64,000 nucleotides of DNA, taken from NCBI GenBank assembly GCA_963804085.1, contig CAWDOQ010000002.1, forward strand, positions 224,001-288,000, read 5' to 3'. Source of the stretch: Chlamydiia bacterium (GTDB taxonomy: Bacteria; Chlamydiota; Chlamydiia; Chlamydiales; Rhabdochlamydiaceae). Both the position numbers and the translations under genes were made by a program. The notes under the pieces were generated by a model that worked only from the letters and a program-made list of their open reading frames with translations, did no database searches and was not told the DNA's origin. How positions within the stretch are numbered: the stretch's first letter is position 1; each line of letters begins with the position of its first letter. Of the stretch, positions 1-64,000 are shown piece after piece.

Positions 1-322
1 GGCTCGCCATCTGGCAGAGCTGATTCCAAAGACTTTCGCGGAAGCGGACATGGAGTGGCTCAGGCTTATCGCGAAAGATAGCAAGATATGCTGCGGCAAG
101 ATGAGGACAGTACTTTTTTTTCTCTTTTGTTTTACAGGTGCAGAAGCAATCGAGCAGTTTGCCAGAGTCATCCAGCTGCAGAAAGGGCCAGTAGGCAGCC
201 TTCTCTTTGGGGTCGATTACTTCGACTTGATAGGTGCCCTCCGAGAAAAAAAGGTTCCCTATCCTCTTTTCAGCGATCCAAGAGGCGCCAAGTTTAAGAT
301 CTGCTTTAGAAAAAGAGCTCAC
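1..322 (-). CDS. N-terminal part of a SWIM zinc-finger protein, probably a chlamydial SWIM-SNF2 helicase (runs off the window edge)
   Basis: Manual minus-strand translation from GTG at 322: MSSFSKADLK...FSEGTYQVEV...WPFLQLDDSGKLLDCFCTC...YCPHLAAAYL. The CxC...CxH SWIM motif is present and the frame stays open to position 1. Not in the ORF track. Confidence 0.7.
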   Translation of the reverse strand, partial: MSSFSKADLKLGASWIAEKRIGNLFFSEGTYQVEVIDPKEKAAYWPFLQLDDSGKLLDCFCTCKTKEKKKYCPHLAAAYLAIFRDKPEPLHVRFRESLWNQLCQMAS

Positions 323-357
323 CTTACCCTAAGCATGCCTAGAAAAAGAAAATGGGG

Positions 358-606
358 AAAGGACGAAAACGACCAAAGAGACCAAAAGGACCTAAACGAC
401 AAAGAGTTAACCCTCGTCCTTTGAAAAGGACAAAACGACCAAAGAGACCAAAAGGACCTAAACGACAAAGAGTTAACCCTCGTCCTTTGAAAAAGACAAA
501 ACGACCAAAGAGACCAAAAGGACCTAAACGACAAAGAGTTAACCCTCGTCCTTTAGGTCCTTGTCGTTTTGGTCACTTAGGTCCTTTATGTCCTTTTGGT
601 CGTTTC
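358..606. repeat. Three tandem 66-bp units built from 9-mers, followed by an inverted 9-mer arm
   Basis: Units start at 366, 432 and 498 (aaaacgaccaaagagaccaaaaggacctaaacgacaaagagttaaccctcgtccttt). The complementary arm gtcctttaggtccttgtcgttttggtc... spans about 548-606. Confidence 0.9.
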
Positions 607-1356
607 TTCTACTATCTTTCCCTGGAAGACCGCCTTCACCGGGCCAATAAGCTCGACCCTCCCCTCCGCAACATTAACCTCCAAAAGCTCCTGGGAAGAC
701 GAGAAGATCCGCAAAGGATTTTTAAGATTAAACTTTTTTTGGGCGGAGAGAGCGACAGCAGCAGCGCCTGTTCCACAGGCGAGCGTCTCCCCTTCTACGC
801 CTCTTTCGTAGGTGCGCATACGAATAAGGCCGTTTTCATGGCTTGCGAAGTTGACATTGACGCCGTGGGGTTGGAATTGTGCTTCAAAACGAATTTTTCT
901 TCCCAGCTCCTCTACCGGAACTTTATCGAGCTCATCGACAAAGAGAACAGCGTGAGGAACACCCGTATTCCAAACATCCATCCGATCATCTACAATCGCA
1001 ATCAATTGAGGAGGAGCAAGTAGGACGCTCACCCTATCTCCTACGGCTCTACATTGTAGAATCGCATCCATGGTCTCGACGAGATAGGACTCCTCTTTAA
1101 AGCCAAGAGTCCGCGCAAAATCAAAGAGGCAGCGGATCCCATTTCCGCACATGGCCGCCTCCTTGCCATCGGAGTTGAAAATGCGCATGCGAAAAGCAGC
1201 TTTGAGCGAGTTTTGGAGCAGGATAACTCCATCGGCTCCTATGCCTAAACGTCTATGGCAGAGCTTTTCTACTAGATGTATGGGAAAAGAAGAGGCGCGG
1301 TCGTCTATAAGAATAAAATCGTTGCCCGCGCCTTGATACTTAGAAAACGCAATCAT
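586..1356 (-). CDS. dapF: Diaminopimelate epimerase
   Basis: GAGNDF, GIGADG, MCGNGIRC, NTGVPH and ERGVEGETLACGTG motifs. Confidence 0.97.
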   Translation of the reverse strand: MIAFSKYQGAGNDFILIDDRASSFPIHLVEKLCHRRLGIGADGVILLQNSLKAAFRMRIFNSDGKEAAMCGNGIRCLFDFARTLGFKEESYLVETMDAILQCRAVGDRVSVLLAPPQLIAIVDDRMDVWNTGVPHAVLFVDELDKVPVEELGRKIRFEAQFQPHGVNVNFASHENGLIRMRTYERGVEGETLACGTGAAAVALSAQKKFNLKNPLRIFSSSQELLEVNVAEGRVELIGPVKAVFQGKIVEETTKRT

Positions 1357-1358
1357 TA

Positions 1359-1979
1359 CTAGAGGTCTTTATAGGATGTCACAATCTTATCGAGAAGGCC
1401 AAATTGCATCGCCTCTTTTGCGCTCATCCAGGTGTCTCTGTCGATTGCTCTGTCGATCGTCTTTGCATCTTTTCCAGTGGCTGTGACATAGACATCCACA
1501 ATGGCGTTTCTTGTCTTCATGAGCTCTTTTGCCTGGATATCCAGATCGGTTGCCTGTCCGCGAATGACACCGTGTATAGAGGGCTGGTGGATCATGATGC
1601 GCGCATTGGGCGTCGCAAAGCGTCTGCCTTTAGCGGCACAGAGGCTTAAAATTGATCCCATCGAAGCGGCAAGCCCGGTGACTAGCGTGGTAACGGGAGA
1701 AGAGATCATCTTCACCTGGTCCCAAACAGCAAAGCCCGAATCTATCGAGCCGCCGGGAGAGTTGATCACAAAGAGGATCGGTTTTCCGGGATCGGTCATC
1801 TCCATGTACCAGAGACGGCGGATCGCATAGTTTGCGCTCTTATCGTCTACAGGGTCGCAAAAAAAGAGACGGCGCGCTTTTAAAAGCGCTTCATCAATTT
1901 TATCCTCGACTCTGGAGGAGTGTTTGTGATTCACATTTCTCTCGAATTCTGGCTCGTCCGGTTCGTCTAGCTGGGGCAT
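1359..1979 (-). CDS. clpP: ATP-dependent Clp protease proteolytic subunit
   Basis: [28 protein letters not shown] motifs. Confidence 0.97.
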
Positions 1980-2013
1980 GTCTCACCTCTTTTTTCGCAT
2001 TATTATTAATCAC

Positions 2014-3495
2014 TCATTCAATTGCAAGCTCTGGATAAAGAGGAAACCGGCTTAGAAGGCTGGCCACACGCCCCTGGACAGATTTGACCACTGCCGGATC
2101 GACGAGCGCCTTGCTCCGGTTTGTGCCCGGTCCCTTTTCTGCGGGGGCCGGACGTGCTGCCTGAAGCAGGGTGAAAATCATGTCGGCGATCTCCTCCATC
2201 TCCCTTTCCTTCATCCCGAGTGTAGTGAGCGCCGGCGGTCCAATGCGTATGCCCGACGTGTACCAAGGGCCATTGACATCAAAGGGGATAGCATTACGAT
2301 TCACTGTAAAGTGCGCTTCTCTTAGAGCCAGCTCTGCTTGCCGTCCCGTTAGATTAAAGCTAGATGCAACATCAAAGACGAGTAGATGGTTATCTGTCCC
2401 GCCTGTTGTCACTTTTATTCCTTTGGACATGAGAGCGGCTGCTAAACTCTGCGCGTTTTTGACAATCTGCTGGGCATAGCTCTGGAAGGAGGGGGCATTC
2501 GCCTCCTCTAGCGCGATCGCTTTAGCCGCAAGCACCTGAGGTAGTGGTCCGCCGAGCACAATAGGACACCCCTTGTCTATCACCTCTTTATACTCGCTCT
2601 TGCATAGAACCATCCCTCCGCGAGGGCCGCGTAGAGTCTTATGTGTAGTAGTCGTGACCACATGGGCAAAAGGGATCGGGTCGTAGTTACCCTTCATTAC
2701 TTTTCCAGCGACTAAACCCGCAAAGTGGGCCATATCAACCATCAGAGTCGCTCCTACGCTATCTGCAATCTCGCGCATCTTCGCAAAGTCGATCAGACGT
2801 GGATAGGCGGAGTAGCCCGCCACTAAGATTGCGGGTTTTTCTCTTTGGACCTGCTCTTGCAGCGCTTTGTAGTCGATGAGACCTGTCTTGCGATCGACAT
2901 CGTAGGCGACTGCCTGCATCATCTTAGCCGATATGTTGTGCCGGTAGCCGTGGGTAAGATGCCCGCCGGAGCTAAGCGATAGTCCCATCATCTTCTGGGA
3001 GACTAGAAGCTTGCGCACTCTTTCATACTCATCCGGTGTTAGCTCATCGACACTTTTTTTACCGAGCGCCTCCACCTCTTTGTTTTGTACGCGCTGCACT
3101 AAAATGGCCCAGTATGCCACCATGTTCGCATCTGCTCCCGAATGGGGCTGAACATAGGCGTGGTCGCAGTTAAATAGCCGCTTGGCTTGGACAATGCCCG
3201 CATCCTCTATAGCGTCCACATTGTCGCATCCTGCATAGAATCGATGATGGGGATAGCCTTCTGCATACTTGTCCGTGAGCAGATTGCCCATGGCCAGTTG
3301 CACGGCAAGAGAGGAGTAGTTTTCTGACGCGATCAGTTTAAGATAGGTGCGCTGATCTTTAAGCTCTTGGACGATCTTCTGAGCGATGTGAGGAAAACCG
3401 GCACTAATGTGGTCTAACGCCGCACAGTAGGCTATCGCAGCAGTAGATCGCCTTCCTTCGGGTACTTTGCGAAAGTATTTTTCTAACAATGACAT
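2014..3495 (-). CDS. glyA: Serine hydroxymethyltransferase (long chlamydial type)
   Basis: LIASENY, KYAEGYP, GGHLTHG, TTTHKTLRGPRGG. Confidence 0.98.
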   Translation of the reverse strand: MSLLEKYFRKVPEGRRSTAAIAYCAALDHISAGFPHIAQKIVQELKDQRTYLKLIASENYSSLAVQLAMGNLLTDKYAEGYPHHRFYAGCDNVDAIEDAGIVQAKRLFNCDHAYVQPHSGADANMVAYWAILVQRVQNKEVEALGKKSVDELTPDEYERVRKLLVSQKMMGLSLSSGGHLTHGYRHNISAKMMQAVAYDVDRKTGLIDYKALQEQVQREKPAILVAGYSAYPRLIDFAKMREIADSVGATLMVDMAHFAGLVAGKVMKGNYDPIPFAHVVTTTTHKTLRGPRGGMVLCKSEYKEVIDKGCPIVLGGPLPQVLAAKAIALEEANAPSFQSYAQQIVKNAQSLAAALMSKGIKVTTGGTDNHLLVFDVASSFNLTGRQAELALREAHFTVNRNAIPFDVNGPWYTSGIRIGPPALTTLGMKEREMEEIADMIFTLLQAARPAPAEKGPGTNRSKALVDPAVVKSVQGRVASLLSRFPLYPELAIE

Positions 3496-3560
3496 CTTGC
3501 CCTCTCTTCTTTTTTGAGGGATTCTGTCAGAAAAGAAAAATCTCCGCTACGTACTTTTTT

Positions 3561-3857
3561 TTACTGCGGAAAGCGTGGAGAGTATTGCAGCGTTTTGCCT
3601 GTGGCAAGACGGTGGTTTGCTCCATCTTCGTAAACCTGATCGTTGATCAGCACTTTAAATTCGCAGTTGTTGCAGTTGCTATCCGTCTCCCAGATCCAAA
3701 CGTCCGGTCCTGCGTTTTTCATGACGATTCCGCGCTCCCAGTTAAGTCCTGGACCCTGTCCACGGATGTAGAGAGCATTGTTCATCCCCACATCGTAACG
3801 CACCATGATGCGTGCTCCATGATCCTTCATAGTCTTTTGTTTCTTTGACATATCCAT
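3561..3857 (-). CDS. Small protein resembling a stand-alone starch-binding (CBM20-like) module
   Basis: LYIRG..GLNW..G..M...W.W...EFKVLIND pattern. Confidence 0.5.
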   Translation of the reverse strand: MDMSKKQKTMKDHGARIMVRYDVGMNNALYIRGQGPGLNWERGIVMKNAGPDVWIWETDSNCNNCEFKVLINDQVYEDGANHRLATGKTLQYSPRFPQ

Positions 3858-3998
3858 ATCCTTACCATCCTTTTACTGTGTTTTCTAAGAATTATTATAA
3901 AAAACACGAACTGTCAACATTTTTTTTTAATCTTGAGCAATATTGTTGCAAATAGATAATGTACTTTCACTTAAATTACCCTTTGCTCTGAGAGGCCC

Positions 3999-4766
3999 AT
4001 GCAAGAAAACCTTCGTCCCATTTTGGATATCCAAGAATTAGACATGAAAATGATACGCCTCATGCGCGTAAAAAAAGAGAGACAGAAGGAGCTTGAACAG
4101 ATTCAAGCTATTCGTAAAGAGCTACATGCGCAAGTCTCTGAAAAAGAACAAGAGATCGTCGACCTCGGCAAAACCATCCAAAATATGGAGCAGAAGGTCC
4201 AAGAGGTAGTCGCCAAGATCAAACGATTAGAGTCACAGCAGAACAGCATTAAGAAGGTCGACGAGTTTAACGCCATCACTCAAGAGATGACCGCGGCAGA
4301 ACGCGAGAAGATCGCCATCGAGCAGAAGCTCTCCGACCTGGTCGACAAGAAAGTTGCCGAAGAAGAACTCCTCGAGAAGGTCAAAGAGAGCTTAAAGACC
4401 TCGGAAGATAGCAGCGATATCCTCGCCAAAGAGATCGAATCGAGCATCAAGCTGATCAACCAAGAGGGACAAGACCTCAAAGAGCAGCGCGACACACTTG
4501 CCAAAAAGGCGGATACCGACACTCTGCAAATCTACGAGCGTCTTTTGCGCAACAAGAGAGACCGCGTGGTGGTTCCTATCGAAAATCGCACTTGCAGTGG
4601 CTGCCATATCGTCCTTACCGCACAGCATGAAAACCTCGTGCGCAAAGGTGAAAACCTGGTCTTCTGCGAACACTGCTCGCGCATCCACTACTGGCAAGAG
4701 AGCCAAGCTGTAGAAGGCACAGCCGTAGCAACCAAGCGCCGTAGACGCCGCGTGGCCGCTACGTGA
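3999..4766 (+). CDS. Coiled-coil protein with C4 zinc ribbon (DUF164; CdsZ/CT398-like)
   Basis: IQELD N-terminus, long coiled coil, CSGC...CEHCSRI ribbon, basic tail. Confidence 0.9.
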   Translation: MQENLRPILDIQELDMKMIRLMRVKKERQKELEQIQAIRKELHAQVSEKEQEIVDLGKTIQNMEQKVQEVVAKIKRLESQQNSIKKVDEFNAITQEMTAAEREKIAIEQKLSDLVDKKVAEEELLEKVKESLKTSEDSSDILAKEIESSIKLINQEGQDLKEQRDTLAKKADTDTLQIYERLLRNKRDRVVVPIENRTCSGCHIVLTAQHENLVRKGENLVFCEHCSRIHYWQESQAVEGTAVATKRRRRRVAAT

Positions 4767-4781
4767 ACAATCTTTAGTTTT

Positions 4782-5164
4782 TTCGGGAAGGCAAGCAATC
4801 GCCGCCATTTAGTTGGGGGAGGAAAGTCTGGACTTCGCAGGAGAAGATACCAGTGAAAGACTGGGGGCTGTAAAGCTACGGAAAGTGCAACAGAAAACAT
4901 TCCGCTACTCCTTTAGGCAACTAAACGAGTAGAGAGGCTGAAAACGCTGACTTCAGGAGTCAGCCACACTTGCAGAGATGCAGGGTGTTGTAAACCCTAT
5001 CTGAAGCAAGACCAAAATGGACCAACAAGCTGCTCTCCGCAGCGGTCCATGACCATGAGTCGCTTGAGGACTCTGGCGACAGAGTCCCTAGAGGAATGAT
5101 TGCTCACTTTATGAGACCCTTTGGGTCTCGGATGAGACAAAATCCGGCTTACCGCCTTCCCGAA
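4782..5164 (+). ncRNA. rnpB: RNase P RNA (type A)
   Basis: Conserved GAGGAAAGTC, GGAAAGTGCAACAGAAA and AAATCCGGCTTA segments; P1 pairing ttcgggaagg / ccttcccgaa. Confidence 0.96.
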
Positions 5165-5222
5165 CTTTTTTCTAAGAATAAGAATTCAATGCAAAGGCGC
5201 GATGGCGCAAAAAAGAGGTTTT

Positions 5223-6353
5223 ATGAAGACTATTTTTTCTCTTTTACTATTAGTTTTTTCATGCGTGTTTGCTCATGCAGAAGTTATTGGACAGTGGGAT
5301 AAGGGTACGTTAGAAAAGAGCCAAGGACAGCTTGTGCTGCATGTCAAAGGCTCGCCTTACGAGCGCGGGTATCAGCATGGCAAACTCTTAAAAGAAAAAG
5401 TGCAAGAGAGTCTCACTCTCTTGATTGGTAACCAAAAGAAAGAAGCCCCAGAAAACAAAGAGCGGCTTACCGCGTTTATGCAAAATCTTCCTAAATTAAA
5501 AGGTTTTGTTCCCGAGCGTTTCATGGAAGAGATGCGCGGTGTGGCAGATGGTGCTGAGGTCCCCTTTGAAAAAATCGTGCTTTTGAACCTTTTTCCTGAA
5601 CTCTTTCATTGCAGTGGCATCACCGCCTGTGGAGATGCGACAGTAGAAGGCGCACTCTATCATGTGCGCGTTCTCGACTACGCTGTCGGCAAAGGCATCC
5701 AGAAAAACGCTGTGCTAATGGTGGCAGAGCCAGAGCAAGGCTTTCCCTTCTTGAATGTGACATACGCAGGATTTATAGGATCTGTGACAGGAATGAATAG
5801 CCAAAAAGTCGCTGTTGGCGAGATCGGCGGCAAAGGCTATGGATCTTGGGATGGCATGCCCATGACATTTCTTATCCGTAATATTTTGGAAGAGGCTGCC
5901 ACACTCGATGATGCTAAAGCGCTTTTAGAGAACTCTCCTCGCACATGCGAGTATTTTTACGTCTTATCCGACGGGAAAGATGACCGATCGGTCGGCGTCT
6001 ATGCTACACACGACACAATCGCTTTCTACGAGAAGGGAACCAGCTACCAATTGAACGATCTCACCTTTGAGCAGCCCCAAGAGTGCATCGTTATGACCGG
6101 CTTATGCTACCCAGAGCGTCATGCGCTCATTTTGGAGCGTATCAAAGAGGCGTATGGCGCGCTCAACGCATCCGTTCTGCAAGAGATCATCAAGCGCCCC
6201 GTTGCACGCGAATCCAATCTGCATAACGCTCTCTTTTTACCTGCTGCCCTGAAAGTCTGGATATCCCACGCCGGCCCAGATGGCGAGCCCGCCTGCGATG
6301 AGCCCTACGCCCTCTTCTGCCTCTCCGACTTTCTTACTGAAGTTGAAAAGTAA
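5223..6353 (+). CDS. Secreted C45-family (Ntn hydrolase) peptidase/acyltransferase
   Basis: Signal peptide MKTIFSLLLL..AHA, GSPYERGYQHG, EEMRGVADG, FHCS nucleophile, GSVTGMN. Confidence 0.85.
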   Translation: MKTIFSLLLLVFSCVFAHAEVIGQWDKGTLEKSQGQLVLHVKGSPYERGYQHGKLLKEKVQESLTLLIGNQKKEAPENKERLTAFMQNLPKLKGFVPERFMEEMRGVADGAEVPFEKIVLLNLFPELFHCSGITACGDATVEGALYHVRVLDYAVGKGIQKNAVLMVAEPEQGFPFLNVTYAGFIGSVTGMNSQKVAVGEIGGKGYGSWDGMPMTFLIRNILEEAATLDDAKALLENSPRTCEYFYVLSDGKDDRSVGVYATHDTIAFYEKGTSYQLNDLTFEQPQECIVMTGLCYPERHALILERIKEAYGALNASVLQEIIKRPVARESNLHNALFLPAALKVWISHAGPDGEPACDEPYALFCLSDFLTEVEK

Positions 6354-6404
6354 TCGTCCCCTTGTTTATTATATTGAACAAATGTGCATTTTGGTATACA
6401 CCCA

Positions 6405-6734
6405 ATGAACGATGGGTATGACGTTATTGTATACGCTACTCCCGATGGGAAGGAGCCATTTAACAAATGGGTATCGTCTATTAAAGATGGACAAACACAA
6501 CGAGTCATCCTTCGAAGGATTCAGCGGTTGCGTCAAGGGCTATTTGGTGATGCCAAGGCACTCGGCACTGGCATTCATGAACTACGGATCGATTTTGGCC
6601 CTGGGTATCGGGTGTATTTTGCAAAAGTAGGCAAGCGACTAATTTTGTTATTAGGAGGCGGAAACAAAGCCACGCAAAACAACGACATAAAAAATGCAAA
6701 ATGGTATCTAAAAGACTACGAGAACAATTTATGA
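6405..6734 (+). CDS. RelE/ParE-family addiction-module toxin
   Basis: GIHELRIDFGPGYRVYF, LLLGGGNKATQ; ATGA overlap with the downstream antitoxin. Confidence 0.9.
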   Translation: MNDGYDVIVYATPDGKEPFNKWVSSIKDGQTQRVILRRIQRLRQGLFGDAKALGTGIHELRIDFGPGYRVYFAKVGKRLILLLGGGNKATQNNDIKNAKWYLKDYENNL

Positions 6735-7141
6735 CAAGATCCTACCGAACATTTACATCTCTGCTAGATGACTTTTTAAAAAACCCTCAGTTTGCTGCTG
6801 ATTTTTTATCAGAATCTTTAGCAGAAAGAGATTTTGCCACATTTCTGATGTCTCTGAAAGATGTGATCCGTGTTCACGGAAGCATCTCTTCTTTAGCTCA
6901 GAAAACACACCTCAGTAGAGGTACTCTATATAATTTGTTTGCAGAGAGAGCAAATCCCGAAATCAAAACCATTTTGGCTGTGTTAGATTCCTTAGGCTAC
7001 AGCCTAAAAGTCACACAAAAAGAACGTATTCCTGCTAGAAAAAAATCTAGAAGAAAGACGAGAGCTTCCACATCCCGGTCTTCTATCAAGAGTCAGACAA
7101 CACGCAAACATTCTTTTACCCCCCCCCTTTCTCATCGCTAA
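6731..7141 (+). CDS. HTH addiction-module antitoxin
   Basis: SISSLAQKTHLSRGTLYNLF..RANP helix-turn-helix; coupled to the toxin. Confidence 0.85.
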   Translation: MTRSYRTFTSLLDDFLKNPQFAADFLSESLAERDFATFLMSLKDVIRVHGSISSLAQKTHLSRGTLYNLFAERANPEIKTILAVLDSLGYSLKVTQKERIPARKKSRRKTRASTSRSSIKSQTTRKHSFTPPLSHR

Positions 7142-8093
7142 TTTTCGCGCGGGGGTGCGCTTTGTCGTAGACTGCGCGCTTCAGGCGCGTGGAGACTTGG
7201 GTGTAGATGGTCGTGGTTGCAAGAGAGCTGTGGCCGAGGAGTGTCTGAATCGTTTTCAGATCCATCCCTTTTTCGAGCCAGTGGGTGGCGATCGTGTGGC
7301 GGATGGTGTGGGGCGTGATCTTGCCGGCAAGGCCGCTGGCTGTTAAATACTCTTCAAATTTACGATCTATCGAGCGAACCGTAAGTCGCCCTCCCCATTT
7401 GTTCAAAAAGATCGCTTTCGGATCCTTTTCGCTCTGGTGCTTGTCTCCATCTATGTGGCGATCGGGATGGTTCAAGTAGGTCTGGATCCAAGTCGCTGCA
7501 TTTTTTGTGATGGGAACCACACGCTGCTTCTTCCCCTTTCCCATGACGCGCAGCTGAAAATGCTGAGAATCAAAATCGTCGCGGCTCATCGAGACAAGTT
7601 CGCTGATGCGCAAGCCGGAACTATAAAAAAGCTCTAAAATAGCGCGATCGCGCAGCCCCAGATAGGTCGTGGTATCGGGCATAGAAAAGAGCTGCTCAAC
7701 CTGCTGATACGTCAGGGGCGTCGGGATCGTCTTTTCAAGCTTTGGGCTATCGATCTCATCCATGGGGTTATGGGAAATCTTTTTTTCTTTAGACAGGTAC
7801 CTGAAAAAAGAGCGCAAGGTAGAAAGACGCCTGAGAAGTGTCCGCTTTTTTGCCCCAAGGCTTGAGAGCTCGCCTAAAAAACCTCTTATAGCCCTTTTAT
7901 CCAGTGAGCTAAAGGCAAGTGTCACCTTTTCTTTTTCGAGATATTTTTTAAACATCTCCAAATCCAGTCCATAGCCGCGCAATGTGTGTACCGAGACATT
8001 TTTTACTGCATTGAGGTAGTCTAAAAAATGGCCAAAACTCTCTTCTATCTCATTCATCCACTTGTCCTCGAGCGCGCTTTCTGCTATATTCAC
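7116..8093 (-). CDS. xerC: Tyrosine recombinase XerC (start may be at 8057)
   Basis: RDRAILELFYSSGLRISEL, GKGKKQR, TPHTIRHTIATH, LLGHSSLATTTIYT. Confidence 0.9.
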   Translation of the reverse strand: MNIAESALEDKWMNEIEESFGHFLDYLNAVKNVSVHTLRGYGLDLEMFKKYLEKEKVTLAFSSLDKRAIRGFLGELSSLGAKKRTLLRRLSTLRSFFRYLSKEKKISHNPMDEIDSPKLEKTIPTPLTYQQVEQLFSMPDTTTYLGLRDRAILELFYSSGLRISELVSMSRDDFDSQHFQLRVMGKGKKQRVVPITKNAATWIQTYLNHPDRHIDGDKHQSEKDPKAIFLNKWGGRLTVRSIDRKFEEYLTASGLAGKITPHTIRHTIATHWLEKGMDLKTIQTLLGHSSLATTTIYTQVSTRLKRAVYDKAHPRAKISDEKGGG

Positions 8094-8100
8094 CTACCTT

Positions 8101-9684
8101 ATGATTACACTCAATGCCATCTCAAAAAAAATTGGCGGGCGGGTCCTATTTGAAGGAATCTCCGTTACCTTTAGCGAAGGAAACCGCTACGGTCTCACCG
8201 GCCCAAATGGCGCAGGCAAGTCGACCTTGCTCAAGATTGTTATGGGCCTCGAAGAAGCCACGAGCGGGACTGTCTCGTTACCTCACAAGGTGGGCTTTTT
8301 AAAACAGAATATCGAAGACTTTCGATCTATACGCGTGCTCGATGTGGTGCTCATGGGCAACAAGCGCCTTTGGGATGCTCTCGCAGAGCGCGATCAGCTC
8401 TACACACAAGAGATGACCGATGCGATCGGCATACGCCTCGGAGAGATCGAAGAGATCATCGCCGAAGAGGATGGCTATGGTGCGGAATCCGATGCCGAAG
8501 TTCTCTTAACAGGCATGGGTATTCTCCCGGAAGTGCATACTTCTTTGATGTCCACCATTCCGACAGGCATGCAGTTTAGAGTGCTCCTCTGCCAAGCGCT
8601 CTTCGGCAATCCTCAAGCACTTCTCTTGGACGAACCGACCAACCATCTTGACTTGGAATCGATCGGCTGGCTTGAGCGCTTTTTACACAACTACACCGGA
8701 ACGTTAGTCGTCATTAGCCACGATAGACACTTTTTAAATGCGATCACCACCCACATCGCCGATATCGACTATGAGACGCTGATCATCTATCCAGGCAACT
8801 ATGACAACATGCTAGCTGCAAAGACCGCTGTACGCGAACGGACCGAATCCGATAACAAAACAAAAGAGAAGAAGATCGCCCAGCTGCAAGAGTTTGTCGC
8901 GCGCTTTGGTGCAGGTACTCGTGCAAGCCAAGTACAATCGCGCATAAGAGAGATCGACAGACTCTCCCCTCTCGAGCTTAAAAAATCTAATATCCAGCGT
9001 CCCTACATCCGCTTCTATCCACCCGAAAAACCCTCCGGACAGATCGTATTCAAAGTAGAAAACATCAGCAAAAGCTACGACGCGCAACCTGTCATCAAAA
9101 ACTTCTCCTGCGAGATTATGCGCGGCGATAAGATCGGCATCATCGGAAACAACGGACGCGGTAAAACGACATTCCTTAAAATGCTCGCGCAGGTGCTGGC
9201 GCAAGATAGCGGCCGTATCGAACTGGGCCACCAGGTGCAGATCGGCTACTTCCCTCAAAATCATGCCGATATCATCGACAAAAAATCATCCGTCACAGCC
9301 TTCGAGTGGCTCAAGTCAAAAAAACCCGGCGTCTACGATCAAGACATCCGCAGCGTTCTCGGCAAGATGCTCTTCGGAGGAGATGACGCCTTCAAGCCGG
9401 TCTCTCACCTCTCCGGCGGAGAAACAGCGCGCCTTATTTTAGCTGCGATGATGCTTTGCAACTACAACGTGCTCGTCTTAGACGAACCCAACAACCACCT
9501 CGACCTAGAGGCAGTCTCAGCACTCGCCTGGGGCCTCGAAGACTACAAGGGCACCATCGTCCTCGCGAGCCACGACCGCGACCTTCTGAGCAACGGAACA
9601 AATAAAATCTATGCATTTGAAGAGAGCGGCATCCGTCCTTTCGATGGCACGCTCGAAGATTACTTAACCGTCCACAAAAAATGA
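8101..9684 (+). CDS. ABC-F family ATPase
   Basis: Two ABC domains (GPNGAGKST, LDEPTNHLD; GNNGRGKT, LSGGE, LDEPNNHLD) and no transmembrane segments. Confidence 0.95.
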   Translation: MITLNAISKKIGGRVLFEGISVTFSEGNRYGLTGPNGAGKSTLLKIVMGLEEATSGTVSLPHKVGFLKQNIEDFRSIRVLDVVLMGNKRLWDALAERDQLYTQEMTDAIGIRLGEIEEIIAEEDGYGAESDAEVLLTGMGILPEVHTSLMSTIPTGMQFRVLLCQALFGNPQALLLDEPTNHLDLESIGWLERFLHNYTGTLVVISHDRHFLNAITTHIADIDYETLIIYPGNYDNMLAAKTAVRERTESDNKTKEKKIAQLQEFVARFGAGTRASQVQSRIREIDRLSPLELKKSNIQRPYIRFYPPEKPSGQIVFKVENISKSYDAQPVIKNFSCEIMRGDKIGIIGNNGRGKTTFLKMLAQVLAQDSGRIELGHQVQIGYFPQNHADIIDKKSSVTAFEWLKSKKPGVYDQDIRSVLGKMLFGGDDAFKPVSHLSGGETARLILAAMMLCNYNVLVLDEPNNHLDLEAVSALAWGLEDYKGTIVLASHDRDLLSNGTNKIYAFEESGIRPFDGTLEDYLTVHKK

Positions 9685-10256
9685 AAACCGCCACAGACGA
9701 AAAGATCGAGACGATCACCCACCATTTTGGCAAGATCATGGAGGCGCTCGGCCTAGACATCAACACCTCTCCCCTCATAGACACGCCTAGACGTGTAGCC
9801 AAGATGTATGTCGAAGAGCTCTTTCGAGGACTCGACCCCGACCTCTTTCCTGAGATGGCCTACTTCTCAGCTCCTGCACCGGAAGAAGAGGGAAAGCTTG
9901 TGGCTGTGCGCCATATCACCTTTCATAGCATGTGCGAGCACCACTTCGTCCCGATGATCGGCAGCGTCTCTATCGCCTATCTTCCCAAAAAAAAGTTGCT
10001 CGGCCTCTCCAAAATAAACCGCTTGGTGGACTACTTCTCCAGACGTCCCCAGATCCAAGAGAGACTGACTGTGCAAATTGCAAATAGCCTCTCCCTCCTT
10101 CTCGAAACAGAAGATGTCGCAGTTCGAATCTCAGCCAAACACCACTGTGTCACAATGCGCGGCATCCAAGATCCCAATAGCGAAACCCTCACTCAAGACT
10201 TTCGAGGCAAATTCTTAAGCGACACCTCTTTAGTGCAACAATTTCTTGCAAATTAA
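9681..10256 (+). CDS. folE: GTP cyclohydrolase I
   Basis: DTPRRVAKMY, SMCEHHFVP, GLSK, RPQIQERLT, HHCVTMRG. Confidence 0.97.
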   Translation: MKTATDEKIETITHHFGKIMEALGLDINTSPLIDTPRRVAKMYVEELFRGLDPDLFPEMAYFSAPAPEEEGKLVAVRHITFHSMCEHHFVPMIGSVSIAYLPKKKLLGLSKINRLVDYFSRRPQIQERLTVQIANSLSLLLETEDVAVRISAKHHCVTMRGIQDPNSETLTQDFRGKFLSDTSLVQQFLAN

Positions 10257-10281
10257 GCCTACATAGAGCTATTTCAGAGGT

Positions 10282-10506
10282 ATGGTAGACCCCATTTCGG
10301 GCATTAGAGCCCCTATACCTCATCGAGCTGCAGAAAATCCTGACCAAATTATTTTGGCCAAGCAGATGAAGATGCCCTTAGAAAGTTTTATCCAAGCCCT
10401 GCGCAACCAGAGTCCCGATCATTTCCGGGATCCGAGCTACTTACAGAAACTATCCGCCGATATCGCAGATCTGCATAACCTCGCTTCAAAAGCGCTCAAC
10501 CTCTAA
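10282..10506 (+). CDS. Small hypothetical protein
   Basis: ORF with a gagg RBS-like sequence, co-oriented downstream of folE. Confidence 0.55.
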   Translation: MVDPISGIRAPIPHRAAENPDQIILAKQMKMPLESFIQALRNQSPDHFRDPSYLQKLSADIADLHNLASKALNL

Positions 10507-10510
10507 ATCT

Positions 10511-10750
10511 ATGCTGAAAGAAAACCTAAAAGACGCAGGCGAAATCATTCAAAACATCCTCTCGCAACCCCTCTCCATCCCGGGCCTGCCAGAAAACATC
10601 ACACTCCTCAGCGCCGCACAAAACTATCGCTACGTCGACGGCGCCAGCTCCGACCTCTCCAAAGTGCTCCAGACCTTCCTAGACTACCCCGAGCCAACTC
10701 AAGTCCTCATCCGCGAGCTCGAGCTCATCTACCAAGACATCAACGTTTAA
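10511..10750 (+). CDS. Small hypothetical protein
   Basis: Starts 4 nt after the preceding ORF; plausible composition. Confidence 0.55.
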   Translation: MLKENLKDAGEIIQNILSQPLSIPGLPENITLLSAAQNYRYVDGASSDLSKVLQTFLDYPEPTQVLIRELELIYQDINV

Positions 10751-11211
10751 ACGGCGATCTGAAGATCCTCGGTAGCATTAATCTCAAGCGGCATACTCTT
10801 TTCAGGTCTCTTTTTTGATAGCTCTTCCAAACTGAGCTGGTTGTATAATTTACGAAATTCTTTGTCCTTTGCTTGCAAATGGTCGAAAGCGTAAAGGCGA
10901 ATACATAATTCTAGAGACGCACTTAATCTTCTCTTTCCATTTTCCCACTGAAGAACGGCAACATGGGTGACACCTAAAACTTTCCCAAAATCAGTTGTCG
11001 TCATACCGAAGAATTTGCGTATAAATTTCAGCTCTTGTTTTGTCAACGGGGTTGGTTTATTTACAAGGGCTCGCAGAACAACCAACTGGAGAGCGTTATA
11101 ATTGATATCCATAACCCATTCGCCAAGCATTTTTTTCATGGGAACATTGATGAGTTTTATGGGAAACCCGAGTGCATAAAACATCCTTGTTTCTCTTTTA
11201 TGTTTTTTCAT
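10747..11211 (-). CDS. XRE/HTH antitoxin-like regulator
   Basis: LKFIRKFFGMTTTDFGKVLGVTHVAVLQWE HTH; ATGA-coupled to the upstream gene. Confidence 0.8.
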   Translation of the reverse strand: MKKHKRETRMFYALGFPIKLINVPMKKMLGEWVMDINYNALQLVVLRALVNKPTPLTKQELKFIRKFFGMTTTDFGKVLGVTHVAVLQWENGKRRLSASLELCIRLYAFDHLQAKDKEFRKLYNQLSLEELSKKRPEKSMPLEINATEDLQIAV

Positions 11212-11540
11212 TTTTTCCTCTTTTTTCTCTTTAGTCTTCCATAAACAAAAGCCGTAACTATCATCATGATATCTTCAAACGCCACGATAACGCGCACATC
11301 TAAGCCATCTATTGTTTTCCCAGAAATTGCATAATTCCAGGACTGATGCTTCGTGCTAAATATCGTCTTGCTTTCATCATGCCTTCCATGAAGCAACACA
11401 TGTATTATGTCCCGCAGGTCTAGGTTGTCATTGACCAACTCTTCCAAGGCATGATCACTAAATTGGTATGCCTCATCACTAATATGCTTTTTGACAACCT
11501 TGAGGACATTTTCAATCCAATCAGATTCGCCTTTCGCCAC
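11208..11540 (-). CDS. DUF4258-like putative RNase toxin
   Basis: FSDHALE..., WNYAISGKTIDG..VRVIVAF..MMIVTA pattern; paired with an HTH gene. Confidence 0.75.
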   Translation of the reverse strand: MAKGESDWIENVLKVVKKHISDEAYQFSDHALEELVNDNLDLRDIIHVLLHGRHDESKTIFSTKHQSWNYAISGKTIDGLDVRVIVAFEDIMMIVTAFVYGRLKRKKRKK

Positions 11541-11817
11541 AATAATTCCATTTTTGCTGATTGTAACAAAGATACAATTTACAGGCCAAAGAAAATTCGT
11601 AAATCTTTTTTTTTATAAGCATGTTAAGTTTTAAAAAAGAAACGTTAAAAACAACGATTTCCATCAAACCCTGAACCGTTTACGCGCCACCAATCTTGCA
11701 CCACGAAGTGGTAACAAGCTGCGAAGCTGCTGAAATGGTTGGCCAAAACTGGACACAAAATTCGCGAAAATAAGTTAAGCTTTACCCCTATAAACAAAAA
11801 AATAGAGGGTAAACAAA

Positions 11818-12096
11818 ATGACACGCAAAAGGCACAGCGCAGAATTCAAGGCAAAGGTAGCTTTGGAGGCTGCCAAAGAAATCAAAACTCTGAATGAGTT
11901 GGCGTCTCAATACGAGGTGCATTCCGTTCAGATCTCCCAGTGGAAAAAGCAACTTCTAGAGAATATTGCTGAGGTGTTTATCACTCAGAAGAAGAATGTA
12001 AATCACACAAAAAAATTCGATGAACTCTATCGACAGATTGGTGAAGTGACAGTAGAACGGGATTGGCTTAAAAAAAAATTGGACCTTTTTCCGTAG
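11818..12096 (+). CDS. IS3 transposase OrfA (HTH)
   Basis: [16 protein letters not shown]...ISQWKKQL; A9 run at 12070-12078 near its end. Confidence 0.93.
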
Positions 12097-12914
12097 ATGA
12101 GAAGAGATCCATTATTAGGCCTGGAGATCGGGATTTCACGATTGAGCGCCAATGCGATTTGGTTGGATTGCCGAGATCCACCTACTACTATGAGTCGTGT
12201 TCTGACGATGCGTTTAATCTGGCCATGATGAGAGAGATCGACCAGCTCTTTATGGCATGCCCCTTTTATGGCAAGAGGCGCATTAGCGCCGTCTTGAAGT
12301 CAATGGGACATGAGGTGGGTGTGGATTTAGCCAAGACCTTGATGAAGCGGATGGGAATTGAGGCCATTTATCCGAAGCCCAATTTGAGCAAGCCGTATCC
12401 CGGCCATAAGATCTATCCCTACCTGCTTAGAGGGATCGAAATTGAGCGGATAAATCAGGTTTGGAGCACGGACATTACCTACCTGCGAATGAGACATGGC
12501 TTTCTCTACCTGACAGCAGTAATCGATTGGTATAGCCGCTACGTCCTTGCGTGGAGGCTATCAAACTCACTGGACGGGATGTTTTGTAGAGAAGTGCTGC
12601 GAGCGGCGCTTAAGAGAGGAACGCCCGATATGTTTAACACAGATCAAGGCGCCCAGTATACGAGTATTGAATTTACGGGGATACTGCTGGAAGCTGGGGT
12701 AAAAATCAGCATGGACGGCCGAGGGCGAGCTCTGGACAATGTGTGGGTAGAACGCCTTTGGAGGACAGTTAAACAAGAAGAAGTTTACATCCGAGACTAC
12801 GTTGATGGGCTTGACGCGCACAGAAGTCTCGAGAAGTATTTTGGCTTTTACAACGAGGAGCGGCTGCACTCATCGCTTGGTTATGTCGCACCTGGGGTGA
12901 TTTACAGGAAGTGA
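12070..12914 (+). CDS. IS3 transposase OrfB (DDE), probably reached by a -1 frameshift
   Basis: [31 protein letters not shown]. Confidence 0.92.
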
Positions 12915-13315
12915 AAAACATGTCGGGGGCTACCGCCCCCCGCTCCCCCGCCGCCGCCCTTCGGTTGGACTCGGCAGACTTGTTTTTTAGTTTTTTTATG
13001 AGGGGGAGTCCCCCTCAAACTCCCCCAGCCTATCGGCATGGGTAAGACGAAATGGATGAGAAGAAAAAAGGTTGAAAAAGAGAAAGGGATGTTTTAGAGT
13101 AGAGCACTCTTTGGATGCTCAGTTAGAACCAAAGAAAATGAACGGGGTAAAGAGTTTAACTTAACTTTCGTTAAAACCTGTCCAGCCTAAGCCAACCACC
13201 TCAGCTGCGACAGGTGCTAGCCGGGAGTGACGAAGGAACCCCCGGTATGAACATCCCCAACAAAAAGAGCCACGCAAGTGGCGACACTTATGGGTAAACG
13301 TATGGGCGCAAAGAC

Positions 13316-14440
13316 TTAGACAGTCTTCAGCACTTCGAAGCCTTGGCTTTCAAGAAAGGGGATAATCCCTGTCTGATCATAGAGATGAGCAAAGCCACAA
13401 GCATAGAGGGCACGACTCTTGGGGTTGGTTGAAAGATCGCTCATGATCGTTTTGCAAAAAGCATCATTTCTCTCGATATCATCCGGGCTATTACACCCAA
13501 GAGGTTTGTCAGCTTTCCAGTGTTGCATGATTGTGGGAGCTAACTGAGACTTTATTGAATCAACAGGATGGAGCAGATTGCTATTGTCCATTTGTTTAGA
13601 AGCCAGTTTATCAATAGCACGCATGTGCATCTCGAAAGGCTCTAATCCGGATACTTTTTTTTGCATCCTTGCAAATTTTTCATAGAGACAACAGTCAAGC
13701 GTTCCATTTAGTTTTTCACAGAGCTGGGCATATTTTTTCAAACACTCAAGAAGTGCATCAAGAGGATTCATTTTTTCAAGCTGCTGAGAGAACGCTTCAA
13801 GCTCTTGACCTGTTATAGCTTCAGGATGAGCTGCAAAGATTTGGAGATATCGTTTCGCAGCAGCACTCAACTCTTTCGGATCAACGTCTGCGAGCTGCTT
13901 TTTCACAAGAGAAAGTTCTGCAGCTTTCACCTGTTCCATTTCCTTAACTTCAACAAAAAGGCGATCGCACTTCTTCAGAATCTTTTCCATTTTTTTATTG
14001 AGAAGCTCTTTCGAAGAGGCGTCTAACATATGGACGGTTCCGAGTAGATAGCCACGCACATTTCCCTTCTGATCACGGATCATGAAAAAATGGGGTAGTG
14101 GCTCATGCGGAGGATTTTTTTCTTTTTCTGCCAGACGCACAGTCATGCGATTCGCTACTGTCTGAAAAATATCGAGCATGCTTTGTGTACATTTATCGAC
14201 CGAAATACCGAGATTTGCATTATCCTGTTTTATCAATTCACATAGAGACATCAGAGAAGATGTCATGAATGCTTGATCCTCCTCTGTAGGCTCTACCTTT
14301 TCTGCCTGGGCAAGATCAAATTGCGCTTTTAATCGGCCATTCGCCACTTTTTCTGAAGCACTCTTAATAAGCTGGTCGTCGAGCACCTCTTGAGAAACAG
14401 CCGTTTTAGCCCCTAAAGGCCCTTGGATAAAATAAGACAT
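13316..14440 (-). CDS. TraB/GumN-family protein with N-terminal extension
   Basis: YLLGTVH, LFVE, GLE, ERN, ACGFAHL...GIIPFLESQGF. Confidence 0.75.
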   Translation of the reverse strand: MSYFIQGPLGAKTAVSQEVLDDQLIKSASEKVANGRLKAQFDLAQAEKVEPTEEDQAFMTSSLMSLCELIKQDNANLGISVDKCTQSMLDIFQTVANRMTVRLAEKEKNPPHEPLPHFFMIRDQKGNVRGYLLGTVHMLDASSKELLNKKMEKILKKCDRLFVEVKEMEQVKAAELSLVKKQLADVDPKELSAAAKRYLQIFAAHPEAITGQELEAFSQQLEKMNPLDALLECLKKYAQLCEKLNGTLDCCLYEKFARMQKKVSGLEPFEMHMRAIDKLASKQMDNSNLLHPVDSIKSQLAPTIMQHWKADKPLGCNSPDDIERNDAFCKTIMSDLSTNPKSRALYACGFAHLYDQTGIIPFLESQGFEVLKTV

Positions 14441-14619
14441 AAAACCTACGTTAGTAAAATTAATAGTTAATTATACAACGTTTATATAAACTTTACAATT
14501 TAAATTATTAATATATTAAGTAATTTAATGTTATTATAGTTAGTATATTCAAATTATTTATTGATAGCAGAAAGCCAGCAGTAAAGCTAGTTAACGTCGA
14601 AACCTTAAAGCAAAAGCTC

Positions 14620-14657
14620 ATTGAACCTCCTGCGCCTTTAGGCGTGAGAGGTTCAAT
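14620..14657. repeat. Hairpin resembling an IS200/IS605-family element end
   Basis: attgaacctc-ctgcgcctttaggcgtga-gaggttcaat. Confidence 0.5.
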
Positions 14658-14771
14658 TGAAGAAAAGCTCCTTAACCACTAAGACTGTTAGTAGATACGG
14701 AAACACGTCCATGATTTTAAAATTTGTAATGGACTCAAATGTACCTTATTTGGTACTTTTCGTGGATTAAG

Positions 14772-15053
14772 ATGAAAAAGCATAAAAGCATTGGATCTGA
14801 CTTTGAGGAGTGGCTAGACGAAGAAGGCATTCTCGAAGAAGTCGAAATTGCTGCTACTAAAAAGGCATTTGTAATCCAACTTCAAGCTGAAATGAAGAAA
14901 AAAAAGATAGGCAAATCTCGTCTTGCAAAAATGATGAAAACTAGCAGAACTGCAATAGAAAGATTACTGGATCCATGTCAGCCTTCTAATTTGGCTACGT
15001 TGATAGAGGCCGCTCTGGCCATGGGCAAAAGATTGAAACTTTCAATAGTTTAA
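14772..15053 (+). CDS. Orphan XRE-family antitoxin-like protein
   Basis: IGSDFEEWLDEEGILEEV...SRLAKMMKTSRTAIERLLDP; no adjacent toxin. Confidence 0.8.
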   Translation: MKKHKSIGSDFEEWLDEEGILEEVEIAATKKAFVIQLQAEMKKKKIGKSRLAKMMKTSRTAIERLLDPCQPSNLATLIEAALAMGKRLKLSIV

Positions 15054-15104
15054 AAGATCTCATTTTTAAAGGAAGAGCATTAGCTGCTTCACTAAGAAAA
15101 ATTT

Positions 15105-15257
15105 ATGAGAAACCGCAAAAGCAAATATAGAGACGAACCGATCGGGAAGATTAAAATCGTGGATGATTTTTTGCCTAAACCCAAAGACTTGGTTTTGAAA
15201 GAAGAAACGCTAAAAGAGCTACCTTTCTTAAAGCGTTTTTTCAAATTCTTTGCCTAA
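15105..15257 (+). pseudogene. Truncated CopG/BrnA-like antitoxin fragment
   Basis: Manual translation MRNRKSKYRDEPIGKIKIVDDFLPKPKDLVLKEET; the expected DNA-binding C-terminus is missing. Confidence 0.55.
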
Positions 15258-15283
15258 GCTCTTCGCGGTGCAGGCACTCTCTC

Positions 15284-16255
15284 TTAAACCATCACAGAGG
15301 TACCTAAGAACGATCGATGTTGCATGTGATGGTGCGAATGACGTGAATCCTCTTGCGATGCCCTCGCAGCTTGGCCTTGAGCATTGACTACAAAAACCAC
15401 TGGTTGTTCTGTAGCTTGCCTTTGACGATTGGCAGCAGCGAATTCGCGGACATTCTGAGCAAGAGTTGCGTTTGATGCTTCGAATTGTGCTTGCGCATCT
15501 TTTTGTGCGCGCTGCGTCTCGCGCAACTCTCGACATGCTTCTTGCACCTCTTGGCGCGCTTTTGTTAAAGCCTCGCTTTCGCTTCTGAGCTGTTCGCGAA
15601 CAGTTGCCGCTTCTACTTTTAAGGCGATGAACTCTTTGTACTGGTCCCTTAACATGCCTTGGCTATTTTCGATGAATGATTGAAGATTCATAGAGGTGGC
15701 TTCAAGAACTCTATTATTGGCTGCAAAAGTGGAGTTGCTAGCATGCAGGGTTTCATTTTCCTGCATAAATCTTTGGACTTGCGCTTTTAACTGAAGAACT
15801 TCTGCTCCTAAATCTTCGACTCGCCCCTTTAATTTGCCATTCTCCGAAGAGAACTCCTCGACTCGTCCTTTTAACTTACTATTTTGTTCGGAAAATTCCT
15901 GGACATGTCCTTTTAATTTTCCATTCTCGGATGAAAACTCTTTGACTTGAGTTTCTAATTTCACTCTCTCTGCAGTTAATGCTTGTATTTCTTTTCTTAA
16001 ACTTTTGAGATCCCGGCTTCTATGGAGGAGACCTGCGGATCCAAACTCCAGTAAAGCAGTTAGAGGGTTTTGAGCAAACAATGAGACGGCTCCTTTAACA
16101 ATATTTGCGCCTGTTACCCCGTTGTACACGACCCCTTCACAGGTGTCCGCCAAGGAGACAGGGTCCGTTTCCTTCTTTTGCGCATCTTGCAAAAAATACA
16201 CCAGGCTATCCAAACGTTTAGAGTCGGCTTTCATGGCATCGAAAGATATAGACAT
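15284..16255 (-). CDS. Coiled-coil hypothetical protein with 14-aa repeats (effector-like)
   Basis: V[KQE]EFSxxNxKLKGx repeated three times; heptad-rich. Confidence 0.7.
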   Translation of the reverse strand: MSISFDAMKADSKRLDSLVYFLQDAQKKETDPVSLADTCEGVVYNGVTGANIVKGAVSLFAQNPLTALLEFGSAGLLHRSRDLKSLRKEIQALTAERVKLETQVKEFSSENGKLKGHVQEFSEQNSKLKGRVEEFSSENGKLKGRVEDLGAEVLQLKAQVQRFMQENETLHASNSTFAANNRVLEATSMNLQSFIENSQGMLRDQYKEFIALKVEAATVREQLRSESEALTKARQEVQEACRELRETQRAQKDAQAQFEASNATLAQNVREFAAANRQRQATEQPVVFVVNAQGQAARASQEDSRHSHHHMQHRSFLGTSVMV

Positions 16256-16347
16256 TGCACACCTCCTGTTAGTTTAAGTGAAAATTTTAGAACCAACAAA
16301 ATTTTTTGTAAATCGATATCTGTAAAGCGAACTTTGGATCCGCTTCT

Positions 16348-16680
16348 TCAGTGCAATTTTTGGCCGTTGGGGACTTCCTGATCTGGTCCTACCAAAACAA
16401 TGGCATTGGATTCATTGGACAACCCTAGAACCAGCACTTCTGACATAAAAGAGCCAATCTGCTTTGGTGGAAAGTTGACTACGGCTAAAACTTGTTTCCC
16501 GATTAAGTTCTCTTTTGTGTAGAGGTGCGTTATTTGCGCAGATGTCTTCTTCATCCCAAGTTGAGGTCCAAAATCAATAACCAGCTTGAGCGCAGGTTTT
16601 TTTGCAGCAGGAAACTCTTCCACATTTATTATCGTGCCAACACGAATATCCACTTTTAGAAAGTCTTCGTATGCAATCAT
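16348..16680 (-). CDS. csaA: CsaA / tRNA-binding OB-fold protein
   Basis: DFLKVDIRVGTI, SAQIT, VVNFPPKQIG..MSEVLVLG. Confidence 0.9.
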   Translation of the reverse strand: MIAYEDFLKVDIRVGTIINVEEFPAAKKPALKLVIDFGPQLGMKKTSAQITHLYTKENLIGKQVLAVVNFPPKQIGSFMSEVLVLGLSNESNAIVLVGPDQEVPNGQKLH

Positions 16681-16777
16681 TTACATCTCCAGGCTCTGCG
16701 GTTTATGCAAGAAAAAGTTCAATTGTATCTGAAAGCTTAGTATAAATGTACAAAGCTACAGTTTTTTGAGTTGCCCT

Positions 16778-17494
16778 ATGTCTGTGAAAATTACGATTCT
16801 CTACGACAATCGATGTGATGATCGCTCCTTGCAAGAGGGATGGGGATTTTCTGCTCTGATAGAGCACGATAGGTCCAAGATCCTTTTTGATACAGGTGGC
16901 GATCCCGCCTCTTTTTTCTCAAATGCAGAAAGAATGCAGCTTTCCTTAAGTGAAATCACACATCTTGTCTTTTCCCATAGACACTGGGACCATATTGCTG
17001 GTTTTAAGGAGATCGCAAAAAAGGTGGGCAAAGAGACCTCTCTTTATGTGCCTAAGACATTTCCCTGGCTTCTATTAAAAAGTGGCTCCGCTCACTTTGC
17101 AAAAGCAAAGATCGTGCGGTCGTTCGAAGAAATTGCTCCAAATGTCTATGCTTTGGTCCTTAGAGGCGGGTTTTGGCTTTATGAACTCTCTCTGGTCATT
17201 AGAACACCCAAGGGTCTCGGGATTATCACAGGATGCGCACATCCGGGAATCATTCATATTCTAAAAAAGGCACAAGAACATCTTCAATCTGATATCGACT
17301 TTGTATTAGGAGGTTTTCATCTCCTCTTCAGCCCAGCCAACACATGCCTAGATATTGTGAAACAACTTCAAGCGCTCAACGTCCAAAAAGTGGCCCCCTG
17401 TCATTGCTCCGGAGATCATCTCATCCGCATGCTGCAAGATGCCTACGGCTCTAATTTTTCCAAGGTCGGAACAGGCACAGTGCTCACTTTTTGA
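16778..17494 (+). CDS. Metallo-beta-lactamase-fold hydrolase
   Basis: ILFDTG, SHRHWDHIAG, TGCAHPG, GGFHL, PCHCSG. Confidence 0.9.
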   Translation: MSVKITILYDNRCDDRSLQEGWGFSALIEHDRSKILFDTGGDPASFFSNAERMQLSLSEITHLVFSHRHWDHIAGFKEIAKKVGKETSLYVPKTFPWLLLKSGSAHFAKAKIVRSFEEIAPNVYALVLRGGFWLYELSLVIRTPKGLGIITGCAHPGIIHILKKAQEHLQSDIDFVLGGFHLLFSPANTCLDIVKQLQALNVQKVAPCHCSGDHLIRMLQDAYGSNFSKVGTGTVLTF

Positions 17495-17534
17495 TTATGA
17501 TTTCATTGCCTGTAATGCTATTATTGGTGGTTTA

Positions 17535-18464
17535 ATGAGAAGTGCATTTTTCATGTTTGTTCTTTGCGCTATCTGCTACCCATTTGTACAAGGACGATCA
17601 GAAATGGCTAACAGTGGAATCATAGAGAGCGAAAGATTTGCTCTTGGCTATTGCATAGAAGGAACAGGGCCGAATACGCTAGTTATTGGTAGTTCCATTT
17701 ACTATCCTCGGGTCTTTTCAGAAAATCTTCGCAAGCATCTACGTCTTATTTTCACCGACATGAGAGCTTTTGCTCCCCCGCATGATTCGGAAAGCCCTTT
17801 GACATTTGGATTAGATCTGCTTTTAGAAGATGTGGAAAATATACGACAAAAACTCAATCTTGGCCGCGTTATCATCGTGGGCCATTCCGGAAATGCATTT
17901 CTTGCGCTCGAATATGCAAAAAAATACCCAGAACATGTCTCTCATGTCGTTATGATTGCCACTGCGCCAGATTTCAGCCCTAAGAGTAAAGAAGCTGCTG
18001 ATCAATATTGGCAAGAGTCGGCATCAAAGAATAGAAAAGCCGCCTTTGAAAGAAGTTTGGAGCTGTGCCCTAATTCACAGTATGAGCAGATTCCTTTGAG
18101 TAAACGTTTCATTTGGAACTATATTCGCCACTCCGCCCAGATTTGGTATGATTTCAACTTTGATGCAACCCCGTTATGGAAAGGGGTGCATGTGAATATG
18201 CCTATCTTTGAATACGTTTGGGGCACTCTTTTTGCAGATATTGAGATCACCAAAGGCTTGGAAACTTTCGACAAGCCTGTATTTTTGGCTCTGGGACGCT
18301 ATGACTTCATCATAGCACCACCCGTTGCATGGGATCCCATGCGTTCAAATTTTAAGTCTTTAACCATCAAAGTATTTGAACGAAGCGGTCATACCCCGCA
18401 ATATGAAGAGCCTGCTCTTTTCGATGTAGAATTATTGAACTGGTTGAAGAAAACAACGTCATAA
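17535..18464 (+). CDS. Alpha/beta hydrolase (proline iminopeptidase-like)
   Basis: GHSG nucleophile elbow, GRYD, SGHTPQYEE. Confidence 0.88.
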   Translation: MRSAFFMFVLCAICYPFVQGRSEMANSGIIESERFALGYCIEGTGPNTLVIGSSIYYPRVFSENLRKHLRLIFTDMRAFAPPHDSESPLTFGLDLLLEDVENIRQKLNLGRVIIVGHSGNAFLALEYAKKYPEHVSHVVMIATAPDFSPKSKEAADQYWQESASKNRKAAFERSLELCPNSQYEQIPLSKRFIWNYIRHSAQIWYDFNFDATPLWKGVHVNMPIFEYVWGTLFADIEITKGLETFDKPVFLALGRYDFIIAPPVAWDPMRSNFKSLTIKVFERSGHTPQYEEPALFDVELLNWLKKTTS

Positions 18465-18531
18465 GGGCTAACTTGTTGGGTTGTTCAAAAGACGACTTTT
18501 GATTAAAATCATCTTTTTTCTCAGGAGATTT

Positions 18532-19056
18532 ATGAAGCTGATCATTTTAGAAAAGCCTGAAATCCGACTCGTTGGTATTTGTGTGCGCACAAATAACAAG
18601 TATGAGGTTAACAAAATGGACGGGAAGATTTTTCCGCTGGTGAAAAAATATCATCATGAAGCGCTTGCCGAGAAAATCTTGCACAGAAAAAATCCTGGGA
18701 CAACGCTGTGCGCATATACCGATTACGAAAGCGATGAACATGGAGACTACACCTACTTTATCGGCGAAGAGGTGGCCTTTTTCGATGAAAAGCTGCCTAA
18801 AGATTTTCAAACTCTCATCATCCCAAGACAAACCTATGCAAGGTTTACAACAGATCCTGCGCCCATGCCAAATGTCTTGCTTAATGTCTGGAACATAGTT
18901 TGGAAAAGCTCTACGCAAGATTTAGGAGGCAAGCGCACCTATGTGGCCGATTTCGAGCTCTATGACGAGAGAGCAGCAGATCACCAAAACATCGTTTTGG
19001 ATCTTTATATCGCCATCCAACCAAATGCGTCTTTAAAACATGCCGCTATGAAGTAA
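18532..19056 (+). CDS. GyrI-like small-molecule-binding protein
   Basis: LVGICVRTNN, YTDYESD..GDYTYFIG, ADFELYDER; aggag RBS. Confidence 0.88.
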   Translation: MKLIILEKPEIRLVGICVRTNNKYEVNKMDGKIFPLVKKYHHEALAEKILHRKNPGTTLCAYTDYESDEHGDYTYFIGEEVAFFDEKLPKDFQTLIIPRQTYARFTTDPAPMPNVLLNVWNIVWKSSTQDLGGKRTYVADFELYDERAADHQNIVLDLYIAIQPNASLKHAAMK

Positions 19057-19062
19057 CAGTAA

Positions 19063-19585
19063 ATGAAACATTTCTTAGTAGCCCTAGCGATTATCCTACT
19101 CAATTGTGCCGCCCCAAGAAGAGCGCTCTGACTTGCCTATCGCATGTTACCGAAGTATCATCGATCCTGATCCTAACGTACATATGGCCATGGCCCGAGC
19201 GATCATGGAGTATCAACTCACAACTTCGATTCCTCCCCTAAGTCCTTCTTCCATAAAAGCGATATTGCAAAACGATCGCTTCAATCTGAGCTTCATCCGT
19301 GCTTTTTTGCATTACGCATACAATCTTTGCTTTTTACAACCCGATCAGCTGCTCTCTCAAATAGAGAATATCTCTCATCTTCCCGCGATCCTAGTCCATG
19401 GATCTTGCGATACTGTTTGTTTTCCCGAGCAAGCGCATTTACTCCATCAAAAGTGGAGCAACAGCCAACTCTGGATAATCGAGGGAGCCGGTCACTCCTC
19501 TGAAGAACCAGCAATCGGATCTGCATTAGTTCAAGCCACAGACGCCTTCTTAAAAAGTTTAAAAAATGAAGATTATGAGCAGTAA
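19063..19585 (+). pseudogene. Internally deleted proline iminopeptidase-like gene
   Basis: Signal-like start MKHFLVALAIILLNC is out of frame with a C-terminal fragment (ILVHGSCDTVC, GAGHSS.EP); the nucleophile region is absent. Confidence 0.7.
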
Positions 19586-20090
19586 GTCAAATAGCTCCAA
19601 AACAGATTTGCGCTTCTTGCATGCTAAATCATCCCAAAGAGAGATGATCCACAGCTGGTTTATGCAAGATCACATCAAAGCCTGGCTTCACGGAGTGGGG
19701 CTTCAGAATACTTTAAATGGCCTGGATAAGTTTTTTAAAGGTGCTGGCAGCACTACCTACTGGATCGCTTACGACAAAGAGACGCCTTTTGCTTTTCTGA
19801 TCACTTCTCCCGAAGGAGAAGATGCCATCACTTTAGACCTGTTTATCTGTGATTTAACCTATTTGGGAAAAGGACTTGCAGTGCCGATGATTCGAGAATT
19901 TTTAGTCAGTCAATTTCCCAATACAAAGCGGGTTTTAATAGATCCAGAAGCCACAAATACACGTGCCATCCACGTCTACCAAAAAATCGGATTCAAAATC
20001 ATTGGAGAGTTCATCGCCAGCTGGCACCCCGTGCCCCATTACCAAATGGAGCTGTTCATGCGAGATATGCTTGCAAAAATGAAATTTTGA
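19566..20090 (+). CDS. GNAT acetyltransferase (AAC(6')-like fold)
   Basis: LDLFI...YLGKGLA, IDPEATNTRAIHVYQKIGF. Confidence 0.85.
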   Translation: MKIMSSKSNSSKTDLRFLHAKSSQREMIHSWFMQDHIKAWLHGVGLQNTLNGLDKFFKGAGSTTYWIAYDKETPFAFLITSPEGEDAITLDLFICDLTYLGKGLAVPMIREFLVSQFPNTKRVLIDPEATNTRAIHVYQKIGFKIIGEFIASWHPVPHYQMELFMRDMLAKMKF

Positions 20091-20146
20091 AAATCATTGA
20101 AAAAGCGATTATAGCCTGGTACCATTTCTAGTTAAAAAGGAAGTTT

Positions 20147-21166
20147 ATGAAACATTATCTAGTCGATGGAAGTGGGATTGACAAAATCCAGTTATCTGAA
20201 AAACCGTCAGCTGCAAGTCTTAATGATTGTGAAGTCTTGGTTGACGCACAAGCGTGGTCGTTGAACTACCGAGATTTGATGGTTGCAAAAGGTCAACATC
20301 AATACAAAAATCAGAATACTCCTCCATTTATTCCATGTTCTGATATGTCGGGCATCATAAAAGCTGTAGGCAAAAATGTTACTGAGCTAAAGCCCGGAGA
20401 TAGAGTCTTAAATGCTCCATTTCGACACTATCCTGCGGGAAATATGCGCGCTAGCTGGGCACGTACTTTTATTGGTGGTATGGGTGTAGATGGTGTCTTA
20501 GCCGAACAAGTAATATATCCTGCTGACTCACTTGTAAAGATACCTGAACATCTTGACTTCAAGGAGGCGGCCACATTTACAATTGCCGGCCTTACCGCTT
20601 GGTCAGCAATTGTAACCCATGGAAGGACTCTTCCAGGAGAATGGGTTCTTTTGCAAGGAACAGGCGGTGTTTCCATTTTCGCCGCGCAGTTAGCTAAGGC
20701 AATTGGAGCAAGAACAATTATGACCACATCTTCAAAAGAAAAGGCAGGCTTTGTAAAGAAGAAGTTTGGAGTGACAGCAACTGTTAACTATAATGACATC
20801 AATTGGACAGACCAAGTGAAGGAAATCACACAAGGCATAGGTGTTGATGTGATTGTTGATGTTGCGGGAGGCGATGTATTAGCTCAATCTTTGCGAATTT
20901 GCAATTATGGGGCGCGTGTGGGAGTAATTGGGATTCTCTCGGGGCAGAACAGCAACATCCACATTCGCGATCTTCTTTCGCATCAAGTGCAGATTCGCGG
21001 AATCTTCATGGAATCTACAGAGGAATTACGTGCGCTTATGCGCGCAGTAGATGTGCTAAAGCTCAAGCCTGCTATTGATAAGACATTTCCATTCATGCAA
21101 GTCAAAGAGGCTTACCATCATCTGGAGTCTCAGAAGCACATAGGAAAAGTCGTAATCAGCCTATGA
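20147..21166 (+). CDS. MDR-family NAD(P)-dependent oxidoreductase
   Basis: SLNYRDL, PCSD, AGLTAW, QGTGGVS, HIGKVVI. Confidence 0.9.
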   Translation: MKHYLVDGSGIDKIQLSEKPSAASLNDCEVLVDAQAWSLNYRDLMVAKGQHQYKNQNTPPFIPCSDMSGIIKAVGKNVTELKPGDRVLNAPFRHYPAGNMRASWARTFIGGMGVDGVLAEQVIYPADSLVKIPEHLDFKEAATFTIAGLTAWSAIVTHGRTLPGEWVLLQGTGGVSIFAAQLAKAIGARTIMTTSSKEKAGFVKKKFGVTATVNYNDINWTDQVKEITQGIGVDVIVDVAGGDVLAQSLRICNYGARVGVIGILSGQNSNIHIRDLLSHQVQIRGIFMESTEELRALMRAVDVLKLKPAIDKTFPFMQVKEAYHHLESQKHIGKVVISL

Positions 21167-22209
21167 AATGGCTATCGATCGTTTTTTTGTGTATCGTGAT
21201 GTGTTATCAACTTTTGGGGCAGGAGACCTCTATGCCTAAGATTATTTATCTAAACGGTCCTTCAAGCTCAGGCAAAACTACTATAGCAAAGACTCTTCAA
21301 GAATCATTTTCCGAACCATATCTTCATTTGGGAATTGATAAAATCATTGGATTTATGCCTTGGAAAATCAATAATTGGGAAGGAGGAGTTGCTCCTCTTG
21401 GTTTTTCTTGGGAACCTGCAAAAGACCCGACAGGACATCCGATTTATCAAATTAAAGCAGGACCCTACGCTAAGAAGATTACCCGTACTCTGAAGGACAT
21501 AGCTCACCTGTTAGCCGCGCACGGCTATAATTTGATTATCGATGATGTTGCATTTGGAGCGATTGAAGTAGAAGAGTGGAAGAGTGCACTTAAAAATTAT
21601 GATGTTCTCTATGTAGGCATTACTACTCCTTTAGAAGTTCTGGAGCAGCGAGAACAGTCTCGAGGCGATAGATTTTTGGGAAGCGCTAGAGGCCAATATT
21701 TTAAAGTGCATGAGAATGTCGCCTATGATCTTGAAATAGACACTTACTCGCACACAATTGAAGCAAATGTCGCAAAAATCCAAGCTGCTTTATCGAAGAA
21801 ATTTTCCACTGGAGGTTCTATGGTCAGTGGTGAGATGGAAAAAAGAAAAATTGTTGAGAGCTACCTCAGCTTATACAACACATTTCAAATTCCGCAAATG
21901 GTTGATCTTTTTGCTGATGATTGCATCTTTCAAAATGTGACAAACGGTTCTGTTGCTGTTGAGACTCATGGCAAAGAAGAGCTAATGCGCCTTGCAAAGC
22001 AAGGCGCATCAGTTTTTAAAGAGAGAAAGCAGAGCGCGACAAATTGGATTATCGAAAAAAATAAAGTAACTGTTGAGATCGACTACGAAGCTACGTTGGC
22101 CCAGGATTTACCAAACGGAGCAAAAAAGGGCACTCATCTCAAACTTAAAGGTGTTTCCATCTTTGAATTTCAATCGGGGAAAATCAAACGACTCGTGGAT
22201 ATTTCTTAA
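21163..22209 (+). CDS. Chloramphenicol-phosphotransferase-like kinase fused to an NTF2/SnoaL-like domain
   Basis: LNGPSSSGKTT, IIDDV, RE..RGDR..GSA, YDLEIDT; C-terminal YN...LFADDCIF...GVSIFEF..GKI. Confidence 0.82.
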   Translation: MKWLSIVFLCIVMCYQLLGQETSMPKIIYLNGPSSSGKTTIAKTLQESFSEPYLHLGIDKIIGFMPWKINNWEGGVAPLGFSWEPAKDPTGHPIYQIKAGPYAKKITRTLKDIAHLLAAHGYNLIIDDVAFGAIEVEEWKSALKNYDVLYVGITTPLEVLEQREQSRGDRFLGSARGQYFKVHENVAYDLEIDTYSHTIEANVAKIQAALSKKFSTGGSMVSGEMEKRKIVESYLSLYNTFQIPQMVDLFADDCIFQNVTNGSVAVETHGKEELMRLAKQGASVFKERKQSATNWIIEKNKVTVEIDYEATLAQDLPNGAKKGTHLKLKGVSIFEFQSGKIKRLVDIS

Positions 22210-22212
22210 TCT

Positions 22213-22929
22213 TCACCAGATTAAAAAGACGTGCAGCATGAGGTCTGCGACAAAATGCGCAAGGACTGCTGCAAAAAATCCATTCGACCAATATAGCCAT
22301 CCAAATACAAGTCCTGCAATGCCGTTGAGGAGTAAGATGCGGAATATTTCGAATCCTGATGGCGTGGTTATCTTAAAAGCAGCAGGTAGATGACCTAAGC
22401 CAAACAGAACCGCCACGAGAATATTAGCGCTCCAAAGCAGATAGGTGCGCTTTCGAGCGGGCGACTTGAAAAGTTTCATTAAAAGAAAATAGATGAGTGA
22501 GAACAAAAACAGTCGCAAGAGAACTTCTTCGTTAATCCCGCCATAGATGGAAGCAAGAGCACCTACCCAGGAAGGAGGATGCGCTCCAGAAAATGCGGAA
22601 CTGGAGAAAAGAGTTTTGTCTAAAACAAAGAGCGTTAATCCAACTAAAATCCCAGACGCTATGCCTGGAAGGAAAATGCGTTTTAGAGGACTTGTTATAG
22701 CGAAAGGTTGTAGATCAGTTTTTGGTAAAATTCGATAGGCAAGCCATAAAATGACTCCATATAAAACAGAAGCCTGAACCGTGCCTAAGAGAAATAATTT
22801 TCCCGTGGAAACTGTCAATGGAGCGATGTGTGCAAATAAAGTATAGGGAATGATAGTCCAGGAGCCGATAATACACGCCAGCCAGATGAGAATGAAAAGC
22901 CGTTTTCTTGACATGTGCATTTGCACCAC
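22213..22929 (-). CDS. CPBP (Abi/CAAX) intramembrane metalloprotease
   Basis: EEVLLR, FGLGH, AVLAH motifs; multiple TM helices. Confidence 0.88.
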   Translation of the reverse strand: MVQMHMSRKRLFILIWLACIIGSWTIIPYTLFAHIAPLTVSTGKLFLLGTVQASVLYGVILWLAYRILPKTDLQPFAITSPLKRIFLPGIASGILVGLTLFVLDKTLFSSSAFSGAHPPSWVGALASIYGGINEEVLLRLFLFSLIYFLLMKLFKSPARKRTYLLWSANILVAVLFGLGHLPAAFKITTPSGFEIFRILLLNGIAGLVFGWLYWSNGFFAAVLAHFVADLMLHVFLIW

Positions 22930-23009
22930 TTTTACTCTTTTTCGCAGGGATTTTCAATCACTATTTTGTCAAAAGTCCATAATCGAAGCATTTAATGAAG
23001 CTAAGCCCT

Positions 23010-23222
23010 TCACTGGACGAATAGGTAAACTCTGCACCACCCAACTCCAGCAGGCATAAACGCATCCGCAGAACCTTGTGCGAGCAACCCTCCATCCCCT
23101 TCAAAAATGATCGAGCTAAAGATCGGAAAGATCAATCCGAGATTGAAAAAATCCAAAAAGATCACCAGAAGAATCGCAAAGAGAATGAATCGTTTATCGT
23201 TCTGAGAAAATGATGGCTTCAT
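23010..23222 (-). pseudogene. Truncated MFS transporter (first TM only)
   Basis: LVIFLDFFNLGLIFPI resembles TetA/DHA1 TM1; ORF ends after 70 aa. Confidence 0.6.
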
Positions 23223-24082
23223 CTTGTGCTTGTCGTCTGCTGAGCGGGTGAGAGGAAGGCGTTAAAGCGCCACCGCGTTTGATATCCCAATTTGCTGCAG
23301 ATTCCAAAGGCGAGTCCTTCAGACATAAGATAGGAACTACCCATGCGGCACCCTTTGGAAATGGCATGTTGAAGAGCCATATGTCGCAATGCAGTACTCA
23401 ATCCGGTTTTACGTAGCTCCGCAATAGTCGCTCCGTTCCAAAAGCTTACATGATTACCATCAATAAGAGTGGTTACAGCTGAGACGACCTTTCCTTCTTT
23501 TTTTGCTATCCAGTGAAATGCTTTAAATTGCTCCTGATGCATCGCATTCCAAAGAGCTTTTTTGTACATCTGTTTGCAGCTATCAGGAATTGCAAAAATG
23601 GTGCAAACGAGGTCATTAAATTCTTCCATCGCTATCTCATCTGTCACAAGCTCTAATGTGTATTCGCTAGAGAGCGGTGCAGACAAAATTGGTTTGTCAA
23701 GGTTGCCTGCGACTCCTCGGAATATTCCGATATCTTGGAAGCCAGAAGAGAGAAGCAGATCTTTAAATTCTTGGCTGCTGTTCTCATCGACATACCAGAC
23801 AAAAGGAATTTGGAATTGGTTAAAATAGTGAAGCTGGTTTTCGATGCACTTTTTCCATTCTTGTTTGTTGACGGGAGATCCAAAAACAGCATTCTGAAAG
23901 GGATAAGGAATTCCTGTCAGGCAGCGCTGAATGCCATCACATGTCTCAAACTCCGCTTCTGGAACAAATTTGTTTTCAGCCAAAACGCGGTAAAATCCCT
24001 GGAAGTGGTCTCGCAGAATCTCTTGGGTTTTTTGCTCAGAAATATCGTACACATATTCAGTTGAAGGCTGCGGCGGCAACAT
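23219..24082 (-). CDS. GNAT-family acetyltransferase
   Basis: C-terminal ATIAELRKTGLST...ICSKLGY; aggagg RBS. Confidence 0.75.
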   Translation of the reverse strand: MLPPQPSTEYVYDISEQKTQEILRDHFQGFYRVLAENKFVPEAEFETCDGIQRCLTGIPYPFQNAVFGSPVNKQEWKKCIENQLHYFNQFQIPFVWYVDENSSQEFKDLLLSSGFQDIGIFRGVAGNLDKPILSAPLSSEYTLELVTDEIAMEEFNDLVCTIFAIPDSCKQMYKKALWNAMHQEQFKAFHWIAKKEGKVVSAVTTLIDGNHVSFWNGATIAELRKTGLSTALRHMALQHAISKGCRMGSSYLMSEGLAFGICSKLGYQTRWRFNAFLSPAQQTTSTR

Positions 24083-24136
24083 AATTCCTCCTTAGTAAAA
24101 ATAGGAATTATATTTCAAAGCGCAATAAAAGCACAC

Positions 24137-26179
24137 CTACGCCTGCTGCAGGCGTGCTTGGAGCGCGGGTATGGTTTGCTCTAAATTGGCTCTCATGGAT
24201 TGCAGAAGCGGGATATCTTTTCCATCTGGGCCTTTCATTTTTAGGCAGGTTTGAAAATAGGCGATCGCCTTGGTTAGATTTTCTTCTGCTACTAACGGAT
24301 CTAGGAGATAAGCTTCTCCCAAACTTCTCAAGATGCGTAGACGCAGATCGAAATCCTCGTGCGCCTGTTTATGCTGGGGCAGCTCGCTTTCGGTGATCTT
24401 TCTTGCTCTTTCTAGATGCGAAATAATGGCATCCAATTTGCCTTCCAAGTCGCGCTTGATAAATACGGATGCGAGGATGTAGCGCATCTCGGCTTCTAAG
24501 AAGGAGTCATTATGCTCTCCATTGACTCCTCTTACCAAAAACTCGATCGCTTGATCTAAATCATCTCCTTGCTCCCGCTTTACAAATAGCTTTGCAAGGT
24601 TAAGGCAGATCCGCGCATCCATCCGTGGGTTCTTTGCGAGCACTAGACACTGCTTGAAGCTCCTTTCTGCTCCACTTAAATCCTGTGCACGGCACTGCAT
24701 ATCTGCCAATTTCTCGTATAACCGTAAGCGTATTGCAGGATGATCCTGGCCGAGCTTTTCTGCTGAATCATAGCATTTAATGGCTCTTTCCACATCGCCT
24801 GCATTCTGCATCCGGAGCATGTAGAGGTTGCCCAAATCACAGAAAAGTTTGACCCTCACCTCATCATCATCGAATGCAAGTTCCAATGCTTCTTTAAAGC
24901 ATTTTTCAGCTTCAAGTGGGGTTTCATGCTGGCCAAGATTATAGAGCAGCTGCGCTCTAAGAAGAGCATTATCATGTTTAACCTGAACACCTATTCGAAA
25001 GGCAATAGCTGCATTTTCTCTATCATCTGCGCCTTCTAATGCATAGCCTACCAGACTAAAAAGTCGAGCTTTACGTACGCTATCCGGAGCTGTCTGGAGG
25101 AGCAAGAGGGCTGCCTGGAAGTTCTGAGCTGCTCTTTCATAATCTTCGATAGCTAAGAGAGCCTCTCCGAGGACATTGTAAATCACTGCGCGAATATCCA
25201 TGTTCGCTTCTGTTCGATAATAGGCCATCACTTCTTTGGGGTTGAGCTCAGCTGCCCGCGCTGCAAGATTTAATAATGCTTCCCAAATTTTTTGACTATC
25301 ATGCTCAAATTCTACGGCCTGCTCGCAAGAGCGAATAGCAACAGCAAGATCTCCCTCTCCTTGTCGCTTGAGAAGCATATCGCCTAACTGCCAAAACATT
25401 TGCGCCTTTAGCCGATTACGTTCTTGCGGGAGTGTGTTTTCCATAGGAAGTGTGAGTGCGCCGTACACAAGCCCGATCCCTTCAGAAAGAGGGATCAGAT
25501 CGGAATTGGAGCAGTAGTTGTGGACTAAACCAATTTTCAGCAGCGTGTCATTGTGCTTAACCAGAAGGCCAGCACGGTAATTTTTCACAGCTTCTTGAAC
25601 ATTATCCATGCGTTCACAGGCTAATCCCATTCCATTACACATGCGTGCCAGAAGACGTCCCGGCGTTTTTTCGAGCAGTTGGGCTCCTTTAGAAAAGGTT
25701 TCAAACGCTTTGGGATAATCTTTGAAGCTCAAGTAAGCATCGCCCAGATTATCCAAAATCTCTCCTGCAAGTTCGATATCCTCTTGCTCCAGCTTTGCGC
25801 TTAGGCCTTTTTTTAGCACTGCGATCTCTTCTTCTAAATCACCCTCTCCATCTCGTTCTTGCAGTGCCACTGCCCAATTGAAGCATACCTTTGCTTGAGA
25901 AACAGGGTCACCCATTGGAATAGATGCATATATTTTGATCGCTTCATCAAAATTGTTCTCCTCCATGCAATCTTCAGCACGCTCCGTAAGCGCACTAACT
26001 CTATCTAAAAGAGAGGGGGCATTTTGACTATTATTACTATTGCTGGAGGGAATCGCGGTCTCGGCTACTGATGCGACTTTTTCGCTCTCCTCTTTCCGCT
26101 GTCTTTTAGCAGGGAGCTCTGGCGTATCATCAAGGCAAGAAACATCGCCTTTTCTTTTAAAAGAGACCAATGCGGCCAT
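24137..26179 (-). CDS. TPR-repeat protein with low-complexity N-terminus (effector-like)
   Basis: Repeated LG..Y...A...Y..AL helices; likely start MAALVS at 26179. Confidence 0.85.
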   Translation of the reverse strand: MAALVSFKRKGDVSCLDDTPELPAKRQRKEESEKVASVAETAIPSSNSNNSQNAPSLLDRVSALTERAEDCMEENNFDEAIKIYASIPMGDPVSQAKVCFNWAVALQERDGEGDLEEEIAVLKKGLSAKLEQEDIELAGEILDNLGDAYLSFKDYPKAFETFSKGAQLLEKTPGRLLARMCNGMGLACERMDNVQEAVKNYRAGLLVKHNDTLLKIGLVHNYCSNSDLIPLSEGIGLVYGALTLPMENTLPQERNRLKAQMFWQLGDMLLKRQGEGDLAVAIRSCEQAVEFEHDSQKIWEALLNLAARAAELNPKEVMAYYRTEANMDIRAVIYNVLGEALLAIEDYERAAQNFQAALLLLQTAPDSVRKARLFSLVGYALEGADDRENAAIAFRIGVQVKHDNALLRAQLLYNLGQHETPLEAEKCFKEALELAFDDDEVRVKLFCDLGNLYMLRMQNAGDVERAIKCYDSAEKLGQDHPAIRLRLYEKLADMQCRAQDLSGAERSFKQCLVLAKNPRMDARICLNLAKLFVKREQGDDLDQAIEFLVRGVNGEHNDSFLEAEMRYILASVFIKRDLEGKLDAIISHLERARKITESELPQHKQAHEDFDLRLRILRSLGEAYLLDPLVAEENLTKAIAYFQTCLKMKGPDGKDIPLLQSMRANLEQTIPALQARLQQA

Positions 26180-26180
26180 A

Positions 26181-26624
26181 TCAATTGTCCACGTCGTAGG
26201 AGACGGTAAGGATGATGTAGGTTGTGTATGCAGCAAGCGGGATAAGGGAGAGCAGCGCCACTCCAAACGTGGCAAGCGATGCGAAAGCGACGCCGCTTAT
26301 GAACTCATAGAGCGCTGTATGTGCAAGCGGGATCGCCATTGAACCGGCAAAGGCGGGCAGTGCAAATTTGTAGGCGCAGTGGGTTTCGACAGTGAGGCGA
26401 TAAAAGAGCGAGCCAGCAAAGCAGATAAGGTCGTTTACAAGAAGGGAAAAGGGAAGAAATAGGCGCAGCGCGAGCATGGCGATAGCGCGAAAGATATGGT
26501 TTACAAGGAGGGCAACTTTTTTGATCTCGGGATGCTCGTTTAAAAATGTCTCAATCTGATCTGTCGCCGTTTTCAGGACGTTGTAGTTAGTTATGAAGTT
26601 GTGAAGGGATTCTGCGCAGGTCAT
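26181..26624 (-). CDS. Membrane hypothetical protein
   Basis: Hydrophobic segments; tightly packed after rnz. Confidence 0.65.
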   Translation of the reverse strand: MTCAESLHNFITNYNVLKTATDQIETFLNEHPEIKKVALLVNHIFRAIAMLALRLFLPFSLLVNDLICFAGSLFYRLTVETHCAYKFALPAFAGSMAIPLAHTALYEFISGVAFASLATFGVALLSLIPLAAYTTYIILTVSYDVDN

Positions 26625-26626
26625 GG

Positions 26627-27535
26627 CTACCTCTTAGGAAAGGGAAAGTTTTTGAGGTCTTCTGCAACGAGGGTATTGGGAAAGATAACTTTAGCTTCTT
26701 TCGCAAACTCCTCTAGATCTTGGTAGCGAGCAGAGAAGTGGGTTAGGATGAGCTGCTCGGCCCCTGCGGCTTTAGCAATTTGGGCTGCTTGGCGCGCAGT
26801 CAGATGGTGATGGTTCTCGGCAAGATCCCGATGTTCTTCAAGATAAGTGCTCTCGCATAAAAGAAGCTTGGCTCCCTTGGCGACGTCGATCGCTGCTTGG
26901 CAATAAACTGTATCTATAACGATCGCAAAGGTGTCTCCTTTTCTCACTTCACTCACATCGTCTAAAGTCACCAGACGTCCATCTACCTTCACTTGGCCGG
27001 CTTGCTGGAGCGTGCGCACAAGGGGTCCTCTTACGCCGGCTTGCTCCAGCTTTTTACTATCGAATTTGCGTGTGTCGCTCTCTGTCACTCTCCAGCCAAT
27101 GTTATCGACTCCATGTTCTAAAAATCTGGCTTCTATGCGGAACTTCTCATCTTCCTCCACCACCCCCTCTTTTGAGACGGGGTGCTCGATTACATTAATC
27201 GTCTCGTGGTACATGCTGCCGTAGCGCAGGCGGTCAAAATAGGTCTTTCCGCTCGCAGGATAGTAGCAGTGGATCGGATGGGTCACCTTGTCGAGATTAA
27301 GCCGCATCAGCATCGAACCGAGTCCTAAGCAGTGGTCTCCATGAAAGTGGCTGATCAAGATGCGCGTGACACAAGTCGGCGCGATATTGGCAAAGATAAA
27401 TTGCCTCTGCGTTCCTTCGCCCGGATCGAAAAGAAATCCTTCATCATTCCAGCGCAAGAGATAAGCGCCATGGTTGCGGTTGCGGGTGGGCTGCTGACTC
27501 GAGCAGCCTAAAATGGTAAGGTCGCGTACGGTCAT
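26627..27535 (-). CDS. rnz: Ribonuclease Z
   Basis: [28 protein letters not shown]. Confidence 0.96.
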
Positions 27536-28698
27536 GCTTTTCCCCTAGAAAAATAGCGAAGTCTACCTAGCATCATGCCCACAATACCGCCAACGATGTG
27601 CGCGGTGTTGGCGATATTCGCCGTAAGGTCCATTGTGGAGAAGATCTGCAGTAAAAAGGAGAAAAATTCTAGCGCGAACATCGCCAGAACAAAGATCAAA
27701 ATGAATAGGATCGTGGGCTTTTGAAGAGGGTATCCTTCCCAGGGTGCCACTTTTTGTCTCATCCAGATAAATCCTGCCATTCCAACTACGATCCCCGAAA
27801 ATCCTAAGAAAAAGGGGCCGCTCATGAGATACTGGAGCACGTTGGAGATGATTCCTATCACGAGAAAAAGAAGGATTATCTTCTTTTTGCTGATTCTCTC
27901 TTCGATCTGTCTGCCCAATATCCAGACCCACGCCATATTAAACAGGATATGCAAAAAGCCGCGGTGCATCAGGCACGGTGTAAAGATGCGCCACACCTCG
28001 CCGGTACGTATCTTTTCAAATAGTGGAGCCTGCTCGAAGCTGGATACACCCGTTTTTTTCCACTGAAGCAGAAGGTCATAGGCCCCTTTCCAAGTAGGAA
28101 TCGCTTGCGCCTCTTCGTACATTGCACGCTCCGAGGCGGGAAGAGTTTTTATATCATCTAATGATTTGATCGGATATTGACGGAGCAGCTCTCCCAAATA
28201 GCGGAAGGCGCATGGGTAATCGAAAATCATCTCCTGCTCAAGAGGTGTAAAGCCCACTTCTAATGCTACAGGCCCGCTCTCTTTCAATACTTTTGCTTGC
28301 TGCAGAGAGTCTAAAAAGAAGAGAAAGACACAGAGTCCGATCACAAAGGTGGTGAGAGTCAATCCCACGCGTGTTCTCGGCTTTAGCGCGATCTTAATTT
28401 TAAAGGGGGCTTTTCTGCTCTCCTTTTCATGGCTTGCGCCATATTCCAAGCGCGCAGGCGAGATAAAAGTGAGCTCTTCTACTTTATAATGGGGGTTGTG
28501 CGGATCTTTTTGAAACTCTTCAAAAGATTCGGACGCGCGGGTAAAATCATCCTCATTTTCGATCCAGACATGGACCGCCTTTTCTTTCGTCTCTTTATCG
28601 ACAAAAGGCTCAAACTTACAGGGGATCCCCTGTTGCAAGAGAAATGTGCAGAAGGTGTACGCCTCTTTTTCTTCTTTGATTGTGCCGATTAGACGCAT
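27532..28698 (-). CDS. Rhomboid intramembrane serine protease (GlpG-like)
   Basis: [28 protein letters not shown]. Confidence 0.93.
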
Positions 28699-29231
28699 GT
28701 GTTCGTAATCCTGTTCACAATTTGGGTGGTGGAAAGGCCCGGTACGAGCTCAACGATATGTAGACGCCCGCCGTGGGCTTTTACAGTCTCTGCTTCTATG
28801 CACTTTTCGCCATATTCCGCACCATTGACATGCACATTGGGCTTAAGTTTAGAAAGAAGTAGACGCGGATCAGTCTCTTCAAACCAGGTGACATAATCGA
28901 CCATATCGAGAGCTGCCAACATCTGCATACGCTGCTCGAGCAGAATAAAAGGCCTATCAGGACTTTTGTACTGCTTAATCGAGCTGTCGCTATTTAACGC
29001 GACAATTAAGAGATCTCCTTGCAAAGAGGCTTGATAGAGCATCTCCAAGTGGCCCGCATGCAGAAGATCAAAAGAACCGTTGAGCGTAACCAAAGTCTTG
29101 CCGCTCTTCTTTACCTCTTTTGAAAAGCTTTCAAGATCGTCAGGGTGGACCTCTTTCTGCTTGTAAAACTCCCTATAAGTTTTACTTTTTGGGGAAGGCG
29201 ACACGATAAACCTCATCATAATGTTCGACAA
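28689..29231 (-). CDS. RfaE-domain-II-like nucleotidyltransferase (start probably further downstream)
   Basis: NGSFDLLHAGH, ALNSDSS, GLSTT. Confidence 0.9.
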   Translation of the reverse strand: MSNIMMRFIVSPSPKSKTYREFYKQKEVHPDDLESFSKEVKKSGKTLVTLNGSFDLLHAGHLEMLYQASLQGDLLIVALNSDSSIKQYKSPDRPFILLEQRMQMLAALDMVDYVTWFEETDPRLLLSKLKPNVHVNGAEYGEKCIEAETVKAHGGRLHIVELVPGLSTTQIVNRITNTCV

Positions 29232-31620
29232 AATGGACTTTCAATCCCTGCTTGAGATAACTCGGAAGCTCATCGTAATCCCGATGGTTGTCTTTAGGGA
29301 AGATGAGCGTCTTAACTTTAGATCTTCGCGCTGCGATGAGTTTTTCTTTGAGTCCTCCGATGCCAAGCACCTTACCCATTAGTGTGATCTCTCCTGTCAT
29401 GCCTAAGTCGTCACAAACAGGTTGGTTTTTGAGTAGCGAGAGTAGCGATGTGACCATGGTGATGCCGGCAGATGGTCCATCTTTAGGTGTCGCTCCCTCT
29501 GGAATGTGCACATGGACTTGCGACTTTTCGAAAAAGGTCATGCCCGGTGCATACTTCTTTAAGTTGCTGTTGAGATAAGTCCAGGCGATCTGTGAAGACT
29601 CCTTCATCACATCTCCTGCTTGTCCCGTGAGCTTCATCTCCGTTTTGTCAGCAGGGACTTTTGTCGCCTCTACGTAGAGCGTCGCTCCTCCCATCGAAGT
29701 CCAGGCAAGCCCCATGCAGACGCCTATGGGCGTACGAACATAGTAGCGATCAGAAGTGAAGATCGGCTTGCCGAGGTAAGTGGCGAGGGTGGACTCTGAA
29801 ACGGTGTGTCCCGTTCCCTCTTCCTTGACCACTTTTACGGCGACTTTACGCAGAATCTTTTTGATGTAATTTTCTAAATTGCGCACACCCGCTTCACGCG
29901 CATAGCCGTTGATGATCTGTTTGAGTGCGCCTTTTGTGAACTCCACATCTGTCTTTTTTAAACCCATCGCCTTGCGGTTGCGGGGGATCAGATATTTTTT
30001 GGCGATCTCGACCTTCTCTTCCAAAATGTAACCGGAGAGGCGCAAGATATCCATACGGTCTTTTAGCGGCTCAGGAATAGTGTCGAGGACGTTGGCAGTC
30101 ACGATAAAGAGCACGTTTGAAAGATCGCAGCGGACATCAAGATAATGGTCCAAGAAATCGCGGTTCTGCTCCGGATCGAGCACTTCCAATAGTGCGGATG
30201 CAGGATCTCCCTGATAGCTCGATCCCATCTTGTCTACCTCGTCGAGCATAATGATCGGGTTCATCGCCTGCGTAAATTTAAGCGCTTGGATCATCTTGCC
30301 CGGCATTGCGCCGATGTAGGTGCGTCTATGCCCTTTGATCTCCGCCTCGTCGCGCATTCCACCCACAGAGAAGCGGTAAAACTGTCTATTGAGCGCGCGT
30401 GCGATGCTCTTGCCGATGCTCGTCTTGCCCACCCCTGGAGGGCCGACCAGACAGATGATGCTCCCCTTCACGCCGCCTGTCAGTTTTCCCACGCTGATGA
30501 ATTCCAAGATCCGCTCTTTGATATCGTTTAAACCATAATGGTCCTCTTCTAAGACCTTCTTGCCCATTTTCAAATCGTGGCACTCTTTACTGTAGATCCC
30601 CCACGGAACGATGGTGAGCCAGTCCAGATAGTTGCGACAGACAGCGTATTCGGCCGATTGAACCTCTAACACGTTCAGCTTCTCCAGCTCTTCATTGATC
30701 GTCGTCATAACATCCGGTGGCACCGTACGCTTTTTTAAACGCCCCTTGAACTTTTCGATGTCGCACGTCTTGTCATCTTTTTCGAGCCCCAGCTCCTTTT
30801 TGATCGTCTTGAGCTGTTCGCGTAAAAAGAACTCACGCTGAGTTTTAGAGATCGTCGCTTCGATCTTCTGATTGATGCTATTTTGCAGCTTGCTTAAGTC
30901 TAGCTCTTTTTTAAGAAGCATGAGTGCCTTATCAATACGCCCTTGCAGCTCAAATGTCTCCAGAACATCTTGCAGCTCTTCGCGGGTAGCGGTAGTCAGC
31001 GCGACGGCAAAGTCGGCAAGTTTTCCCGGCTCGGTAAAATCGGAGTGGCCTAAGAAGATCTGCAGCTCCTCTTTGAATAGAGGATTGAGTTTCAGAAGCT
31101 CCTTGATCGTTGTGATGATGCTGATCGAATAGGCTTTCAATTCTTTAGAGAGCTTAGATGAGATATCATCGTGATAGGAGATCTCTGCACGCAGATTTTT
31201 GCCCGCTTTAATCGGTTTTTCAATGCGGATTCTCTTTTCCATGTTGAGAACTACCTGCGCTCCTCCCTGCTCCATCGGGATGATGCGCAAAATGCGCGCA
31301 AGCACTCCCACCTGGTAGAGATCCTCGAAGCCCAGTTTGTAGATGTTGACCTCCTCTTTTTTGGACAAAAAGAGACCCATAGATTTGTGAGGCGTCTTGG
31401 CGACGACCTTGAGCATCTCGTAGTAACTGCCCGGTTCGATCACGATCGGAGCAGCCATGCCCGGAAAAAAGGGACGGCGCGTCAAAGGAATGATAAAGAC
31501 CTGGTTGGGCAAGTCTCCCTGAGATTTATCCCTCTTGTCATCCTCTTTGATCGACTCTTGGATAGTCTCGGCAAGCGTCTCTTCTTCTGCGTTTGGCTCG
31601 GGAATCTCTTGGTAAGTCAA
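29182..31620 (-). CDS. lon: Lon protease
   Basis: [29 protein letters not shown]. Confidence 0.98.
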
Positions 31621-31701
31621 TTTTGACTCCTAAAAAAAGTATGGCGATCAAACAAATCTAACACCTGCCCAAAAATAGCGCAACTTAGTATGCTTTTCTC
31701 T

Positions 31702-32271
31702 ATGAAGACATTACTCATCGAAACCAGTCAAAGCACAGGGGCTATCGCCCTTGCTTCCGAGGGGAAAATCCTCTCTTCGCATACCTTCGGGCAAAGCCCG
31801 GGAGCTCTAAAGATTCTTTTACCTTCTATACAGACTCTACTTAGAGAACACAACTGGGAGCTAAAAGAGCTCTGCCGCATAGCCGTGGGTATTGGCCCCG
31901 GCTCCTACACAGGGATGCGTGTCGGCATCACGGTGGCGCAGACGCTCGCATTTGCCTTAAAGCTTCCTTTTACCTCCTTCTGCTCCCTCTTCGCCTTTAT
32001 CCCCCCGAAGCAGAAGGCACCTTTGCCCATATATGCGCCACCAAAAAAGGGGACTACTTTGTCGCTAAAGGCGTTAAGGAGAAGAATGCGAAGCCTCACT
32101 CATTTTGCTGCAAGAGCACGCTCCTGTCTCTGCACTGACCCTGCTCCTCGCAGATGTCGGGTTTATCGTCCGCAACGAGATTGCCCGCTTCCTCTTACGC
32201 GAACCTCTACCCTCTGTACCCTCTTGGCACAGTCACCAACTAAGGCAGTCAAGGCGCTCTATTTTCCATAA
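31702..32271 (+). CDS. tsaB: tRNA threonylcarbamoyladenosine biosynthesis protein TsaB (apparent frameshifts after about 32005)
   Basis: LLIETS, AVGIGPGSYTGMRVG; plausible sequence continues in another frame after the C6 run at 32001-32006. Confidence 0.85.
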   Translation: MKTLLIETSQSTGAIALASEGKILSSHTFGQSPGALKILLPSIQTLLREHNWELKELCRIAVGIGPGSYTGMRVGITVAQTLAFALKLPFTSFCSLFAFIPPKQKAPLPIYAPPKKGTTLSLKALRRRMRSLTHFAARARSCLCTDPAPRRCRVYRPQRDCPLPLTRTSTLCTLLAQSPTKAVKALYFP

Positions 32272-32365
32272 GAAACGACATTGCAAAAGACTAAGCGTCC
32301 AAAGCGACAAGACAAAGGTTGATTCTTATGTCGTTTTGGTCCTCTACGTCCTTTAGGTCCTTGTT
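32272..32365. repeat. Degenerate 9-mer palindromic repeat of the same family as 358-606
   Basis: Shares gtcgttttggtc and cgtcctttaggtccttgt with 547-575. Confidence 0.7.
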
Positions 32366-32451
32366 CTCTGACTCCCGCTAGATTTTAATTGCAGAACTTG
32401 CAAGACCCTATAGAATTGTAGTAAACCAATTAAAAATGGGATTGAAGTTAG

Positions 32452-32655
32452 ATGACAAGCGTCAAATTACGTTCTGGTGAGTCTCTCGATAAAGCTCTCC
32501 GTATTTTAAAGAAAAAGCTTGATAAAGAAGGCGTCATGAAGGCCGCAAAAGCTCACCGCTTCTACGACAAGCCCTCGGTTAAAAGCCGTGCCAAATCTAA
32601 GGCTGCACTCAAATACAAGAAAATGCGTCCTAGCACTTCCTATAGATCCTATTAA
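32452..32655 (+). CDS. rpsU: 30S ribosomal protein S21
   Basis: [18 protein letters not shown]...FYDKPS. Confidence 0.95.
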
Positions 32656-32716
32656 TTTTTAGCAGCTTGCTCTCTTATTTGCTAAAAACATCCAAAAATG
32701 GTAGGATTCTTGCTAT

Positions 32717-33888
32717 ATGACCGATTATTACAAAGTTTTAGGCATTGAACGCGCCGCATCCGCGGACGAGATCAAAAAGGCGTATAGAAAGGGTGCTTTA
32801 AAGTACCACCCTGACAAGAATCAGGGAGACGCGCAAGCAGAAGCTAAATTCAAAGAAATTTCAGAGGCGTACGAAGTCCTAAGCGACGATAAAAAACGCC
32901 AAATGTACGATCAATTCGGTGCTGACGCGGTACGCGGCGGAGGCATGGGCGGCGGCGGCGCAGGGCGCGCAGGCGGCTTCTCCTCAATGGAAGAAGCTCT
33001 TCGAACCTTCATGGGAGCCTTTGGCGGCGGAGGGGGAGGAGGCGGCGGGGCGACAACATTTTCGGCTCGCTCTTCGGTTTTGATACAGATGGCTCCGACG
33101 CAGGCGTGCATGCAGGCGCAAGCAAAAAGATGAACCTGACGATCTCCTTTGAAGAGGCAGTCCGCGGTGTAGAAAAAGAGGCCGCCCTCACTAACTACCA
33201 GACCTGTTCCAAGTGCGACGGAAACGGCGCAGCTTCTCTTAAAAGCATCAAAAAGTGTATGCGCTGCCACGGCTCTGGCCAAGTGCAGCAAACGCGCGGT
33301 TTTTTCAGCATGGCATCCACCTGCCATGAGTGTTATGGAAGAGGCAAGGTGATCACCGAACCCTGCACAGAGTGTCAAGGCGCAGGACGCATTAAAGAGA
33401 AGCAGCGCGTGACAATCAAGGTCCCGTCCGGCGTCGACACCGGCATGCGTTTACGTATGCCCGGCTACGGAGATGCAGGCGAAGGCGGAGGTCCTGCTGG
33501 CGATCTCTATGTCTTCCTCACAGTAGAACCCCATCCTGTTTTCGAAAGACAAGGAGATGATGTAGTGATCGAACTGCCCATCGGCTTTGCAGAAGCTGCC
33601 TTAGGCTGCAAAAAAGAGATCCCCTCTCCGCTTGGCAAGTCGTGCCGGATCCTGATTGCAGAAGGAACGCAGTCGGGCAAAGTGCTGCGCGTAAAAGGCG
33701 AAGGCGTTCCCAATGTGCACGGACAAGGCAGCGGCGATCTGCTCGCAAAAATCGTTGTAGAGACCCCCGTGCGCCTAAGTGAAAAACAGAAGCAAATACT
33801 CCAAACATTTGCTGAGTCAGAAAAAGAGAACAACTCTCCCAGAAAGCAGGGATTTTTAGATAAAATGAAAGGCTTCTTCTCTAACTAA
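32717..33888 (+). CDS. dnaJ: Chaperone DnaJ (split by one apparent frameshift near 33047-33050)
   Basis: J domain with HPD and G/F region in one frame; four CxxCxGxG repeats in the next frame. Confidence 0.95.
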
Positions 33889-33915
33889 CCCGCATTTGCT
33901 ATTCAATCAAAGAAA

Positions 33916-34028
33916 AAAGAGTTTAAACAGGATGGGCAGGATAGACAGGATGAAGATGAAGAAAGAATCTTGTTGTTTTGTTTCTCTTTCTTATCCTGTC
34001 TATCCTGCCCATCCTGTTTAAACTCTTT
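33916..34028. repeat. Perfect 36-bp inverted repeat built of caggat-based 9-mers with a 41-nt loop
   Basis: aaagagtttaaacaggatgggcaggatagacaggat (33916-33951) and its exact reverse complement (33993-34028). Confidence 0.92.
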
Positions 34029-34130
34029 ATCTTCCAGACATTTCTTTCTTCTATTCTGCGTTTTGCGTTAAATCTTCGTAATGGGCTAAATAGCTTAATC
34101 AATACAAGGTAACCAAAGACGCGGAAAAAA

Positions 34131-35162
34131 TTGAAAAATCTGAAAACAGCTATTGCAGATAAACTGCCGCTACGCTCTCTCAAGTGGGATCGTTTTTTAG
34201 ATCTCATTGGAAAAGCTGAAGAGACGATCGGTCATTTTGAAGCGGTCATATCCAGTGTGCCCCACCCCGACAAAGTCTTCTCAATATTGAAAATAGAAGA
34301 GGCTCTTGCCTCTTTGCGCATCAAAAAAAGCCCGTTGAAAGCCTTAAGCGAAGAGGACGGAATAAGCATCCAGCCCTATCTCCTCGCGCTAAAAAATGCC
34401 ACCAAAGAGATCAAAACGCATCCACTCTCTCAGGCGCTTCTTCGTAAAATTCACACCGATCTTTACAAACATTCCAAAGCGCCAAAAAAAGATGTCGGCC
34501 ACTTTCGCAAAAGACAAAACTGGATAGGACGCGAAGGATGCAAAATAGAGAAGGCCTACTACTATCCGCCAAAAGCCTCGGTTATCACTAAAGAGCTTCA
34601 AAATTGGAAAAGCTACATCCGCTATCCGGAAAAAAATGCTCTCGTCCAGCTCGCGATTCTCTTTGCACAGCTCCTCGTAATCCACCCCTTCATGGATGGC
34701 AATGGACGCGTGGCACGCATACTCACCCCTCTCTTTTTGTGTAAAAAAAAGCTCCTCGCCCATCCCCTCTTCTTCATAAGCTCCTACTTAAGAGAGCATC
34801 GCCCCCTCTATTTCCGAACGCTGTTTGCCATCTCGGATAAAAAGGATTGGGAGGGGTGGATACGCTTCTTCTTAACTGCTCTCATGCGGCAAGGAAAAAA
34901 GAATAACGAGAAGGCAGAGAAGATTGTAGTCATCTACATGGAGATGAAAGAACGGCTCAAAATTTATGACAAACCAAAAAAAATAGAGGCAATTTTAGAT
35001 CTGCTATTTTCCAATCCGCTCTTGGATGAGAAGAGGTTATCTAGTATCGACAATAAGATTGTAAGAGAGTTGCGTAAGGCGGGAATTTTAAAACAAAAGA
35101 AAGGCGGGGCGCACAAGAAAATCTGGATCTTTGCACCCCTTCTAAACCTACTGAAAGCTTAA
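34131..35162 (+). CDS. Fic-family protein
   Basis: HPFMDGNGRVAR Fic motif, GHFRKRQNWIG, WEGWIRFFL. Confidence 0.93.
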   Translation: MKNLKTAIADKLPLRSLKWDRFLDLIGKAEETIGHFEAVISSVPHPDKVFSILKIEEALASLRIKKSPLKALSEEDGISIQPYLLALKNATKEIKTHPLSQALLRKIHTDLYKHSKAPKKDVGHFRKRQNWIGREGCKIEKAYYYPPKASVITKELQNWKSYIRYPEKNALVQLAILFAQLLVIHPFMDGNGRVARILTPLFLCKKKLLAHPLFFISSYLREHRPLYFRTLFAISDKKDWEGWIRFFLTALMRQGKKNNEKAEKIVVIYMEMKERLKIYDKPKKIEAILDLLFSNPLLDEKRLSSIDNKIVRELRKAGILKQKKGGAHKKIWIFAPLLNLLKA

Positions 35163-35304
35163 CAAGGGCCCATGCCGCAGGTGCCCATGCCACCCGACTT
35201 GCTTGAGCCTTTGCGCTTCCTTTTAACTACTTTTTTTTTACGGCCTTTCTAACAACTTTTCTTTTCGTTGTTTTTTTCTTTGCCGCTTTTTTTCGTTTTG
35301 CCAT
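35159..35304 (-). CDS. Small histone-H1-like basic protein (25 aa as read; 48 aa if the A9 run is A10)
   Basis: aggag RBS, then MAKRKKAAKKKTTKRKVVRKAVKKK; continues VVKRKRKGSSKSGGMGTCGMGPC in the adjacent frame. Confidence 0.65.
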
Positions 35305-35414
35305 ATTTTCTCCTATCGAGCTTTTATCTGCTCTGGCCCACACATTGTCATTATCATTTTTTTTATTCAATAGGCTTCTTGCATCTTTTTGTAAAAGTTG
35401 GGTATTAAGGAAAA

Positions 35415-36035
35415 ATGGCCATGCAAAAAACAGACACATTCTTCTTACGCCACATTGTGTGGACGTGCACAGCTGCAATATCACTCATATTGGTGAGCTA
35501 TTTTTTCTTAGATATCCATCTTGCACTTTTTTTTCATGATATCTGGCCTACAGAGTCTATTCTGCTGCACCTGTTCAATGAGATGAGCAACCCCAATCCA
35601 CAGGTCCTCTTCTGGCCTGTGATTTTTTTTGTGGTGCGCTACATCTACAACAACAGAACAGCCGGAGAAAAAATCCTCACAATCATGCTCTCAGTATGCG
35701 TGTCCAATGCGATCTCCATCCCTATGAAAATGCTCCTGGGAAGAGCGCGTCCCGCACTGCTTTTTTCCGAGCATGTCTACTCGTTCGATATCTTTTCGGC
35801 GTATACTCTACACCTCTCCTTTCCATCAGGACATGCCATTACCATTGCATCCGTGATGGGGGCTCTCGCGTGCTACTACCCGCGCTACTCGATTCCTCTA
35901 CTCTGTGTGGCTCTATTCATGGCATTCGCACGCGTAATGGCCACCGCTCACTACTTGAGCGACGTCTTAGCAGGAGTGCTTCTCGGAATTCTTATCTCTC
36001 AGTGGGTCTTCAGCAGAATAAAAAAATATAGCTAA
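35415..36035 (+). CDS. PAP2-family phosphatase
   Basis: K..LGRARP, SFPSGH, RVMATAHYLSDV. Confidence 0.93.
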   Translation: MAMQKTDTFFLRHIVWTCTAAISLILVSYFFLDIHLALFFHDIWPTESILLHLFNEMSNPNPQVLFWPVIFFVVRYIYNNRTAGEKILTIMLSVCVSNAISIPMKMLLGRARPALLFSEHVYSFDIFSAYTLHLSFPSGHAITIASVMGALACYYPRYSIPLLCVALFMAFARVMATAHYLSDVLAGVLLGILISQWVFSRIKKYS

Positions 36036-37582
36036 GCGCGGACTGGATGCAGGAGCACTTCTTGGGTGGTTGCATCGATTTCGAAGTCGCCATATTTGAC
36101 GAGATCTGGATCCTCTTTGACTGCGCCTGCAACTTTGTTGAAGTTAAGAGGCGCTTGAGCACCTGGCTTTTGACTCTGTAAAACATTGGCAAGGAAAGGA
36201 AGCGCCGTAACTGCCAATTCCATCTTCGCGTCTAAAGATGCTTTTGGATCAAAGTTATAGAGGTTAAGCAGGACAGCCGGCATATAGGTCGGTGTGCGTC
36301 TCTCGTATTTTTGCATTCCAAACTCTTTCAACACATGCGCGCGTTGCTGCTCATCTAGCTTAAAAAAGGCCTTTTTTAAGCTCTCACCCTCCTGAGGAGT
36401 GAAGAGCCTAAGCATAGAGCCGAACCTGGTCAGCATGAAGTCTGTGGGATCCTGAGGATTAAAGCTCAGCCAGGAGGCGCGCACAGCGACATAAGCTTTG
36501 TACGCATCGAACTCTTCTTTTGTAGAATCAGAGAGTATCAGACATGCATCATAAGTGGCCTTAAGCGCTCTATAAGTATCTTGAGTACACATGACGGAGC
36601 TTTTCTTATTCACATGTCCCGCAGCTCCTGCCACATCGCACAAATGGACAAAGGAATCAAAACGCATCGCAAGCGGATTTCGAGAGGCAATAGCGCTCTT
36701 TTTAATCCGAGCAAACATCTCCGCTCCCCCTTCGCAATGGGTGACATGTCCATAATGGATAAGGGCTGCGACCTCAGCTAATAATTCTTGAGCCGTAATG
36801 GGAAGTCGATTGAAGGAAGGGGAAAGTTCCGGATTCTTTAGCATCGCCACCACTGCTTGTCCGTAAAAATCATCATGATCGGGAGCCGTGGCTCCGTAAG
36901 ATTCAAACTTAGCGCGCGCCTTAGGACTCTTTCCCATGTCCGCTAAAATTAAAGCGGTTTCAAGAGTTTGCGCCATCTGATTGCACGAGAGCCCTTTATG
37001 TTTGGAATCGATAAGAGAAAGTCCCATCTCATGTATCTCTTTAAAACTTTCCCAGGCAAGCCTCTTATCTTGAGGCTGATCTTTTGTAAGCTCCTCGTAG
37101 GCCTGCTTATCGCCTTGTAAAAAGAGCTTCAAACAGTGCAGCCCCATAATCGTGCGATCAAACTCGATGAACTTCTTTCCATATATCTGCTCAGAGTAGG
37201 GACTCTCTTCTAAAGCACGCCCCTCTTCTGTCTTCTTCACATCGCTATCGGCAAGCCAGCTGATCTCCGGATATTTCTTTAGACACGCTTCTGCCCATGC
37301 TCTACCCTCTACCCGTGTAAAGACAATTGGCTTCGGCTCCTCTTTTTTCTGAACATAGCTCGCCCCTAGCGTAAGCGCACCGGTAAACAAAAGTAGGCTT
37401 GTAATTTTTGCTGTTTTTTTCATTGTACTCTCTTCAGGTGAGGGAATTTGGGTGGCCGTTAAAGATCGCGAAGCGTGACTAAAAAAAGCGCGTGGTCTTG
37501 GAAAACACCTTGCAGAATGAGATAAAAGTGGAGGCAGACAAACAACAAAAGATGATCTACAAATCCTCGCAAGACCGCTCAT
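36032..37582 (-). CDS. Hypothetical protein with HD-like metal-site residues and an N-terminal targeting/TM region
   Basis: LILADMGK, DHDDFY, HYGHVTHCE, CDVAGAAGH; ATGA overlap with the upstream gene. Confidence 0.7.
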   Translation of the reverse strand: MSGLARICRSSFVVCLPPLLSHSARCFPRPRAFFSHASRSLTATQIPSPEESTMKKTAKITSLLLFTGALTLGASYVQKKEEPKPIVFTRVEGRAWAEACLKKYPEISWLADSDVKKTEEGRALEESPYSEQIYGKKFIEFDRTIMGLHCLKLFLQGDKQAYEELTKDQPQDKRLAWESFKEIHEMGLSLIDSKHKGLSCNQMAQTLETALILADMGKSPKARAKFESYGATAPDHDDFYGQAVVAMLKNPELSPSFNRLPITAQELLAEVAALIHYGHVTHCEGGAEMFARIKKSAIASRNPLAMRFDSFVHLCDVAGAAGHVNKKSSVMCTQDTYRALKATYDACLILSDSTKEEFDAYKAYVAVRASWLSFNPQDPTDFMLTRFGSMLRLFTPQEGESLKKAFFKLDEQQRAHVLKEFGMQKYERRTPTYMPAVLLNLYNFDPKASLDAKMELAVTALPFLANVLQSQKPGAQAPLNFNKVAGAVKEDPDLVKYGDFEIDATTQEVLLHPVRA

Positions 37583-38334
37583 AATTGAGAGCAGTTTATA
37601 TCCTCTTTTTCAGATTTGCCACAATTTGCATACTTTTTTTGAAAGTAGTCCATGTAGGCTGCAGTATGCCCGTTTTGCTTTTGAACACAGAGATATTCGT
37701 CAAAATTCGCCCAGTCGTAAGGATTGAACACTTTATTAAGAAGAAGAGAGGAGTTCCATCCTTCATGGGCGCATTTTAGCATCGTCTTTGTATAAGCGGT
37801 GATGCTCTCATACTCTATCCGTTCAAGACCTTCTGCGTACTCCTCTTTGCTTACAATCTGTCCCTTGGCTGCAGCTTCATTCCACTTGGTGACCTTTTCT
37901 ATTTGGAGCATATTGTGAAGCTCGAAAACCAGAGTTGTAAGCTTCTCATTTTTTGTGCAATTAGACCTAATCAAGATCGTTGGCGGGGCGTAGATGCAAA
38001 TTCCCATATTGTCCGGGAGTTCTTCGGGAGAAATCATCCCCACCTTAATGGCGGGCCGTTGCATTTTTTCCACCGCTTTTTGCGCCTCATTCCAAAGAGT
38101 CTCTGCGGTTTTTGATGTTCTAAGCAGCTTGAGCAGATCCTCAACAGGAGGATCTTTGATCTGTTTGATCTTCTTTTGGCTAAGCATTGACTCATTAGAA
38201 ATCTTGCTTCTTTTAGGAGACTTCTCGTTCTCTTCCCCTGCTTCCGACTTTCGCTTTTTGCTAACTTGCGAAGAAGCATTACTCGCGTTTGATATATTAT
38301 TTAAAGGAGAAACAGCGGATGTTAATGATGTCAT
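37579..38334 (-). CDS. Effector-like hypothetical protein
   Basis: Ser/Asn-rich N-terminus, basic clusters, LVFELHN...ERIEYE motif. Confidence 0.7.
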   Translation of the reverse strand: MTSLTSAVSPLNNISNASNASSQVSKKRKSEAGEENEKSPKRSKISNESMLSQKKIKQIKDPPVEDLLKLLRTSKTAETLWNEAQKAVEKMQRPAIKVGMISPEELPDNMGICIYAPPTILIRSNCTKNEKLTTLVFELHNMLQIEKVTKWNEAAAKGQIVSKEEYAEGLERIEYESITAYTKTMLKCAHEGWNSSLLLNKVFNPYDWANFDEYLCVQKQNGHTAAYMDYFQKKYANCGKSEKEDINCSQL

Positions 38335-38451
38335 AATAAATAAACCTTTTGTTTTGTTTGATTATTTTATCATTTTTAATATAAAAACCGAGCAGGAAAA
38401 ATATTTTTAAGAAGCAAAGTAAAAAATTAACAATTACCCTAGATTGAGCAT

Positions 38452-39367
38452 ATGGCAGAAAAGACAGGCAAATACGCCCATGGTGTGGTTTACATCTTTT
38501 TAGCGGTCATTAACCTCTCCCTATTTCTTCTATTCGCCAAACTTGGAACAGCAAATACCCCCTTCTTTCTCCTCTCCTTTTTCCGTTTTTTGGTGCCGTT
38601 TTTGATGCTTCTGCCCTTCTTGTATTATCAAGGGTTATTTAAAAGGCTCTCCCTCTTTGGCGACTCCAAATCCCATCTCTTGAGAAGCAGCTGCGTCCTC
38701 ATTCAGCAATACACCGTGTTTTTCTACCTATTGCATGGATCGCTATTGGATATAACTGTGCTGCTCAACCTTAGCCCGATCTTTGTCGCATTTTTAGAGA
38801 GGATCTTTTTTAAGCATCCCATCCACAAATCTGTAGCGATCAGCCTTGCAGTCTCTTTTATCGGGGTGCTCTGTGTATTGCAGCCCGATCAGGGAATCTT
38901 CTCTCTTTTAAGTCTTATCGGCATTATCGCAGCGCTGGCAAGCGCATCGTCGCAAGTGGTCTATGGCCACAATGTGCGTAAAGAACCTGCTGCAGTGAGC
39001 CTTTTCTATCTCTTCTTTATCGGATCGATCGTTAGCTTTTTGGTCCTTCTGGTTTATCAAGGCTTCGCACACGAAAGTCTTATAACAGCAACGCGCTCCT
39101 TCGTTTTTGGAGACTGGACGGCTATACTCTTCCTGCTGCTGCTTTCTCTTTTGTACTCTTGGCAACCAGGGCTTTCGCGGACTTGCTTATTCACACGGCA
39201 GGCCGGCCACTTTGGCCCCCTTCCTCTACTTTTCCGTCTTCTTTTCTGGCATCTTTGATTGGCTTGTCTTTCATAACATTCCCAATGCTTTAGCGATTAT
39301 CGGCTCCTGCCTCATCATCTTAGGCGGCTTCCTGCAGCTTTATTTGCGTAAATCGAGAGCTTTTTGA
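38452..39367 (+). CDS. EamA/DMT transporter (apparent frameshift near 39149-39152)
   Basis: FFRF, LSPIFV, IGVLCVLQP; C-terminal LAPFLYFSVFFSGIFDWLVF in the next frame. Confidence 0.85.
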
Positions 39368-39399
39368 CTTTTTTCCGATGAATGGCTAATCTTCTCCCC

Positions 39400-39897
39400 A
39401 TGAAAACACTCCTACTTTCTACACTTCTAGCCTTTGGCGCCTTGAATGCCGAACAAATTGGCAATGTTGAATATGAGCTACCCTCATCTGACACAGCGTG
39501 GAAAATTGCCAATCAGATCACAAACGAGGTGTGCACGCAATGCGTCTACTTCCATGAGAACAAGCCTGGAGAGATAGCCGAAGAGCTCTTTGGGACACAT
39601 TGGAATAACTTTCCTAAGGCAACCTTCGATCCTGCCGCCTTCAAGCAAGGAATCCAAGCCAATTTTCAAGACAAAAAGATACAGGTGACACTTGTAGAAA
39701 AGAGCCCAGGCTCCGCAATCTGCGAATGGACCGCATCCAGCTCAGACAACCAGCTCCTATTCTTTGGCCTTGTGCGCGCCTTCTCGTCCGAAAAAGGCAA
39801 CGTCCTCCTCAGCTTCCAAAGCGACCAGCCCCAAAAAAGAGACGCGCTGCGCCCCATTTGGCTCAACACTCTGCAAAAAGCCCACCCCACCGACTAA
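39400..39897 (+). CDS. Secreted hypothetical protein
   Basis: Signal peptide MKTLLLSTLLAFGALNA. Confidence 0.7.
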   Translation: MKTLLLSTLLAFGALNAEQIGNVEYELPSSDTAWKIANQITNEVCTQCVYFHENKPGEIAEELFGTHWNNFPKATFDPAAFKQGIQANFQDKKIQVTLVEKSPGSAICEWTASSSDNQLLFFGLVRAFSSEKGNVLLSFQSDQPQKRDALRPIWLNTLQKAHPTD

Positions 39898-39941
39898 GAC
39901 GCAAATCACTTTATATCAGCAGGATAATAGCCTCATATTCT

Positions 39942-39987
39942 TGACGAGAATTCTCGTCATCAGAATATTGACGTGAATTCTCGTCAA
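39942..39987. promoter_or_regulatory. Tandem palindromic operator-like sites
   Basis: tgacgagaattctcgtca (39942-39959, perfect) and ttgacgtgaattctcgtcaa (39968-39987, one mismatch). Confidence 0.75.
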
Positions 39988-40022
39988 GATCTAACATTGA
40001 TCTCCAAACGGAGCAAAGAATT

Positions 40023-40664
40023 ATGGGCATAAAGTTTACGATTATAGGAGTGAATGTCTTTTTAGAGAGACGTAAAACCAGAATGCTTGTCGGATGTTTA
40101 AAAAAGGTAAAGGGACAATTTATCTTTTCCTACGACGAACAGTATCTGCATTCTAGAAATGTGTTTCCTCTTGGCCCTGAATTTCCTTTAACAAAACGAG
40201 AGTTTCGAGCCTCTTCTCTTTTCCCATTTTTTGAAGATCGCATACCCTCAAAGCAAAATCCAGCCTATGTAGAATATTGCGCTGCGATGGGTATTAGTCC
40301 TACAGAAAAGGATCCTCTTATCCTTCTCTCAACAATTGGCAAACGTGGCCCCTCTTCTTTTATTTTCGAACCGGTTTATGAACGCTCCTTTACAGTAGAA
40401 GATGCAATAGCATTCCGTATTGCAGTGGGATTCACTACAAGAGAGTTCGCACACGTATTCGAAATTCCTCAAGCATCTGTCAATGCTCTTGAACGCAAGA
40501 GATGTTCCGGGAAAGATCTTCTGAAACGCCTTGAGATCATTATCCGTTTCCCGACTGTCGCTTTATACCTACTTATCATCAACGGTGGAATATTGCCTCA
40601 CGAAAAATGGCATCAAGCTGAAGCTGTGCTGAGAAAAATGGGAGGTGAAAAACTATCCATCTAG
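40023..40664 (+). CDS. HipA-N-terminal (HipS-like) domain fused to an XRE HTH
   Basis: VGCL...FIFSYD..YL, LFPFFEDRIP; C-terminal FR...GFTTREFA..FEIPQASVNALE. Confidence 0.8.
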   Translation: MGIKFTIIGVNVFLERRKTRMLVGCLKKVKGQFIFSYDEQYLHSRNVFPLGPEFPLTKREFRASSLFPFFEDRIPSKQNPAYVEYCAAMGISPTEKDPLILLSTIGKRGPSSFIFEPVYERSFTVEDAIAFRIAVGFTTREFAHVFEIPQASVNALERKRCSGKDLLKRLEIIIRFPTVALYLLIINGGILPHEKWHQAEAVLRKMGGEKLSI

Positions 40665-40990
40665 CACATTTTGTTAATACCCTCTGCGACAAGCATCAGT
40701 CCTGTTCCTACGAACAAGATGATGTAGTAATAAGCAAAAGCAGAACGCTCTTTCTTATTTTGCATAAAGAAGCTCTCATATAGGCAAAACCCACCTGCTA
40801 AAATTAGCATCGAACCGAATGCGATTTGCCATGGGAAATAAAATGGCCAACCCCTTAATGCAAACAATGATAAAGCAAGCGCAGGAAGTAGGTGCCGAAT
40901 GTTTTTGTCTCTAAGAAATTTGAAAATCAACCATATCGTGCCAGAGAGGAACACGCAGGTTTCAACGATGTCTTTAGTTATTTTTTCCAT
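40661..40990 (-). CDS. Small four-TM membrane protein
   Basis: Four hydrophobic stretches. Confidence 0.6.
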   Translation of the reverse strand: MEKITKDIVETCVFLSGTIWLIFKFLRDKNIRHLLPALALSLFALRGWPFYFPWQIAFGSMLILAGGFCLYESFFMQNKKERSAFAYYYIILFVGTGLMLVAEGINKMC

Positions 40991-40994
40991 TTAC

Positions 40995-41570
40995 TTAATC
41001 CGGATTTTGAGGCCCGCCGCCTAAATCCATGCCTTCATAAGGATTGTTTCGACCATGATTATCGTCATCATTATCATGACCACGATCACGTTCTTCGCAA
41101 TAAGCATTATATTCTCTTGCCCATTCTTTCCAAGATTGAACAGCATTATAGCCTGCAAAAGCCGCAACGGGTGGACATTCAATCGCAAGCCCTGCTCCAA
41201 TCGAACTTTCAAGTGCATCCACGAATGCGTCTTTAGCTCGATCGAGATGTTCTTGAGCCTCTCGACTAAGATCCTCTTCTCTACATTGTATAAAGACGCC
41301 CTTATCGTCCAAAGATAGAGATGGAAGCATTATCATCGATCTGTCCTTGCATAGCAAAACGCCTTTGCGAGTAACTGCCATTCTTTCTGGAGCTAAATAG
41401 ACTTTATCGTCTATCCAAGCTTCAACAGAATCTGGTTGCTCTCGGAAAATTTGTAGCGTTTTGATTGCTCCTACGTATCTTTGCAAGGTCACTGATTCAC
41501 GTTGTGCTGCTTGCAAACTAGCATGCATTAAGAATAAACCTGCCGAAACAGTTGCTAAAAGAAAGTGCAT
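40995..41570 (-). CDS. Secreted hypothetical protein
   Basis: ggagg RBS before MHFLLATVSAGLFLMHASLQA signal peptide; acidic low-complexity tail. Confidence 0.65.
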   Translation of the reverse strand: MHFLLATVSAGLFLMHASLQAAQRESVTLQRYVGAIKTLQIFREQPDSVEAWIDDKVYLAPERMAVTRKGVLLCKDRSMIMLPSLSLDDKGVFIQCREEDLSREAQEHLDRAKDAFVDALESSIGAGLAIECPPVAAFAGYNAVQSWKEWAREYNAYCEERDRGHDNDDDNHGRNNPYEGMDLGGGPQNPD

Positions 41571-41634
41571 AACTCCTCCAAAAAATGCAATCGCTCGTAA
41601 GCTATTCTTTTGACTCATAAGTTTCAAGAAAAAA

Positions 41635-42240
41635 TTAAGAATTTAAAACATCCGATGCGAGTTGCGAAAGCCACCTATGGAAGAGCCCGTCTTCTAGCGT
41701 ACAGATGATTTTTGCGTGCTCTTCACCCTGAGAAAGTTTCGAAAGACCCTGACGCATCTCGTTTAGATGCTCCTTCTCTTCCAGGAGGATCGATTTGACT
41801 GCTACTTTGGAATTGCTCTTGCGCAGGATAGCATCGTAGATGGGGTAGAGCTCTTCGGCACGCAGCTCTATGGCATAGGTGACAAGAAGGTAAGCAGAAG
41901 CGCGCATCTCCTCTTTTGCGTGCGTCTGCAGCAGGTAGCGGGATGTTTGCAGATCAAGTTTAGAGAGGTAGTGCAAAGAGGCAGTGCCACCCAGAAGGTT
42001 TGGCAAGGAGTAGTCGGCAAACGTAAGGGGCGTCACTCGGATAATTTGGCGCTTCAGGTAGTGTGCGTGGCGAAACTCCTCCGCAGCGTGTTTGAGCATC
42101 TCCTCTTTGACAAGGGTGGGGTGCTCGCAGCGTGCGATTTTGCGTGCACCGCAGTTCTCCAAGTAGGAGAGGGTGTTGAGCCACTTGGCATGGAGCGTGG
42201 GTGTCTCTACAATTTTTGTGAGTAATGCTTCTAGTTGCAT
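41635..42240 (-). CDS. bioE: Ferritin-like diiron protein in the biotin operon (BioE-type pimeloyl-generating oxygenase candidate)
   Basis: E...EEFRH...E...EEKEH diiron-carboxylate ligand pattern; overlaps the bioA stop. Confidence 0.75.
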   Translation of the reverse strand: MQLEALLTKIVETPTLHAKWLNTLSYLENCGARKIARCEHPTLVKEEMLKHAAEEFRHAHYLKRQIIRVTPLTFADYSLPNLLGGTASLHYLSKLDLQTSRYLLQTHAKEEMRASAYLLVTYAIELRAEELYPIYDAILRKSNSKVAVKSILLEEKEHLNEMRQGLSKLSQGEEHAKIICTLEDGLFHRWLSQLASDVLNS

Positions 42241-43493
42241 AAGGTTTGTTCTATCCTTTCGTAGATAAATTCTAATTCTTGAGGCTTGATACAGTACGGG
42301 GGAAGTAGATAGAGAACATTGCCAAGAGGGCGGAGAAGAATCTTCTCCTTCAAAAAGAAGCTGTAGAGCTTCTCTCCTCTCTTGTCAAAATAGGAAGACT
42401 CTTCTGTTTTATACTCTAGGACAAGAAGCGTGCCGAGCGATTCACACCGCTTGAGTTTGGGATAACCGTCCCATCTCTGGCAGAATTCTTTGTGAGCCTG
42501 GGCGATTCTCTCTCTTTGTTTTGTGCAAGCATCCGTCAGCAAGAGATCTAAACTTCCAAGCGCGCTTGCGCATGCAAGAGGGTTTGCTGTGTAGGAGTGG
42601 CCATGCAAAAAAGCAGAGGAGAGATGATCGCTTAAGAACGCACTGTAGATCTTCTCACTACATGCAGTTACTCCAAGAGGTAAAAAGCCCCCTGTCAGCC
42701 CTTTGGAAAGAGCGATCATGTCGGGGGTTTCTTTTAGCTTTTCGCATGCAAAGAGCGGGCCTGTGCGTCCAAAGCCTGTCATCACCTCGTCTGCGATAGT
42801 AAGCACACCCTTTACTCGGCAATGCTTTAGAAATAGATCTAATACTTCTGGTGGATAGATGCGCATGCCTCCAACACCCAACACGAGCGGTTCAAAAATA
42901 AAACAGGCGACATCCTGTTTCTCTAATAACTTTAGAAGCACTTCTTCTGCGTCAAATGAGGGGTCGACAGCTTCGACTTCAAACAGATGACTCCAGAAAG
43001 GTTTGTGTATCTGATTTTTGCCAGAAGCTGACATCGCTCCAAAAGTCTCTCCGTGATAGCTCCCCTTCAAACAGATTACTTTTCTTTTCGGGGTATTTTG
43101 GTTATGCCAATATTGAAAAGCCATTTTGAGAGCTGTCTCTACTGCGGTAGAACCATTATCAGAGTAAAAAATCTTGCTCATCTTTCCAGGAAGAATGGCG
43201 ACAAGCCGCTCAGCTAATTCTACCGCAGGAGAGTGGGTAAATCCTGCAAAGAGAACGTGTGGCAATATTGCGAGTTGCGTACAGATCTTTTCGGCAATGT
43301 ATGGATGAGCATGTCCATGCAGATTGACCCACCAAGAGGAGATCGCGTCTAAGTAGCGTTTGCCCTCTTCTGTGTATAAATAGACCCCCTCTGCTCTCAC
43401 AATCGGGATAGAGAGAGGCGCCGTTTGCATCTGCGTGAAAGGATGCCACACAAACGCACGATCTTTTTCAGCTAAAGATTGAGTGTTTGCCAT
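42231..43493 (-). CDS. bioA: Adenosylmethionine-8-amino-7-oxononanoate aminotransferase
   Basis: WHPFTQ, DAISSWWVNLHGH, DEVMTGFGRTG, SKGLTGG. Confidence 0.97.
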   Translation of the reverse strand: MANTQSLAEKDRAFVWHPFTQMQTAPLSIPIVRAEGVYLYTEEGKRYLDAISSWWVNLHGHAHPYIAEKICTQLAILPHVLFAGFTHSPAVELAERLVAILPGKMSKIFYSDNGSTAVETALKMAFQYWHNQNTPKRKVICLKGSYHGETFGAMSASGKNQIHKPFWSHLFEVEAVDPSFDAEEVLLKLLEKQDVACFIFEPLVLGVGGMRIYPPEVLDLFLKHCRVKGVLTIADEVMTGFGRTGPLFACEKLKETPDMIALSKGLTGGFLPLGVTACSEKIYSAFLSDHLSSAFLHGHSYTANPLACASALGSLDLLLTDACTKQRERIAQAHKEFCQRWDGYPKLKRCESLGTLLVLEYKTEESSYFDKRGEKLYSFFLKEKILLRPLGNVLYLLPPYCIKPQELEFIYERIEQTLCN

Positions 43494-44071
43494 AGTTTTG
43501 CATACTTTTTGATGGTGGAACGACTGACAAAAAATTCGGGAAGGAGCCTTGCGAGAAGCGGCACACCAGAGATTTGCAAGATGGCCGATTCGCTTGCAGT
43601 GTTAGGCTTTCCATTAAAGATGAGACCTAAAATGCTAACTCCAGCTTTTTTTAGCGCTTCGATTGTAAGCAGCGTGTGGTTGATGCTCCCTAGGTAGTGT
43701 TGGGAGACAACTACCCACTCGGCATCCCATTTTTTGAACAGATCGAGGCTCACCAGACTCTCTTGTAACGGCGTGAAAACACCTCCGACTGTTTCTATAA
43801 TTAAAGGACCAGTCACGTGCGGCATCTGAATGCGATCGATATCGATGTGAATATTTTCCATACGCGCAGCTTGATGGGGCGAAAGCGGAGCCTTTAGCGC
43901 ATAAGCCGGCCTATGGATGTTAGAAGTTAACCACTTTTGCACAGTGCGCGTGTCGCTTTTGCCGCACTCGATCGGCTTCCAGTAATCTGCTTGTAAAAGT
44001 TGTGCCAAAATAGCCGAGACCACAGTTTTTCCTACGCCTGTTCCTGCACCTGCTACGATGATTCTTTTCAT
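43472..44071 (-). CDS. bioD: Dethiobiotin synthetase
   Basis: GTGVGKT, YWKPIECG, SPHQAA, LGSINHTLL. Confidence 0.96.
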   Translation of the reverse strand: MKRIIVAGAGTGVGKTVVSAILAQLLQADYWKPIECGKSDTRTVQKWLTSNIHRPAYALKAPLSPHQAARMENIHIDIDRIQMPHVTGPLIIETVGGVFTPLQESLVSLDLFKKWDAEWVVVSQHYLGSINHTLLTIEALKKAGVSILGLIFNGKPNTASESAILQISGVPLLARLLPEFFVSRSTIKKYAKLWQTLNL

Positions 44072-45099
44072 AGATAGGAATAAAGCTCCTCAAGCTGCTT
44101 TTTTGTGTTAAAAGAGTGCAATGTGAGGCGCAGCCTTTCTTTTCCTCTTTGTACAGTAGGACTTAAGAGCGCTCTTACATCAAATCCTCTCTCTTGCAGC
44201 ATCTTTTCCTTTCTTCGGGCAGCGCAATTACCCGAGACAGGTAGAGATTGGATGTGTGAGGAGGCAAGACTCAAAAGGTGGGCACGCTCTTTTTCAAGCT
44301 TGGGGAATAGATCATAGCTAGATTTGATGGCAGCGAGAGCATAAAACGGGAGCGCTGTTGTGTAGATGCAAGAAGGCGCAAAATTGATGAGCGCCTCCTT
44401 GAGTGTTCTACTTCCCAACACGACGGCGCCATAGACTCCTAGGGCTTTTCCAAATGTGACGACCTGTGCGAAGACCTCCTTCTGAAGATTCGCTTGAGCC
44501 ACCAACCCGCGTCCTTCCGGTCCTAAGACTCCTACAGCATGCGCTTCATCTACAATCAGAGAAGAGCGATACTTTTTTGCTAAGCAGCAGATCTCGGCAA
44601 GAGGAGCAAAAGAGCCATCTGTCGAATAGATAGACTCGACACATATGAAGCTCTGTTTGTTTTTCTTTAGCCGCTCTTCTAAATGTGCCAGATCGTTATG
44701 TCTAAAGGGATAAGCGGGAGAGCGACTTAAACGGATACCACTGCGGATCGACGCGTGGACCTCGGCATCATAGATAAAGGACGCGTCACCAAGAGCTGCG
44801 AGCAGTCCGATATTGGCCATATAACCGCAACCAAAAATAAGGCCTGCTTCATAACCGTGAAAATCGGCAATCTTCTGCTCCAAAGCTTCAATGTAGAGAG
44901 AGTTTCCGGTAAGAAGACGCGATCCTGTCGAGCCCAATCTTTCCAGTTTCTTGCTCTCTTCCCGAACGGTATCGAAGAGAAGAGGAGAGCGCGAAAGACC
45001 CAAATAGTCATTAGAAGCAAAGTCGATGAGACCTTTTGTTGTGGAAAGCTTGCGCAAGTTGCCTTGCACTCTCCTTTTATCCAGTCTTTGAATGAGCAT
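44068..45099 (-). CDS. bioF: 8-amino-7-oxononanoate synthase
   Basis: DFASNDYLGL, GSTGSRLL, VDEAH, TFGKALG. Confidence 0.96.
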   Translation of the reverse strand: MLIQRLDKRRVQGNLRKLSTTKGLIDFASNDYLGLSRSPLLFDTVREESKKLERLGSTGSRLLTGNSLYIEALEQKIADFHGYEAGLIFGCGYMANIGLLAALGDASFIYDAEVHASIRSGIRLSRSPAYPFRHNDLAHLEERLKKNKQSFICVESIYSTDGSFAPLAEICCLAKKYRSSLIVDEAHAVGVLGPEGRGLVAQANLQKEVFAQVVTFGKALGVYGAVVLGSRTLKEALINFAPSCIYTTALPFYALAAIKSSYDLFPKLEKERAHLLSLASSHIQSLPVSGNCAARRKEKMLQERGFDVRALLSPTVQRGKERLRLTLHSFNTKKQLEELYSYL

Positions 45100-46033
45100 G
45101 TAACCCCAAAATCTCAAACATCTCTTTATCTCTGTCTGGGGCGCAATTGGCCACCGTGAGCAGCTTTTCTCCTGAGAAGATCGAATTTGCTCCGGCTAAA
45201 AAACAGAGAGCTTGCTCCTCATATGATAGACGGTCGCGGCCAGAAGAGAGGCGCACCATCGCATGGGGCAGCACAATTCTTGTCGTCGCTACCATACGGA
45301 CCATCTCCCAGATAGGAACCTTCGGCATATTTTCCAGAGGTGTGCCGGGAATGGGAGTCAAAAGGTTGATCGGCACCGAGTCAGGATGGGGATTGCGATT
45401 AGCCAATGTTTGCAAAAACTCGAGCCGATCCTGAATCTTTTCCCCCATACCCAAAATGGCGCCAGAGCAGACGCTTAAACCCGCTTTTTGGACGGTGTCG
45501 AGGGTCTTTAACCTGTCTTGATAGGTGCGCGTTGTGATGATCGTCTTGTAGAACTGCTCTGATGAGTCCAGATTGTGGTTGTAGGCGTACAAGCCGGCCG
45601 CCTTCAGACGCTCCGCCTCCTGCGGTTTTAACATACCGAGTGTGCAGCAGACCTCGACTCCCAGCTCCGCGATCCCCCTTACCATGCGCAGTACCTCTTC
45701 AAACTGCCCACTTGCACGCACCTCGCGCCAAGCAGCGCCCAAACAGATGCGGCTTGCTCCCTCGGCAATCGCCCTCTTTGCCTGCTCTAGCACCTCTTTG
45801 TACTGCATAAGAGGCTGTGCAGAAGTTGAGGTTTGATAGCGGGATGATTGAGCACAGTACTTACAATCCTCCGGACACCCTCCTGTCTTAATCGAGATCA
45901 GGCTGCATACTTGTACCTCCCCCACTTTGTGAAACTTCCTATGCACCTCTTGTGCATAGGCGATAAGCTCCAGTAAAGGGCGGGCATACAGCTCTTCCAA
46001 CTCTCCAAATTTCCAATCAAAGCTTATTGTCAT
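45077..46033 (-). CDS. bioB: Biotin synthase
   Basis: CPEDCKYC radical-SAM motif, YNHNLD, GANSIF.GEKLLT. Confidence 0.98.
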   Translation of the reverse strand: MTISFDWKFGELEELYARPLLELIAYAQEVHRKFHKVGEVQVCSLISIKTGGCPEDCKYCAQSSRYQTSTSAQPLMQYKEVLEQAKRAIAEGASRICLGAAWREVRASGQFEEVLRMVRGIAELGVEVCCTLGMLKPQEAERLKAAGLYAYNHNLDSSEQFYKTIITTRTYQDRLKTLDTVQKAGLSVCSGAILGMGEKIQDRLEFLQTLANRNPHPDSVPINLLTPIPGTPLENMPKVPIWEMVRMVATTRIVLPHAMVRLSSGRDRLSYEEQALCFLAGANSIFSGEKLLTVANCAPDRDKEMFEILGLHAHSKTG

Positions 46034-46085
46034 GCGAGCCAGTCTAATCCGTTTTTCATGCTTTTTCCATGCAAAATCATTTGGA

Positions 46086-46106
46086 ATAACCTACTTAATA
46101 GGTTAT
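46086..46106. promoter_or_regulatory. Perfect 8-5-8 inverted repeat in the bioB / regulator divergent intergenic region
   Basis: ataaccta-cttaa-taggttat. Confidence 0.6.
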
Positions 46107-46202
46107 ACAAAACAGATTTAGGTTTAAAAAATGGCGTCTTTTGGAGCAATATGGTAAAACTAGCAAATAGTTGGAAAGAGGCTCAAGGAGGGTTGATTTT
46201 GT

Positions 46203-46991
46203 ATGTTGCAAGTTCTTTGCGGAAATCAAAATGTGCAAAAGATCCTGCTCTTTTTATTCGTGAATGGGAGGTGCTATGGAACGCAGCTGCAGAGGCAGCT
46301 CGGCTCTTCGCTCACACCGATTCAAAAGGCGCTCCTCCGTCTAGAGAAGGGCGGGCTAATCCTGAGCTACTACGAAGGCAAGACCCGCCTCTACCAGTTC
46401 AACCCAGCCTATCCTCTACTTGTGGAACTCGAACATCTGCTCAAAAAAGCGTATACTCTGCTGCCCGCCCACGAAAAGAAGGGTTATTACGTCTCCAAGC
46501 AGGAGGCGGACCTCACCTCCCAGACTAACAAAATCCAGGTGCTGCTCGCTTTTTGGAGCAAACTCTCTTCTGTCACCCAGCTCACTTTTCTCGCCAAGAC
46601 CAAGTCGAAAGAGGAGGGGGGCTGGAATGGGAAAGGAAAGGGCGAGGTTACGATCAGCAAATCGGGCGATAACGTGCTTCTTTTCACGGAGAAGGGAATC
46701 TGGAAAGGAAAACAGGGAAAAGAGGTGAGCTTTAGCAACATCTTTCGCTGGACGCTCGATCGCACCAGCTGCATGATCTCTTTAGAGCACTTAAGACGCG
46801 GTCCAGATCATCCGGTTTTTCTCTTTCATCTTGCGCCTACCAGCCAACAGTCGCTCTCCTCAGTAGACTCCCACCTATGCGATGGGGACACCTACTTTGG
46901 AAAGATCCTCTTTGACAAAAGCTCGCTACGCTTAAACTGGCGCGTCATCGGTCCCAAGAAAAACGAAGAGATCGACTACTTTTATGCTTAA
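46203..46991 (+). CDS. Winged-HTH protein fused to a DUF6314-like beta-barrel domain; candidate regulator
   Basis: N-terminal YGTQLQRQLGSSLTPIQKALLRLEKGGLI...GKTRLYQFN (ArsR-like wHTH); C-terminal beta-rich region with HLCDGDTY and WRVIGPKKN. Confidence 0.75.
   Translation: MLQVLCGNQNVQKILLFLFVNGRCYGTQLQRQLGSSLTPIQKALLRLEKGGLILSYYEGKTRLYQFNPAYPLLVELEHLLKKAYTLLPAHEKKGYYVSKQEADLTSQTNKIQVLLAFWSKLSSVTQLTFLAKTKSKEEGGWNGKGKGEVTISKSGDNVLLFTEKGIWKGKQGKEVSFSNIFRWTLDRTSCMISLEHLRRGPDHPVFLFHLAPTSQQSLSSVDSHLCDGDTYFGKILFDKSSLRLNWRVIGPKKNEEIDYFYA
46852..46991 (+). repeat. 140-bp direct repeat, copy 1 (3' end of the wHTH fusion gene)
   Basis: Matches 51983-52122 with about 7 substitutions. Confidence 0.95.
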
Positions 46992-47135
46992 ATGTCCCGC
47001 TATTTGTGCTGATTTTGCTTTGTCTTACAAATTCACACAATATAAGCCGGCACAGTATAGATTACCCAACCAAGATTTAAACTTGAAAATATTCCTTGTC
47101 TGTTATCTAATTTTCATCTTTCGAGGCATATTTCT

Positions 47136-49055
47136 ATGTTGTTTTATACAGCCCTGTTTTTTTCATTCTGTTCGCTTTTTTCTTCGCTTAATGCCACGAC
47201 TTTTGTTGTCACTAATACCAACGACACCGGTCCGGGCTCCCTGCGCGATGCGCTCATGAATGTCTCTGCAAATGATCATGTCGAATTTACCTCCGCCCTA
47301 TCAGGAACAATCACACTCTCTTCTCCTCTGCCTTGGATTAGCAACGATCTTGTTATCCTGGGACCTACCAGCGGAAGCATCACCATTGATGGCCAAGACG
47401 CCTATCAGATCCTCTTTATCAAATCAGGCGTAGTAGAGATTTCCGATCTCACCTTCAGCCACGGCAAAAGCTTAGGAGGAAATGGGGGAAGCTCTTCTGC
47501 AGCAGGAGGCGGCGGAGGCCTGGGGGCCGGAGGTGCAATCTGCTGTAACAATAATTGCTCTCTTGCTCTCACTAGAGTTGCTTTTGCAAACAATTCTGCT
47601 ACAGGTGGGGATGGTGGAAGCGCATCCGCATCTCCGGTTCCCTCTGTAGGCGGCGGAGGAGGCGGAGGATTAAATGGTACTGGAGGCATTGGTGGACCTG
47701 CGCTGCTGGCAGGGGGCGGTGGAGGCGGCGGCGGGGGCTTTGCAAGTACGGGAGGAGCCGGCGATACGGGAGGCGGTGGAGGCGGAGGCATCACAGCTAC
47801 TATTGGGACAACACCATTTTCGGGAGATGCTTTTGATGCATCCGGAGCCTCCGGTGGAAATGGTGGCGTTGGCATAAATAATTTCCATGCTGCCGGAGGG
47901 GGAGCTTCTTCAGACGGCGCTTCTGCGGATCCTACTCTAGGTGGAGGTGGTGGTGGAGCAGGAGGTGGTGCAATGTCTTCTAACAATGGCGGGGTGGGAG
48001 GTAGCGCCGGTGCTATAGGTGGCGGCGGCGGTGGAGGTGGTGGAAATGTTGCAGGAAATGGCGGTACGGGCTCGGATTGGGGAGGCGGAGGTGGCGGTGG
48101 CGGCAGCATTCTTTCTACAAATGTAGGTTCAGGAGGCAGTGGAGGATTGGGAGGCGGGGGTGGCGGTGGCGGCTCCGGTTCTTTGAGTTCCAGTTTAGGA
48201 AATGGTGGCAGTGGAGGACATGGCGGAGGAGGGGGCGGAGCATCCCCGGGCGCAATAGGCGGAGTCGGCGGCACTCATGCAGGTGCGGGTGGAGATAATG
48301 GTGGAGGAGGCGGAGGTGGAGCGGGATTGGGAGGAGCTGTTTTTGTTGCAAGCGGAGCCTCGATCCTTGTGCAAGATGAACTTTCGCTCTTTTCTAGCAA
48401 TACCGTGACAGGAGGAAATGGAGGCAGTGGAGCAAATACCGGCACTCCAGGAGCAGGAGTAGGAGCAGATCTGTTCATTATGAGTAATGGCGAAGCGGTT
48501 TTCACAAACAGCAATGACATTCCTTTTTCTATTCGGGTAGGCGGGCAAGGGTTAATTTCTAAAGAGGGCGAAGGAGATCTTAACTTGATCGGCGACTCTT
48601 CTCCCGATAACGCGATTATGTTGTTTGCTCAAACAGGTAAGCTTGCGATCTCAGGAACATTTGGAGGCAACCTCCATATCAGAGAGGATGCGCGCACAGA
48701 AGGGGCATCTAGTATCGCAAGCCTAAACAATTCCGGAACGTTTTCTTTGGGAAACACCATACAAACATGCTCCATTATCAATGGCTTTTTGCAGCGTTCT
48801 ACAGGGGTAGTGGAAATTAAAATCGATCCATCCGGAAACTCTGATCTTTTGCAAATAGGCGATTCCGCCCTTCTAGATGGGACATTGCATATCATCGCAT
48901 CTCCCGGTTCGTATATCTCCGGTACCACTTATACGATTATCACTACTCAAGGAAGAGTATCTAGAACATTCAACACCATTCTTATATCCTCATCCCCTTC
49001 CCTGAACATCCAAGTCAATTATCTATTTAATGCTGTTCAACTCGTAATCGAATAA
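47136..49055 (+). CDS. Glycine-rich secreted autotransporter-passenger-like protein lacking a beta-barrel
   Basis: Signal peptide, VTNTND.GPGSLRDA start, long GGxGG tract, passenger C-terminal region, stop before any barrel. Confidence 0.8.
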   Translation: MLFYTALFFSFCSLFSSLNATTFVVTNTNDTGPGSLRDALMNVSANDHVEFTSALSGTITLSSPLPWISNDLVILGPTSGSITIDGQDAYQILFIKSGVVEISDLTFSHGKSLGGNGGSSSAAGGGGGLGAGGAICCNNNCSLALTRVAFANNSATGGDGGSASASPVPSVGGGGGGGLNGTGGIGGPALLAGGGGGGGGGFASTGGAGDTGGGGGGGITATIGTTPFSGDAFDASGASGGNGGVGINNFHAAGGGASSDGASADPTLGGGGGGAGGGAMSSNNGGVGGSAGAIGGGGGGGGGNVAGNGGTGSDWGGGGGGGGSILSTNVGSGGSGGLGGGGGGGGSGSLSSSLGNGGSGGHGGGGGGASPGAIGGVGGTHAGAGGDNGGGGGGGAGLGGAVFVASGASILVQDELSLFSSNTVTGGNGGSGANTGTPGAGVGADLFIMSNGEAVFTNSNDIPFSIRVGGQGLISKEGEGDLNLIGDSSPDNAIMLFAQTGKLAISGTFGGNLHIREDARTEGASSIASLNNSGTFSLGNTIQTCSIINGFLQRSTGVVEIKIDPSGNSDLLQIGDSALLDGTLHIIASPGSYISGTTYTIITTQGRVSRTFNTILISSSPSLNIQVNYLFNAVQLVIE

Positions 49056-49109
49056 TATCAGCTCATCTATTTAGTTTTAAAATTCGCACGCATATCGTAT
49101 GTAATAAAC

Positions 49110-51961
49110 ATGCGACGCATTGTTTGTTTTGCCGTTTTTTATGGGACAGTGTCCAACTCGATTCTCTTTTCTGCAACATGGAATTTAAACGCGAACGGCA
49201 ATTGGAATGTGAATGGCAATTGGACTTCGCCTTCTATCTTTCCCAATGGTGTAGATGCTGTTGCCATTTTCGGCAATGTGATCACAGCCAATCGAAACGT
49301 GACGCTAGGACAGGACATTACAATAGGGACAATAAATTTCGACGACAACAATCGCTATACCATCACCGCTGCGGCTATAGACGCGCTTACATTTGATGTC
49401 AGTTCGGGAAATGCAGCAATCAATATCACTAATGCAAACGGAAATGGACCTCATCGCATTCTCAACGATATGGTTTTTAATGACACTATTGTAATCGATC
49501 ACAACTCAACAGGAATATTTACCCTCTCAGGGATGATTTCGGGAAGCGGGGGGCTAACAAAAACCGGTTCTGGCACAACAGAACTGGATAACAGCACTAA
49601 TGATTATGCAGGAATTACCACAGTCAACGCAGGCGTTCTCGACTATATCACAGCCGGCTCCATTCTAGGCGGCAATACAGTAATCATCAACGGAGGCTCG
49701 CTTACTATCGACCAGACGATGGGAGGATCTGACGCATTAAATATCACAATCAATTCCTTGGGGACGCTTAACCAAGGAACCAATGATACAATTCGTTTGC
49801 TTACCCTGCAAGGAGCAGGAGATCTGGTCTTGACTACTTCTACTGGCGGAGGAAGTCTTTTAGAATTTGAAGGAACAGGAGCCGACACCACCTTTTCGGG
49901 TGCGATCTCGGGAGGCGCTACGAGTGGATCGAGTAATCCCAATGTAGGCAACCGTATAAGAAAACTAGGCTCTTCTGCTCTAACTCTTACAGGGTCTAGC
50001 AGTTATGTCTCTAGAACCTTTCTCAACGAAGGTGTGATCAATGTTCAAAATTCTAATGCTTTGGGCGCAGCAGGAGCAAATAGCGGCGTTTTTATAGAAG
50101 CAACGAGTGCCGCCCTTGAAGTGCAAAATAATATCACTTTGAGCAAAGCGTTAAATTTAAATGGATCGGGAATCGGCGGTAATGGAGCACTGCGAAGCAT
50201 AAGCGGAAACAACACTTTAAGTGATACAGTACAAATCGGCTGGTCCGGTGGACCTGTCTCACAAGCTGCCGCTACAATTGGCGTTGATGCTGATGTGTTA
50301 ACCATAAGTGGAACGCTGCAGGGATCTCAAAGTTTTATAAAAGTCGGAGCAGGAACATTACTGCTTTCCGGAACGGGCAACATCACTTCCAGCACTGCAA
50401 TAAACCAGGGAAAACTCCAGGTAACCGGATCTTACACAAGCACGGGCGGCCTTTCGGTAGCATCGGGAGCCATTTTAGCGGGAACCGGGACAGTGACTAG
50501 CAGCTCCTCCATCAGCGGGACCCTTGCACCCGGAAACAGCATTGGGACAATCATATTAGTAGGCACCGAAACCCTACAGTCTGGGTCGACACTTGAAATC
50601 GAAACTTCCCCCGCATTGGCAGATCGAGTAAATATCACCGGGACTCTAACCATTCAACCGGGCTCTACTCTTAAAGTCATCCCGGAAGCAGGAGTCTACT
50701 CCAAACAAACCTCCTATCTGATTGTTCATACAACTGGAGGCGTAACAGATACGTTTAGTGCGTTCAACATGACACTTCCTACGTTTTCTGCAACCGCTCA
50801 ATATACTGCTACCGACATTTTTTTAATTTTATCCACAGTTCCCTTTTCCAATCTGATAAAACACGGTAATGCAGGAGCTATAGCTAAATGCCTCTCTACC
50901 GCCACTCCCTCGGCAGGCAGCGATCTTTCCCTTATCATCGCACAATTGCAGTTTTTCACCCTCGATGAGATCCGCAATGCTTTGAATCAGATGCAAGCCT
51001 CAGCTCTTACCTCTCTTGCTCTTGCACAGGAATATTCGACTCTTTATATGAACGACGCTATTTTTGATCGTCTGGATCAACTGATCCGCCCTCGCGCATT
51101 CCGCCTACCAAGCAAGCGCCTCTCATTTTGGTGCGTGCCATTCGGCGCACTGAGTAGGCAGCAAGAAAAAAAGAAGAGCCGGGGTATCGCACGTGGACAG
51201 GCGGCTTCACAACCGGTCTTGACTACGCATGGGACAAAGGGATCGTAGCAGGAACAAGCGCAGGATATAGCTACATAGACCTATCTTGGAATGAGCGGCG
51301 CGGCCACTCTGTGATGCAAAACGGATATGGCGCGATTTATGGTAGTTTCCAAAACGATCTTTGTTATTTGTTTACGAGTGTAATTGGGGGTTATAACCAC
51401 TATGCCGTCTCGCGCCACATCATCTTTCCACAGGACTCTATCATCCCTGTCAACCGTAGAGCAAAAAGCAATCACAATGGACTCCAAGGATCAGGACACT
51501 TAAAAACCGGTCTTTTCTTCCAATATAACCATTTTAAACTCTGCCCTTTTGTTGCTGCCGATTATATCTACTTACACGAACAGAGCTTTAAAGAACATGG
51601 AGCCAAGAGCTTAGATCTGGATGTAAGCAAGAAAAACTCCAACTTTCTCGATTTAGAAGCCGGCTTTCAAATATCGGGGTATTTCTGCTCGAAAAAGAGT
51701 AAATTCTCTCCGACGATCGGAGTAAGCATTATTAGAGAGGAACGATTTCAAGGGCAACACTATCGCGCTAATTTGAAAGACTCCTCATGCACTTTTACTG
51801 TGACAGGGCTTAACCCCAACCGCACATTATGCGGCACAAAAGCAGGCTTTACTACGCTTTTGCCCAACGAAAATTGCACCCTTTCTTTCGATTATCTTGG
51901 AAGATATGGAACTAACTTCCAAGATAGCGTCGTTGAAGCGAGCTTTCTCTACCGGTTTTAA
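49110..51961 (+). CDS. Autotransporter with passenger-associated repeats (apparent frameshift at A7 run 51166-51172)
   Basis: GGLTKTGSGT..L..N.Y.G.T.VNAG repeats; barrel in the next frame ending in FLYRF. Confidence 0.88.
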
Positions 51962-51982
51962 ATGCGCAGATTAGAGAGAAAG

Positions 51983-52122
51983 CGCTCTCCTCAGTAGACT
52001 CCCACCTATGCGATGGGCACCCCTCCTTTGGAAAGATTCACTTTGACAAAAGCTCGCTACGCTTAAACTGGCGCGTCATCGGCCCCAAGAAAAACGAAGA
52101 GATCGACTACTTTTATGCTTAG
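51983..52122 (+). repeat. 140-bp direct repeat, copy 2
   Basis: Near-identical to 46852-46991. Confidence 0.95.
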
Positions 52123-52134
52123 TATAGGATCATT

Positions 52135-52190
52135 TATAGGGCCACTTATAGGGCCACTTATAGGGCCATTTTTAGGGCCATTTGCAGGTC
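52135..52190. repeat. 12-bp tandem repeat (tatagggccact-like, about 4 copies)
   Basis: ttatagggccacttatagggccacttatagggccatttttagggccattt. Confidence 0.85.
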
Positions 52191-52385
52191 CAAATTCTCT
52201 CAACGCAGGCGTACTTAGAATTTTATCTACCGTGCTCTCTCAATAATCTTCGTAGAGAGGCACCCATGTTGATCATCGATAAAGAGGCATTTATAGAGGC
52301 ATTAAATTAAAATTTTCGTATTGCTCGGCACCTTCTGAATATTTGATGTCCAGAAAAACTCCCTTGGCCTAAAATCCTAGAACTT

Positions 52386-53792
52386 ATGTCTAAAACGCTT
52401 ACTGTCTTTACTTTGGCGATGATCAACGTTGCGGCGGTCATCAGCGTGCGCAACCTGCCCACCATTGCGGAGTATGGCTTCTCTTCGCTCTTTTTCTTTG
52501 CACTCGCTGCGCTGCTCTTTTTTGTTCCTGTCTCTATGGTCTCTGCAGAACTGGCTACCGGTTGGCCGCATACCGGCGGGGTCTTTGCATGGGTAAAAGA
52601 GGCGTTTGGACATCGAACCGGCTTTTTGGCGATCTGGCTTCTCTGGGCAGAAAATGTGATCTACTACCCCGCTCTCTTGTCCTTCATTGCAGGGACGATC
52701 GCCTATGTCGTCAATCCTGCTCTTGCGCAGAACACTGTCTATACGATGTCTATTATTCTCGCAGTCTTTTGGGTTACGACGATTGCCAATCTATTCGGGA
52801 TGCGCACCTCTGCTTGGATCAGCACTTTTGGGGTCATCACGGGGACGATCATTCCGGGTGCACTGATCATTGGTCTGGGATTCCTCTGGTACTGTTCTGG
52901 AAATCCCCTGCAGATCTCCTTTTCTTGGGACAGCTTAATTCCTGACATGAGCTCCCCCAACCAGCTCGTTCTCTTTTCAGGAGTGCTGGTCGCTTTTTGT
53001 GGTATCGAGATGTCCGCTGTCCATGCGCGTGACGTGAAGAGTCCGCAAAAGAACTATCCCAAAGCGATTCTCCTCTCGGCTCTTTTGATTATGGGGTTGT
53101 ATGTGCTAGGCGTTTTGGCGATCGCTATTGTGATCCCACAAAAGGAGATCAGTCTGGTCGCAGGATCGCTCCAAGCCTTCTCTGTCTTTGTAAACGCATA
53201 CGGACTCAACTGGCTAACGCCGATCATAGCGATTCTGCTCGCTCTGGGAGCATTCGGCACCCTTAGCACCTGGATAGCAGGGCCGAGCAAGGGGCTTTTG
53301 GGAGCGGCTCAAAGCGGAGATCTTCCTCCCTTTTTCCGTAAGCTCAATAAGCGCGGAATGCCGGCAGCTCTTCTCATCACGCAAGGCGTGATCGTCACGT
53401 TATTCTCTTTAATCTTTTTGGTGATGCCAACGGTGAGCAGCGCCTACTGGATCTTAAACGCGATGATCGCTCAGCTCTACCTTGTGATGTACGTGCTGCT
53501 CTTTGCTGCCGCGATCAAGCTGCGCTACAAAAGGCCCGATGTCGTAAGAGCTTACAAAGTCCCCGGAGGCATTGTAGGTATGTGGTGTGTAGCAGGCCTT
53601 GGTCTTATCGGATCGATCGCGACATTCTGCATCGGCTTTTTCCCACCTGCACAGATCCAGACAGGCAATACGCTCTTCTACGTCGCCTTTCTTTTCCTTG
53701 GCATTGTTCTAGCGTGCTGGGCCCCTTCGCTGATCCTTCTCTTTAAAAAGCCGAGCTGGTCAAAAGAGCTCGGCCAAGAAAAATCCTCTTAA
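52386..53792 (+). CDS. APC-family amino acid permease (GadC-like)
   Basis: SAELATGWP..GGVFAWV, GIEMSAVHA..V..PQKNYPKAI; about 12 TMs. Confidence 0.92.
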   Translation: MSKTLTVFTLAMINVAAVISVRNLPTIAEYGFSSLFFFALAALLFFVPVSMVSAELATGWPHTGGVFAWVKEAFGHRTGFLAIWLLWAENVIYYPALLSFIAGTIAYVVNPALAQNTVYTMSIILAVFWVTTIANLFGMRTSAWISTFGVITGTIIPGALIIGLGFLWYCSGNPLQISFSWDSLIPDMSSPNQLVLFSGVLVAFCGIEMSAVHARDVKSPQKNYPKAILLSALLIMGLYVLGVLAIAIVIPQKEISLVAGSLQAFSVFVNAYGLNWLTPIIAILLALGAFGTLSTWIAGPSKGLLGAAQSGDLPPFFRKLNKRGMPAALLITQGVIVTLFSLIFLVMPTVSSAYWILNAMIAQLYLVMYVLLFAAAIKLRYKRPDVVRAYKVPGGIVGMWCVAGLGLIGSIATFCIGFFPPAQIQTGNTLFYVAFLFLGIVLACWAPSLILLFKKPSWSKELGQEKSS

Positions 53793-54724
53793 GTTCCTCT
53801 TTTCAGCAGTCGGAAGGCGACTGAGCCTATCAGGCATGCTACCGCGATAAAGATAGAAGATTTTGCTACTACGCTTTTGGGAGCTTCTGTCGAGACAGGA
53901 GGCTTTAGTCTGCGTGCAGCACGAAAAGTAAGAGCCGGCGAGGCATCCTCTGATCCATTCCAGTCAGGGTCTTTCAAGCTGCTAATGTGGACGTTGGGTT
54001 TTTGCTCTCGTACTACGGCATGGATAAATTTTTCACTGTTAAGAGCCATTCCTACGTGTCTGATTTTATCTTGTGCTGTTCCGAAAAAAATCAGGTCGCC
54101 GGATTCTATCTCATCGATTTCAACAGACTTGAACCCTTGCCAGCTAAGCTGGTCTTTGGAGTCTCTCGGAAGATTCACTCCCATCTCTTTGTAGAGCGTC
54201 TGGGTAAACCCAGAGCAATCAAATCCTAAACTAGATCTTCCTCCCCAAGCATAGGGCACTTTTAAGAAATCGTGGCTCAGTGCCACCATCTCTTTTTTGC
54301 TAAGAGGGTTGAGATCTTTTGTAATATCACCTCTTTGGATAAACACTTCTTTTCCATCTACAAGCGCGACTTTAATCCAACGCTGCCCTTGTTGTTCTTC
54401 GAGGATTTTAAGACGGCTGCCAAAAGGCAGTATGCCATAAGGACCAAACTCGGTATCTGCAACGGAATAGACATGGGCTTGCATCTGTTTTACTTTGGCG
54501 ATGGTCTCTCCTTGGAAAAAGTCCTTCTCTTGCTGAGCCAAAGCAGTGCCTTCCACCCAACCTGAATACTGATCGACTCTTGTTTGGATCTGTACCCATC
54601 TGTTGGAACGCTGCAAAATCGTGACTTCTTCGGAATAAACTGCATCAGAGACAACCTTGCTAGTTTCGTCTGCAAGCTCTCGCATAGGTGCACGTGGTAT
54701 TCGGATGTATGCAAATAGTGCCAT
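53789..54724 (-). CDS. SH3 + NlpC/P60 peptidase (dipeptidyl-peptidase VI-like) with a C-terminal hydrophobic tail
   Basis: PYAWGG.S..GFDCSGF, LPRDS, GDLIFF, HVGM. Confidence 0.9.
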   Translation of the reverse strand: MALFAYIRIPRAPMRELADETSKVVSDAVYSEEVTILQRSNRWVQIQTRVDQYSGWVEGTALAQQEKDFFQGETIAKVKQMQAHVYSVADTEFGPYGILPFGSRLKILEEQQGQRWIKVALVDGKEVFIQRGDITKDLNPLSKKEMVALSHDFLKVPYAWGGRSSLGFDCSGFTQTLYKEMGVNLPRDSKDQLSWQGFKSVEIDEIESGDLIFFGTAQDKIRHVGMALNSEKFIHAVVREQKPNVHISSLKDPDWNGSEDASPALTFRAARRLKPPVSTEAPKSVVAKSSIFIAVACLIGSVAFRLLKRGT

Positions 54725-54789
54725 ATTCTTCTCCTCCTAAAAGTTGAGAAGAAAAATCTTAGGCTTTTTATTGCAAATCTTGCAAGAAA

Positions 54790-54969
54790 TTATTTGCTGG
54801 CGACGCAGCCGCAACCGCTTTGAGAATCGCCGCTTGCACAATTACAGCCGCTTTTGCAGTTGCACCCTTTGTGTTGCTTTGCCACTTCGGTAGCTTGAGG
54901 TCCTGAGTCGCATGCAGTAAAAGCGATGCCGCTTGCGCATGTTAGAAGTAGAATTGCCATCTTTTTCAT
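54790..54969 (-). CDS. 59-aa cysteine-rich lipoprotein (not in the ORF track)
   Basis: Manual translation MKKMAILLLTCASGIAFTACDSGPQATEVAKQHKGCNCKSGCNCASGDSQSGCGCVASK; aaggag RBS; FTAC lipobox-like. Confidence 0.75.
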   Translation of the reverse strand: MKKMAILLLTCASGIAFTACDSGPQATEVAKQHKGCNCKSGCNCASGDSQSGCGCVASK

Positions 54970-54979
54970 AGATGCTCCT

Positions 54980-55822
54980 TTAATTTACACAGATGATGAT
55001 AGACAAAAACGTGATAACGACTAATGAAAAACGAAACATTTTGCGCGCCCACAGCTTGTCATTGCTACTCTTAAATCCTTGTACGCACAAGTAAAGCCAA
55101 GCTGCGCCTAGCACGAGCGCCATTGCTAAAAAGAGGTAGCCGACGTAACCAAAAAAGGTGAGCATGGCACAAGCTGCCATAAACGCTGCGATGTACAGAA
55201 CCATCTGCACTTTTGTCGCGTGCATTCCTCTTTTTATCGGTAAAACGGGAATGGATGCAGCGGCGTATTCTTCTAAGCGGTAGATGGCGATCGAGAAGAA
55301 ATGGGGCATTTGCCAAAGGACAAGCACCAGAAAGAGAAGAAACGCTCCGCCATCTAAGCGGTTGCTGACAGCGCAGTAGCCGACGACGGGCGGTACTGCC
55401 CCCGCGATGCTTCCGATGAGGGTGGCGTGGGTGGTCTTGTATTTCCAGATGGTATAGAGCACGACGTAGACAAAGAAACCACCAAGAGCGATTAAAAGCG
55501 TGAGGAGATTAGTAGAGACGGACAAGACAAGTGCACCGCCAAGTCCCAGCACTACCGCAAATACAAGTGCGCTTCTGATAGAGATCTCACCTTTGGGAAG
55601 GGCTCGATCTTTGGTGCGCTCCATCTTTTCATCGGCTACGCGGTCCAAGTAGTTATTGAAGACGCAGCCCGATGCCATAACGCAAGCAAGACCTAGCAGC
55701 GTTGCAAAAAGAAGCCAGGGGTTGATATCGCCTTTTGAGACGAGAAAAAACCCGCCGATTGCCGTGATTATGTTGCCGATTAAGATGCCGGGCTTTGTGA
55801 GGAGGTAGTAAGCTTTAACCAT
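54980..55822 (-). CDS. cyoE: Heme o synthase (protoheme IX farnesyltransferase)
   Basis: LTKPGI, NNYLDR..D..MERTK.R, WQMPHF. Confidence 0.96.
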   Translation of the reverse strand: MVKAYYLLTKPGILIGNIITAIGGFFLVSKGDINPWLLFATLLGLACVMASGCVFNNYLDRVADEKMERTKDRALPKGEISIRSALVFAVVLGLGGALVLSVSTNLLTLLIALGGFFVYVVLYTIWKYKTTHATLIGSIAGAVPPVVGYCAVSNRLDGGAFLLFLVLVLWQMPHFFSIAIYRLEEYAAASIPVLPIKRGMHATKVQMVLYIAAFMAACAMLTFFGYVGYLFLAMALVLGAAWLYLCVQGFKSSNDKLWARKMFRFSLVVITFLSIIICVN

Positions 55823-56138
55823 GGTCCATCAGGTTGTAGTTTAAGTGGTACATAATCCAGAGCGATCCAAAGACTATAAGAATGGTCACCATGACCATGA
55901 AAAGAAGAACGATCAGATTCCAGCGCGGCTTGTGATCGTTGCGCAAGTTGATGAACAGGAGTAGAAGCGCCCAGGCTTGCAGAAGAGCCAAGCTTGCAAC
56001 AGTAGTGTCTAAAACCCAGCCGGAAAGGAGTTTTTTCACCACTAAAAGATAGGCAAGCAGGGTTAAAACTAAAGAGAATGCGCATCCCATGAGATAGGAC
56101 TTAAGACTGGTCTGTACCAGCTGGCTCTCTTTTTTCAT
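55815..56138 (-). CDS. cyoD: Cytochrome bo3 ubiquinol oxidase subunit IV
   Basis: SYLMG..FSLVLT, GSLWIM..LN; operon position. Confidence 0.9.
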   Translation of the reverse strand: MKKESQLVQTSLKSYLMGCAFSLVLTLLAYLLVVKKLLSGWVLDTTVASLALLQAWALLLLFINLRNDHKPRWNLIVLLFMVMVTILIVFGSLWIMYHLNYNLMDHG

Positions 56139-56707
56139 GCTGCCCCCATCAAATACACAAACGTGAACATAAAGACCCAAACGAGATAAGAGAAAAACCA
56201 GAACATTCCCAAGCAGGTCATCCTTCTGATCGTCACTTCAATAACACCACAGCGCCAGATCTGTCCTCCAAATAGAATTATAAACAGAAGGCCAAACGCA
56301 ACGTGCAGCCAGTGTGTACCGACCAGTGTGAAGTAGGAGGATAAAAAGCCGCTCTTTGTCCAGGTATAACCTGCATCTATAAGAGCTGTGGCCTCTTTTG
56401 CTACTTGTGTCAAAAAGACAAGTCCTAACACGAAGGTGGCTCCCAGCCAGGCTAAAATCTTCTTCTTCTCTTGCCTGCCGAGCGCCACCATAGCCATGCC
56501 AAAAGTGAAGCAGCTAGCGAGCAGGACCAACGTGTCGATGAGTGCAAAATGTACGTCAAAGAGCTCGCGCGCGCTATCGTTTCTAAGCACCGCGTATGCG
56601 GCAAAGAGTGTGGCAAAGAGGATAAAATCGGTCATCAGATAGACCCAAAACCCAAAGATCGTATTAGAAGAGATATCGTGGTGTCCGTGGGCGCTAGACT
56701 CTTTCAT
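56135..56707 (-). CDS. cyoC: Cytochrome bo3 oxidase subunit III
   Basis: FGFWVYLMTD, FLSSYFTLVGTH..HV. Confidence 0.93.
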   Translation of the reverse strand: MKESSAHGHHDISSNTIFGFWVYLMTDFILFATLFAAYAVLRNDSARELFDVHFALIDTLVLLASCFTFGMAMVALGRQEKKKILAWLGATFVLGLVFLTQVAKEATALIDAGYTWTKSGFLSSYFTLVGTHWLHVAFGLLFIILFGGQIWRCGVIEVTIRRMTCLGMFWFFSYLVWVFMFTFVYLMGAA

Positions 56708-58664
56708 GTTTTGCCTCGATTTCTTGGATTTTGCTCGCGGGGATAACCATCTCTGTCTCTTTTACGCATAGGCGCGCAACGAGACAGGCGAGCATGCCCA
56801 GAAAGCTTACGATGGCGAGCCAGTGAATGTGCCAGATGAGTCCAAACCCAAACATAAAACTTAGCACGCCGATGTACACGCCCAAGGGGCTGTTTTTAGG
56901 CATGTGGATGTCTTCATAGTGGCGCGCGTGGTGGGTTCTTTCGTGTTTCATCTTCCAAAAAGGATCCCTTGCATGCACCTCGGGAATGACTGCAAAATTA
57001 TAAAAAGGCGGAGGAGATGCAATCGACCATTCTAGCGTCCTGCCATTCCATGGATCGCCTGTGGTGTCGAGGTTTTGCTTGCGCTGCTTGATGCTGTAAT
57101 AGATTTGTAACACCTGCAAGCCGATGCCAATGCAAATGACAACCGCACCTGCTGCAGCCACCATAAAAAGAGGAGCCCAACCGGTGGATGCTTCGTAGTG
57201 GTCCAAGCGCCGTGTCGCGCCCATAAGCCCCAAAATGTAAAGCGGCAGGAAGGCGAGTAGAAAACCCAAAATCCAGGCAAAACAGGCCCACTCACCGAGC
57301 TTTTCGTGCAGCTTAAAACCGAAAATTTTAGGAAACCAGTAGGTGAAGCCGGCAAAAATGCCGAATAGGACACCGCCAATGATCACAGAGTGGAAGTGGG
57401 CGATCAAAAAGAGGCTGTTGTGCACTTGAAAGTCGACCGGCGCAATAGACATCAGCACACCATCCATACCGCCGATAGTAAAGACGATCACAAAACCTAT
57501 GAACCAGAGCATGGGAGTTGTAAAGAAGACCCTTCCTTTATACATCGTAAAAAGCCAGTTGAAGACTTTTACGCCGGTAGGAACTGAGATGATCATCGTC
57601 ATAAAGCCAAAAAATGCATTGACGTTGGCTCCTGCTCCCATCGTAAAGAAGTGGTGGAGCCAAACGATGAAGGCAAGAAAGGTGATCGCAATAATTGCCC
57701 ACACCATCGAGACGTAGCCAAATAGACGCTTATGCGAAAAGGTGGCCACCACTTCGGAAAAAATGCCGAATGCGGGCAATACAAGAATGTAGACCTCGGG
57801 GTGTCCCCACGCCCAGATCAGGTTGACATACATCATCGGATTACCACCAAAATCTGGCGTAAAAAAGTGCGTGCCAAAGAGCCGATCTAACGACAGCATG
57901 CCCCCTGTCGCGGTCAAGATAGGGAATGCTAAAACAATCAAAACAAGCGTCGCAAGCGTAGCCCAGATGAACTGCGGCATCTTCATCAATGTCATTCCCG
58001 GACAGCGCATTTTGAGGATCGTGACCAAAAAGTTAACTCCCGAAAGAAGCGTCCCCGCTCCAGAAATCTGGATGGTCCATAACCAATAATCGACCCCCAC
58101 ATCGGGACTGTATTTAATACCTGAAAGAGGCGGATAGGCGACCCATCCCGCTTGAGAAAAGTTGCCCACAACCAAGGAGACCAATAAGAGCATGGCTCCA
58201 GAAGCAAAGAGCCAGAAGCTGAGTGAATTAAGAAAAGGGAAGGCCACATCGCGCGCACCAATTTGGAGAGGCACAAGAAAGTTGATGAGCGCAAATATCA
58301 GCCCCATCGCAACAAAAAAGATCATCGTAGTGCCGTGTGCAGTAAAGAGCTGCTGGTAATGGTCTGTGCCCAGATAGCCATAGAAGTCGCCGACAGACAG
58401 GATCTGATGTATACGCATCATCACCGCATCCACCACTCCTTTAAATAACATGGCAGCCGAGACTATGAGATACATCACGCCGATTTTTTTGTGATCGAGT
58501 GTGGTGATCCATTCGTGCCAAAGCCATTTCCACTTTTTAAAATAGGATAGATAGATAACGATAGCAATCGTGGCAAAAAGCATCCCAATGCCCACACTAT
58601 TTTCGATCGCATCATGCTTGAAAGCATCCATGGTCAGTCTGCCAAATAGATCACTCAGTTGCAT
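56694..58664 (-). CDS. cyoB: Cytochrome bo3 oxidase subunit I
   Basis: DHKKIG, WAWGHPEVY, WLHHFFTMG, AHFH. Confidence 0.97.
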   Translation of the reverse strand: MQLSDLFGRLTMDAFKHDAIENSVGIGMLFATIAIVIYLSYFKKWKWLWHEWITTLDHKKIGVMYLIVSAAMLFKGVVDAVMMRIHQILSVGDFYGYLGTDHYQQLFTAHGTTMIFFVAMGLIFALINFLVPLQIGARDVAFPFLNSLSFWLFASGAMLLLVSLVVGNFSQAGWVAYPPLSGIKYSPDVGVDYWLWTIQISGAGTLLSGVNFLVTILKMRCPGMTLMKMPQFIWATLATLVLIVLAFPILTATGGMLSLDRLFGTHFFTPDFGGNPMMYVNLIWAWGHPEVYILVLPAFGIFSEVVATFSHKRLFGYVSMVWAIIAITFLAFIVWLHHFFTMGAGANVNAFFGFMTMIISVPTGVKVFNWLFTMYKGRVFFTTPMLWFIGFVIVFTIGGMDGVLMSIAPVDFQVHNSLFLIAHFHSVIIGGVLFGIFAGFTYWFPKIFGFKLHEKLGEWACFAWILGFLLAFLPLYILGLMGATRRLDHYEASTGWAPLFMVAAAGAVVICIGIGLQVLQIYYSIKQRKQNLDTTGDPWNGRTLEWSIASPPPFYNFAVIPEVHARDPFWKMKHERTHHARHYEDIHMPKNSPLGVYIGVLSFMFGFGLIWHIHWLAIVSFLGMLACLVARLCVKETEMVIPASKIQEIEAKHERV

Positions 58665-59523
58665 GCTCCATCCCCATGTATTTATTTATGATTCGCTCAA
58701 AAAGATCTTCGACACCTAAACGATAAAACGATTCTGGATGATAGCTCGTCGGCTCTACCAGATGCTCATACCCACTCATATCAAGCTTGACTGATGACTC
58801 TTTGACAGCTCTTACCCATGCATTAAAATCCTCTTGCGAGCTGGACTTTGCGATAAACTTCATCCCCGAAAATCCTTCACCGCTGATATTGGCAGAAGAG
58901 CCCCTAAAACTATCGGACACATCTGCAATGAGATGTAGCTGCGACTTCATCCCTGCCATCGCATAGATCTGCCCCCCCAGCTGCGGGATCCAAAAAGAGT
59001 TCATCGGCGCATCTGCCGTAATCTCAAAATGAATCGGCACCTTTTCAGGAAACTGCACGAAATTCACCGTCGCAATCTTCTCTTTGGGATAGATGAAGAG
59101 CCATTTCCAATCGAGTGCGACCACTTGTATCGTCATCTTCTCATTGTGGCTCTCGATCGGTTTAAACGGATCTAGCTCGTGACACCCCTTCCAGTTATAG
59201 ATTCCAAGCACCACGATAATCACGCAAGGAATCGCCCACCAGGTCGTCTCGGCAAGCATGCTAAAATCCCAGTCGGGACGGTACTCAGCTTTTTTGTTGC
59301 TCGCTCGGTATTTCCAAGCGATGACAAAAGTCATGATGAACACAGGGATCACGACGATCAGCATGAGACCTGTCGCTATTGCAAGCAGCGTCCGCTGCTT
59401 CTCTGCGATCATTCCCTTGGGATTTAAAACAGCGATGTCATGGCTGAATAGAAAATAGATCGCCCAGCCGCCTACTCCTGCAAAGATGATCGCCAAAATG
59501 GCAAGTTTTGTTCTGTCAGACAT
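58651..59523 (-). CDS. cyoA: Cytochrome bo3 oxidase subunit II
   Basis: DWKWLFIYP, MNSFWIPQLGGQIYAM, SANISG.GF; no CuA cysteines. Confidence 0.95.
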   Translation of the reverse strand: MSDRTKLAILAIIFAGVGGWAIYFLFSHDIAVLNPKGMIAEKQRTLLAIATGLMLIVVIPVFIMTFVIAWKYRASNKKAEYRPDWDFSMLAETTWWAIPCVIIVVLGIYNWKGCHELDPFKPIESHNEKMTIQVVALDWKWLFIYPKEKIATVNFVQFPEKVPIHFEITADAPMNSFWIPQLGGQIYAMAGMKSQLHLIADVSDSFRGSSANISGEGFSGMKFIAKSSSQEDFNAWVRAVKESSVKLDMSGYEHLVEPTSYHPESFYRLGVEDLFERIINKYMGMEHATE

Positions 59524-59595
59524 ATTTAGTTTTTCTTTTAACCGAAGCGATATCTGATGTCTAGTGTGGAGTTGTTACACAATTCTTTTTCTTGA

Positions 59596-59680
59596 CGTGC
59601 CTGTGCCTCTGCCCGTGCCTTTGCCTGATCTTTCTTTTCTCTTCTAATCCGGATCAGGCACGAGCACAGGCAGAGGCACG
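59596..59680. repeat. Imperfect palindrome built from 6-mer tgcc/ggca repeats
   Basis: cgtgcctgtgcctctgcccgtgcctttgcctgatc ... gatcaggcacgagcacaggcagaggcacg. Confidence 0.8.
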
Positions 59681-59786
59681 ATATAAGAGGGAATTGTTCA
59701 ACAAAACTTCTTGTTCCGAAAAGTTTTGCATTTTTCTTATCACATAAGTAGACTTCAATCTTTTGCTAACAATGGAGGATTTGTAA

Positions 59787-60518
59787 ATGAAAACATTATG
59801 TACACTAATTGCAATGGTAACTTGCTTGAGCTACGGCTACTCGCAAGATTTTATGACAGAAATCGACCAGAGAGCGGAACAGATCGAAGTAAGCAGCTGG
59901 TCAAGCGACCAAGATGAAGCGGAGCTTCTTTTAGAGTTCTATTCAGCCGAAATTGCTAAATGCGACAGCGATATGCTCGCTAAATACCCAGAACTCGTTT
60001 TCCGAAGAGCAGTCGCTTGGAGCAACACGATAGAGCTAGACGATAATTCTATGACAGACGGTCTAGAACAACTCGGTTTAGTCCAACAAGAGTACACCTT
60101 TGTGCTCAACAACGCAGAACAAGGATCGCGCCTCTACGACGCATGTGCTTTTCAATCGAGCCTCGTTGGTCAGGTTGTGCAATCCAATCCTAGCAGTGTA
60201 GAAGATCTCATTTCTACAGTCTCCCAGTTCCTCGACAACACTCTAAGACAGTGGGCCCCCAACTCTATGGCCTCCGGTACAGAGCTGCGCCAAGAGGTAC
60301 TCGCAAACTTAAACAACGATCCCGATCTGATGAGCTCATTCTGCGATTTCGTGCTTAGATCAGAAGATGATCCTCGTATCTCTTTAGGCTACATCCAACC
60401 GATCCAAGTAGTAGTTACTGGACTCTCCGATGACGTAGGTCCTACAACGCTTGATTACGAGATCACCTATACCACCGACAACGGTAACGGATCTGTCTCA
60501 ATCGAAGGCGGACTTTAA
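59787..60518 (+). CDS. Acidic secreted hypothetical protein
   Basis: ggagg RBS; signal peptide MKTLCTLIAMVTCLSYGYS. Confidence 0.75.
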   Translation: MKTLCTLIAMVTCLSYGYSQDFMTEIDQRAEQIEVSSWSSDQDEAELLLEFYSAEIAKCDSDMLAKYPELVFRRAVAWSNTIELDDNSMTDGLEQLGLVQQEYTFVLNNAEQGSRLYDACAFQSSLVGQVVQSNPSSVEDLISTVSQFLDNTLRQWAPNSMASGTELRQEVLANLNNDPDLMSSFCDFVLRSEDDPRISLGYIQPIQVVVTGLSDDVGPTTLDYEITYTTDNGNGSVSIEGGL

Positions 60519-60567
60519 ACTGTTCCCTTTGCGTCTTTTAAGTTTTCATCTTAAAAGAGATCAAAGC

Positions 60568-60598
60568 AAAAACACCTGCCATGGCAGGTGTTTTTTTC
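60568..60598 (+). terminator. Rho-independent terminator
   Basis: aaaaacacctgcc-at-ggcaggtgttttttt. Confidence 0.8.
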
Positions 60599-60902
60599 TT
60601 TTAGAAGCAATACAAAAGAGGACTTAAGATTTTTGAACCGCGAAAGCGGTGCTTAGCTCCGAAGCGTTGCGGCAAGGAACCGCTTACGTAGCTTTTTACT
60701 AGTTTGGTTACGATTGTTCCGCCGTATTCTTAACCGCGAAGCGGCGATTTGCGGCGTAAGCGGCTACAGGTTCTAGGCGTGTGTCACGAAGAAACCCTAT
60801 GAACGATAAGCCAAATTCCAAGCCATGCAAGTGAGGAGATTTTTCTCTTTCGCCACTTGCGTGGCTCTATTTTGGAGAGATGCACGCTGGTTCTCTTGTT
60901 TC

Positions 60903-61700
60903 TCAAACCAGTGACTGTTCTCTTCGGGAGTGTGTGGCATTCCATCGGCCCAGTACAATCCCCAATTGATTGAACCCGTTTAATGTCGCCGCCCACAAAA
61001 GGCAAATCTCAGATTGCCTTGCAAGCTCGGATGCAATTGCAACCTTTTCTTGTTCGATAAAGCGCGGAACAGAAAATGTACGCGATTTTGCTATCTCGTT
61101 AAATTGCACAAGCCGCACAGCATTGGAGGCGGCTTCCGCCTTCTGCTTTTTATGCAGCTCGGCTAAAGATGCGCTAGGATGCGTTTCTGGATTTAAGGAC
61201 TTCTCGGTGATGATCGCACGAAAGCGAAGTGAAACAGCTTCACACGCAATACTCTTCTCCATGATTTTTAAAAGATTGGGGAGTGGATCCCTTGCTGCTG
61301 CCACTTTTTCTTCTGTAGTGAAAAATGCGTCATATGCTTCTATCGCAATGGCCAAAAGATCCGAATAATAGATTTCCAGCACAAGGATCTGCGCCCGAAT
61401 AAAGGAAGAGTGCTAATAGCCCTCTCATCCATTTTTCTCGGAGGGCAGGAACAGTTTCTTCTTCGATAGATATTTTTAGACCTACCATCCTGTTCCAATA
61501 TCTTGCATAGGTGACTTTGCGGTTATCTTCTATCCTCTCCGCAGCCGTAACGCGTCTATCTAGCGACTCTGCCGCATCTGCGAGTTCTTTCCAGGCCTGT
61601 TCAAAATCTGTCTCGCAGGATAGACAGTTACGCGCATCTTGACCAGGACAACTACACTTTGCGCAAGGCTTAAGTGTGAACAGACGCGCGCCTGCAATTC
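60903..61700 (-). pseudogene. Broken hypothetical gene (two overlapping frames)
   Basis: ORFs 61330-61818 and 60903-61382 overlap; no recognisable family. Confidence 0.35.
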
Positions 61701-61707
61701 TGAATTG

Positions 61708-62213
61708 CGTATGATTACGAACAGCCGATTTGCTAGCGGCATAAGCTGCAGCTCCTGGAATTCCCACCAATCCGGATCGTGAGGAGATGTTGATAATGGA
61801 ACCTTTTCCTTGTTTCATAACTTGTACAGCCTTTTGACACCAAGAAAAACGCCATCCGAATTGACAGCATGTACTTTTCTCCAGCTTTCAAGAGAGGCGT
61901 GCTAAGGATCCTGCAAACCAAAGCCTTTTCGAAACTCGGTAATGCCCGTATTATTCACAAAAATATCAAGCTCTTTTTGTTCTTCATGGATTACTTTAAT
62001 TGCTTGCTCCCAATCCTTTTCAATCTGCACATCTAGATGTAGATATCGCGCTTTAGATCCTATATTTTTTACAGTATCTTTTCCCAATTGGTCGTTGATG
62101 TCCGAAAGAAAAACATACGCCCCTTCCTAGACAAATAACTCAGCACACGCTTTTCCAATACCTTGGGCTCCTCCAGTTATAAGAGCCGTTTTACTTGTAA
62201 GTCTTCCCGCCAT
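61708..62213 (-). pseudogene. SDR oxidoreductase pseudogene
   Basis: MAGRL..KTALITGGAQGIGKA, in-frame stops, VNNTGI, INISS, YAASK, then truncated. Confidence 0.9.
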
Positions 62214-62323
62214 ATTCTCCTCCAAATGATGAAGAACAAATACCGGCACATTTGCTTTTGGCAACTCTTTTTTGCAAGCTTGGCTTCACCTTTGTTGCTG
62301 TTTGTTGTACGATGGTGTAATCC

Positions 62324-63115
62324 ATGACAAAACAAGAAGAGATCATAAGTTATCTAAGAACGCTACGCGAGCAGATTATCGCTGCATTTCAAGCGTTTGA
62401 GACGCGTGGCCACTTTGAACGAAAAAAATGGGAGTACCAAAAGGGGAGCGGTGGTGGAGAGATGGCGGTGCTTCGCGGAGAGGTCTTTGAAAAAGCTGCG
62501 GTGAACTTCTCCAGTATCACGGGCGCAAGCTTTCCGATGGAGGATGGATCGGGTCCTTTCTTTGCGACAGGCATCAGCCTCATCACCCACATGAGCAACC
62601 CACATGCGCCGACTGTGCATATGAACTTGCGCTACATCGAGACGGAGAAGCGCTTTTGGTTCGGCGGTGGATATGACCTTACGCCGATGGGCTTTCCCTA
62701 CGACGAAGACACCGAGCATTTTCATAGAGTGGCTCGCAAGTCTCTAGATCCCTTTGGGCAAGAGATCTATCCTCAATTTTCACAAAATGCCGCCACCTAT
62801 TTCTTCATCCCTCATTATCAAAAAGAGCGAGGCGTTGGAGGCATCTTCTTCGACCACTTTCACACAGATAACCCAACACAGGATCTTGCTCTCTGGCAAG
62901 CTGTCGGCAACCACTTTCTAGATGCGATTATTCCCATCTACCAAAAGCGCATCGCCACCCCCTTCACGCCCGAAGAAAAAGCGATCCAGCTTCGCGCGCG
63001 CTCCCACTACGTCGAGTTCAATCTTCTCTACGATCGCGGCACCCAATTCGGCTTCCGCTCCGGCGGCAATCCCGAAGCGATCCTCTGCTCCATGCCCCCT
63101 CTCGCCAGCTGGTAA
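62324..63115 (+). CDS. hemF: Oxygen-dependent coproporphyrinogen III oxidase
   Basis: PTVHMNLRY, WFGGGYDLTP, RGVGGIFFD, YVEFNLLYDRGT. Confidence 0.96.
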   Translation: MTKQEEIISYLRTLREQIIAAFQAFETRGHFERKKWEYQKGSGGGEMAVLRGEVFEKAAVNFSSITGASFPMEDGSGPFFATGISLITHMSNPHAPTVHMNLRYIETEKRFWFGGGYDLTPMGFPYDEDTEHFHRVARKSLDPFGQEIYPQFSQNAATYFFIPHYQKERGVGGIFFDHFHTDNPTQDLALWQAVGNHFLDAIIPIYQKRIATPFTPEEKAIQLRARSHYVEFNLLYDRGTQFGFRSGGNPEAILCSMPPLASW

Positions 63116-63120
63116 GACAG

Positions 63121-63403
63121 ATGCTTAAAAATGTTAAAAATGGTGTTCTTCTTCCTGTCAAAGTCATTCCCGGGCGCTTCTTTTAATACCGTTGTCGGAT
63201 GGGAAAATGAAGAGCTCAAAGTACGCCTCACTGCAGTACCCGAAAAAGGAAAAGCCAACGACGCGCTCATCGCTTTTCTTGCCAAGCTCTGGAAGTTGCC
63301 CAAAAGCGCTTTTTCAATTGAATCGGGAAAAACCAGCCGCCATAAAAAACTCCTCATCCACGGGGTCTCCATCGACATGGTCTTGCACTGGCTTGATTCT
63401 TGA
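63121..63403 (+). CDS. DUF167/YggU-family protein (apparent frameshift near 63170)
   Basis: MLKNVKNGVLLPVKVIP from 63121 joins PGAS...LKVRLTAVPEKGKAN...GKTSRHK in the adjacent frame. Confidence 0.85.
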
Positions 63404-63458
63404 TTAATATTTTTACTTGGCATAACTTCTTGCCAAAATTTTTAGGACAGGAGGGGAT

Positions 63459-64000
63459 ATGAGCAATCAGCAACTAACATTGGAGGGAACTAAGTCGTCT
63501 TTCGAAGAGTTAAAGAAGATCAACCAGCATGGGGTGGAGTATTGGAGCGCACGCGAGCTACAAGAATTGCTAGGATATTCCCAGTGGAGACGCTTTGAGG
63601 ATGCGATTAAAAGAGCAAAAGAGTCGTGCAAACAATCAGGAAATGATCCCAAAAACCATTTTGCCGGCACCGGCAAAATGGTTAAAGATTGCCACCTCTC
63701 TCGCTTTGCTTGTTACCTCATCATCCAGAATGGCGATCCGCGCAAACCGGAAATCGCTCATGCTCAAAAGTACTTTGCCATGCAGACCCGCCGGTTAGAG
63801 CTCTCTAACGAGATGGCCTTCGGCATCTTGCACGACGCTGGCTGCAAAGGCCTCTATGGCGGCCTTGCAGCGGATGCCATCAAAGCGCGCAAAGGAATCC
63901 ACGTCAAAGAACAGCTAACGGATCGAATGGACAGGACAGAACTGGCAGCTAATCAGTTCCTGATGTCCCAAGCACGAGAAAAACTCAAACAGGAAAATAT
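63459..64000 (+). CDS. dinD: DinD-like DNA-damage-inducible protein (partial, apparently with internal deletions)
   Basis: Manual translation: EYWSARELQELLGY..WRRF, LSRFACYLIIQNGDPRK.EIA.AQ.YFA.QTRR, GLYGG, TELAANQF; aggagg RBS. Confidence 0.8.
   Translation, partial: MSNQQLTLEGTKSSFEELKKINQHGVEYWSARELQELLGYSQWRRFEDAIKRAKESCKQSGNDPKNHFAGTGKMVKDCHLSRFACYLIIQNGDPRKPEIAHAQKYFAMQTRRLELSNEMAFGILHDAGCKGLYGGLAADAIKARKGIHVKEQLTDRMDRTELAANQFLMSQAREKLKQEN

Follow-up and report, generated by a model that had tools for sequence, protein, structure and literature searches.

Biotin regulation in bacteria

In particular lineages, class II BirA has been replaced by stand-alone regulators, namely BioR, a GntR protein of alpha-proteobacteria, and BioQ, a TetR protein of actinobacteria, for both of which bio and bioY genes are preceded by palindromic operators. 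BirA of E. coli and B. subtilis is a winged-helix protein whose operator is an inverted repeat lying in a region of divergent promoters; it serves bio as well as bioY loci and responds to biotin status, sensing biotinyl-AMP with the ligase domain that it carries. In Weeksellaceae, BioL is reported to be a MocR-type repressor of bioE operons that senses the intermediate KAPA (PMC12704756). BioE, the diiron oxygenase responsible for the pimeloyl precursor, was published in December 2025 (PMC12704756, PMC12915131), and according to these accounts BioE of Elizabethkingia and of C. psittaci converts long-chain acyl-ACP/CoA to a pimeloyl thioester and rescues E. coli bioC/bioH mutants. Chlamydiae have been described as possessing a class I BirA and neither BioQ nor BioR, and control of their biotin genes has been suggested to be absent or to follow a new mechanism (Fisher et al., 2012, PMC3459881); the missing BioL in Chlamydia has been termed a paradox (PMC12915131). 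Between them, these two reports record chlamydiae as lacking BioQ, BioR, class II BirA, and BioL (PMC3459881, PMC12915131).

The locus described here belongs to a chlamydia of the family Rhabdochlamydiaceae and lies in a window of 64,000 nucleotides, by which we mean the whole stretch of DNA that was analyzed. It comprises a bioBFDA-bioE operon and a divergently transcribed gene for a 262-aa protein, which very probably represents, judging from its sequence and genomic context, a biotin regulator of environmental chlamydiae that had not been described before. The protein resembles BirA in having a winged helix, a candidate inverted-repeat operator in the divergent promoter region, and relatives at both bio and bioY loci, whereas it carries no ligase domain; a class II BirA is excluded given that neither BPL_LplA_LipB nor birA_ligase matches it. 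BirA of this genome is encoded by a separate gene and is a class I protein of 248 aa without a DNA-binding domain, and this, together with the reported absence of the other regulators, leaves a need for another regulator. As in the BioL system, the regulator gene lies beside a BioE-type biotin operon. Unlike BioL, the protein joins a DUF6314 barrel to an ArsR-like winged helix and has no aminotransferase-like domain, and its type also occurs at uptake-only loci, which it is predicted to control. It differs from BioR and BioQ in both its DNA-binding family and its effector domain. Indeed, no GntR, MocR-type aminotransferase-like, FCD, or TetR_N family match was found at E up to 0.01, which upholds the preliminary description in separating this architecture from those of BirA, BioR, and BioQ.

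A biotin operon that ends in bioE

The operon is encoded on the minus strand and begins with bioB (biotin synthase, 45077-46033), which matches TIGR00433 with 377 bits and contains the Radical_SAM and BATS domains. It is followed by bioF (8-amino-7-oxononanoate synthase, 44068-45117), whose best NCBIfam match, TIGR00858 with 299 bits, lies below the 426-bit cut-off of that family, so that this assignment is backed by the place in the operon, along with a Pfam Aminotran_1_2 match (E 3e-41). The next two genes are bioD (dethiobiotin synthase, 43472-44071; TIGR00347 114 bits, cut-off 83) and bioA (adenosylmethionine-8-amino-7-oxononanoate transaminase, 42231-43493; TIGR00508 508 bits, cut-off 405), and the last is a gene for a ferritin-like protein of 201 aa (41635-42240). 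The frames overlap from end to end, by 41 nt (23 nt if bioF begins at its first ATG), 4 nt, 22 nt, and 10 nt in order, which is consistent with the translational coupling of all five genes that had been proposed. Also as first described, the window's reading frames place no bioC, bioH, bioW, or bioI in the operon. Moreover, a profile search of the genome (91% complete) for alternative pimeloyl routes, which covered BioC, BioW, and BioH, gave no match reaching a family cut-off.

The product of the fifth gene has only a weak match to the ferritin-like COQ7 family (E 0.005), and it shares 51-52% identity with the proteins encoded fifth in the bio operons of five genomes of the Chlamydia-genus-like family, f4. 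All six putative diiron ligands, E28, E55-x-x-H58, E125, and E155-x-x-H158, are kept, and they align with E41, E68, H71, E140, E170, and H173, which are the ligands reported for C. psittaci BioE. The five homologues have an N-terminus that is 13 residues longer and a 2-residue insert, which reproduces the published BioE numbering. In its place after bioA, its size, and all six metal ligands, the gene is like BioE, and no difference was found; by sequence it is bioE. The diiron oxygenase recognized in the preliminary description is thus borne out, as an enzyme already published and hence no longer new. By analogy with the published BioE, it would supply the pimeloyl thioester and take the place of BioC/BioH in this organism.

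A winged helix joined to a DUF6314 barrel

The candidate regulator gene (46203-46991, plus strand) encodes three parts, an ArsR-like winged helix (approximately residues 1-66), a helical linker (73-121), and an approximately ten-stranded beta-barrel (126-261). Residues 138-258 match DUF6314 (PF19834) with 43.8 bits, against a Pfam gathering threshold of 23.1, and the nearest Atlas clusters are likewise DUF6314. In the N-terminal domain, sequence profiles stay below their cut-offs, with HTH_24 over residues 9-53 reaching 19.7 bits (slightly below 21.9) and NF033788 (HTH_metalloreg) 18.4 bits (cut-off 55), so that membership in ArsR/SmtB is not reached by sequence, be it with NCBIfam HTH_metalloreg or with Pfam HTH_5, HTH_20, or HTH_24; PDB profile matches have E values of 0.004-0.03. 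The predicted fold backs the winged helix. In an AlphaFold2 model with a mean pLDDT of 91 and a pTM of 0.80, residues 1-90 match HlyU (Z 10.8), SmtB of M. smegmatis (10.4), and BigR (10.3), with Z of 10.1-10.8 over 79-84 residues when AntR is included, and the likeness to HlyU, BigR, SmtB, and SqrR amounts to Z of 10-11 and an rmsd of 2.5-3.4 Å over 82-84 residues. ArsR/SmtB proteins are dimeric repressors acting at palindromic sites. They sense inside the winged-helix dimer, whereas the protein of the window carries an appended barrel.

Residues 108-262 of the model match the bilin lyase CpeS (Z 11.1), Rv2717c (10.8), and the nitrobindin domain at the C-terminus of THAP4 (10.5), that is, nitrobindin/FABP-like barrels including the CpeS/CpcS type (structures 4tq2, 2fr2, and 3ia8), over 137-141 residues, while sequence identity to these folds is 6-13% and the Pfam family is DUF6314. 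In the DSSP assignment a helix (107-121) precedes eleven strand segments, of which those at 217-220 and 224-226 are short, and the model suggests that an N-terminal helix, an up-and-down barrel, and a central ligand cavity are shared with these folds. Neither avidin nor streptavidin is among the fold matches listed for the model. The profile score and the predicted fold therefore agree with the two-domain architecture first proposed, and the suggested structure prediction of its C-terminal part yielded a barrel; according to the model, the protein would be an ArsR-like winged helix with a nitrobindin/FABP-like barrel. Our literature search returned no earlier description of this regulator or of such a barrel fused to a DNA-binding domain, and no mention of DUF6314. 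A protein of 74% identity is on record in Criblamydia sequanensis CRIB-18.

Linkage to biotin genes across Chlamydiota

Among 200 Chlamydiota genomes scored for a full-length homologue, 72 carry one (71 intact, one disrupted). It lies directly beside bioB in divergent orientation in 33 of these and beside bioY, also divergent, in 24, all of them without a BioB match; in the bioY-type loci a stand-alone BPL_N gene often comes after bioY. An intact bioB or bioY thus adjoins the regulator in 57/72 genomes, or in 61/72 when bioB remnants are included (stubs of bioB or bioE adjoin it in four), and five genomes have it beside neither gene. In a set that overlaps this survey, the 80 best loci of species genomes, the partner was bioB in 47, bioY in 19, BPL_N in three, and bioD in one, with none in 10. 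One genome possesses two copies, one adjoining bioB and the other bioY. On a tree of the 72 regulators the partner label changes most parsimoniously seven times, at least three of these being forced by well-supported branches, and closely related regulators of 64-70% identity differ in their partner. The regulator also stands intact next to a deleted bio operon in four genomes, such orphans counting against a biotin-regulon account.

The co-occurrence expected from the preliminary description therefore holds for most carriers, and it does not extend to f4, where the fusion was found in none of the 28 genomes scored, so that it cannot account for biotin control there. Stand-alone DUF6314 proteins of chlamydiae are not linked to biotin genes (only one of 17 has a bioY within roughly 1 kb), which means that DUF6314 by itself is no biotin marker.

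A palindrome shared by synthesis and uptake loci

The intergenic region between bioB and the regulator gene (46034-46202), in which an operator had been anticipated, contains a conserved palindrome, AAMCTA-N5-TAGKTT, that is common to bioB- and bioY-type loci and usually present in two copies whose spacing from the regulator start is conserved. The first operator candidate, O1 (ATAACCTActtaaTAGGTTAT, 46086-46106), is an inverted repeat with perfect 8-nt arms and a 5-nt spacer, and its center lies 62 nt ahead of the bioB start on one side and 107 nt ahead of the regulator start on the other. It scores 22-25 bits on the family matrix, and no other site of the 2.13-Mb genome scores as high (25.4 bits, with the runner-up at 16.3). 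The weaker candidate O2 (TAAAACTAgcaaaTAGTTGGA, 46155-46175; 13-15 bits) has its center 38 nt before the regulator start codon and is among nine genome sites above 14 bits. In most orthologous regions the proximal site recurs, 14-41 nt ahead of this codon, and the distal site lies 55-130 nt from the start of the partner gene.

The exact core, A[AC]CTA-N5-TAG[GT]T, is found in 41/62 shared intergenic regions, compared with a mean of 0.16/62 and a maximum of 2 in 200 shuffles. With a matrix trained on bioB-type regions, 24/25 bioY-type regions contain a site that exceeds the 99th percentile of shuffles, and with one trained on bioY-type regions 30/37 of the bioB type do. In 15 genomes that have bioB and lack the regulator, no score above 5.1 bits is found in the 460 nt preceding bioB, whereas 35/37 regulator-adjacent regions exceed 11 bits; the matrix of this comparison was trained on the positive set, which the cross-validation between bioB and bioY mitigates. 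Linkage in 57/72 genomes and a common, cross-validated motif thus coincide, supporting the proposal that the fusion protein is an undescribed regulator of the biotin pathway.

Elsewhere in the window's genome, no site above 6 bits was detected at bioY, BPL_N, or birA, and in three genomes with a deleted bio operon and bioY elsewhere none above 9 bits occurs within about 1.5 kb on either side of bioY, indicating that the regulon stops short of unlinked biotin genes. A search among RNA runs turned up none containing the locus, and a promoter consensus scan found no promoter. The alignment of close relatives suggests a possible TTGAAA-17-TAAAAT promoter between O1 and bioB, which would place O1 upstream of the -35 element, where activators more usually sit.

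Proposed mechanism and its alternatives

Taken from sequence patterns, a good case can be made that the 262-aa protein is a biotin-dedicated one-component transcription factor of non-Chlamydiaceae chlamydiae, which would bind palindromes, sense through its barrel, and be co-repressed by biotin. We infer that its ArsR-like winged helix binds DNA at AAMCTA-N5-TAGKTT, probably as a dimer, and represses rather than activates. Its targets would be the palindromes at 46086-46106 and 46155-46175 in the window and, in other genomes, those between the regulator and bioY or bioY-BPL_N, so that it may control the divergent operon together with its own gene. The DUF6314 barrel would be the sensor, the likeliest ligand being biotin or a direct derivative such as biotinyl-AMP, which as co-repressor would shut off synthesis or uptake when biotin is plentiful. 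The ligands first envisaged were biotin, pimelate, or an acyl chain, and linkage to bioY without biotin synthesis argues for biotin itself over the other two or an intermediate.

An unlikely alternative keeps the same factor and operator and lets the barrel sense long-chain acyl-ACP, pimeloyl thioester, KAPA, or dethiobiotin, thereby tuning the consumption of fatty acids by BioE. The closest folds, FABP-like and nitrobindin-like, do accept hydrophobic ligands, BioL as the published regulator of BioE is reported to sense the intermediate KAPA, and unbalanced BioE is reported to be costly in Elizabethkingia. However, in the 24 genomes with the regulator at bioY and no BioB found, intermediates of synthesis are not expected and are thus unlikely signals, and one operator motif is found at both kinds of locus, with regulators of 64-70% identity differing in partner. 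Less probable still is that the regulator is merely autoregulated or otherwise employed and travels with biotin cassettes, the palindromes serving its own promoter while bioB and bioY are constitutive. This would agree with the strong sites kept upstream of the regulator at loci without an adjacent biotin gene (19.9-22.7 bits in four examples, L087, L090, L103, and L130), with a regulator gene that outlives deletion of the bio operon, and with unlinked bioY genes outside the regulon. Repeated independent pairing with two non-homologous gene sets of related function is nevertheless hard to square with hitch-hiking; moreover, of the two sites the distal one is closer to the partner gene, and bioB promoters without the regulator carry no site. 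That the barrel binds haem, another tetrapyrrole, or a metal-related signal, so that expression of the Fe-S enzyme BioB and the diiron enzyme BioE would follow iron or haem status, is very improbable, since the linked bioY and BPL_N have no iron requirement, no haem or iron genes recur near the regulator, and identity to the nitrobindin and bilin lyase folds is so low, for all that the top barrel matches include THAP4, Arabidopsis nitrobindin, and an S-type bilin lyase and that His196 and His224 are invariant or near-invariant.

Returning to biotin as the signal, a bolder version, to which we give slightly less than even chances, is that DUF6314 is an unrecognized biotin-binding barrel. Together with the ArsR-like winged helix it would then form a fifth unrelated class of regulator after BirA, BioR, BioQ, and BioL, reading free biotin without a ligase and switching both synthesis (bioBFDA-bioE) and uptake (bioY-BPL_N) through an array of two or three sites spaced by about two helical turns.

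Implications for chlamydial biology

The pathogenic genus lacks this system, to judge from the f4 genomes scored, so that the paradox of the missing BioL persists there. For the non-Chlamydiaceae chlamydiae, a much larger part of the phylum, the locus provides a concrete candidate regulator and operator sequence, and it gives DUF6314, a domain of unknown function, its first functional context. It also hints that vitamin sensing may have recruited a calycin-type barrel distinct from avidin, and a biotin-responsive switch of this kind could prove useful for genetic work in chlamydiae and in other intracellular bacteria that are hard to manipulate.

The biotin operon and its fifth gene

The five biotin genes of the window lie on the minus strand with overlapping frames, as judged from ORF analysis, and comprise bioB (45077-46033), bioD (43472-44071) and bioA (42231-43493), all above their curated family cut-offs, bioF (44068-45117), which falls below the equivalog cut-off and contains an evident class I/II aminotransferase domain, and a fifth gene for a 201-aa protein (41635-42240). 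A gap of 169 bp (46034-46202) separates this operon from the divergent plus-strand gene (46203-46991) of a 262-aa protein, referred to here as the regulator. In the genome to which the window belongs (2.13 Mb in 24 contigs, phylum Chlamydiota), which is 91% complete, BioC, BioW and BioH were not found at family cut-off, and BirA is a 248-aa protein without a DNA-binding domain. The preliminary description of the locus, drawn from the sequence by a model, was right in all details checked (ORFs, families, gap, and the lack of BioC, BioW and BioH at cut-off).

BioE has been described as a ferritin-like non-haem diiron oxygenase that converts C14-C18 acyl-CoA/ACP to pimeloyl-CoA/ACP, and its partner repressor BioL as a MocR-type protein that senses KAPA (PMC12704756, December 2025). 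The Chlamydia psittaci enzyme is active, monomeric and specific for acyl-ACP, with E41, E68, H71, E140, E170 and H173 as its ligands, and the absence of BioL in Chlamydia is stressed in the same work (PMC12915131, December 2025). The fifth protein of the window shares 51-52% identity with the equivalent gene product in five small genomes of a family (f4) that is probably the genus Chlamydia, and its residues E28, E55, H58, E125, E155 and H158 align exactly with the six published ligand positions. Given this identity and the match at all six positions, the fifth gene can be assigned by alignment to the BioE family as one more member; the diiron oxygenase of the preliminary description is thus borne out in its identity and is not new, having already been published as BioE.

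Several observations concern the surroundings and variants of the operon. Beginning 7 nt past the stop codon of bioE, and in the same orientation, lies a gene (40995-41627, minus strand) for a 210-aa protein whose N-terminus is hydrophobic and which matches neither a Pfam nor an NCBIfam family. A 213-aa ORF further on (40023-40664, plus strand) carries the N-terminal domain of HipA ('couple_hipA') alone and lacks a kinase domain. Among other chlamydial MAGs, locus L111 has the order bioB-bioD-bioA with no BioF match, and in L091 bioE directly follows bioB. In five genomes (G064, G101, G167, G001 and G197) the BioB match lies inside open frames of 677-719 aa, a length that suggests fusion to another domain.

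Distribution of the regulator and its linkage to biotin genes

Database searching returned 1032 relatives of the regulator, the best 120 of which are 71-95% identical to it and, where named, nearly all from chlamydiae, one being labelled Verrucomicrobia; a relative at 74% identity is listed for Criblamydia sequanensis CRIB-18. Some match was obtained in 118 of 200 scored Chlamydiota genomes; the full-length regulator is intact in 71 of them and interrupted by three stops in one more, the 28 scored f4 genomes gave no match, and BioB occurs in 73 of the same 200. Among these 72 genomes, the regulator is divergent to bioB at a distance of about 135-260 bp in 33, and in 24 it is divergent to the biotin uptake gene bioY, with no BioB found in the genome (11 among the first 20 loci fetched and 13 among the next 15); in these 24, a stand-alone gene for BPL_N (PF09825) usually comes after bioY. 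The remainder lie next to short pieces of BioB or BioE left from a deleted operon (four), have a contig end less than 0.8 kb upstream (three), have regulator and BioB on separate contigs of a fragmented assembly (three), or adjoin neither bioB nor bioY (five, one with bioB 90 kb off). One genome (G115) carries two copies, one adjoining bioB and the other bioY-BPL_N. Counted from the enzyme's side, 52 BioB-positive genomes outside f4 include 33 with the regulator adjacent and 15 with no regulator.

A further sample, overlapping with the 200 genomes and made up of the best 80 of 143 loci in species genomes, gave bioB as partner in 47, bioY in 19, BPL_N in three, bioD in one and none in ten; its titles are mostly chlamydial MAGs, with about a dozen reading only 'uncultured bacterium' or 'bacterium' and four Verrucomicrobia or Bacteroidetes. 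The association with biotin genes, for which co-occurrence had been proposed as a check, therefore holds in other genomes. Soil-metagenome DNA runs were also matched, with shares of 0.05-0.16 in five runs from four studies, and no RNA run was among the matches listed.

Whether this linkage is merely inherited can be judged from a maximum-likelihood tree of 72 regulators built by a quick method, in which 11 rows have no partner label. The bioB/bioY label needs 7 changes on this tree, with shuffled labels averaging 19.6, and at least three switches are forced by branches of at least 95% support. Moreover, some bioY-adjacent regulators are 64-70% identical to that of the window, and some bioB-adjacent ones just 45-50%. 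Since the label changes on the tree and identities cross partner type, sequence comparison argues that the gene has been repeatedly re-paired with two non-homologous gene sets sharing only biotin.

In most bioY-type loci the protein encoded after bioY, in the same operon and behind the same operator, is of roughly 260 aa and contains only PF09825 ('biotin-protein ligase N-terminal'), as in L006:6468-7274 (minus strand) and its equivalents in L007, L009, L011-L013, L018, L023 and L057-L070; it has no sequence relative in the PDB, and the genome of the window holds one unlinked copy (G000:C22:50413-51225). The second bioY of that assembly (G000:C17, around 757-1700) lies in strikingly G+C-rich sequence compared with 48% for the genome, and its contig may belong to the contaminating fraction of the bin, given as roughly 5%.

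Domain architecture

The regulator matches DUF6314 at 43.8 bits against a cut-off of 23.1, with HTH_24 below threshold. An AlphaFold2 model from a 72-sequence alignment (mean pLDDT 91, pTM 0.80) consists of a winged helix (helices 9-21, 26-33 and 37-49, hairpin 53-66), helices over 73-121 and an all-beta domain over 126-261. Compared by VIA-align, residues 1-90 match ArsR/SmtB and MarR repressors (HlyU, Z 10.8; SmtB, 10.4; BigR, 10.3), and residues 108-262 match ligand-binding up-and-down barrels, namely a designed barrel (Z 13.4), the bilin lyase CpeS (11.1), Rv2717c and the spirocyclase OlmO (both 10.8) and THAP4 nitrobindin (10.5). Foldseek concurs, returning FABP-like Ycf58, nitrobindin and lipocalins, and neither avidin nor streptavidin appears among the top fold matches listed. 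The beta-rich C-terminal domain of the preliminary description is accordingly predicted, at the confidence of this model and with Z of 10.5-13.4, to be an up-and-down beta-barrel, in which invariant residues of the alignment cluster (E163, G165, E195, H196, L197, P204 and Y231). Nearly invariant in the same alignment are N179, R182, R198, H224, D229 and R247. Searching PDB sequences with a profile of the regulator gave weak winged-helix matches only, and the homodimer prediction scored 0.31 against a mark of 0.42.

DUF6314 is a small family, with 827 representative clusters at E up to 0.001 among 1.84 billion proteins, including stand-alone forms of roughly 150 aa and fusions of roughly 260 aa; the Atlas clusters nearest to the regulator are stand-alone DUF6314 of Pseudomonadota and Fusobacteriota. 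A biotin link of the stand-alone chlamydial genes was ruled out, as just one of 17 has a bioY at a distance of about 1 kb or less.

HTH-only paralogues are widespread across the phylum, as scored in the 200 genomes. The one in the genome of the window, of 111 aa (L002:1501-1836, plus strand, equal to G000:C12:28956-29291), is 47% identical to regulator residues 1-99 and overlaps the beginning of the frame for a 178-aa protein without a Pfam family (L002:1833-2369), the pair sitting between two enoyl-ACP-reductase/SDR-type genes; the 178-aa protein was rejected as a split DUF6314 by an hhalign probability of 0.4%.

Roughly 140 bp at the 3' end of the regulator gene (46851-46990) recur in nearly identical form about 5.1 kb downstream (51982-52121), with 80% identity at the protein level over residues 212-262. 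The copies flank a block containing autotransporter or Pmp-like genes, namely 47136-49055, 49110-51248 (in which a PATR repeat occurs) and 51311-51961 (part of an autotransporter beta-domain), an arrangement that looks like an insertion or duplication sparing the regulator.

A shared palindromic candidate operator

In the gap between bioB and the regulator gene, positions 46086-46106 form a perfect inverted repeat (candidate operator O1) with the sequence ATAACCTA-cttaa-TAGGTTAT. Within 62 regulator-partner intergenic regions, 37 of bioB type (remnants included) and 25 of bioY type, gapped palindromic 5-mers were counted without bias; AACTA-N5-TAGTT ranked first (19 regions), followed by AAACT-N7 (17), TAAAC-N9 (15) and ACCTA-N5 (nine), the maximum over twenty shuffles being five. 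The exact core A[AC]CTA-N5-TAG[GT]T occurs 52 times, spread over 41 of the 62 regions, compared with a mean of 0.16 regions and a maximum of two in 200 shuffles. A matrix trained on the bioB type places 24 of the 25 bioY-type regions above the 99th percentile of shuffles, and one trained on the bioY type does so for 30 of the 37 bioB-type regions. Most regions have two sites, which precede the start of the regulator by 80-130 nt and 14-41 nt, and several have an extra one 20-21 nt from the distal site.

On the family matrix O1 scores 22-25 bits and a second candidate, O2 (46155-46175), 13-15 bits; on our reading of the alignment, a degenerate half-site may follow O1 at about 46107-46127. O1 is the best site of the 2.13-Mb genome, at 25.4 bits versus 16.3 for the next, and nine sites, O2 included, exceed 14 bits. 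Regulator-adjacent bioB regions exceed 11 bits in 35 of 37 cases, and the 460 nt upstream of bioB in 15 regulator-less genomes (seven f4, eight others) reached at most 5.1 bits, a control whose matrix was trained on the positive regions, so that the bioB/bioY cross-validation is the cleaner test. The operator predicted for 46034-46202 has thus emerged, by comparison and cross-validation between the two sets, as a conserved palindrome that probably serves this role.

Locus L054 (G041:C1:544203-544990) holds the one disrupted regulator, with two TGA and one TAG inside the match, beside an intact bioB. This genome is among the few whose region has no site above 11 bits, a single anecdote.

Reach of the proposed regulon

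A promoter and terminator scan of 45900-46300 found none. In close relatives, a TTGAAA-17-TAAAAT element can be read from the alignment between the distal operator and bioB, a placement by which the operator would sit upstream of the promoter and not over it. The exact pattern AAMCTA-N5-TAGKTT matched once in each of four other genomes and not at all in a fifth, counts not above the reversed-pattern control, and the match adjoins the regulator in G099 only. No operator site was found near the unlinked bioY of three genomes (G047, G087 and G119) that keep an intact regulator beside a deleted bio operon, or near bioY, BPL_N or birA in the genome of the window. A wider regulon reaching unlinked biotin genes is thereby ruled out for these four genomes, and from the site distribution the regulon seems limited to adjacent genes. 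Intact regulators are kept beside deleted bio operons and at five loci without biotin neighbours.

A candidate family of biotin regulators

The regulator combines a winged helix and a barrel with a tight, repeatedly re-made linkage to genes of biotin synthesis or uptake, and it co-occurs with an array of palindromic sites, unique within the genome. We propose that a regulator dimer would bind the palindromes and control both the divergent operon and its own gene. The barrel may bind biotin, the only pathway compound expected in uptake-only genomes, and by the usual feedback logic ligand binding could promote repression.

BirA, BioR, BioQ and BioL are alike in function, each serving biotin control in its own lineage and having a palindromic operator. 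Unlike them, the regulator has no ligase domain (BirA), GntR domain (BioR), TetR domain (BioQ) or MocR domain (BioL), and the difference from the first three that had been put forward from the sequence stands, as no ligase, GntR or TetR match was obtained in Pfam or NCBIfam. A literature search found neither a mention of DUF6314 nor a description of such a regulator; in two surveys of chlamydial transcription factors (PMC4989314, PMC4652624) biotin is absent from the main text, and their supplementary factor lists might include the gene, unnamed or as ArsR-like. Because the regulon seems confined, orphan regulators persist and chlamydial stand-alone DUF6314 is unlinked to biotin genes, the claim is limited to the fusion protein, for which an additional role is possible. 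Within these bounds, the regulator is predicted to represent a new regulator family for biotin, one whose sensor domain is also new.
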